A DNA stretch of 52,027 nt from Basidioascus undulatus (lineage: Eukaryota). A program made the position numbers and the translations under genes. Numbering within the stretch: the stretch's first letter is position 1; each line of letters begins with the position of its first letter. The notes beneath the pieces are model-generated. The model saw nothing but the letters and a program-made list of their open reading frames with translations, was not told the origin of the DNA and searched no databases. Where the stretch lies: NCBI GenBank assembly GCA_000826855.1, contig JTLS01000014.1:1-52027 (forward strand). The letters run 5' to 3'. Below are positions 1 to 52,027 of this stretch, in pieces.

Positions 1-2309
1 AAACGCATCCTTCAGACAGCCATAGATTGGTCACTTGTCTGTTGTGTGTGTGCGTGTGCAACGAGGTCTACAGACCTTTCAGTCTTGCTGGCAGTCCAAG
101 GCAGTCTGGAAACTGTGGCAAAGGTAGACAAAGAACAAAAAGTTAGTCCTACTACGTTCCGGCGCAATTCGCCATCCAGTATTTTGTAGACTACTGCTAC
201 CCCGTGCTGGTGGTGCATCTTGGATTTTGCGATCGTTAAGGGACCACCCTTGCTTGCGGTCCAGGCGTTTGAGCTCAGCTTTGTTGCCCATGATCGGGCT
301 GGTCAAAAGCCGATCCTCCCGAAGGCGGTGGCGGCGACACTTCTACATGATGGGTCCGAGCACGAGGGTATGTCTAGTGACTGACTCGACAGGACGAACA
401 TGGGGAGAAGGATTGTGCTTCCCAACTAATGCGGTACTCCTTTTACAGAAGCGCCCTTACAGGGAAAGTGGGACTGTCGAGCTCGAGATCTTTAGGGAAC
501 GTGCAGAACGAAAGTTGAGGCCAAAATTCTGCACAGGCTGCAGATAATCATACAACTACTCACTGGCAAGACTCCTTTCGAAGCGTTAGGAGTGTCGGAG
601 GAGTACCCGTCTTCCGAGCTGCTGGCACGAAGAGTGACCCAGATCTCGCACCCTACATACAGTACGCTGGGTCCAAGTGTATATCTATGGACGCACTGAC
701 TGCCGAGGACGTCAATGGGGCGGGGAAGTTGGCAGACAACAACGAATTGAAAAGATACCGTCATCGCTACTCCCGTAATACAGCACATATATACCTACCT
801 CAGCTTCACCAAGCCGCCTGCAGGCTGTTGGTGGACAACTTCATCCCGCGGACCCCCTCCCGCTTGGCGTGCTCCATGGACTCTTCTGCCGGTATACAAC
901 ACTACTTCAGCATGTTGTCGATTTCTCATTAATGTCGCCCTCCGCCGAACGTGCTCTCCAGCGCCCCCCAGCCCAAAACGACACCCCCGAAAAACGCCGT
1001 CCCTTCCACCATGGCACGCGAGTTGGGTGTTGTTATAGAGGGGAGCTTCAGATGAGGGAGTCTCGCCCGACGAGCTGGTCAGAGATAAGCATCGCCCGTG
1101 AGACGCCAGTTGCCGTTAGATGGTATGCGTGAGCCTTGCTTACGGGCTTGCTTCGGGACGGCGTTCAGCGTAGCCAGGACGATCCGTGCAAGGTCCAATG
1201 AGGGCATGAGTGTTGAATTTCCTGAATGTGAGCGGTATGAGGACGAAGGGGAGCGGTGGCTGCAGCATCGTCGTTATCGAACATTCGGGTCGCTCACGAG
1301 TGCACCATCGTCATCCATCTTGAGTCACAAGGCATAGTCAGCTGCTGTCGTCTCGCGCGACGCTGACGCAGCAAGAAGCTGCAATAGTCGCTAAGCTTAT
1401 CCGTGCTTGCATATAGATTGTCTATCCAAAATCCGACAGTAAGGTCGACCGGTATTCTTGCGGTTGACTTACCGCAACACGCAGCCTGCACGCTGAGCTC
1501 AGCCAAACCCGGAAGCCAATTAAGAATTCCTCCTGCTCTGATCTCTTCAGAACTTGTCCCCAGGCAGTGCATATTAGGTCCTCTTCGAACAGAAGACGGA
1601 AAGACTGCCTGAGTCACTGTCGTTGGCAAGTCTGCATCAGTCAACTATCGCTGGATGTGTTGATGATAAAGTTCACCTCGTCCGGTCATACGCTGTCGTA
1701 TGACCGAATTTCAAAGTCTCAGAACAAATAGTCTTGCAAGCTTCGTTGTCCATCATCCACTGGTTCATCACTGCCAAATTTGCTTGCCTGGGCTTTTGGC
1801 CTCCTTGCGCTGCTCTGCCGAATGAAAGCCCTCAGGATTAAGTACCTAACAGGAACATAGGCCATTGTAGCCTTGGAGGTGTTTGAAATTAGCGGCGATC
1901 CCCTTCAATCACACGCAAAGGCAATCATTTGAAGAAAGCGGCAAGTTGGAAACAAAGCTTGCTGTGGTGGCCGCGGCACGCAACTCTTGAAGTGTGAGGT
2001 GTTTCTGCGTTGAGATGGGGTTGAAAAGGACAATAATACCGACAGGTAACTTGGAGTGTACAATTGCTTGAATCGAGACGAGAACAAGAGTTCGATGGAT
2101 CCGGCCGTCTGAGCCGACGACGTTCTTCACCTCCCCCGCGACTTATACCGCCCGTTCCGTCTTCTATTCCGTTGCCACCCTTCGGGAGTTTTCTGGTACT
2201 CAGGGCAATTTTCTCCGGACTGATCGAGGATGAAGAGGTTGCTTCTGGCTTTTGGCAGTCACTTCTGCCTGAGCGGCCAGGTAGCGCTTTCATATAAATT
2301 GAACATGAC

Positions 2310-3245
2310 ATGGAACCCATCCCAAACTCAACATGGCCAGAAACGGCGAGGCAACAGACGAGCCAACAACCGAATACAGCGCGGGTGCCGCCGCCGGGCG
2401 CGACCGGAGGAGGGAGCAACGACGAGCATCTTGAAGGTGATCCACGGATGCGCCCCTTCCCTTCGTCCGCCGCTTCCAGCCCTGCCATCGACCCCTTCCT
2501 CGTACGCATAGCCGCTTACACGATCTTCTCTACGGAATCAGTGAATCCTGGGGAGCGCTACGGCCCCAGCTCGACAACTATCACAACGCGACGCTATTCA
2601 CTGCGCCCAACGCTCTGATGCTCAGCCACGCGCGGAGCAGTGTCCGGCAGGCCATACAACCCAGCCCTCGCGTCTCGTTCCTGATCTTCTATAGCCCCGT
2701 CGATCCTTCGACTGGGCAGATGTGGAACGAGAACTGCCAACGGTGAGATTATTTGCTTTTTTAAGGGGATTCGGCATGCTGAAAAGTGCTGTGACGCAGC
2801 GTTGCTTCCGTCATGTCCCAGATGTTCGAGCCCGACGATGGACCCATCGGCGTGATTGTCTGGGTGGGTCAGAGGGACGAGTGGGCAGCACTTCCCCTAG
2901 CCATTCCAAATCGTGAGCTAATGCAAAGGCAATGCGTCACAGATGGGAATCCCCGCAAAACGTGTACCGACAACCAGCCTGGGACCTCCTGGCGCTACTC
3001 ACTATCATCCGGCACGGGCTGGTGATCCTCTCATTTCTTCTCCGGAATATTTTGCACTAAACGGTGTACGGCACAGGGAGTCGAGAAGGCTTGTGGGGCG
3101 TTTTTTGCAGGCTGCAAACTTTCGTTTCGCTGCGCTGGGTTGGGCGTCATGCATCTCTATGTGCACATCATCTGTCCCATTGCAATCAGTCGATTTAAAG
3201 GAAACCGCCAAACTGTATATTTTTCTCTCAACCCGAAACTGTTGA
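2310..3245 (+). CDS. TRP14/TXNDC17 (DUF953)-like thioredoxin-fold paralog with N-terminal extension and WNENC in place of WCPDC; 3' end uncertain, possibly decaying
   Basis: Exons 2310-2501 (MEPIP...AIDPFL) and 2570-2742 (LDNYHNATLFTAPNAL...SFLIFYSPVDPSTGQMWNENCQR), then VASVMSQMFEPDDGPIGVIVWVGQRDE and WESPQNVYRQPAW...TIIR. These align to the WCPDC gene at 33979 with shared intron positions. Last exon(s) ambiguous (DLKETAKLYIFL resembles EILDSAKLKAFL). Confidence 0.75.
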
Positions 3246-4262
3246 TCGAAGTGCGACGGCGTCTTGCCGTGCAATATCGGGAGCAATGCGCTGATGTCCG
3301 TCGCGAAAGCCAGCAGGAGCGCCATAGACTAAGTCCGCGGGCTGAGACCTTAGCTCCTGGATTCAGTAGAGCCACCAGCAAAGTCTACGGGTTGGGTTGA
3401 CTCCCATTTGTTTAGGCTGCTGTGACGACTCACAGCGGCCTGCATCGCGGCTTCCTCGTGTCATGGTATGTTCATTTGACCCGAGAACAGGAAACAGTAT
3501 TTAAAATAACACTTGTACATAATGCGCTCAGTTCCGTTTCGCTGATGCTCTCTGTATCGATATGCGGCGCGTCGGAAGGCTGCGTGGGGAGTTGATGCAG
3601 CCCAGAAGAAAATGGGCTTGATGTTCGACATATGTCTTCGATTACTCTTCCTTAAATCTATAACGATCTCGTTCTTGACTTGTGTTGGACCCCAAGCGGA
3701 GTAGCTGCTCTCAGTCCCCGCGGCCGATGGAGCTCAGGAGCCAGGCGGGGGTGCACATCCAATGCAACGCAAGCATGCATACGAAGAACAGGGAAAGAGT
3801 GACTAGGGGAGGCCGCATGTGCTGAATATCGCACGTTATAATAATAGATGTGTTTGCACCAGGTCTCCATGAGCGAGCATACGACGAGCATGCGGAAATG
3901 CGCAGCCGCAGGATAGCGTACTCCTCTGGTCGTCTTTTAGTCCATCCGATACGCCTGTACCACGTTCTGCCGTGCTATACAACCGCTCATCAACCTTCTC
4001 TCCTTCAAAGTGCATGCTCTCCCGAAGCGTGTCGGCTTCTTCCACTCTCGCCATCCCTCAACGAGCATGTGGATGTGCGCAGCGACGGTGTGGACTGGGC
4101 TCAGCTGCATTGCACTCACCTGCGGGAGAAGTGTACTCTCGCATGCACAACAGCTGGTGAACCGCAGGTATTTAAGAGCCGGCTCTTGCCTGTCTTCCTC
4201 TGCAGCCAACGACCCCCTTCTGTTCTTCTTCACGCATTCGCCCCTCACGCCTTCAAACCAAC

Positions 4263-5013
4263 ATGCGCTTTACCCTCGCCTCCGCCGCCGCTGTGCTCGC
4301 CTGCGCCGCAACCCTCGCCCCGCAGACCCTGAAGTCGGAATGGCCTGCTACATCAAGTTTGAGAGGGCTAGCATGGATGGGATTCGTAAGCGCGAACAAC
4401 CGCGCCAGTTCGAGCCCCGCCAGGCAACGGGCGAGGGAAACGACCATGGCAGGGGCACCGTGTTCTCGAACGGGTACCACCTCGAGCTCGACGCGTAGAT
4501 CTACGACCCCTCTGGGCAGGAGATTGGGAGGAAGACAAACTCTGGTCCCAATGTGTGGACCACCATTGGGGTGTCCCGCTCGATTCAAGGTATGGCATGC
4601 AACGATGTTCAGGTGCCCGATCCACTGGAGAGCTGACAGCTTCCTGTAATACCAAACAGGCTACAACGACGTGAGCCTCGAGCCGAAAGGCTGTGGAAGC
4701 TTTGGCCGTCGTGTCTTCGTTTCTGCTCAAACATCAGAGCCTGCTTTTTCCCTAACATGTACGGACGCGTCTTCTCCAATTCAGACAGGACGGTGCGCCC
4801 TGCGAATCCGTCCAGGTACGTTTCCTCCCCCGCCCTCTCCCTCGTGTTCCTCTCCCTCCGAAACTCCTAAGGCGGCACTTTGAGATAGACGACACGGCGG
4901 ACCCCAATCCCAACACGTGGCAAGTGCAACCAGCGCGACACCCATGACTCGGACTGGGATGGCTTGTCCTCGAGCGCAGGGAGCACCTACCCTCTGCGGG
5001 TTTCAGTTGCTGA
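4263..5013 (+). pseudogene. Decayed small secreted cysteine-containing protein
   Basis: Signal-peptide-like MRFTLASAAAVLACAATLA, a frameshift in a C-run near 4320, an in-frame TAG at 4496-4498 (LELDA*IYDPSGQEIG), further GT-AG bounded exons (GYNDVSLEP; GKCNQRD...DWDG) and an end resembling CGFSC*. Confidence 0.5.
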
Positions 5014-5780
5014 ACAATATGTGGGATATTTGAATTTGCGAGCAATATCTTGATTGCTCCTTCAGCTTGAGACGACTTGCCGTTGCAGATTGTCGATCTT
5101 GTCCCCTGGCGGGTTGTCGTCCAACGCCCTGCTCTTCGATGAAGATCCAAGTCCGATAATCCGTGTTCTATACTTCTACGTTCAAGTAAGTTGTTAAAAC
5201 TTTGGCGTGTAAAAGTTGGTTGAGCAACGCTTTCGCAATATGTGACCGCGACTTCGACTTGCACGCAGGAACAATCCTCAGTTAACCCCTTGGACGGTAA
5301 ATCTTAAGCTTTCAAATGTTAAAAAGGGGATTCGAGTTTTCTGAATATTTGTGCATTGCGCCGTGAGGAACCTCCCCAAAGTGTTCACCGTGAAAAGAAA
5401 TGCACATCACATGGCACCTTGTCTGCAGTGAAAGTCGGGTGCACGTCGACGTGCTATTGGGCGTGCTTGCATGTTTGTCCTGCGGTTTTTTTAAGTTTTG
5501 TTAACTGTAATTACCGCTTTGTCTACATCACTACTTCCGGGCAACATCGCCGACACAGCGGGGCGGGACCTGTCCGCCAACTTCCTAGACTGTGTTGAGC
5601 GCCAGATCCGCGGACGCCCTTGTTCTGGCCGCGCCCCGCCTCCCGGGCCGAACGATGATCGCGCGTCGCTCCCTCGCCCTGACCTTGACCCTCACCGCTC
5701 CTGTACTTGCCCTTTGCTCCCATCCTACACCACAAAAAGCGCCCAGTCGAATAACGAGTCAACCGGTGCTGCAAGCCGCG

Positions 5781-8700
5781 ATGGCGACGTCGAGGGAGGC
5801 GCTCAAGCGCGGCTTCAGCTTATGAGTCTCCCTCTTGGAGCCGTGCTCATCCTCGAGAGTATCAAAGGCTGACGCTGGCGGGATTGGGCGCGATTACAGC
5901 GCACCAGAGGGTTGTGCTCGAGCTGGACTTCTCGGGACATCTGAGGGTACGCTGGGCTTAGTGGTGGGTGCTCAGGAGCGCTGGGCTGAAGATGGAGACA
6001 TGGCGCCACAGGGCTTCACCGAACTCACCGTCACGCCCGTCTCGGACGCGCTCAGGACGGTCCATATTCATTCGAGGCAGGCCCGTGAGTCAACCATCAC
6101 ATGAGGCTCCAGATTGCTCGGCGGAGGCTGCTCTGCTGGGGAGACTGTGATACTGAATCACGAGCCCCACCATCCGCCAGACATCCACCGCGTCCTCGTC
6201 ACGCCGCCCACCCTCCCCTCGACCGCCGCGCCCCTCCCCGCCGAGTTCTCCCACAGCGACCCCCTCCAACACATCACCCTCTCCGAGACCGAGGGCAAGG
6301 TCGACGTTCACCGGCATACCGAGATCAAGCGCAAGGTCTTCTCAGCTCTGGCCGAGGGCGAGGAGGGCGAGCTCAGCATTGCGCTTCCGCCGAATTGCGT
6401 GGTCCGGGGTGCTAGTGATGGAGGTCAACGTGCGTCTATGGTCCTTCGGAGTATGGGTTGTATGGCGGGGCTGATGGAGGTCCGGGTCTGTAGCGAACTC
6501 CCCTCTTCCTGGAACGCCCTCCGCTCAGGCGGCCAGCTCTGCGCAAGAGTTTGCACCTATTACAATTACGATCGAGTTCTCCGTCTCGAATCCGTCGGAA
6601 GGCGTCCAGTTCATCAAGCCTTCCGAGGCGTCGCCCTATGTGCGCTGCGCTCACAGTGTCGTTTCGTTACCTTTTGCCTCTTCTGACCCCGCTGTTTGCA
6701 GCGCGTCCCTCACCTCTACACCGCCTCCACCTGCCCCGATTTCGCGCGCTGCTGGGTCCCCTGCGTAGACAGCTTATGGGAGCGCTGCACTTGGGAGCTC
6801 GAGTTCATTGTGCCGCGCTTCCTGCGCGCCGAAGACGACGAGGGCCACGACGAGGAGGCGGACGAGCCGATTGTTGTTGTGGCCAGTGGGGAGTTGATCG
6901 AGCAGGTGCGTAAGCTCTGGATCCGCTGATGAAAAGCGGGGAAAGGCTGAGCTGGTTGGGACTTCAGGTCGCCCACCCGAGCAACTCGACGAAGACTATC
7001 TTCCACTACTCGCAGTCGCTGCCGACTTCCGTCCAGCACATCGCCTTCGCCGCAGGCCCGTTCGAAGTTCTTCCCCTCACCTCCTCCATCTCGACCTCCT
7101 CCACGTCTCTATACGCCTTCGCCCTTCCCGGCTCCTCGTCCTCCCTCTCCGCCTCGACCTCCGTCATCCCCCGTGCTCTCGCCTTCTACTCCTCCGAGCA
7201 TGGCTCTTACCCCTTTTCTTCGTTCAAAACCGTCTTCGTTCACGACCCGCCCGCGCCGGTCCACACCGCCGCGACGCTCGTCCTCCTCAGCACGGACCTC
7301 CTGCACCCGCCCTCGGCGATCGAGCAGGCGCTCGAGACGCGGCACGTCCTCGCGCAGGCGCTCGCGACGCAGTGGAGCGGCATCAACATCGTCCCGCGCA
7401 CGTGGGCAGACGTGTGGATCGTCCAGGGCCTCGCGAGTTACATCGCGGCGCTCTTCCTCAAGAAGACGATGGGCAACAACGAGTTCCGGTTCAGGATGAA
7501 GAAGGACATGGATCGCGTCGCCATGACGGACACGGGTCGCCTCCCGCCGCTCTGCGTCCCCAACGCGCTCGAACCGCCAAACGACGCGGACGCGCCGTTC
7601 CTCGCGCTCAAGGCGCCCCTCATTCTCCACATCCTCGACCGCCGCCTCGCGAAGTCCGGCACGTCCCACGGCCTCAGCCGCGTCATCCCAAAGATCTTCC
7701 TCGGCGCGCTCAGCGGCGACGTCGCCCTCAGCACGCACCACTTTCTCCGCGTCTGCCGCAAGGTCTCGGGCGTCGACCTCCGCCAGTTCGCGGACCAGTG
7801 GATCTACGGCTCCGGCTGCCCGCACTTCTCTGTCGCCGCGCACTTCAATCGGAAGAAGATGTGCGTCGAGATGAGCGTCAGGCAGGAGTCGCCCGCTGTG
7901 GGAATGCTAGGGGAGGGCACGCCCGAGGCGCACGCGATGCGTCCGGTGCAGGTCTTCGAGGTGCGTCTGCGTCTGCTGGGGAATCGGCTTCTCCGCGTCC
8001 TCTGATCAGCACTGATACAAGCGCACGCTGCGTTCACGCCCAACAGGGTCAGATGACGATCCGGATTCACGAAGCGGACGGGACGCCGTACGAGCACGTC
8101 CTCGACATCCGCGACCCGTTCAAGCGCTTCGACGTCCCCTTCAACACGAAGTACAAACGTGTCCGACGGAACACGAAGCGGTTCCAAGCGCGGCAGGCTG
8201 CGGCCGCGGCGGCCGCGCAGGGCGACGAGGAGGCTGCGGAGGCGATCGGCATGATCGACCTGGGGTTCGGGCTCGGGCTGTGGGAGGAGGAGGCCGAACG
8301 CGAGCGCTGGCGCGTCGAGGACTGGACGGAGGAGGACGAGGTCACCATGGGCCAGGCGACGTACGAGTGGATCCGCGTCGATGCCGACTTCGAGTGGATC
8401 GCACAGATCCGGTTCGAGCAACCGGACTTCATGTGGGTGTCCCAGCTGCAGAGGGACAGGGACGTCGTAGCGCAGCTTGAGGTGCGTGCGCGGCGGTATA
8501 TGTGCTCGCTTGAAACCACTTGGCCGACGGTCATATGCAGGCCGTACATGCCCTCGCCGCCAAGCCGACGAAGCTCGTCTCTAGCATGCTCACCCGCACG
8601 GTGCTCGTCACCAACTACTTCTTCCGCATCCGAATGGAAGCGGCGATGGCGTTGCAGAGGGTGCGTACTGTCTCTTTCGCGTTGTTTCCGCACGGCGTTC

Positions 8701-11700
8701 TGACGGATCCCCGCGTCAACAGTGCGCGATCCCCGAGCTCGAGTTTATCGGCCTCTTCCACCTCTTCAAGATCTTCCAGACCCGCTGGTGCTACCCGCCC
8801 GAGCACGAGACGCACGACCCCTTCGGCTTCCGCTGTATCCCGCTCGCGAACGACTTTGAGGACTTTACCGAGTACTTCCTCCGCAAGGTGCGTCTGACGA
8901 ATCTGCTGCTGCCCGTCGTGATGAAGTGCCTGTATGCTGATGCTCTGGGGCTGATCGATCGCGCAGAGTGTCATCTCAACCCTCTCGCATGTCCGCGACG
9001 AGAATGGGCGGACGTTCCCTCAGATCCGCCAGTTCCTCATCGACCTCCTCCAGTACAACGACAACTCGGCCAATCGCGTATGCTTTCCCATCTTCTCATC
9101 CTACCGCAGCCTCAACGTTTCTGACAGCTGCGTTTCGTGGGATTGCTCAGTACTCCGACAGCTACTATCTCGCGACCGTGATCAACTGCCTGGCGTCAGC
9201 CATCGTGCCCACCATCCACCACGAGACGAGTCTCCTGCTCGACGACGTCGACCCCGACGCGGACGACGCACAGGGACTCGAGCTCAAGCGCGCGGCGCTC
9301 GAGGAGGTCGAGAGATACATGGGCATGGACCGCCTCGTGCCGTCTTTCCAGAACGTCGTCACCATCGCCGGGATGCAGGTCCGTCGCTTGATCCATCAAT
9401 CTACAAACGCACCGGCATTTCCGTCTGACATGTTTTTCGACAGTTCAACCTCAAGCTCATGCTCGCCGGTCAGATACCCAATGACGGAAAGCTGTTCCTG
9501 CCGTACACCCGGTTAGTTTCGGCCGCGATCTGTGAGAGGGAGAAAAGACACGAACTGACTCGGTGCGCTTTTAGCGAGGGCAACTATCCTCCGGTTCGCA
9601 CGATGGCGTTCGACAGCCTGCTCCTGCTCGGCGCGATCCGCTACAAGCCGCTGATCCAGTACATGACGGCGGTGTTGGCGTACGACGAGTCGCGCACGGT
9701 GCGCCGCCGGCTCGCGCAGAGCATGTGCGAGGCTATTGTCGTCCTCCTCGCGACGGGCGACATCGCGGCGGTGAACAAGAAGGAGGCGACGTTGATCGAG
9801 GAAGAGGCACAGCTCGCTCAAGCTCAGGCGAAGGCGCCTACTGCCAAGAGCGAGACGGAGAAGATGATCAAGGGCGTGCGGAAGGAGCTCGGCAAGATCG
9901 CGAGTCTCCGCGCGGGTATCATGAACGTCTTGCTGTACGTTGTTCATTCTAGCTTTTCCGAAGAAGGAGGATGAGGTCGAGCTGACGTGCTTGGGCGATC
10001 ATAGCGCTCCTGACGCCGACTACGAGATTCGCTGGACGCTACTCAAGCTCGCGGACATCCTCTACAAGGGCCACGCCGAGCCGCCTCCCCGCGTCTTTAT
10101 CCACCTCCCGCCGACGCCCGCGACCGAGGCTCCGCCGCTCTCGGCGACGTTGCCGAAGATCCGCTTGTCGGTCAGCGGCGAGGCCGGCCGTGCGGAGTCA
10201 CCCAAGCCGTTCAGTGCGTCTAACATGTATTGCGTTGAAGCTCAGCGTTCCCGAAAACTGACCACCCTTAATCACTCGCAGCCTTCGAACAACCACTTCC
10301 AACCCCGACAATCAAGCTCAAGCAGGCCGCCGTCCCCGCCGTCCCCAAGGTCTCAGCGCCCCCGCCTGTCCCCGCGCGTGCGCCCGCGCCCGTCGTGCCG
10401 TCTCTTCCAACTCCGGCCAAGAAGAAGAAGGAGAAGCCCGTCCCACAGGCGCAGCGCGCGGGCATGACGGCTACGGACGTGAGCGCGTGCCGCGCGACGC
10501 ACAAGAAGCTCGTCAACCACAAGTCGGCGATCTGGTTCCACCAGGCCGTCGACCCGATTCGCGATGGCGCTCCGAAGTGCGTGTGCTTTCTGCTTTACAA
10601 GCGTAGATCTGCATCAGGGTAGTGAAGTTGACTGACGATGGTGGTGCTGCCGGCAGTTACTTCGAGATCATCAAGAACCCAATGGACCTGTCGACGATGT
10701 CCGCCAAGCTCGAAGGCGGCCTTTACAAGGACCGCTTCGCGTTCGAGGCCGACTTCAAGCTCATCATCAAGAACGCGCTTACCTACAACGCCGGCGAGAA
10801 CCCCGTCAGCGCCGCTGCGAAGGAGCTCGACGAGTTTTTCGACAAGCGTACGTTCTTTATCTTCTCCTCCAGAACGTTGCTACAAATGATTGATAGTCTG
10901 CTTGTGACGACGAACGTTTGTGACCCACAGAATGGCAGCGCGTTGCGAAGACGCTCGAAAGCCGAAATGCAGGCGGAGCACCGCAGCCCGCACCCGCGCA
11001 GCCTGCCTCGCAGCCAGCGCCTCGCCCATTCCCCATCGCGCCACCGCCCACGCCGTCAACTTCCACACTCCCGTCTGTATCCCCTACTCCCTCGCAGCCC
11101 GCCCCTACGCTCGCCGTAGCCCCCGCCCCTACGCTCGCCGTAGCCCCCGCGCTGGCGAAGCCGTCAATCTCGCTCAAGCTCAAGGCGCCGAAGCCTCCGA
11201 CTGCGCCCAAGCCCGAGGCATCGCCGCCGAAACCGAAAAAGGTCAAGCTCGCGAAACCGCCAGCGCCAGCGCCGCCACCGGAGCCGAGCGTCGACGACCT
11301 CCTCGCTGCCGAAGCGCACGTTCCCCCGCCGGCGCCGGTACCGAAACCGCCGAAGAAACACAAGCGCCCGGCCGAGCCGAGCGCGGACGATCTCCTGGCT
11401 GAGGAGGTCAGCGCGATGGAGGCCGGAAGCGCGTCGCCGCCGAAGCGCGAGAAGAGCAAAGAGAAGGAGCGAGAGAAGAGCAAAGAGAAGGAGCGCGAGA
11501 AGAGCAAAGAGAAGGAGCGCGAGCGAGACAAGCCGCCAAAGGAGAAGAGCAGCAAGAAGAAGGACGGCGTGGTGGCTGCAGCCGTGCCGAGCGCGCCGAC
11601 TGCGCCGTCGGCGTCCCTCCCTCCTGTACCAACGTCTTCAAGCGCAGCCAGCGTAACACGCGCCCCGTCAGAAGCACCTTCGGCTGGCTCCGGCTCGCGT

Positions 11701-12727
11701 CATGGCTCACGCCCGCCTTCGGCGCCGCCTGGCGGCCGCCCTATCGACTTCAAGAAGTGCAAGCAGGTGCTCAAAAAGCTCATGGCGATTCCCGAGTCGC
11801 TCATCTTCAACCAGCCTGTCGACCCGATTCTGAACGGATGCCCAACGTGAGTTCCCTCCTGACGCGCGATCTGCACTTTGATCTAATGCGCGACTTCTTC
11901 GCAGATACTGGGACGAGATCAAGCGTATGCGACTTTTGCTGCAGAATGCCGGAGCACTTGCTGACGTGTCCTTCCATGCAGATCCGATGGACTTCGGCAC
12001 CATCATGGCCAAGCTCGACGCCAAGAAGTACTTGACCATGGAGCAGTTCGCGGCTGACGTCGAGCTCGTCTACGCCAACTGCCGAAAGTTCAATGGCGAC
12101 GGCGCGGTCTCCGAGCTTACGCGCGCGACGTGCGACCCGTCTGAGCGCTTCTGGGGGAAGGAGTGGAGCGCCGCCAACACGCCCAAGCTGGCGCCGAACG
12201 AGAAGCGGGCCGCCAGTGCCATGATCAAACAGCTCAAACAGCAGGACAGGTACGCGCGACCATCTGCTCGACCACCAGGTCGCAGGGGATCTGACATCTC
12301 TCGCAGTGCCGTTTGGTTCCTGGCTCCTGTACGGAAAGCTCACGGTCTTTTGGCTCGTTGAAACAACCGCTGATTGAAGAGGGGTTCACCGCAGGTTGAT
12401 CCGGTCGCCCTCAACATCCCGATGTACTTCGAGGTCATCCCGCGCAAGGACGCCCGCGACCTCTCGCTCATCCTGAGCAAGCTCGAGAAAGACCAATACG
12501 CGGACCTGGACGCGCTCGAGGCGGACGTGCAGCTGATGCTCCACAACGCGATCAAGTTCAACGGCCTCAACAGCCCTGTCGGGGAAGCCGCGGAGCGCTT
12601 CGGCGCGGTATTTGCGCAGGCGATCGGCGAGCTGCGCGGCAAAGTGTCCAGCTCGAGCGGGGGCACGAAGCGCAAGGAGGCCGGTGCCGGCGATGGGAGG
12701 TCATCGAAGAAGGCAAAGTTCGGCTAA
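5781..12727 (+). CDS. TAF2: TFIID subunit 2 (M1-aminopeptidase-like fold) with three C-terminal bromodomains, about 21 introns
   Basis: Spliced translation gives MATSREALKRGFSLAHQRVVLELDFSG, ARCWVPCVDSLWERCTWELEF, LAQALATQWSGINI, QFADQWIYGSGCP, GQMTIRIHEADGTPYEH, YEWIRVDADFEW and WVSQLQRDRDVVAQLEA, all Taf2 hallmarks. Three bromodomains follow (WFHQAVDP..YFEIIKNPMDL..YN; IFNQPVDP..PMDF..FN; WFLAPVDP..YFEVI..FN). Stop TAA at 12725-12727. Confidence 0.95.
5822..5897 (+). other. Putative AT-AC intron (TAF2 intron 1)
   Basis: Donor ATGAGT, branch CTGAC at 5869-5873, acceptor TAC. Removal joins TT+A in frame to give RGFSLAHQRVVLELDF. Confidence 0.8.
11101..11148 (+). repeat. Perfect 24-bp tandem duplication encoding APTLAVAP x2
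   Basis: gcccctacgctcgccgtagccccc occurs twice in the TAF2 linker. Confidence 0.9.
11449..11520 (+). repeat. 24-bp coding minisatellite x3 encoding EKSKEKER
   Basis: gagaagagcaaagagaaggagcg(a/c) occurs three times between bromodomains 1 and 2. Confidence 0.9.
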
Positions 12728-13109
12728 TAGCTCTCCTTACACTGGTCCATGCGTTCGCATCTTGTTTCTTGTTGTAATCCTGTATCGCATCGAACCGACA
12801 TGACCGCATTCACATGTTTGCGGTGCTGGGTAAGAGGCGTCGTGTCTGCGATTACCAACCGCAGGCTGGGCTTTTCAATCTGTCGCTCTCGTCTTTGGGA
12901 ATACAGCTCCAGAACATGTCCTGTGACAATGAAAGCAGGAGGAAAGGGATAGCCGAGGCACGCAATCTCGATACGACGCTCGGGCCGGTTCCGAACGGGG
13001 GCGGTTTCTGTTCGTGGACACCTCAGCCTGCCTCCAGACGACGTCCATCTCACTTCACTCCACCCACTCACGGATCAGGAGCGTTGCCCTCACTTTTTCT
13101 CCCAGATTC

Positions 13110-15295
13110 ATGTCTGTATCGCTACACCCACCGTCGGGGAATTCTCCAGGCGCTCAGGCGAGCGTTCCATTGAGGTCCGTCTATCATGTTCCAAGATTTG
13201 CCGGTGGTCACACCGACGTTCCTGACTCCATCTCAGCAGTAGCGCTCTGGGGGACAATCGACCGTTCAAAGTGCTTTTTGTGAGTTTTTTCAGATAACAT
13301 CAAAATGTTGTGAACCGGAAACTCACATTTGGAAATTGACTTGTAGATCGGCGCTGGCAGCGTGCTTTTCGGTATCCTCTGTCTCAGTCCCTTTCTGCAT
13401 CCATGTCGTCTGAACAGGTCTTTGGAAATACCAGGCTCGACCGAGGGCGTCAGTCTCATCAAACTCATAACCAATCCAGCCCGCACTGACATCTCTCATC
13501 TTTCGGTGCAACCCGTTCAGGGATGGAACCACTCGCTTCGCCTTGAGCAGAGACTCGGCCCGTCACGTCTGCAAGTAGTTGGCATCGTCGATATCGCGGA
13601 AGAGCGAGTCCAGGCCATACTGGCTCAAAAACAAGCGAGCTTCGTGGCCCCAGCCTATGCGTCCACTTTACACTTTCGCTCCGTCCAGGAGGCGGCCGCC
13701 CAGCTCACCGGTGGCCGCGAGCCTGAGTACGTGCTCATGAACCAGTTCTGGCGGTGCACAATCTTGAAGAATCTAAACGCTTATTACTGGAGTCCTCGCA
13801 GTCTTATCTTCAACGGCACGCCGCCGGCTCTTCGCGGCCAGACGACCCCCGGCGCAGATCTCGACCTACAGACCCTCACCTGCTTTCCGCACTCGGTGCA
13901 TTTCGTCGAGAAGCCCGTCTCGACCGGGACGGCCAAGGAGGCTACCTTGGTTGGGCAGCACTTCTCCAAAAGCAACGCACCCTCAGGCGTCGGTTATTTC
14001 CTTCGGTATTCCAAAGGTCAGTCCTTGAGATCGGTCTGGAAAGATAGGCTCACACCCATGGGAACGGTGTATAGCGGTACAGATGATGAAGAAGATACTC
14101 GAGGAAAGCAACTCGAAGGTCATGCTCATCATGGCACGCTACATCATGGCGTACGAATTCTCGCGAAAGCAGGCATGGTGGGATAAGGCCAAAGAGTATG
14201 TCATAGTTTTCCGCATCCTTAAAGCTTGCTCCCTTTGAGTTGACACTGTTACGTGTACATTCAGCTGTGGCCCGATTGTGGAGCAAGGTACGCATCGACG
14301 ATATACAGCCAAGCACAGCGTCAGCTTGACTGCTCTTTCTTTCCCGTAATCGCACCTGTGTCTTGTTTTTCAGCCAGTTAGTAATCTGAATAGCTTTTAT
14401 ATCAGAGTCGGCACTAATGGTTCGTCCTCCTCCAGCGCATTTCTGCGACCTGGCCCGCTATTTCGGCGGCGAGGTCGATCTTGCGACTGTCAGCGCCCAC
14501 GCCGTAGAGGCGCACGAAGGGCTGGGTAAACTGTCGCTTATCCACGAGTCCGTGCGAGAGTATGAGATCCCAATGGACCAAAGGATCCCCCGCGTCACGA
14601 GCGCAACATGGTGCGTGCCCGCTGCGTTCTCTGCTCACCATTGGTCATTTCCGCCGATCCCAGTTTGATGACCAACGCTGACATCCTTTGTTTCGAGCAC
14701 TTCAGGAAGTTCAAGAACGGGGCGGTGGGCTCTCTTACGCACGGCGTCATTCTGCATGGGAATCAATTCTCGACAGAGCTCATCGTTTGTACGCTGCTGT
14801 CCCATCCCGTTTCGCCTCAGCTGTCTTGTTCCACTGACAGCTCGGTTGTTGGCCATGGTCCAGATGCCGACGGCGTCGAGCTTCGTCTGAACGACCCGTA
14901 TCGCCACCCGACGCTGCACGTTCGACGTCCCGGCAGCGATACCGAAGAAGTCCACACCTTCGGTGCGTTGGGTGATGGTGCTTCGTGTCAAGTCGCGCTG
15001 ACCGCCGTCACTGGCCGTTGTACTCTTCCTGTCGTATCTAGAGGACGATGCGTTTTTGGGCGAGATTTCGGCCTTTTGCGACGCAACAGAAGCCTATCGC
15101 CGCGGAGAAGAGGCGCCAAGCGGGTTGGGCATCTTGAGCTCGTACGAGGATGCAGTGCGCACTTATGAGCTGACTTGGGCAATTGTGCGTCTTTTCTGCC
15201 CATTCTTATTTTTTTTACATATCATACAGGACGTTGAAACGCGCTGTCGCTCACAGCGGGAGGCTAGCGAGAGAAGCCAGGAGCCGAAGGTCTGA
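13110..15295 (+). CDS. NAD(P)-binding Gfo/Idh/MocA-type oxidoreductase (YMR315W-like), multi-exon with microexons
   Basis: Spliced: PFKVLF-IGAGSVLF-GSTEG-GWNHSLRLEQRL, HFVEKPVST, VGYFLRY, WWDKAKDCGPIVEQATHFCDLARYFGGEVD, WKFKNGAVGSLTHG, ILSSYEDAVRTYELTWAIREASE. Contains the Rossmann GxG and EKP motifs. Confidence 0.9.
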
Positions 15296-15654
15296 ACCTG
15301 ATGCAACGCTGTAGTCTGTACTGCATGAGCATTGTCAGCGAGTAATTTGCGGTGCCGTTCTTGGACTAAGCAGGCTGCTGTATTGGCGATAAGGACTCCA
15401 TGGATTTTTTATGGTTGAGAGATAAGCGGTGCAAGCAAATTGAGACTGTCTCGAAGCTTTTCCGATCTTTCGAGTTGAGGTTATCCCGCCTGCTTCACTT
15501 CTATGCTACGAAACATAGCAGCCCTTTCCTGGTTATCACGAGCTAGTCAACGCGCAAGATGTGAAAAGGACCGATGATGCGATGCGAATGCGGTGATGTC
15601 TAAGTGTACAGGCGTAGGATTACAAGCAAAAGCGGGGGATACGCGCTCTTTTTT

Positions 15655-17610
15655 CTAGTCGACGAACTTGACGCGCAGCGAGAGCTGGAAGGGGAGGTTG
15701 CCGGCCGTAATGAGCACGTCGTCCCCGTCCTGGAGCAGTTCCGAGACGAGCTTCTCCAAGTTCGGACGCGTCGCCTCCTCGAGCTGCGGTGGCGCCTGGA
15801 GGTAGAGCTGCTTGCTGCCAGACGAAAGCGACGGCTTCTTGATCTGGCTGTCGATCGGCACGACGTCAGTGACAGATCCCGGACTTCCATATGCACAGCA
15901 CCAGCACGCACATGTCGTTGCGCTCGGCGAGGCTGTCGATGAAGCACTGCAGGTCCCAGGTGCGCGGCACGTCGACGTCGACCGTCTCGCCGCCGCAGAC
16001 GGGGCAGTCGGGCTTCTTCTCGTGCTCGAACGTGAAGGTGTAGACGCCCTCGTTGCCGACGTACATCATGTAGTTGTTCAGGTACGGCGCCGACGTCGTC
16101 GCGATTTTGAAAGCTTCGTTGCAGGAGGAGGCTGTACAACAGAAGGGCATGTCAGGTCCAACGGAATGCGGGACTGGGAAATGAGTGGAGAGAATATAGG
16201 ACGGGTAGATGTGAGGAGGCGAAAGACGGACCGGCGATGATGGCGTTCGTCGAGGCGATGGCTGGAATGATGTTCTTGACGACACCTTGCGTGAGCGACC
16301 AGGTGACGCCCTCGATGTTGAACTGCTGCGCGCGCTTGGACGCCGTCTCGAAGAGCCATGCGATGTGCTCCGGGTCGTCGGTATCCAGCTTCTTGTCTGT
16401 AACCCTGTTTAGTCGGTATCCTTGGAAACGGACAGAAGGGAGCCTTAGCGGAAAGGTACCTCCGAAGACGCGCGGCCACTCTAGCACGGACGCCCATTCG
16501 ATACAGTGCTCGGGCAGGCGAGGCGTGTTGGCGATGGTGCAGATGGGGAACGCGGTCGGCGGGGTGAGCATGTCGAGCGTGCACTCGTAGCAGGACGTGA
16601 TGGTGGGCAGGATGACGCGGGATTGGCCCTTGAAGCCTAGGAGCGACGTGAGTCAGTTTCACTCTCACAACCGCACTCGCTCGACGCAGCGCTCACCTTC
16701 CGTGCCGCCGTCGATGAGCGGCTTGAGCGACTCGGGGTTCTCCGGGTCCACCATGTTGACGAGCGTGGCGTTGATCCAGCGGCGAGCCTCGACGGAGTCG
16801 AGACCGCAGATGACGAGGTTGAACTGCATGTAGTAGTTCTCTCCGTGGTCCTGGATCTTGCCGTGATACCTGCATAATCCCCACCAATCGTAGTCAGCAT
16901 TGGAGTTCGCACTTCTTCATGGAACGCACGTACGGCGTGACCTTGACACCGGGGACGCGGTTCATAATGAACTCGGCGGCAACCTCGGCCTTCGACTTGC
17001 CGATGTCCTTGGGACTGCACGTGTAGAGCCATCAGGACATGACCTTTGTGAAAGGGAAGAGATTTTGGCGAACCGGAAGAGGAACTGGCGGTTGAGGTTG
17101 GAGATGTCAATGGTGTCCTGGAAGAGTAAGAACGTGAGTGAGGAGTAAAAACAGAATGGACGATAATGCATGTGCAAGCGAAGTCGCGGTCCTCAGCACG
17201 GGACACTCCGTCGCTGCCACCTGGACGATTGCGACCCACCCAAGGCCTCCAGCCCTGGCTATCCTAAACCCACACCGCACAACGTCTCTTCATTCTCAAA
17301 ACCGCCATCTGCTCACTCACCATGTCGATAACGTGGATGTCCCTGAACCCCGTGAGCGCCAGGTTCGCCAGGATCTCGCATCCCAGCCCGCCCGCGCCGA
17401 TGACCAGGATCTTGCACTGATCCCTCAGGAAGCTCTTGACCTGAAAGTATCTCGCATGAGCTTATTGATACCAGCGATCGAGCACCGGAGACGTACTGGC
17501 TCGCCTGGAATGAAGCCCTCCTCAGTCAGCGGGCCAGGGCGATTGAGGATGTTGTCGATGTGTGCATAGCGCTCGGTGTCCGCGATCGAGGGTTGCATAA
17601 CGTCAGCCAT
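15655..17610 (-). CDS. UBA3: NEDD8-activating enzyme E1 catalytic subunit
   Basis: [89 protein letters not shown] and a C-terminal E2-binding region QIKKPSL...[17 protein letters not shown]. Confidence 0.96.
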
Positions 17611-18032
17611 TTCAAAAGGATATTGTGTGTTTTCAGGTGTGAGTATGCGCGCGGACGGTAAGCTGGATGCTTGGAGACGACGGCAAGAGGCAGGACGCGA
17701 GGAGCTCGCGGCGAGCCTGGTGCGCGACCATCGTCAGCAGGATGAGGTAACCAGCACCCCAGAAGACAGCTGGACGTCCAAGTTGCTCCTGCATAAGGTG
17801 CAACTTTCTCTTTGCAGGTCACATAGAACTTGGGAGATAAATTGGACCAGAGTGTGACGATTACTCTCAGTCAACATGTCATCTACTTACGTTTCACTGT
17901 GCACGACTGCTGACCCGACTCGCTACAGTTCCCCCTTCGGGGTGTTGGGAATTGCCTGTGTCAAAAGACGACACAGGGCCAGGATACACACAAGGCCGTC
18001 TGAGACTGTTTAAGTGCCTGGATGGAGTCGAC

Positions 18033-18887
18033 TCATCGCGAAGAAGCGAAAGCCCGCAGTCGACCTTTCTCCAGAATCTCTGAGCCCACGAGTCTCCCTG
18101 TTTCTATTCCCTGCAAGGTAGCTCAGTGAATGCGGCATGCGTCAGCAGGTGAAATGGCTAACCAACTCCTGGAGAATTATTGTGGGTATCATGGCAATGC
18201 CCCACGCTGGGCTTCGATATGCGTTCTCGGGCGAGGTCCATCCGCATTCAAAAAGGTCTTGTGAGGGATGGGACATGGTAACTTCTCGTTGGACGGCGAC
18301 GGCTGCTTACTCATATCTTTGACCGACCCAAACAATTACCGCAGTTGGTCCATCATCGGGTTCGAAAACCTCAGAAACGATGGGAGCAACTCTGTCGTCA
18401 AGCAGTCGTATGTAAGACTGTGCCGCTAGTGGGCATGAATCTCACTCACCTTCGGCAGTCCTCGTCCCACATCTGCCCTGTTCCAGGGTCGATCGAGCTA
18501 TAGAAAACTAGGAACAAGACTCGTGGACCTGGAGGTACGGCTCGCCGGATACTCCTCAGCGCGCTTCGAAGCAGCAGAGCGTTGGGGGCGGTAAACGGTG
18601 TCGGATTGTGGTGGTTTTCCAGCTGAGCCGGTACCACAGCCTGATGTCAGCTGAGCGCCCGAAACACTGATTTGATGTCCCGAGCGTACGAGGAGGGGAT
18701 CAATTGCCCAGCTTGTAGTAGGACTTTGCGGTGAGGACGTCGGCAGAAGCAACCTTGATACATCGTCCTGCTCGTCGCCGATACCTGTCCCCTGCGTATT
18801 GGAAGAGTCGTCGAACGCTTGGGCAGAAAACCAGCTATCGAAGCCCATTGTCACAGCTGCAGTGCAGTGGTCGGTGGGCTCTGCCAT
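18033..18887 (-). CDS. Second N-terminally extended TRP14/DUF953-like paralog (WDEDC); one acceptor is GG, so possibly a pseudogene
   Basis: Spliced: ...AIDPLL-LENHHNPTPFTAPNAL...LFLVFYSSIDPGTGQMWDEDCRR-VAPIVSEVFEPDDGPTAVIVWVGQRYE-WTSPENAYRSPAWGIAMIPTIILQEL-GIETGRLVGSEILEKGRLRAFASSR*. Start is 18887 or 18848. Confidence 0.8.
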
Positions 18888-20094
18888 CAGGCGGGGACGG
18901 CCTTGCTGTTCCTCGTCGCGCGTGACAGGAAGCTCGTGCAGCGGCCCGTCGGGCAGACCGCATGGGGATCTTCACAGTCAACGTATCCCTTGTGCTGCAT
19001 TCCACTCGACTGGGCACCAACATTACACCTCCTCATTAAACCCAATCCTCTGATTCGCACCGACAAGTTTATCGCCCGATTCCTCGTCGATACTCAACGA
19101 CAGCCTCTTCTCCTGGTCCAGCCAGGTCTAGTGCCCCTTTCTTCCTGCAGCACATAATGCAGCGTTTCCAGATGTTCCGGAGACTTGGTGCGTGCCAGTA
19201 GAACTGCTATCTGATGGTCCGGCTGGCTCACAAATCTCTATTGGTAGTTCGGAAGTTGCCCCGCGCTCGGCTGCACACCCCGCCTGGAGTCATTGAAGGA
19301 GCATCTTTTGTGACTGGGATTGTCCTCGGGTGTATGACCGTTGAGCGGGTGTGGGGATCAGGTCGAGATCTTTGAATCGAAGCGAGATTGAGCCATTCCT
19401 TGACAACAAAAGAATCATGTTCGCGAAGGCAGCATTGTCTAGAGCAGCCATGGCAACGACAGTGCCCTTGTGTTTGGCAGCTTGCTAGACTTTGTACAAC
19501 TATTGAGTGTCTCAATAAGCAATAATAAAAATGGAACATTTAATTTGACATTAATTTGAATCCCATATTTCTGTGGGCAGAATCGGAGTGCGCGCATTGA
19601 AGGTAATCATCCCCAGGATCGCGCCTCGCACCTTGCAACAGGGATGTTTGCAGGGAGCCGCTCCTATAGGTTATTCCCGGAAGACCCCGATGTGGAATTA
19701 TCGGGTTTTATAACATTAAGGCCTCACAGACACTTTCGGACCAGACAGTTTGGAACCCGGGAAGAAGCCGCAGACATCGAAGACCCGTGTATTAATCACT
19801 GCATGCCAGGCACGTCCCAGGCCTGCATTTCCCAGACGAAAGGGAAAAGCCGGACTTCCTTTGGAGCTCGAACCTTACATCCTGAGTTATAGCCTTTTTC
19901 TATATTTCCTCTATTCTTATCCAGCAAGCAGACAGATCGATTGAGCTTACCGGTGGATACATCCGCCCGGGTTGACCGCTCACGCTCATTCCTCAGTCAC
20001 TCAGGACTCGCACACTGTGGCGCTTGGCCCTTCACGGCTAACCGCTGCTCCCTCGTTCACCTGAGTCCTCTTTCTTCTCTCCACCGTTTCAAGA

Positions 20095-21500
20095 ATGTCT
20101 ATTCCCGCCAATAATCAACAGGGCGGAAGTCCAGGTTCTGAAGCTCTCCCTCGCCGGTTTCCCCTCGACATCCGGGCCGCGCGCGAACACGGCGACTTCC
20201 TCCAAATGCAGTTGGAAAAACTTCGAGAATATTTCAGCTGTTTCTCGAAGCACGACCAGAAGCGCCTTATTGGGCCAACTTCACGACGAGGCCATCGGTC
20301 TTGCAACTCGCTCGCCCCCACCTCTCGGCCGACGAGGTCGTACACGTCGTATGGCGGTGAACGGGACCGTCTTAAGGTTTTGTCCCCTTCAAGGGGAGCT
20401 CCGGCCCCGTGGAAATTTGGGAAGTTATAGTGAGGTCCCTTGCCGCGGACCAGAAGGCGCTTCAAGCGCTCAATTTTACGTCCTCGGTCCTGAACGGCAT
20501 TGCGACCCCGTTGTGACTTCAAAGCTCTATGTAGTAAAGTGGGCTTTGTTAGGTTTTCATGTCCAGCTGCTATATGCAACCCCCGTCTTCCGCAGCGACA
20601 CAGCGTAGGTGTTCGTGGATGCACAGCGTCCTTCGTGGCTGACATTCTTATCTTCAAGGGTAGCATGTTGTCTTTCCTACGGCACAGCGACGCCAGATTC
20701 ACTACCGTCTTCGATATCTCGGACGTTCACAAAAGAAACTTTCCGGACTACGCGATGTCGTGAGTCCAACTCAACTTGTATGCCTGCGAGATTTCTCACA
20801 GGAGGCTCCCCTTCATTCAGCCCTATTCGGTTCATGACCTACCTCCTCCCATTCACCGGCATCACTCACCTGGTCTTTCGGGGGGACGAGGACATCATCA
20901 AGCGGAAGAACCATTGAGGATGTGCTTGCGAGCGAGCCTTTCAACGCAATGCGTCGTCGTCTACAGGTCCTCTCGAACCCTCCCGGTCCAGATGCAAACT
21001 GGCTCTTCTCTGCTCTCACAGCAGATGCGGTAGCCGGGTGTAGCAGTTTACGGAAGCTCGGGCTCGAGACGTATATTGACCGAGACGCATTCCTTGAGTT
21101 CCTCGCGGTCGTCAGTGAGGGCCATCTGCCACGCCTGGACTGGATTGCGTTGTCGGCGGAGCAGGTGCGTATGACTAAACCCCTTGCTTGAATGTGAATA
21201 TTGTAAGACTGGCTCAATTCAAGGTTGACTGGGGAGACGAGGGAGTGGATTACCAAGGACTCGACACACTCGCAGACCTCTCGCTCGCCTCGCAGCAGAG
21301 CCTGCGTGTCGTCTGGTCATGACCTTCGACGTGCGCATGGAGAACATACAGAATAGAGACCAGCATCGGAAGTCGGTTTAAATTGCATTGGAAAGGAGAG
21401 GGCTGACCTTTCCTCTTCCTGCTTATCAAGGGTGGGCCGAGGCGTGGCCACATCAGTTTAGGGACGGGTCTGAACTGTCGAGCGTAGCAAGTCCTGAGTA
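20095..21500 (+). pseudogene. Degenerate F-box/LRR-type protein relic
   Basis: Fragmented frames with LRR-like segments (FTGITHLVFRG; CSSLRKLGLETY; HLPRLDWIAL) broken by stops and frameshifts. Family call is tentative. Confidence 0.4.
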
Positions 21501-23203
21501 CGATCTTTATTATGACGACGAAGACTACGAATACTACCCGGAACCTTGAGAGGAGGGTGTTTCGCACTACCTGGATCGTGACTAGAATTCAGAAACAGTT
21601 GGTTTTCTGCCTGTCGGTGCAGCAGCCTCCATGGCACGCCCTCCTCTAGAGTGATTCGAGTACCGAGGGCAGAACCAAAGGCCCATGCCCAAAGCCTCCC
21701 TTCGACCAGTAATTTTTAGCAAGGAGGAGGTAGACACAGGCATCCAGAGAACTGCGGACAGGCAATGTGGGCACCGCCGTTTATGGTTTATGGCATAGCC
21801 TTCGATGAAGACAAGACGGCGTCAACCACCAAGGAGCTTCCCATGAATTAGTTGAATGTATCGGCTAGACAAGTATCGCAGGCTCATTGTCTGTCAAGGT
21901 AAATATACCGAGGCATACAGGCTGAAGCAGTCGGCAGTCAACCGTGGCAGCCGGAGGTTGGCCGACAGTCGGCGAGAAGGTCCAGGAAATCCGCACTGCA
22001 CTCCGATTCCCGCCTGCCTTCCCATGCCAGAAGAGGATTTGTTGGTCTTTAGAGAACGTTAATCTCTGTTTTTATCAGTCCGACACTTCAACACACCCCG
22101 AACAACCTCCGCAAGGTCAGGAAGGTGAAGCCGGTGCAGTCTCCACGCGTTCGCTTACCTTGCGGCATATCCTTCCGCACACTTCTCCTGGAGACTTCCC
22201 CATTCCGAACCTTCGTTAATTACCTTGTAGTCCAGGACGACACTCAGATCCCAGGCTGTTGCAGAAGGAGCGACCAAGGCCGTCAGCCTGGGGTCGCTGG
22301 AGGTAAGCTGGGCCGTAGATGCTGGTTTCATAAGTGGTGGTATGTAAAGTCTCAGACGAAATGGGAAAGTGCGAGAACTGGGAAGCTGCAAAGTACTCTG
22401 TTGGGGTAAAGTGCCGTCGAAAAGCGCCTGAACGTTCAAGGTTTCCCTCGAGGGAAATGCCTGCAGCCCCGATTCCTCACCCTCCCATACTGCGAACACT
22501 GTTTCACTGTGGTTCAAAGATGCTTTTAAAGTGGCTTTTCACGGTGCGCATGAGTCAATTGGGGGCGGGAAGAGACCGGACGCCGCGTAATGGGCTGACC
22601 GTTGCGGCTGCGTCTTGAAGCAGCTGAACGTTTAAGCAGCTAAACGTTTCCTGCGGACTGGGCGGCATAGACCGCAAGTGGAAAAACTACAACATTATCT
22701 GAGGAGGTTTCAATTGAAGTCTTTGACACAACTGGGTCGTGCTGAGGGCGGGGATGATAATCTTGCTGAACGAATGTGAATCAGTCTCTCAGCGTCAACT
22801 GCGTACCAGCTTTTAAAAGGGAGAGACATAAATCGACTGGCCTTTCGGAATAAAAAGGTGTTTCTCGGTATTCGTAGAGGTCCCTCCGCGATGCAAATGA
22901 TGTCGCAGCCACGGGGAAAGTAACATGCTTGCCCACTCGCCCAGAGTCGAACGACAACTGTCATGGCACATGAAGCTGAAGCAGATCTCTCCCTACAATG
23001 TGATATCATATTCCTGATAGTTAGTGGCCAAGCCACATCGCACGTTGTGAAACGCGGCCGTCTGCTGACCACGTACATGCTCAACACCACTGCAAGGGAC
23101 CGCCCGGTCTTTGGCTCTCAACCACCACCATGGCTCTCGCCCTTCGGGCCCAACATCAGCTCGAGTCCCTCCACCTCACACAAGCCAAACATCTGCTGCT
23201 TAA

Positions 23204-24080
23204 TGATGTTCTCTGAGCAAACCCTCACATTCACCCGGATGGTTCTCTCTGTCGAACTCATGCTCCTCGTCGTCGAGGCCCTCCGCAAGGACAAGACCGT
23301 CCCCACGCTGTTCCTGCTCTCGCTTCACCTTCTCTCTCGCACTCTGGATCCGCTCCTCAGCCCCATCATCTTCCATCGAGTCGAGCTTAGTACCAGGCGT
23401 GCGCTCCATCACTTCTCGGATCTCACCTTCCACCAGCGGCCCGACATCACCGGCTCGTAGTCGATCTGGTGCTGGACTACGGCGCCGAACCTGTGGGTCG
23501 CGTCCTCGCGGCTTGCAAGCACATCCGGTCGCTCCATCTGCACATCGACGAACACTTCTTCGGGGTCGACATGTTCGAAGGTTTCTTGGAGGTGAAGGAC
23601 CGCTTCTTCGACTACTTCCCGCGATCAGAGATGCCTACCTATCCTTGGTATCCAGCTCACTCAAAGCTTTAACGACCTCAAGTTCGCGGTCTCAGTGCTC
23701 GAGGAGCTCCTTGAAGACTCTTCCAACTATCACATCTTCGCTAATTTTCAAGAAGTCCGCCTTTCTGGAGCGTAGTCACTGCTCGCAGGGCTCATTCTCC
23801 GGCACAAGACGTTTGAAAGGATCGTACTCGAGCTCGGACCATGTGCAGTACCTCTGAACCAGGAATATGCGGTCGAGCTGGCCCGGAACCATCGCCTGGG
23901 GTCGTTGGAGATCCGCGAGCTGTCGAAGAATGAGCCCGCAATCGTGAGCAACAAGATACACTTTGTGACTGAGGTCTGAGCTTTGGGCGGAGGGGTGTCG
24001 GAAGGGTGCTCTTGTACGGCTGTTTGGTTCGGCCTTCCAAATGAAACATCCGTTCTTCATCTCGTGAAGCGCTGAGCTGA
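23204..24080 (+). pseudogene. Degenerate F-box-like protein
   Basis: LSVELMLLVVEAL...LLSRTLDPLLSPIIFHRVEL is an F-box-like start. A frameshift near 23450 leads into VVDLVLDY...VLAACKHIRSLHL, followed by several stops. Confidence 0.55.
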
Positions 24081-24289
24081 CCAAGAAGGGAACTCCTAAA
24101 TTGCCTGTCTATATTCAACGCATACGGCAACAGGCTCTATGAAACATTCGATGTGAACTTTCCGGCACGATGAGCGATGTGTGACCTCGCTTTTCTGGCT
24201 GCATACCTTCGTGTGGGTCGGTAAGGAGCGGCCACTCGGACGTCCCTTCAGAAAAGATGAAAATGCATCGGAGAACGTCGTAGAGATCA

Positions 24290-25200
24290 TTTGTACAGTA
24301 TGAATGACGAGTAGAACGCTTCCTGCACGGGTATCAGCATGAAAGAAGGCTCAACGGTCCCGCCGCGTCCAGCGTCTGTCGTCAGTACTCCCCTCAAGAA
24401 CCCGAGCACGTCCTGGCGCTCATCCGCCGCGTCGATGCCGTACTCGAGCAGGAACCTAAGAAACCTGCCCCCTCTACTCGTCGGAGACTATGGAAGCGGC
24501 AGGATCGATGCGCATCAGGGACTGCTGCTTGTGATACTCGGAGCATTCAAGCTTGGGTGTCTCGAGCAAGCGCGTGCCGTTGACGTAGATGGGCAGTCGG
24601 ATGGCAGTTGACGAGAGGTACTCATCAGAATCAGTAGAAGCACCGTACGACAGCAGCATGAGGCCGTGGTCCTCCAGCAAGCTGCGCGCAGCTCCGACCT
24701 GTTGCAGCGATCAGTTCAGCCGAGGACAGCTCGTGCACAGATGGCGAGAGCAACGCACTGTGGTGACCCCGACAGTGGCATCCCAAACGGCTTCCCACAC
24801 CCAGTCTCCGAAAAGCAAGCCATGCAGCTACAAAGATCGGGGTCTGGCCCAGTATCCCAGCTCGACAGGGCTGCCTTTGACCGAGAAGCGCAGATCCTCC
24901 ACCAGACGAATATAGAAAGCTTGGAACTGCTCCCAAACGAGGGAGTCGATGAGGTTGACTCTGATAAGCTCGAGAACTTCGCTTGGAAGTGAGGCGAGAG
25001 TAACGGTCGTCGCCGACGAGAAGACCAGCGTTCCGTTGGCGCGGCGGAGCGCGACCAGACCAAGGGCGAGCCGGACAGGCTCTCTGGAAATCAGCGTCAC
25101 GAACCTTTCCCAAAGTCAAGCGTACGGCGCACCTTGTACTTCGGGTAGAGCTGCGTGACGTGGTAGAGCTGCCACGACTCAACTGTTCACGCGGTTCTCA
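24290..25200 (-). pseudogene. Degenerate F-box-like/unknown protein
   Basis: TLASLPSEVLELIRVNL is F-box-like. Protein-like sequence continues past TAG stops at 24828-24830 (RSL*LHG) and 24474-24476 (SDE*RGRFLRFLLEYGI). Confidence 0.5.
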
Positions 25201-26810
25201 CATCAGAGCGGCCGCCCCTGCGTTTGCCGGTGGTGGAGATGAGGGCACACCAGACAGTCCGAGCGTAAATACGGCTTAGCTGTCGCACATGATGAGGGGT
25301 GGTTGAAGGCTGACGAGAGGGGGGCAAGTCGAGGCTTCTTCACGAGAAGCTGACGGTCCAGTTCTGAGCCGCGGGCAAAATCCAGACGTCCTGAACTCTC
25401 ACGCACTGTGTGAATGCCCATTTTCGATGTTTTAGGCCTTAGCGATGATACGAAATTTTAATCGGAGAAGATCACAGTCACAATACCGGGATGCTACGGC
25501 TGACAGGGTGCAAACAAAAGCTCACGTTAGCAACTGTATGAGCAACATGCAGCACTTTCGGGAGTCTGAAACTACCTTCTGGGTCTCTGCCGCGGCGCCG
25601 GCCTTTGCTGGGTTAAGTTCTAGAGAGCGCCTTACCGCAAAGGTATGGTTCAGTATAAGACCACATTGGGTTAAAGACGGGTGGCTTTTGGCCACTATTT
25701 CGTGTCCCGCCTGTTCAGTGCTTCCAACTCAGCACTCCGACCGTCGGGCTGTTCTTCAAACTTTCCCTTAGACGTTCAATGTTCCCTCCCCTTTACCAGA
25801 CCATTGAACTTCTTTATTTTGGCCAGATAAGACGGCTCCACTCCCAATTCGCACCTTTCCCCTCTACGATCCTCTCATCTCACAACCTCCTGCATCCTCT
25901 CCACCACGCTTCTCCCGCATACCACCATGAACCTCCAACCCAGCGGGCATACGCATCCAAGTACCATTTTCCCAGTCTTTCTCCTTGCATTGGGCGACAA
26001 TCGTGTCCACGATCGTGCGCTAGAACCACAGGGGGCATGGGGTTCCCACCCGGCTTGTCCGATGTCACCGGCGAACGATTATCAGATTGATAAACGTAGA
26101 GCTGTGTTTAAGACACAGCTCTATAAGTGCTTCACCTACATAAACTGTCTATGCCAGGAAACACTGTGTCTGTATCCGCTTTGCGTACCTGATGGCAGGG
26201 TGCAGCTGCAAGTCGGACTGTTGCATAGGAGTGAAAAGGACTCCATCTTTGCGCGCCCATCATCCCAGTTGTACTGTACGGGAAATGCACAGATGTGTCT
26301 TCGTGCGCTCAAGAATGACTTTCCAAAGACGGCGTGTGTGAATTGTACGATCGTCTGTCACCGCCATGGGCCATGAGCGTGGATCCAGAGGTTCACATCG
26401 GGCGAAGAGATCGACAAAGACGAGAATACCAAGGTCAGGATCGGAAGACCGCAAGTATGAGTCGAGAGCTTCACGCCAGTCGAGCACCAGGCGATGCTGA
26501 GGCGTGGTGCGGGCCTGCACTACACCCGTGAGCCCGTGCAGAACCAAATATCGCCGTCGGCTTGATACCTGTATCAACAGTAACCCATATCAATTGATAA
26601 ACGATATTAATGCTCGAAGTTGAAGTCGGCGGAATCAAAGTGTTCGCGCCGATGCGCGGCGAACAGGACGTGAAGAGTCAGTTCGGCACATAAGCAGCAT
26701 TCGGCCACGGCGAAATGCGATTCCTGTCTGGGCACGCCGCGATACTCAGCAAGCAAAACTCGTTCGTATGTACTACTCCGATCTCATCAACGCCGTCCCA
26801 AGCCTAGCAT

Positions 26811-27541
26811 CTAAGCAGACGAGGAGACCTTGGCGATGGCCTCCTGCAACTTGGCCGGGTTCGCGCCCTGGATGGTCTCGACCTGGAAAGGGAGGGAGAG
26901 TCAGTACCCGTAATGGCAGCGTAGAAGCGGAGGGACCCGACGCAGGGAGCGAGGGAAAGGGAAGGGAAAGGGGAAGGAGACGACGCACCTTCTCGCCGTT
27001 CTTGAAGATGATGAAGGTGGGCATGGCGCGGATGCCGACCTCCTGGGCAATGTCACCCTCCTCGTCGACGTCGACCTGTCATTCAAAACCAGACCGGCGA
27101 CTAGTAAGCCACCCTTATCTTCCAGCCGCACAGTCGACCGGGGAAGCGGGCGAACCTTGTAGAAGTCAACGTCGGTGAACTTCTGGGAGAACTTCTCGAA
27201 GTGCGGAGCGATCATCTTGCTGTTACGCGGTGCGTGAGAGGGGGTTCAGCGTGCGGTCGAAGGGTGCGAGACGGGCGGGAAGGAGGCACGCACCAGGGAC
27301 CGCACCAGGTGGCCCAGAAGTCGACGACGACGGGCTTGTCACCGGAGGTCTACCAGATATGACCAACCGCCATGAGTCTCCAAGATCCTGCACAGGTAAA
27401 CAGAGCTCCACAGACGCACCTTCGCCTTGAAGTCCTCGAGGCCCTTGATCGCAGCTGATCGGCGGTCCCGTTGACCTCATCAGCTCCCCGCTACCTCCCA
27501 CCTGACCCGCGCTGGGTTCTGGGAGTATACGCACCAACCAT
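26811..27541 (-). CDS. Thioredoxin (WCGPC), 6 coding exons
   Basis: [106 protein letters not shown]. All introns are GT-AG. Confidence 0.96.
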
Positions 27542-28457
27542 CGTGATTTATTAGTGTGTGGGTGGTGGGGAGTGTGTAGAGTGGGTGTTCAAACAAGAGT
27601 ATGGGCGAGTGGCAGATGGAAGTTGGAGGCGAAGGAGGCAGCGAAGGCAAGGGTCCGAAAAGCACGTCACGTCCACCCTCCGCCCCTGCTGACTGACCGA
27701 TCCTCGGATGGTTGTAAGCTCGGTCCTGGCAAATACCACGCGCTTCTAAGTAGGCGGTGCCACCTCGGTCTGGACCGATTTACGTGGATTGAACAGTCTG
27801 CTGACGATCCTGCAAGATCCTGCATACAATATTTCACCCAGAAAAGGACAGAAAAGCATAGACAGGGCGACAGACAGGACGCCCTGCCGAAGTCCCGCTA
27901 GAACCTTTACCTGGTCGACGGAGCCCGGCACGTAAAATGTTAGATCAAACAAAGGTCTATTTCATAGGGTCGATGAACAGGTGGACGGAAGAAGGAGTCG
28001 TTGAGAGTGTGAGTCGTTTATGTGCCTTTGCCTGCAGCCCCGTTCGCCACACCCGTTCGCAAACTGCCGATCGCCGACCAAGTAGCCCCCAAAGCTTCAT
28101 CAAAGCTTTCTGGAAGATTGTGTGGCGCAAACGACGGCTGTGGGGAAGAGGCGTTGTCTCTCACTGGCATGCAAGCAACGACAGTGAGTGCCTGTACGCC
28201 CGGTGGAAGGGATCCGATCTTGTGCACAGTCAAGCCTGTTGAGACTATCAGATGCTGATATTTTATGGATTCTTCAGCCCAGCCTCCAGCCTTATAGTAG
28301 ATGTTCGATCGCTTACTGAAGGCTTCCAGCATGACAATCACGCCGCGAAATAGAGCACACGCCCGACGCCAAGTGGTCCAAATGAAAATACAAAGGGGTG
28401 TCGTCACAATTCGAGCAGAAGAATACCGTCGGTATTTACACGAAAGCGTACTTGGAG

Positions 28458-29097
28458 TTACGCAGCCTGAGCGGCCTTGGTGATCAACTCTTGCAGCCGA
28501 CTTGGCACGGCGCCGACAATAGTGTCAAGCTGCACGAAATGCCGCCCATCCCTGTAGCGTCAGAAAGAGCGCAGTTTCTTAACAGACAAATACTATGACT
28601 TACTCTCTTCCCCTCCTTGAACGCCATGAAAGTGGGCATTGCGTGAATGCCGACCTCCTCCGCGATCTTATCCTGCTCGTCCACGTCCACCTGCATCGAG
28701 AAAAAGATACGGGCGTGAGCTCCTGGGCTGAAGAACGACAGTGGGACGTTGCACACCTTGTAGAACTGAAGGTCAGGATACTCTTCGGCCAACTTGGCAA
28801 AGACGGGGCTGATCATCTTGCTGCGAGTGCCACTGGCAGGTAAGGCTTGCCCACCTTCGCAAACAGGCTTCGAACGGCCTACCAGGGCCCGCACCTGTCA
28901 TCCCATGGGCTCAGCACGCTACGCTCCGATAGAGTGGACAAAGACCTCACCATGTAGCCCAAAAGTCGATAAGCGTAGGCTTGTTGGAGTTAATCTAGCC
29001 CACCCATGCGGCCGTTTGTCAGACACCGCCACTGGCGCGCAGCACACCGCCTCACGATGTCCTTGAACTGCTCGTGCGACTTGATATCGGCGATCAT
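28458..29097 (-). CDS. Thioredoxin (WCGPC), tandem paralog with the active site on a 12-nt microexon
   Basis: [106 protein letters not shown]. Confidence 0.94.
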
Positions 29098-30258
29098 CGT
29101 GCAACTGCTTCTAAAGTGATATTGTGTGGTGTTGGTGAAGAAGTATGTGGACGGGGGCGAAAGTGGCGCAGATGGTTAGCGGGACAATCCCCAGCGACTC
29201 GTTCGTTCTGACTTCCCTTTATGCCTGAGGATTGTTAGGACGGACCGGCCGGCGGGTGCACGCGGTATCTGTCGCGGTCAGTGTATGTCACCAGGTGGTC
29301 AGTCAGACGACATCGTCATTACGGAGTCGACAGGTACTTCCGTTCATTTGCAGGGGGGCGAAACTAATGAAATCCGACATGGGCGGTAATGGCATGGTGA
29401 GGAGAGCGACGTTGCAACAGACAGGTCCGCGGCGTTCCAGTCCGTTACATAACAATCCCTCGCTACCCAGGTCGGAAACTCCTTTTCAAAGATATAAACT
29501 GATAAGCACAGAGTAGTGACCTTCAAAGTTCGCTTGAAAGGGTTCCCCTTTACACATCGCGTTGCAGCGCAAAACCAAACGTGCCCAGTCCCTCCCTTTT
29601 GACCTAACTGCGTCTACCAACGATGTGGTGGGTTTAAAATAAAAATAATGAAATATTTGGCTTCCTGTATGAGCAGCTTAACTCGGATAACGTGGTGACG
29701 CATCTCAAAATCAGAGCCACACGCAATCTGGGACTCCAACCGTCGCAGACCCTTTCATCCACTCAATGTTAGGGTTCCTCGACTCGATCGAGTAAGCACA
29801 TTATGTAGGAGAGGGGGAGTCCTCCATTCAAACCCTCAGCGACAGAGCTTTCCTTTCTGCACTACCGAAGGTACACAATTGCAAACGCTCATAACTTCGT
29901 CGACGTTGGTTTTCGCTTGCCTGAGAGGTTGACCGGAACGACTGGCAGAGGCATTTCCTCCTTGTCGGTTGTCTGACGGATTTCGTGAGCACTCAGACCG
30001 CCCTGACCTGGATGACGACCGACACCATGGGAGACCAGGCGCTGGGGAAAGGTTTCTTTGAGCTTATGGTCTGCAGCATTCTTCCGGGCGTGGCGCATTC
30101 CTTCTACTGCTGATTGATTTGGGCCCCATAGGCTACCCGGGATGATGGCGGCCTTCTCTCCAAAATATACCTTTCTTTGTGGTTTAGTACGTATCGATCA
30201 TAAACCCCATATTTACTTCGAGTAAGCTAAGCCTACTCCCATGCCCCTGGACACGCAG

Positions 30259-31485
30259 CCAACATTCGCGCACAAATACCTTGGATAACGCCGCTGCAAC
30301 GTCTCTTCCCGTATCCCGAGCGCAGAAGGCAGTTCTACAGCTCGGTCTCGAATGTGATGAACGAGCGGCTCGAGGAGGGTGCTAAGACCAAAGACATCTT
30401 CTCGCATATCGTGAGTGTGATAGAGCAAGTCAAGGTCGCTGACATTCTCGGAGCTGCTCACGGCAGGTGTCCAAGGACAACAAGGATGCGTCGGCAAAAC
30501 GACCAAGTGGGGTGACATGACTCTTTTCGCAGATACGGTGTTGATCGTTGTCGCCGGTGCGTGGATATAACCCCATGAGCTTGGGAAAACGAGCGTCTCG
30601 CTTACGTTCGTCCCATGCACAGGGTCCGACAGGCCTTCCCCCTCGCGAACGTCTTCTTCTGCATGATCCAGACCCCCAAGTTCTCCGCAACCTCCAGGCT
30701 GAGCTCGACGAGGCGTCGATCGACCCCACGCACGTCGCGGGCCTCGCGAAGCTCCCCCTGCTTTCGGCAGTCATAGACAAGACGCTGAGGCTTGTCCCTG
30801 CCGCTCTCGTCGGAGGGCCGAGGAGGCCCCCGGCAGGCAGCGGTGGAGCAATGGTGGGAAGAGTGTGCGTCTTAGCAGCTTTATGTCACACTGTCGCCCT
30901 AGCTGAGGAACTAACGCAGCTTCGTTCCGGAGGGCACAACGGTGTATCTTCCGACTTACGTCCTCCAGCGCGACGAGAGAAGCTTCGGAAAAAAAGTAAC
31001 TTTCACGGTTTTTGATGGCGCCATGCTGCTATAAAGTTGCTCATGTCAGACGTCTTCCTCGGCAGCGCGCACCTCTTCCGTCCCTCACGCTGGCTGGACG
31101 ACTCGCAGCCAGCGTCCAACTCGAATCCTGCTTTCTTCTCTTTCAGCAAAGGTGAGCTTCATGCCCCCAAGGGACCCAGGAGAATTAGGGAAAGCTTATT
31201 TCGGTCCTCAGGCGTTTACAACTGCGTCAGCCGTCCATTCGCCTTGTACGAAATGCGCATCGTCCTGGCCGTCCTGCTCAGCCGGTTCGACTTCGCGCCT
31301 GTTGAAGGATGGGAGCCGGCGCAGTTTGAGAAGAGCATCGGAGAACATCAAGCGTGAGCCTGGTTTCCGATCTGGGCGTGGATGTCTCAGTCGAGCTCAT
31401 TGTGGACTAACGGCCTGGTTATCGGGCTTCCAGGGCGTCGAAAGGCCCGTTACCGGTGCTCATCACGCCGAGGAAGTCCCGTTGA
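30259..31485 (+). pseudogene. Cytochrome P450 C-terminal half (CYP5035-like), frameshifted
   Basis: QIPWITPL...ERLEEGAKTKDIFSHI, I-helix LIVVAGSD followed by two frameshifts (30625-30680), ExxR changed to KTLR, FRPSRW, heme motif FSKGVYNCVS and the end KGPLPVLITPR. No N-terminal half upstream. Confidence 0.88.
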
Positions 31486-31937
31486 TATCTGTGCAGCATG
31501 TATCATTCCACACTATTGATATCAATCTTTTGGTTTAAGACACTTGCAACAGCTGTAAGTTGCAACGAGCTTGCTTCGGCTTTTTCCTGTGTGGCGTGAA
31601 CTTCCACAGGCTTTCATGTTTCAGGGTTTAATTCGAGTTTTTGACGCTTGGAAGTCAAGTCACCACGAAGCAATATGCCTGGCGTGTCCTTCCCTGGAAT
31701 CACATCATTCTCATTACAGTCGCGATAGATGGCTCGCAGTGCTCCTTATGACTAACGCCCTTCATTTGAGCTGACGTCTCTTGACAGGCATTACCAAAGT
31801 ATGGCACCGTCAACGCCTTCAAGCTCTTCCCATGCAGTGCAGGCCGCAACGAGGGATGATGCATCATCCCTCGAAGGAATCCGAGCACCCTTTCCCCACA
31901 TATGGCATGTCATTTCCACCTGTGCTATCGATATGAT

Positions 31938-32551
31938 CTACTCGTAAGTCTTTCCCTGTTTATCAAAGCGTCAGCGTCTCTCAGGCTTTTCAGAGAAGGG
32001 AGCAACGGTCTAACCTCGTTCCTCTCCCTGTGTTCAGCCTTGACCTTCTCAATGTATTCACGCAGGTACTTTTGAGTTGCCTTAGCAGTACTGTCCGAGA
32101 TCCTATCGAATTCCGAATCGATGGCCTGGATATCCTTCTTCCGGCTAGGAACGATCCACGCCAACCTGTCCATGTAAGTCTGGGAAGGATAAAACAGTCA
32201 GAGTCGTACCTCCAGCTCCGAATACTGGGGTCAGTACGTCCTCCTGAGCTTTTTTGTGGAGTCGCGCGTCATTTTATGTCGATGCCTTTCCTCGCAGCGC
32301 TCTAGCGTCAGCGTCTCCGTCTATCGTCGGTAACCCAAGAACGACCGGAAACTCACCGTTCGTAACTGAGGAGACGTCATAGCCGCGGATGCCCAGGTTC
32401 TACCGGAAGTATCTAATATTCAGATCCCTTGGCAACTTGAGAGGCAGACGTTTACCTGAGTGGCGACATCGGCGCCTGCGTTTACAGGGTCCGCAAAGGC
32501 GCAGCTAGCCGTAGCGAAAAGGGTGAGTAGGGAGAACGTTGGAAGCCGCAT
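31938..32551 (-). CDS. Small secreted protein of unknown function; middle exon unresolved, possibly decayed
   Basis: Signal peptide MRLPTFSLLTLFATASCAFA-DPV, GT-AG bounded exons NLGIRGYDVSSVTN and TYMDRLAWIVPSRKKDIQAIDSEFDRI...EHRERNE, final GKTYE*. Confidence 0.55.
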
Positions 32552-33978
32552 GTTTGATGCAAAGTGTTAGAAGATAGTGAAGACAGGTGTGAGGTATTCG
32601 AGGGAGGCAAAACAATGTACGGCTTTTAGATTGCCACGAGGCAGTCTTTCTGAGGGCTCAACGTCAATGCCGACAGTGCATTCCGTGCAGCACCGTGCCA
32701 CTTCGCTAGTCTCAGCCCCTCTCGCTCGCGCTGAGCTTATCTGTAAAAATTTCGTCAATAATCATAATAATAACCGGCTTTGTAGCGCGTTGAGGAAGTA
32801 ATGGGCCCGGACTCGGCTCACAGTTGCGACAGAGCCCGGACACGCCGCAACAGCACCCCGAGCACACGACTTGCAATCTACTAACGACTTATTGGTTCGG
32901 TGCTCGGCGCACGCTTTCATAGTCTAGATATTTTAGCTTGTCCTAGCTTGCGACCAATGTAAAAACACGGAAGCAGTAGGATTGAGGAGTACGGGTTGAG
33001 CACGGGCGAGGTCCGGACGCGTGAGCTGGATTGGCACTAGGCAGGCTCACCGCACAACCCAGACTCAACTGCATGAGAATTGGTGTCTTAGAGGTACACT
33101 CTGCCTATAGAATTTCAGGTAAGCTGTGGGTAGATGAAAGGAAGCACTCCTCCTCTTGACAGATGCATGATCAAACGAGGCGAGCCACGCCTCACTGTTA
33201 TGTCGTCCCTGTGTGACGGACTTAAATTAATACAATTGGAACCGAACAGCAAGATTCGGAAATAAAGTCGAAGGATCTAATGCTCGATGAGTATTCAGAT
33301 CGATATAGCACTTGATCTCATTTGAATTCATTGACGGGGCCGGGTGTCGTTCAATCTGGTTCGATTGCACTGTTTCGTTCATCCTGCCAGCTTTTCAGAC
33401 TCTGCAGGGCATGCTCAAGTCAAACTGTAGTTGTAAAGGGATCCCATGTACCCCTGGGGTTTTTCTTTGGTTTGGCAAGAGCTACGTGCTGGGAAGGGCG
33501 GCAGTCAACTGCCGTGTCGTTCACGCTGGGTGGCTCCCTCAGGCTACTTATTTGCTGTCCGTGAAATATGGCTGAGTCTTATTGAGAACTTTCTATGCGC
33601 TCGTATTTTTACCTGTATTGTTTAATCCAGGTTGCTCGCTGGCTTTAACCAGTCGTTGCAGTGTTCAGCAAGAAAAGGCTGCCATGCGGCCGGGCAATCC
33701 TCACTTTGCATTTTTAGTTTTGATCACCTGTCTGCTTAGCGTTTCTGACAACATCGGAGGAGGCATGCACATTCCGTATCCCACAGAAAGTTGAAGCAGA
33801 AGCCCAATATTTCCTCGAAGCGTCGAGGTATTGCGCGAACGATTTGAGAAGCAACACGCCATCGCTCGCTGACGAAATGCCGTATGTCGCGGTCTCTGCC
33901 TCTTGAACCCCAACCATCATCACCTCCCACAAACACTGACCACGCGCATCCTCGCACTTCATACTCACTCAACTCACC

Positions 33979-34556
33979 ATGCCACTTTCAGAGCACGGTG
34001 GCCAACTCGGCGCTCGCGCAGTCAACGCGGCCAGCTCGAGCAGCGCGCCCTCGTTCCTCATCTTTTACTCGAACCGCGACTCGTCCGGGAAGCTGTGGTG
34101 TCCTGACTGCCGGGAGTGCGTGGAATCGTATCGGGCCTCTTCCCGTCCCGCTCTTGTTATGCATATCGGATTTGATTCGGCGCACAGTGTTGAGGAGATC
34201 GTGAAGAAGACCTTCAGCGCAACCGATGGCCCGAACGGCGTGATCATTTGGGTTGGGCAGCGCGACGAGTACGTCTCCAACTTTCTCTTCCTGCAGGAGT
34301 GATATCGCTGAATTACAAAGTTTTGGATTCGTGCCAGGTGGAAGTCTCCGCAGAACGTCTACCGCGGCCCGAGCTGGCGCGTCAGCAGCATCCCGACCAT
34401 CATCCGTCAGGTCAACGTGCGTGCTCTAGTCTCGTGCGCCCACATCCAAGCAAAACGCTGATGTTGTATATGCTACAGGGGGAGGAGACCGGCCGCCTTG
34501 TAGAGGGCGAGATCTTGGACAGTGCCAAGCTGAAGGCGTTCCTCGCGGGGCAATGA
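33979..34556 (+). CDS. TRP14/TXNDC17-like thioredoxin-domain protein (DUF953) with intact WCPDC
   Basis: SFLIFYSNRDSSGKLWCPDCRD-VEEIVKKTF...VIIWVGQRDE-WKSPQNVYRGPSWRVSSIPTIIRQVN-GEETGRLVEGEILDSAKLKAFLAGQ*. Confidence 0.93.
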
Positions 34557-34766
34557 TGGACTCTTCTGAGTATCGTACCGGTCCATGAATGCATTCGAGC
34601 TCTTCTGCGTGTCGCACGTGAATCCCGATGGACGTCTCTGCCGGCCTTTGCGCTCTCACTAATTAGCGGAGGATTTCAGGCGGCAATACTGCTCAAGCTG
34701 CCTATTGATCGACAGCCTCAAGGCTCATGCTTCATCGTCTAGCTTACCACCCTCCAACCCACACAA

Positions 34767-36029
34767 CTAATCCGTACATCTCCGCCACTGCCCGCTGACC
34801 TCCCCGCACCCAAGCAAAGCCGCCAGCTCCGCGAGCCCGCCGCCCTCGTTCCCATCGACAACGACGTCGAACTCGCCCTCGCGCGCGGGCTCCGGCTCGT
34901 CGTCGTCCTCGCCCGGCCGGCGGACGTAGATGGTGCGCATGCCGAGCGCCTTGGCCGCGCGCAGGTCGTACGCGTGCGCGGCGACCATCGCGACCTGCTC
35001 GACCTCGAGGTTCAGGAACGCGCACGTGCGCAGGTACGCGACGGGGTTGGGCTTCGTCGTGCGCAGGATGTCGCCGGAGATTATCACGTCCCAAGGGAGG
35101 TGGGAGTGCTTCGCCTGTAGGGAGAGCGGAGAGGGGAGGGTGAGAAAGGAGGGGGATGAGGCAAGATGCGCCGGGGGGGTGGTCGAGAGGGACAGCGGCG
35201 AACCAGATCGGATAGGAGACGCGTGTTGCCATTGGACAGGGTGCATCTATAGCGGGCGGGCCAAATGAAGTTATTAATCGATACGAGGATGAAATAGAAT
35301 AACACCGCACTCACAGCGTATATTTTTTCTTCAGCTCAAACAAGCCATGGCTCGAATCCGGCCAGCCTGTAAGCCAATAGATGAAGAAGGGGACTTTTCA
35401 TTAGATCGTGAATCACAGCCCATAGGATTGGTACACCATACCACGCACCGTCCAAATCATGCCAGATGAGGTTGATGGACTGCAGCTCGGCCTCGGTCCA
35501 TGCGCCGGCAATGCCGAAGGATTGGACAAGCTCGTTGAGAAGCTGTAAAATTAATCCATTATGTCAATTTAAGCACAGCGACATGTCAGGACACGCGTAC
35601 GCCACGGTGAATGCGGTCAACATCAATGTACTGCATAATGTCTGGGACGACGCGCTTGGACATAGCGCCTGTCAAGCGAGCACTCCAATGATCAGCCGCC
35701 TCTTTCTCAACCTTTCATGAAAAAGAAATCAAGACGGACGAGTCTGCACGCCATACCCCGCCCGCCACTGCCTGGCAAATAATTCCCAGTCCACGTTCTT
35801 CAACCGAGGGTCCGCCCCCGCCTTGGCCGCGCGACGCTCGAGCTCCGCCTTGACAGGCCCAAGCCAGTCCACGACCGTCCCGAATACGTCGAAGAGGAGT
35901 CCTTCGACCTCGGGGAAACTGAGCGAAAAGCAGACGAAAGAAAGAGCGCGAGTCTGAGTCAGTGTGCGAGCTCAGCCGATGCTGAAAATGAGATGGTTAG
36001 ACGTGCGGGTGTCGAGGGACGCCAGCCAT
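34767..36029 (-). CDS. HAD-superfamily hydrolase (type II haloacid dehalogenase-like)
   Basis: GLLFDVFGTVVDW, IWHDLDGWPDSSHGL, TLSNGNTRLL, LPWDVIISGD...KPNPVAY and VAMVAAHAYDLRAAKALGMRTIYVRRPGED. The first intron is GC-AG. Confidence 0.93.
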
Positions 36030-36891
36030 CGAGTGTCAGTAGTTCGGGATAATGGAGGAAGAGTGTGGAATGTCAATGTGAGATGTGAGAGGCAAAGAGT
36101 AAGATGATAGCGTTCGGTTTGAGAACGCAGCAAGCACGCAGCTGTCGGCTGGAAACGGCGAGTGGTCCGATTGCGGATGTGTTCGGGCTTCCGGACGACT
36201 ACGGCCGCACTTGGGCCGATTAGACTGCGATCGTTTGCACGTGTGCACTAATAACTTTGGAAGGCTTTCAAGAATTGTAATGCTTGCACTGCACTCCGAT
36301 GGTTATACGGTATTAATAGGCAGGGTGAACGCGGCGATCCGAAGACGGTGCAGCCCGAACTGTTAACAGTCGGCCGCGGGAGTGTAACAACCCGAACTTG
36401 GCTCTTCGATAACTGGCAATACATCGTTTGGTATTAAAATTTCGAAATGATGGCACACGAAGTGCCTGCCGGGTTCAAGAGTAAAAACAGTCGGGCTTGT
36501 CGTACCTTATTTGCCGCTTCAAGGATTTGTACGTGAGTCCCTGACAGGAGCACCCGAAAGTCACTGGGCTTCTCGAGGACGTTCGCCTGCTCGCTTGACC
36601 TTCTACAGCCAATATCACCAATATCACAGCCTAACGCAGGTCAATCGGTAGGCGCAAGAGATCTGGGTAAGCTGATTCTATCTAGAATGGGCCCCGAGCA
36701 CAATCGCTGAAGAGGCACAGTCTACAGACCTCTGATAGCTACCGAGAGACGTGGAGCACGCAGCTTCCTTTTGGGCGCGTATCACGGCCTTGAGGAGCCT
36801 TGAAGAGCTTTGAGGTGGGATGTTTCCTTGATTGCGCTCCCGGCCTGCTTACGATACGAAGGGCTCAAGCAGGACTAGTTTGGGTGGAGCG

Positions 36892-39800
36892 ATGCCGGTG
36901 CAGGACTTGGACTATCTGCGCCAGGAGGCGTTCAAGCAGGTGCGCATCCTCACTAGAATCAGTTTGCATGGTGTGCTGAAAACCTATCAAATTCACAGCT
37001 CAAACCGTCATGCACGCACCTTCTTGGTCTATCGTCCGCGCCGCTCACGCCATCGTCGGCGCCGGCCCTCATAGCGGCCCTTGAAGGCGCGCAGGCCGCG
37101 CTCCTCAGCGTACCCTCGCCCTCCTCGACGCTCACACTCGCCCTCATTCAATATGTTTTCTTCCCCTTCGCCTCTCTTCTCCGGCAGCACGCGCCCACGG
37201 ACCTTCCGGATCGCGTCGCGCAGGCTGTGCTAGAGTGCCTAGGCTTCCTCGCAGGCCACTGGGTCGCGCAGGGCATGCGCCCCGGCGAGTGGGAGCAGCT
37301 CTGGATCCTCGGGGCCATGACGCTTCTCGGCGGGCTGGACGAGAGCGGAAAGGGTAAGAAGCGCGAGCTCTCCGAGGAGACGAAGCTTGCAGCCGTACAG
37401 CTTCTCCTCGCGCTCTCCGCTGCCGTCCCCCCGGCTCACCCTACACCTGCGCACATCTCGGCCCTTCGCTCCCCACGCACTATGCCCATCCTCGGATCGA
37501 TAGTCTCGGGCCTCCTCACCCTCGCACAGTCCGAGCGCCTCCTTTCGCTCCGACTCGTCGCCCTCGCGCTCCTCCAAACCCTCCTCGAAACCTACCTCTT
37601 CGACGCGCCAGATACCGTGGCGCTCGTCCTCCCGGGCACAGTCAGTGGAATGTGCCGCGTCATGCTGGGAGGCAAGGCGGCCCGTGAGCGCGGAGACGTC
37701 ATCCAGGCTGCGCTGCGCGTCTTCGCGGAGGCGGTCCGCGTCGCGTGCAGCGATGCTGGGTGCGTGGACCTCCTTCCGCGCAAGATCTCGCGATTGGACG
37801 AGATCGCCGACTGGGTCAACCCGGACACGCTCGAGGCTGTCCCACCGCCCTCAGTCGACGACACCGAGCCCCTGATCTCTTCCGGCTTCGCGCCAGCCGG
37901 TTTCGGTACCGCCGCCGCGTCTTCGAGCTCCACGCCCTCCGCATCAGGACCACCCCCGCCAGGCCAGCCACCAGGACGGACGCCGTCCTGGCTCACAGCC
38001 ACGTCGCACCAGATGCGTCTTGCACTCGCCTCGCTCACCCCGCTCCTTCAACACACCTCCCCCGTCAGCCGCGGCGCGCTCGTCGAGCTCGCAGCGACGC
38101 TCATGTCATCCTGCCTCACCACGCTCGAGTCCTCGCTCCCCATCCTTCTCTCCCACCTCCTCGTCCTCTCCCTAGATGCCGACAGCGGCGTGCGCGCTCG
38201 CGCGAGAGCCACACTCGCCGATGCGCTCCGAGATCCGCGGCGCGCAGAGAAACTCGTGCCCCTCCTCCGCCAAGGCGCGGAGGACAGCCTGCGGGCTCTC
38301 CCACGCCTCATACGCTCACAAGACGACACGCGCGTCGCGGAGGCCTGCGATCGCATCACCGCTGCTGCCGAGCTACACTCGCTTGCAGCACAGGCGGGGA
38401 CCTCTGGGGTTCTCACGGGTTTAGGCGGGCTCTTGGGACCCCAAGGCGGCGTGGAGAAGTGGGCGTGGAGCTTCCTCGACTGTCTCGAGTTTCTCCCCCC
38501 TCCCACAGCGGCGTCTCCCTCCGCCGCACGCGCTCTCGCTTGGTCCGAGCATTTTAACCTCCTCCCGTCTTCCGGCGAAGGCGACACCGTCTCGCCAGGC
38601 GACGCGCCCTTCCCGCACCTCCCTCTCCGACACCTCGCATCGTCCGACAAGCTCGTGCGCATGTTTCGCGCGCTCGCCCGCGCAGGCGGAGAAGACGCGC
38701 TCTACGCTGTCGAGCACTTCTGGGGGCTCGCCTCGGCGCGTGCGCGCGCGTCGCACGGGCCCAGCGCGCTGTGGGTCGCGGAGGTCGTGCTGGAGGGCGT
38801 TGCACAGGATCCGCATGCGCGTGGCGCGGTCGAGCGGATGGCGGGCATCATGGCTCGCGGGGTGGTCAGGTTGTGCGAGCGGGTGGAGGATGACGACGGG
38901 GAAGGGGTCGAGGAGACCGCGCAACCGCAGACCGACCCTGCGGATGACGCCCTACTTCCGACCGAGTTCCGACGCGGCCCCCATCAGCTTACGACACTGC
39001 TCGACTTGCAGCGCGGCGGTGGCGACGGGAAGCCGCGGCGACCAACAGCGGCATCTCGTGCGCACGAGCGCCTTGCGCACCTCACACTTCTCACCTGCGT
39101 CTCTCTCCAAACCGTCGCCTGCACATCCTCGCTCCTCCCCTCTTCCTTCCGCCCTCACCTCCTTTCGACGCTCTACTTCCTGCTCCGACACCTCGGCTCT
39201 CCCTCCGCGACGATCCATGCGTTCGCCGAGCCGGCCCTCCTCCGCGTGTCGTATCACGCGGGCTACGCGTCCGCGTCCAACGCCGTCCTCGCCAACGCGG
39301 ACTACCTTCTTAACTCGGTCGGGCAGCGCCTCACCCCCGCGCAGCTTGACCCCGCCGCCCCGCGCGTCCTCGTCGCCATGGTCCGGCTCGTCGGGCCGGA
39401 GATCGTGCCCCGCTTGCACGACGTCGTGGACGAGGTGTTCGACGCGCTCGACGACTTTCACAAGTACCTCGAGCTCTGTGAGGGCCTCCTCGCCGTACTC
39501 GACGGGATCATGAAGGTCATGGCGAGCGATCCGGCGCTCGAGGAGATCGCTCTGCTGCGGCCGCCCGGAGAGGCGCGCACGCAGGCGAGCGCGGAACACC
39601 CTGATCCTGCGAGGGACATGGAGAGGCTGGTGGAGTGGTTCGAGCACCGGCACGATCCGCTCCCGGGCGAGGCCGTCGACGAGGACGAGGAGATTGTGCC
39701 CACGCCGCATGAGCCGTGGGGGGCCAAGAAGGGCGACGCCGAGGCCGAGGAGGAGGTGCCTCCGCACAACATCACCGACGCCGAGCCGACGCCGCCGACT

Positions 39801-40478
39801 CGCTCGCAGCTCATCTGCACGTTGATCCTCAACAAAGCGCTCTTCTTCCTGACCCACCCGTCCCCCTTCCTCCGCGCCCGCGTCCTCTCCCTCGTCGCCT
39901 CGGGCGTGCCCGTCCTCGCACGCGCAGGGCGCGAGTCCGACCTCCTGCCCACGATCCACCAAGCGTGGCCGTACGTCCTGAACCGCCTCACGAACAAGGA
40001 CGAGCCGTACGTTTCGATCGAGGCCGCGGGGCTGGTCGAGACCCTCGCGCGCGAGACGGGCGACTTCATGGCGCTCCGAATCCTCGACGACGCGTGGCCC
40101 CGCTTCAAGACGCTCCTCGGGCGTCAACGCGAGGCGGATAGGCGCTCCGCGCTCCCCGTGTTCGACCGACATTCCGTCTCGAACCGCCTGCATGCGGCCA
40201 TGCTCCGCACGATGACGAGCGTCGTGCGCGACGTGCCGGTGCGCGACGTGCTGCTCTGGGAGCTGGCGCTCGAGTTCAGGCGGTTCTTGGGTGGGGACGT
40301 GGAGGAGGGGTTGAGGGCCGAGGCGAAGAAGCTGTTTGAGGCGCTGGAGAAGAGGAACGAGGATCTCGTTTGGGTCGTTGTGGAGGGGACGGAGGGGACG
40401 CTGGGCGGAGATGCGGAGTGGTTAAGGGACAGGGGGAGGAGGTTGGAGGATAGAAGGGGAACGCCTGGAAGGGTATGA
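36892..40478 (+). CDS. TTI1: TEL2-interacting protein 1 (TTT complex, HEAT/ARM repeats)
   Basis: RQEAFKQ-LKPSC start, ALVLPGTVSGM, RTPSWLTATSHQ, GYASASNAVLANADYL, LHDVVDEVFDALDDFH, LLPTIHQAWPYVLNRL and GDFMALRI. About 1180 aa with one intron. Confidence 0.9.
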
Positions 40479-43400
40479 ACAATGAAACATGCTGAATGAG
40501 AAGCAGTAGACGATGGCTGCACTGAAACGCGATAAGTAGCTGGCTTCCGCCGACGTTACAGGCGGCCGGGGTGTCCTCGGCGACTGCAGTTTCGCAAAGG
40601 AAGTAAAGTGGGACTGTCCGCTTCATGCTCTACTTTCCGTGTCACGCTTTCGGATACGGCAGCGCGAGTGCGGTGTACATAATTGTTCAGCCGCAGTCGC
40701 GTCGTTTCCCTCCGACTGTCCTCTAAGCAATCAATTCCACCCAGGTCGACCTGTACTCCGAGTCAGATAACTAGGTGTTCGGTTGCGGTTGCGGCTTACT
40801 GTATCTACATTGCGGGATGCCCTTGTGCAGCGGGGGCACGGGTCTGGCGAGGAGTGCTCTACACGGACGGCACCAGCGTCAATCAGACTGGCCCAGCCAT
40901 TCCTGGGAGCTTTATCAAAGTATACTCCAATAAGTTTCCATTCAAAAATAGATGGCAAAGATCTCCTCAATGGGGCTTATCGGTGAACGTGCTGACCCCA
41001 GGAGCGTTGCGCAGGACCACGAGTCATGGGCAAAGCGCACACAGCGCCGATACCGGCTGTTGGCTGTATATCGGAGCTCATTTCCGAAGGCGGAATAATA
41101 GTTTCGGTCCGCCTGATTTGAATGCGCTATACAGTCAGGTGCGTACAAGCTGGCATGAGGTGTGCTGTTAAACGGCATCTTCGGCCTCGTACTTGGGTAG
41201 CGACATACTGGTAATTACTGAAGAGTAAAAGTCGAGACGCATGATATAACCGTAAGGGACATGTAAACACTTCCATATTTTAGCTAGCTGGTCCAATCCA
41301 GGAACGATTTTGGTGCTCAGCGGACTGTCGCCCTGCTGAAACATGCATGAAGCCACGGACAAGAATGTTGGTGGGGGGTCACTACCAAAGTAGGGAAGTT
41401 GCGCAGTTGTACAATAATAACTCTTACTCATCTGCAACAAACGTTCTTCCTTGGTCGAAGGTGTCCCCCACCGCAAGAGAAACTGCGAGTGGTGGGGGAT
41501 ACGAGGTTGTGCATCCGAGCCCAAGACGATGTCCGGAGACTTTCTACTAGGCACGGTGCGGTTAAAAGCGGATGGGTTGCACCATCTGAGAAGAAATGAG
41601 AGTCGAAACTTGCTTTATTAGTGATTGGCTTCTTCACGGCCGCCGTGTCGATGGTGGGTCCGGGGAGGTGACCATTAGCAGACCACCCCGCCGTTGCGGT
41701 TCTCACTTCAGCCGCTCCAACAGCGCTATACTAACCCGCTATGGCCAAGGTGCCTAGAAAGCCCAGGTGGTTCGGTGCTGCGGTCTGCAGTGGTGCACAC
41801 CCCCATGTGGAGCACAAGCAGCTTAGCAGAAGGGCATAACTTCTAGCAGCTGTTGAGAACAGTAGGTATCGATTCAGCACACACATGGCTGGTTACACCT
41901 GGGTCAAATGCATGCAGTCCTAACAGCTCGTCAGAAGCTTTCAATGCACAGCCTGATACCTGCTGAACGCGGCATCTGGGTTCTGGCGATACGTGCGCAA
42001 TACGGTGGAGGGCTGTTGCGCAATGCCCGCAGGCCTCGCTGTCGAGTTGCTGTCGATGCTGGCTGACTCATCTTCGGTGCATGGGCTTGAGCCCTCAGGA
42101 ACGAAGGAAATACGGTTAGAAATTCGAACAACAGATTCAGTGACACATACACAGTATGTACACACTACAGTTGACAACAGCAAACAGCTATGCAACTCCT
42201 TGCAGACTGCCTGACCGCTCATTCGGATCACGCCTGCGCGAGCGTGTGCTTTTAACTCCGTCCCTGGAACGCAAGGTTGTATGAAAGCGACAAGAGAGGG
42301 ACGGAACCGCCGGCCGGATGCTTCTTCTTGGAGGTTACCCGAGTGCACAGTCAGCTATCAGGAGGGCTAATCGTCGGTGAACCCCGGCAACACGGTGTGC
42401 ACTATGCAAAGTGCAGCGTGTGCACCCGCCCCGTGCTGTATACAACCCTCAGGTGTACAGCAAACCTGACTGAGGCGTATCGGGACCTATTCTTGGCGCA
42501 GAACACCTCGTATCAAGGCATACTTGTCGTGGAAGTCATGGGGTGGCCAGAGAATCTCTCGTATCGCGAGCAACGCAGGCAGCACTCCAGTCAGTTCCGA
42601 CTTCCTGGGTAGCCCTGTCAGACCGTTAGAAGGATTCCAGTGCATACAATTGTCCAACAGATACCTGAGCTGTGGGCTGGCTTCATTGAGCCAAGCAGCG
42701 TGCATGCCGGCCACTAGCAACAAATTTGAACCAAATAGATCTTTATTCCACTCAACGCTCCGAGAATTGGATGAAAATCTGCAGGAGGAATTGAAACGAA
42801 GCAGATCGGAAACCCCATTGAGTGACGCTGACGGTTGACAGTTTCTTGCCGACAGCCCGTACGTACCTATGTACCAGTATCACTCCAATATTCACGGCCT
42901 TCGGGCTCCTTTTGCTTCTCCCATCATTTGCAGATCAGATCCTCAGGCGCCTTCCGCCCTCACAGCCTAAGCTCTCCTGTGTTTTTACGGGCTCGCTCGC
43001 GTGGACGGTACGAAAATTATCAAGCGGAGGAATTGACCATGGCGCGTGCAAGATATTCACATGTTTGATTGCCCCCGCGCCATTAGCAGACGCCACCGAC
43101 GGAGGCGCTCCCCTCGCCCCTTGAACACCGCCGCTCGGCGCTCGCCCTGCACCCCCGGGCTCTTATCATTTGGCCATCCGCCGTTGCCGCCGCCGCCGCC
43201 ACGCCGGGCTCGACGTTGCCACCGCACAAATTGACCGACGTGCCGACGCCCGCCCCCCGCGCGCGTTGAGTCTTGACGCGCTCAGCACCGCCGATCCTCG
43301 CCCTCTCTCCACCACCACTCTCCCGCTCCCCCTCTGCGCCCTCGTCTCGCAGTTCCCGAACCGCACACCCTCGCCGCGAGGATCATCCACGTCGGCCTTA

Positions 43401-43508
43401 TCCCACCACCATCAGATCCTCAACTGGCGCATAATCGCATAGTCAGCGACTGGTCCCGCCGGGGACGCTCATCTCCCTCGCCTTCCTCTCGGCCCTCGCG
43501 CGCCTGCG

Positions 43509-46094
43509 ATGTCCCTTCGCGCCAAGGGCAAACGACCAGCGTCGTCTAGCGGATCTGACGAGGAAGACGGCGCAGGCTTGGCACTGGTCACGACGCCCAA
43601 GTCCGGCCTGAGCACTGCTTCGGCCTCGTATACGTTCGTGCCCAGGCTGGAGCGCGAGAGAATGCACCCCCGACCGTGAGTGAAGCCTCTTCTTCTTTGG
43701 ACGCGACGGGTTTGAGGCGTGGGGATGGAGGGGTTCAAGCTGGTTGGTAGAAAGGGGCCTGGGTACATGGAGCTTTACACAGTGGTTCATGAATCGCTGA
43801 TGGCCATCTTCATGTCGGTATAGGGCTTTCACGCTGCAGGTTCGACAAGATGCCAAACAGGCCCGAGTTTGCTCGTTCAAGGAGAAGGGTTCGTCCAATA
43901 TTTCGGTCGCAATAGCCCAGTCCGGCGCCTTCACATGTCTTGAGACCATGAGGCGCTGACAAACTTCGCACTACCAGTCGACCGACGACCCATCGACCCT
44001 CCTCCAATCGTGCAAATGCGGTCCACTGAGCCAAACCCAGAGTGCGCCCCTGCCCTCCGGTTCTCACATTCCGTTTTTAATTATCACTCACTCATGCCGT
44101 GTCGGCTCGCCCGGCAGGGAGTTCTTCCAATGCACGTCGTTCTTCATGACCGCGACGCTCGTCTCTCCCGACGCGCCGCATGAAGAAGTCTTTACGCCGT
44201 CAGGACAACAATCCACGGCGGGGACGACGCTGCAGACGCCTTCTAAGCTGAAGGACATTGATGGGACTGGTGCGCCATCGTTCCCTACGTAGCAACTGTT
44301 CGCCTGTGCTGACTGGCTTTGCATTACCAGAGGGGGCGTTTTGCATCTGGCCGCACTTGTCGGTGCGTGTCGAGGGCACGTACTTGCTGCGATTCCGTCT
44401 GTATGAGATCGTCGGGTGAGTCGAATGTTCCCGTCGGCTCCAATCCCCATCATCCCTTTAGCGGAGGCAGCATTGCGCAAGTGGGCGTCGTTACACAGCA
44501 CTTCTCGCTCCGGCTTCTGCTCATGTGTATTGAAAACTCAAGCTGACACCATCATCGCAGTCTCGAAGTGATCGAAGTCGCATCTGCACTTTCTGGGCCG
44601 CTCGTCGTTTACGCTCCCAAGGTCGGTCATCTTCCGCCATCTTTCATTTGCAGGCATTTCTGACGATGCGCTTTCTTGTCGGGCAGCTGTTCCCGGGCAT
44701 GTCCGAGTCGTCCTACCTCACCCGCTGCTTCGCCGACCAAGGCGTTCGCGTCCGGATTCGCAAGGAAAACAAAGTTGCGCAAGTGTGCGTCCTCTTTCTC
44801 AATTTACATCTTTTCATGCTCGAAGGCATTTGACATCGCCACTTTGGGCAGAAAACGCATCCGCACGGCATCGGACCCGCCGGCTGCTCCTTCGCCGACA
44901 GTCCGAACCGGCGTCACCGCGTCGCAACTGGCGGCGGCGTCGACATCGTCGTCGTCTTCGCCCGCGATTGCTGCGCCTGCCCTTCCACCGGCGCCGCCTT
45001 TGCGGACGTACTTGCCGCATGACTTAGGCGAGGGGTTGCCTGGACTGGGGATGAAGGGGGAAGCGCCATGGTGTACGTTTCAGATCTACCGACATCGCTA
45101 TCCTGTCGAAGCTGACTTTCTCGTGTCCGCTTTTTGTGCAGACGAAAATCCGCTGCCTTCCATCGGGCAACATCCAGGGTCGTATATGTCGCAGCCGAGT
45201 CGGTATCAAAGTTACCCTGCGCCCCGGGCGCCGACGCCGACGCATGCGTATCCCGGCACAAGCACGGCGCAAGGCGGTGCGCTCTACTCCCCCGAGCAGC
45301 TGCCGCAGCCGTTGGCGCCTATCAGCTCCCTCATCAATCCTGTCTCGTCCTTCCCACCACCTGCTCAGCCCTCGTCGGGCTACTACTCTCCCACCACTCT
45401 CTTCGCTTCGCCCTCAACCCGCTCCGATCCAGCGTCCACGTCCTCCCTCGCCCCCTCACCCATCCCCGCTCACGCACGCACCACGTACCCGCCCATGTCC
45501 TCCGCCGGCGCCAGCTCGGCATACCCGTCGCCGTTCACCCAGCTTCACGCGCTCACGCGTCCGCCCTACGGCCACCACGCAGCATACGACCCGCTGTCGA
45601 ACGTGCGCACGCAGATGGACGACGACGAGCCGACCTCGTCGCCGCCCACGCGGGATACGCGGCTCTTCTCGCCCGCGCCGGGGAGCGAGCTGCCCCCGCC
45701 GCCGCTGCCGCCCGAGAGGGGCGACCTCCAGCCTCACCGGTACGCGTCTTACGCGGATCCGCAAGCCCCTCACGAATCGTACGCGCCAACACCCTACCCT
45801 GTCTCCCCCATCCTTCCGTCGACCTCCTCCGCCATGCACACCCCCGCCATGACCGCGACTCGTCTCGCGCCGAACGAATACGACACCTCCGCGCCGCACC
45901 CATCTCCTTTACCCACACCGCATCCGCCCGGGTCGAGCTCGATCAGCCAGCTCCTCGTACCACCGCCATCGGCCATCTACGCTTCGCCGCTGCGATCATC
46001 ATCGCTCCTCCCGCATGATCCGCGGTATCAGCAGCATCAGCACCCGCAGCATGGCGGCAGGTGGGACGCGGGCTCTGCCGGTGGGCCGGGATGA
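43509..46094 (+). CDS. Velvet-domain transcription regulator (VosA-like layout: N-terminal velvet domain, long P/S-rich tail)
   Basis: Spliced: [103 protein letters not shown]. An in-frame TAG at 43440-43442 lies upstream of ATG 43509. Confidence 0.93.
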
Positions 46095-46979
46095 CCCAGG
46101 ATGTGTGGGTGCGGTGGATATGGCGGTGCTCGGTCGTTCCTTCCGCCTTCTTTCTACTCATTCATACGGAGGAGTTCGGCGGTCCGACTCCGCGCCGCTC
46201 GCCATGTGTCCCCATTGCGTTGCCTTTGATATTTCTTCGCTTGCGGCTTCCCTTTTCTATCACATACGTTACGGCCTCTCGGGAGATCTCTTTCGCATCC
46301 TTATCTCTTCTGCTTGTTGCATTCAATCGACATTATACGTTTTTTTACGATAATAGCTTGCAGAACGGACTCCCGTTTCGCTCGTGAGAGGATGCGTTGA
46401 CTCTGGGTTCGACAGAGGCCGCGGTGGAATCTTCGATCGCGTCGTGTTTTGCTTTTGCTTTTGCAATCGCTCTGATCCTGGCCCCTGGATACGGCCCATG
46501 ATGTAGCGCTCTCAGTGATTCCAGGATTCCAGGCCCGCGGATCAACGTTTGCTCGGTGTGGACTGTGCGCAATCGCCGCGTCCCGGTTCAGCAATTTGAA
46601 ACGACCAGGCAGCTTGCCGCTGAAAAGGGCTTCTTCGGAGTCTGCACAGATCAGTGCGTAGACAGCCTGTCAAAGCCCAGCCTGTTCAGCAGTCTCAGAC
46701 ACCCTGGCTCATTGATTCAGCAGTTGACCTCTTTCTCTTCAGACATCACTCAGTCATGTCCCTTTCCGGTGGTGAGCTGAGCCAGTGAGCGCTAGAGATC
46801 GAACTCCTTATCTCAACCCCTATCGCCAGACTCCTGACGTGGCTTTCCCACGTCCGAGCCTGGTTCAAGCCCGCCGATAGCGCCGCGCTGGCCTCCCTCA
46901 TCAAGGCGTGGTCGATCGTCGCCTTGTTCCACTTCCTCCACGACCTCCAATCCACACATTACTACAAAGAGCTGCCAGC

Positions 46980-48917
46980 ATGGCCATCACAGTCGCTCCC
47001 CTGCCTCTCCCGCCCTCCGCAGACCCCAAGTACTTCGCCGATTTCGGGAAGGTCGTGAGCGGCCTCGATCCCGCCAACTTCAGCGAGGCGGAGTTCAAGG
47101 AGCTCGAGGAGCTCTTGTACAAGGTGTGTCTAGTTGGGCGATCATTTGAGGATTCATCTCATCTCCGGAGTCACAACAGCACGGTGCTCTGTTCTGGAGA
47201 AACGTCACCATCACGCCTGCGCAGCAGGACCGCCTGACGCGGGCCTTCGATCCTCAAGCCAAGAGCTACGGGCACGGCGACAACAAGACCGAGAAGAACA
47301 ACAAGAGTATCCTTCACCCAGACCTGCGAGTCTCTGTTTATACAGGGTTGGAAACGACGAAGCTCAGACGGGTGCTCGCACGACAGGAAAACGATCCCCA
47401 GCACGCCTACAGTTCAGCTCATTGGTACTTTGACCCACTTGCGTATGCTAAGGAATAAGATCAGAACTAAATTTGGATGGATCTCTAGGTAACGGCCTGG
47501 TTTACGATCATGAAGGACTGAAGGAGGTGCGTTTCTGCGACTCGTCTGCCAGCGCAGCGTCCCCTGATAAGGACACGCATCGCTACAGGCCAAGCTCAAG
47601 CACCCGCACCACCGCACATTCCACAAGACGACCGTTCCACTCGAGGAAGATATCGACTACACCCGCTTCTACAGGTATGGTCGGCCCTCCATCTCAGGTG
47701 CTAACTGGCGGCTGACAGAGCGCTCCCTTATCGGGCAGATGGCACATCGACGCGGCTCTCTGTGCGTTTGAAGGCGTGGTCTTACAGCGACCAGGAAGGC
47801 TGCCCTAACGAATTGGTTGGATGGGTAATAGACGACCTCTCGCCGCCAAAGGTGACCACGCTGCATGCCCTGCGGGTCCCGAAGGGCAGGACGCAGGTCT
47901 GTCGATATGACGATGGCACGGGCGACGAGCTGGAGGTTCCGCTAGGCACGACTGCTTGTGAGTTACGAGAGAAATATCTCTGGGTGTTACAGGGAACTTC
48001 ATGACATTCGATTGCAGTCGTCAGCGGCAAGAACATGTTCGAGCTCCTGCCTGCGCCGCTGAAGTCGCTAGCGGTCCGTTCCAAGGTGACATACGGTGAG
48101 TTTATTTTCTGCAATAACGCTTACTCACGTCGTCAACCTCACTTAAACCCGTACAGCGCCCCATCCTTACGTCTGGTAGGTGCAACGAGCTATGAGGATT
48201 CAACAGTAGGAAGCTGACTGCAATTACAGGATGTCGCCCGCCCGTGCGAAGTCCACCGGTCTCGGCATCGAATCAGATGGGCTAGAGCTGCGGCTGGACG
48301 AGCTCCCGTCCTGGTCGGAAGACAAAATCAAGACGTATCCCGTGGTATGTCCTTCGTGCTAGCCCTCGCATGCCTACAAGTCCAGCGCTGACCTCCCGCT
48401 ACACGCAGCTCTGGAAGAACCCCATTACTGGTGCACTGCACTTCCAAGTACGTCAGAGGCCTATTTATCTCGTTCTGGGCTGCTTCCTCTAACAGGCTTT
48501 CATTCAGGTGCACCCTTGCGGCGTCCGCGAACTGCATATTGCCCCTCTCCCAGCGGGGGCGGACCGCCCAAAGGACGCGCTCTACCCCGACGGGGCGCGC
48601 CTGATGGATCTCGCCACGGTGCGGGACCTCCTGTACAGCATGCAGCGTCCTGCGATCGCGCCGCACCTGGTCTACCCGCACCAGTGGGAGGAGGGCGACC
48701 TCCTCCTGTTCCACAACCGAGGGTTGCTGCACTCGGTCGTTGGGGCGTTTAGGGAGAACGAGGTTCGGATGCTCCATCAGGTGAGTGGTGATCAGTATGG
48801 GAGGGATGGGGGTGCGTGGAGAGGCTGTGCTGAGAGTTTCGCGCGCGACAGTGCAACATGGCTGCGACCGAGGACCCTGTGGGGCCGTCCGAGGAGGACA
48901 TCAGGCAATACGCTTAA
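46980..48917 (+). CDS. xanA: Fe(II)/alpha-ketoglutarate-dependent dioxygenase, TauD family, xanthine dioxygenase-like
   Basis: SYGHG...SILHPDLKTIP, LKHPHHRTFHK, TRFYRWHIDAALYDLSPPKVTTL (HxD), GTTAFVSG, APHPYVWM, LWKNPITG, and HQWEEGDLLLFHNRGLLHSVVGAF...RMLHQCNMA. Confidence 0.88.
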
Positions 48918-49325
48918 TTGTTTGTTAGACGAACGGTTAGACTTTTTTTCTATTGCCTGATAGACGTCTCTTCATCATTCTCATGACGTATGCGCAGGTT
49001 GAGAACTGAGAACTGATGGCGGTTTCGTTTGCTGCCGAGCGCACTAAGCCGTGCTCAGCCGACTAATCATGCCTGCACCAGGACTGCACTTGATTAGAAC
49101 TCCTGCCAATTGGAATATTCCAACTCAAACTCAGAGCTGAATCCTCTTCTGCGTATTTCGAGATTCTCAGGCGCATTGTGCGAACATATCCAAAGCCATT
49201 CTCGAGTGACTGCACGCATTCACTTGGTGTAATCTCACGGAGCTTGCGGAATTGAGCTTGTACACAAATCTGGCCGCCTCCTGAGCCTATTAGCTACGGT
49301 ATATCCTACCCACAGAACTATCAGT

Positions 49326-50366
49326 TCAGAAGTCGGCAAGCTGCATCGCGCGCTCGACCATGCCAGGGACATACGGCGACAGGGCCGTAGGCGCAAAAGC
49401 TGTGTGAACCTCACCGCTTCAGTAAGGCACTTCGAAACCGTCGAGAAAGTGGCGCTGTACCTCTTCCCCACAGCTTTGACACGCCCGGCAGTGTCAGCTT
49501 TCGAGGTGGAGAGCGCGTCGCAGCCGGCCGATCCGCTCGAGGAGGATGCACCTTTCTCCTCTGATCATGCTCTTCCCTCAAACGCGTAGTGTGCAGCGAG
49601 GCACCCTTGATCTCGTCTATCTTGGTCAAGACGCCTTGCGGCGCAGAACCGACAGCATGCTAGCGTGAAGCCTACCCGACTCGGCGGCAGCAGCGACTCA
49701 CCAATTGTAACCAGGATCCTTCACCCAATTCTGACCATGCACGATCCCAACCGCCTCCGGGAGGCGAATACTGATTTCGTTCGGACCTGTCATCAACCCC
49801 CAAGTAGTTTATGAGCTCTGAAGTACCCGGGCGCAATTGAGCATTCGGCGGACCGATCCGCACGAAGTCTCCGTACTTCTCGTGCAACTCCTTCAGGCGG
49901 AGATGCGCATTACCATTGAAGGCGGTCTTTGCGCGCCAGAACATGCTGAGCTTGGCCAGTGTCGTGCCCGGCTTCAAAAGTATGAAAGTCAGGCAACGCA
50001 GTCGCACAGTTGAGCCGATGGCCGGGGACTGACGATCTTGGCGAGCGGGTGGAAGGGCGAGAGGCGCTAGCACCCGATGGAGAGGAGGACTTTGAGCAGG
50101 TGGAGCAGTACGGAGTGCGCACGGAGGGCGACGATGATGAAGGCCAGGGTGAAGATGGGCTCAGAAAAGCGGAAGAAGGCATTGGTGGCGATGCCCAGCA
50201 GGACGGTGTCGATAATGGGGTGGATGAGGAACACAATGGTGCGGATAGCTAGGAGAGGGGTTGGCTGTGATAGATCCGGGAGAAGGAGATGTGTCCAAAG
50301 TGGATGGACGATCGCACGAACATACGGGCGGGCATCAGTACACCCGGCGTCTGCGGCGGTGGACAT
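49326..50366 (-). pseudogene. Cytochrome P450 N-terminal part (CYP5035-like), with premature stop and truncation
   Basis: Hydrophobic N-terminus, C*RLSPFHPLAKI-PG (TAG at 50067-50069 where Y is expected), LHEKYGDFVRIG-PNEISI, and HDQRRK-LWGR-AFAPTALSPYVPGMVERAMQLADF*. Similarity ends there. Confidence 0.88.
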
Positions 50367-51759
50367 GAAGGCCGCTTTGCGTCCTTTCATGCGAACATCC
50401 TCCTGCACAAATTAACTCATGACCCAGTTCAAAACGGAAAGTGTAGATAAGATCGCACTGTCCAAAGCTCTGGGAACGGTGCGGCTCTGCGCGAATGTGC
50501 AAGTGAATGAGTGGGGACTTGGCTAGCATGTCGACTGCGAGATTATGCTCCGCACCGGTAAGCAACCATTAATTTGGTCCTGAGGCTCCAAGGAATAGTC
50601 GTTACCGACAACGACAGGTCCACAATAACAGATCTGCTTTCGACCACGTCCCAGGCTCTCCGAGTCCCTTACACCCTCTCCTGGACCTGCTGCGCCTTCC
50701 TGTGCTCCCTCATAGCCGCCTACCAATGGCGTCAACACCTCTAATGACGAAGACTTTTCCTGCACATATTAATTCACTTTCACACTCCAGTGTCCCTTGG
50801 GTTTCAGCGTACAGCGCCGCATCCAATCGCAGCGCTTGCGTTCCCTAGTCAGATCGTATTCAGCTGCCGTGCCTTCTTCCTTTCCACAGTATTCAGCTAC
50901 TCAGTTTGAAAACAGAGTTCTCATGCCCGAGCTTCGCAAGTACTCGGTCGGAGGGTGGAACAGGCAATGACAATGATGCAGTCTGTCGTAGCGCAGGAAC
51001 CTTGAGGATTGGTTGAGCTGCTTCGTTTAAGAATATTGCGAATGAAGACATTCTGGACTGCTAAAAGCAGCTTGTGCCTTCAGACGGTGGGACACAGTCG
51101 AGCGTCTGGGCAGGCAAGAGGGCAAAGAGGGCAGAGGCAGACTCCAGAGCGCCGGAGCGGCAAACACCAGGCCTGCAATGGCTTGCTCACGGCGCACCTC
51201 CTACCCGCACGACCCATTTTCTTGACAGTCTCCGTACTGAGGTTTCGTACGCACTACAAGGTAAGCCTCATAAAATTCACCATGAAGAGCATGCTCATTG
51301 AAGCCTTGTTTGAGCTCAGCTGCCGCGCCCCAGCGCCGCCCCTTCCCCGCACCTCCTCGCTCGCGGACGCGTCGCGTCCTACCCTCCATCCCGCCTCGCT
51401 TTTCCGGATCCTCCACTTCTTACTCCCGCTTGAAAATTACGCTGACAGTGTCGAAGCATACTCTGAGCGTATCGGTCTCCTGGTAATCGTCGCAAGGTGA
51501 GTGGTATTCGTCCTGGGCGCCGGCGAGGTCCACCCTCTTGCGCGTCGCGTGAGGGGACGTGTGGTTGCTGGAAAACGAGGGGGACGGCATCGAGTGCGCT
51601 TTAGAGGCACGGCAAAAGGTGTCGGGACGCTTGGTGGACTAGGAGCGCCTTGGAAAGGGCGGCTCGGGCGCTCGGGACATATACTCAGAAGCCGTTGACG
51701 GTCCCCTTGCTCACACCGCTCACGCCCGCGCTCCCCGTACCCCAGGACAAATCATCGCC

Positions 51760-52027
51760 ATGGCTGACACCGCAACAGCACAATCTGAATTGGCCGTGGG
51801 ACCTTCATCGATCGCAGCAAGTCCCGCCGAAACCGTCGCGCTCCCCGCCGCGGAGACCCAGCCATCGCGAAGCGACGCGGTACCGCCTAGCGACCCTTCC
51901 GGTTCTTCCTCCCTTCGCAACCAGCCCACAAACCCCCCTTTCCCCGCCCCACACGCCGATTTCCCCATCTCTTCTATCCGCCCGCCCGCCTCCCCTTCAC
52001 CAAGCGTGGCTTCGACGCCGGCCTCCC
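51760..52027 (+). CDS. Partial gene with low-complexity P/S/A-rich N-terminus, running off the window
   Basis: GCCATGG start just after a GT-AG intron (about 51497-51745). The frame MADTATAQSELAVG... stays open to the window end. Confidence 0.5.
   Translation, partial: MADTATAQSELAVGPSSIAASPAETVALPAAETQPSRSDAVPPSDPSGSSSLRNQPTNPPFPAPHADFPISSIRPPASPSPSVASTPAS

Follow-up and report, generated by a model that had tools for sequence, protein, structure and literature searches.

The first intron of the TAF2 gene in the Basidioascus undulatus contig begins with AT and ends with AC, and the 76-nt segment in question (5822..5897, + strand, phase 2) is very probably a genuine spliceosomal intron, removed by the major (U2-dependent) spliceosome and belonging to 'type II' of the AT-AC introns. 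This assignment draws on the reading frame, on orthology, on the termini of orthologous introns and on the lack of U12 motifs. All coordinates refer to the + strand of the window, by which we mean the whole 52,027-nt stretch of DNA that was analysed.

The gene spans 5781..12727 and encodes TFIID subunit 2 with C-terminal bromodomains; homologs, Pfam and a tblastn exon map place at least 13 inferred introns within it. Its 363-residue exon at 6914-8005 matches proteins named TFIID subunit 2 with E-values down to 1e-159, and in the protein homology search the closest of these is from Wallemia mellicola (71%), with Agaricomycetes at 53-58%. Coding sequence was followed by tblastn to 12727 and includes the C-terminal bromodomains, as in the homologs; the Pfam families found in the TAF2 homologs and the gene are PF01433, PF25316, PF25577 and PF00439.

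Coding exon 1 (5781..5821) consists of MATSREALKRGFS followed by the TT of the next codon. Its frame yields an N-terminus that matches the Wallemia protein P0275, which begins MAVSREAHKRGFSL.., and that also fits the Agaricomycete consensus ..RE..RRGFS. Read onward from the ATG at 5781, the frame gives MATSREALKRGFSL and then meets TGA at 5823-25. No ATG occurs in the downstream frame (..AHQRVVLELDFSGHLR), and TAF2 therefore needs an intron of length 3n+1. At 5822..5827 lies ATGAGT, an ordinary fungal 5′ splice site except that +1 is A and not G; a branch-site motif, CTGAC, occupies 5869..5873, with the branch A at 5872 and 25 nt between this A and the last base of the intron; and ATTAC ends at 5897, so that the terminal AC (5896..5897) is followed by AG (5898-99) and CGCACCAG. 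An earlier note on this DNA had described the TGA in this frame and had placed the ATG, the donor, the branch motif and the end of ATTAC at exactly these positions, and all of this was borne out. Cutting out the 76 nt from 5822 to 5897 produces ..KRGFSLAHQRVVLELDFSG. Exon 2 (5898..5946, from sequence and the tblastn map) completes the Leu codon and continues AHQRVVLELDFSGHLR, and exon 3 (6012..6084, GFTELTVTPVSDALRTVHIHSRQA.., from the tblastn map and alignment) lies between two ordinary GT-AG introns of the inferred exon map: intron 2 (5947..6011, 65 nt, GTACGC..CAG) and intron 3 (6085..6180, 96 nt, GTGAGT..CAG).

Four splice models were built by script and aligned: AT-AC at 5822..5897, GC-AG at 5818..5899, GT-AG at 5789..5840 and AT..AG at 5822..5899. 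P0275, the one Wallemia mellicola model having the conserved N-terminus, was among the references. The protein of the AT-AC model, MATSREALKRGFSLAHQRVVLELDFSGHLRGFTELTV.., aligns to P0275 without a gap and with 35 of 45 residues identical, and it is likewise gap-free against P0051, P0098 and P0127. None of the other three models recovers the orthologous protein gap-free. The AT..AG model was rejected; as the earlier note had held, pairing the ATGAGT donor with the adjoining AG breaks the frame, and the AG at 5898..5899 is probably unused as a 3′ splice site. In the expected mRNA, position 5821 would be joined to 5898 (..TTCAGCTT to AGCGCACC..); splicing at this junction in Basidioascus is what we infer from the sequence.

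Apart from its A at +1 and its last-position C, intron 1 is ordinary, with TGAGT at +2 to +6, a CTGAC branch motif and a length of 76 nt. The GT-AG introns of the gene, as inferred from tblastn and the reading frame, are 59-96 nt long; the branch motif closest to their 3′ end is CTGAC or CTGAT, its A lying 12-37 nt (mostly 19-26) from that end. Their donors (n=12 inferred introns) are GTGCGT in seven, GTACGT or GTACGC in three, GTGAGT in one and GTATGC in one. The earlier description of ATGAGT as the local GTGAGT with G changed to A thus holds in part: GTGAGT is the donor of intron 3, but it occurs only that once, and the commonest donor is GTGCGT (7/12). In all but its two terminal bases, intron 1 fits this set: ATGAGT matches the U2-type consensus except at +1, and CTGAC, its A separated from the 3′ end by 25 nt, is a typically placed branch site of U2 type. 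One point that speaks against the assignment is the stretch from branch to 3′ end, which is poor in pyrimidines: their fraction is 0.33, whereas the ortholog introns described below average 0.69.

Public TAF2 gene models contain traces of the same splice sites. In 60 of the 120 best homologs, GF is separated from HQ by exactly three residues, the spacing of the AT-AC model; four of these homologs (P0041, P0051, P0080 and P0105) come from contigs barely exceeding the coding length and are probably transcript assemblies. The N-terminus is faulty in 60 of the 120 best fungal models: exon 2 is missing from 29, 16 continue through the donor, 7 begin at the 3′ end of the intron and 8 have other faults. 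After exon 1 the read-through models continue GF[ST][IL]Y[VRN], most of them as ..IYV, which implies AT followed by ATAYGT, and the seven late-starting models open with ..T-S-HQ immediately ahead of exon 2, as expected from ..AC followed by N. These two sets of models therefore suggested that the orthologous intron is AT-AC, and ortholog DNA was examined. Even the seven named Wallemia mellicola models show five different N-termini, with the conserved form in one of the seven. The faulty N-termini most likely come from gene finders refusing AT-AC, in agreement with the earlier expectation that gene predictors would miss this intron. Their frequency, 60 of 120, appears to be a new observation; allowing AT-AC in a U2-type context during annotation would repair an essential, universally present gene.

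We scanned a metagenome collection with a degenerate pattern, HQ[KR]VVLExDF..G, which has one match in the window where none is expected. Because this pattern is confined to exon 2, the intron ends could not bias the scan. It returned 69 TAF2 loci, 68 of them genomic and one a spliced copy, L058; the same exon-2 pattern found 0 loci in the genome-contig collection. AC stands directly before exon 2 in 68 of the 68 genomic loci, at the place equivalent to 5896..5897, and L058 has exon 1 there. The exon-1 protein motif is present upstream in 65 of the 69 loci, 64 of which are genomic, and when whatever followed the motif was scored, the intron started with AT in all 64, after the second base of the codon that follows GF[ST], with the phase and place seen in the window. 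One further locus, L041, was missed by the motif; by eye it reads ..GGRGFT and CT, then ATGAGT..GCTAC, then G, with a donor hexamer identical to the window's. This brings the count of AT starts at the same position and codon phase to 65 of 65 scorable genomic loci. In three near-identical loci (L034, L050 and L061) the upstream DNA is AT-rich with no exon 1 within reach, and their 5′ ends were left unscored; their introns still end in ..TATAC. Agreement in position, phase and both terminal dinucleotides across 65/65 loci is more than chance. Inspection of TAF2 intron 1 termini in other Basidiomycota was among the checks that the earlier note had proposed, and the metagenomic relatives, with AC in 68/68 and AT in 65/65, agree with its reading.

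From these loci 52 distinct introns were extracted, with a regular expression that accepts AT-type donors only; the count free of this bias is the 64/64 obtained from the exon-1 motif. Their donors are ATACGT (27), ATAAGT (17), ATGCGT (5), ATAAGC (1), ATATGT (1) and ATGAGT (1), their lengths are 52-66 nt and their last three bases are TAC in 50 and CAC in 2. The branch motif is CTGAC in 37 and another CTRAY-like sequence in 10, with none found by the regular expression in 5, and the branch A lies mostly 18-19 nt from the 3′ end. In 51 of the 52, exon 2 has an AG among its opening three bases.

The spliced copy shows an orthologous intron being removed. For 191 nt before the junction and 50 nt after it, L058 and L017 have the same sequence, but L058 lacks precisely the 59 nt in between (ATACGT..TATAC); it lacks intron 2 as well. 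Because the bases flanking the junction differ, no other placement of it is possible. A Suillus TAF2 matches L058 at 96% identity, and L058 is direct evidence of AT-AC intron removal at those bases in one Agaricomycete.

Judged by nearest named protein, the metagenomic loci are spread over many Agaricomycete groups, and L022, L029 and L041 are nearest to the tremellomycete Kwoniella (62-68%). None is close to the Basidioascus TAF2 (about 50-55% identity), whose nearest relative is that of Wallemia. Because Agaricomycete-like loci, Tremellomycete-like loci and the Wallemia-near lineage of the window all have the AT-AC intron, it is common to Agaricomycotina. On these sequences, an AT-AC TAF2 intron 1 across Agaricomycotina appears to be new. 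A full-text literature search on TAF2 with AT-AC turned up no report of a fungal AT-AC intron in this gene; the literature on AT-AC introns of fungi or Basidiomycota that came up was of general survey type, and AT-AC introns are described as rare in fungal annotations in the part of Frey and Pucker (2020) that bears on them.

Which spliceosome would act on these introns can be approached through their motifs. The window donor, ATGAGTCT, differs from the U12 donor ATATCC(TT), and a motif search found neither ATATCC at the donor nor TCCTTRAY at the branch site, whether in the window intron or in any of the 52 ortholog introns (0/52). The AT donors are uniform at +3 to +6, with G at +5 in 52/52 and T at +6 in 51/52; at +3 to +6 the GT donors of intron 2 in those loci vary far more. 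For GC-AG donors, compensation by a strong remainder of the splice site is described in the relevant section of PMC1557818, and by analogy the uniformity of the AT donors looks like compensation of this kind. The passages on Basidiomycota in three surveys (PMC2846911, PMC10639083 and PMC11347168) describe U12 introns and minor snRNAs as absent from the phylum. Because U12 signals are absent and these surveyed passages give Basidiomycota no minor spliceosome, TAF2 intron 1 is placed in the U2-type ('type II') AT-AC class; we infer its dependence on the major snRNPs from the motifs together with the absence of the minor system reported for the phylum. An Rfam search of the 52,027-nt window gave 0 matches, a result uninformative for the rest of the genome. 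Protein orthology, ortholog termini, the spliced ortholog copy and the lack of U12 motifs together uphold the central proposal of the earlier note, that TAF2 carries a U2-type AT-AC first intron.

Other ways of reading the start of the gene have to be set against the AT-AC model. One is a GC-AG intron at 5818..5899, with GCTTAT as donor and the AG at 5898-99 as acceptor, giving the protein ..KRGFTHQRVV. It keeps the frame open, leaves the protein otherwise identical and would belong to a recognised U2-type class, but we consider it very unlikely: it imposes a two-residue deletion relative to P0275 and all other references tried, and it departs from the GF-x-x-x-HQ spacing of 60/120 homologs. 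GCTTAT is moreover a poor donor that lacks G at +5, whereas the GC donors treated in the relevant section of PMC1557818 have a strong remainder. Finally, GC is found at the equivalent place in 0 of 64 genomic ortholog loci, where the codons are TCT, TCC, ACG, ACC, ACT and ACA and the introns all AT..AC. A different gene start or GT-AG intron, with the AT..AC ends being coincidental, deserves mention because the earlier statement that no in-frame GT donor precedes the stop proved incorrect: a GT at 5789-90 together with an AG at 5839-40 leaves the frame open, and an in-frame ATG lies upstream, near 5655, where an upstream exon might begin. Use of GT 5789 and AG 5840, however, would remove the conserved SREALKRGFS and insert 17 unrelated residues, lowering the score against P0275 from 179 to 88; no CTRAY branch motif is seen by eye in the 52-nt stretch, and the orthologs begin at the same short N-terminus. 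We regard any such arrangement as highly improbable.

The termini themselves invite two further explanations, to each of which we assign almost no probability. AT-AC ends are the classic hallmark of U12-type introns, spliced by the minor spliceosome, but the donor here is ATGAGT and not ATATCC, and TCCTTRAY is absent from the window intron and the 52 ortholog introns. The Basidiomycota passages of the surveys cited above (PMC2846911, PMC10639083, PMC11347168) also find neither U12 introns nor minor snRNAs, and animal TAF2 intron 1 is itself classed as U2-type where it is treated in PMC1557818 and PMC8280824. A normal GT-AG intron could in principle be masked by errors of assembly or sequencing at 5822 and 5897, a suggestion for which the rarity of AT-AC introns speaks and nothing else; it needs two independent errors exactly where 65 independent ortholog loci read A and C. 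The preferred reading is thus a U2-type AT-AC intron at 5822..5897.

The kind of intron, the gene and the intron number are already in print for animals, and the fungal case is what is added here. Sheth et al. (2006, PMC1557818) attribute to TAF2 of both human and Drosophila an AT-AC II intron that has been conserved, and in de Wolf et al. (2021, PMC8280824) the legend of an RT-PCR figure gives 'TAF2 (intron 1)' as a control for AT-AC introns of the major type. The Basidioascus intron, being the first after the ATG at 5781 in a gene that its homologs name TAF2, matches that designation, and by gene, intron number and termini it is a probable fungal counterpart of animal TAF2 intron 1. The human and Drosophila introns share with it AT-AC termini, an otherwise U2-type sequence and retention between distant species; they differ in that animals have a minor spliceosome and Basidiomycota, according to the survey passages, do not. 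In these fungi a U2-type AT-AC intron is therefore held across Agaricomycotina in a phylum for which those surveys report no minor spliceosome. If the fungal intron occupies the position of the animal one, it would rank with the oldest non-canonical introns that can be traced individually, and this would argue that its U2-type status preceded the fungal loss of U12 splicing.

Comparison with other non-canonical introns helps to define the TAF2 case. The AT-AC II introns of SCN4A and SCN5A likewise pair AT and AC ends with a 5′ splice site of U2 type, and section 20 of PMC1557818 describes experiments in which they need the major and not the minor snRNAs; as presented there, they belong to an unrelated, vertebrate-only family that also carries U12-type introns. 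U12-type AT-AC introns share only the terminal dinucleotides: theirs is an ATATCC donor, a TCCTTRAY branch site ~10-15 nt from the 3′ end and recognition by U11/U12, and these motifs are absent from TAF2 intron 1. The same section 20 recounts that in yeast and human U2-type introns a first-base G-to-A change is rescued by a last-base G-to-C change, which parallels the A and C of an otherwise ordinary U2-type intron in TAF2; those double mutants are laboratory-made and spliced less efficiently, whereas the TAF2 intron is natural, long conserved and in an essential gene. [quoted passage not shown]

The mutant work suggests how such an intron could be spliced and why it might persist. As summarised in PMC1557818 for yeast and human mutants, A at +1 is compatible with the first catalytic step, while the second requires matching first and last intron bases, a requirement that A with C can satisfy in place of G with G. 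The natural A..C pair would then direct the end of exon 1 at 5821 to 5898, bypassing the AG at 5898-99. Either single change toward GT-AG would create a mismatched pair in an essential gene, so that the intron may be held in a mutational trap. This two-mutation trap most simply accounts for its persistence; it is sufficient, and explains as much as the idea, raised in the earlier note, that the intron could be a rate-limiting control point. If the intron were retained, translation would end at once in the window (at TGA), and likewise for the 18 of 52 ortholog introns beginning ATAAG (at TAA), but not for the ATACGT majority, and because that majority lacks such a stop, an early stop on retention is not conserved. 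A more far-reaching reading joins several elements: one intron ancestral to animals and fungi, in the same codon and U2-type AT-AC throughout, including in lineages without a minor spliceosome, whose slow or conditional second step would set the dose of a core TFIID subunit, with AC competing against an AG 0-1 nt downstream in the window and in 51/52 ortholog introns. Taken as a whole, we think this combination unlikely. The AG beside the AC may help the 3′ splice site to be recognised early, or it may be no more than part of a Ser codon (AGY); with an AG adjoining the AC that is used, the intron offers a natural substrate for studying the choice of 3′ splice site in the second step.

In the window, an AG at 5898-5899 lies just 3′ of the AC that ends TAF2 intron 1, and the equivalent AG of the metagenome orthologs (loci L001-L069) falls within the first 3 nt of exon 2. 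An AG starting 0-1 nt past the used AC is shared by the window and 51 of the 52 distinct ortholog introns, mostly as AC/TAGT, where the slash marks the end of the intron. Splicing of the orthologs at the AG instead of the AC would remove one Ser codon and keep the frame, but in L058, a spliced copy of locus L017, the 3′ splice site used is the AC and not the neighboring AG. The AG is either merely part of a Ser AGY codon or a helper signal for recognition of the 3′ splice site.

Three near-identical loci (L034, L050 and L061), whose best match is a 30-residue stretch of Leucocoprinus TAF2 (P0038), carry more than 1.4 kb of AT-rich, seemingly non-coding DNA where exon 1 and the 5′ end of the intron are expected, and the 3′ end of the intron (..TATAC) is undamaged in all three. 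This upstream sequence may have been inserted into the intron, or the loci may be rearranged copies.

A second ATG is present upstream of ATG 5781 and in the same frame, within a stretch (5655-5780) that reads ..MIARRSLALTLTLTAPVLALCSHPTPQKAPSRITSQPVLQAAM.. and has no equivalent among the homolog N-termini. This ATG probably lies within the 5′ untranslated region or 5′ of the transcription start. Among public models of the single Wallemia mellicola TAF2 gene, the seven named ones (P0001 and P0270-P0275, from various strains) show five distinct N-termini; the conserved MAVSREAHKRGFSLTHQ.. start appears in only one, P0275 from strain CBS 633.66.

At the other end of the protein, tblastn matches identify bromodomain-like segments at approximately 10419-10849, 11707-12181 and 12233-12718, all within the C-terminal region (10419-12727). 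Basidiomycete TAF2 homologs likewise have C-terminal bromodomain segments (Pfam PF00439); the TAF2-bromodomain fusion seems general across the basidiomycete group and not special to the window.
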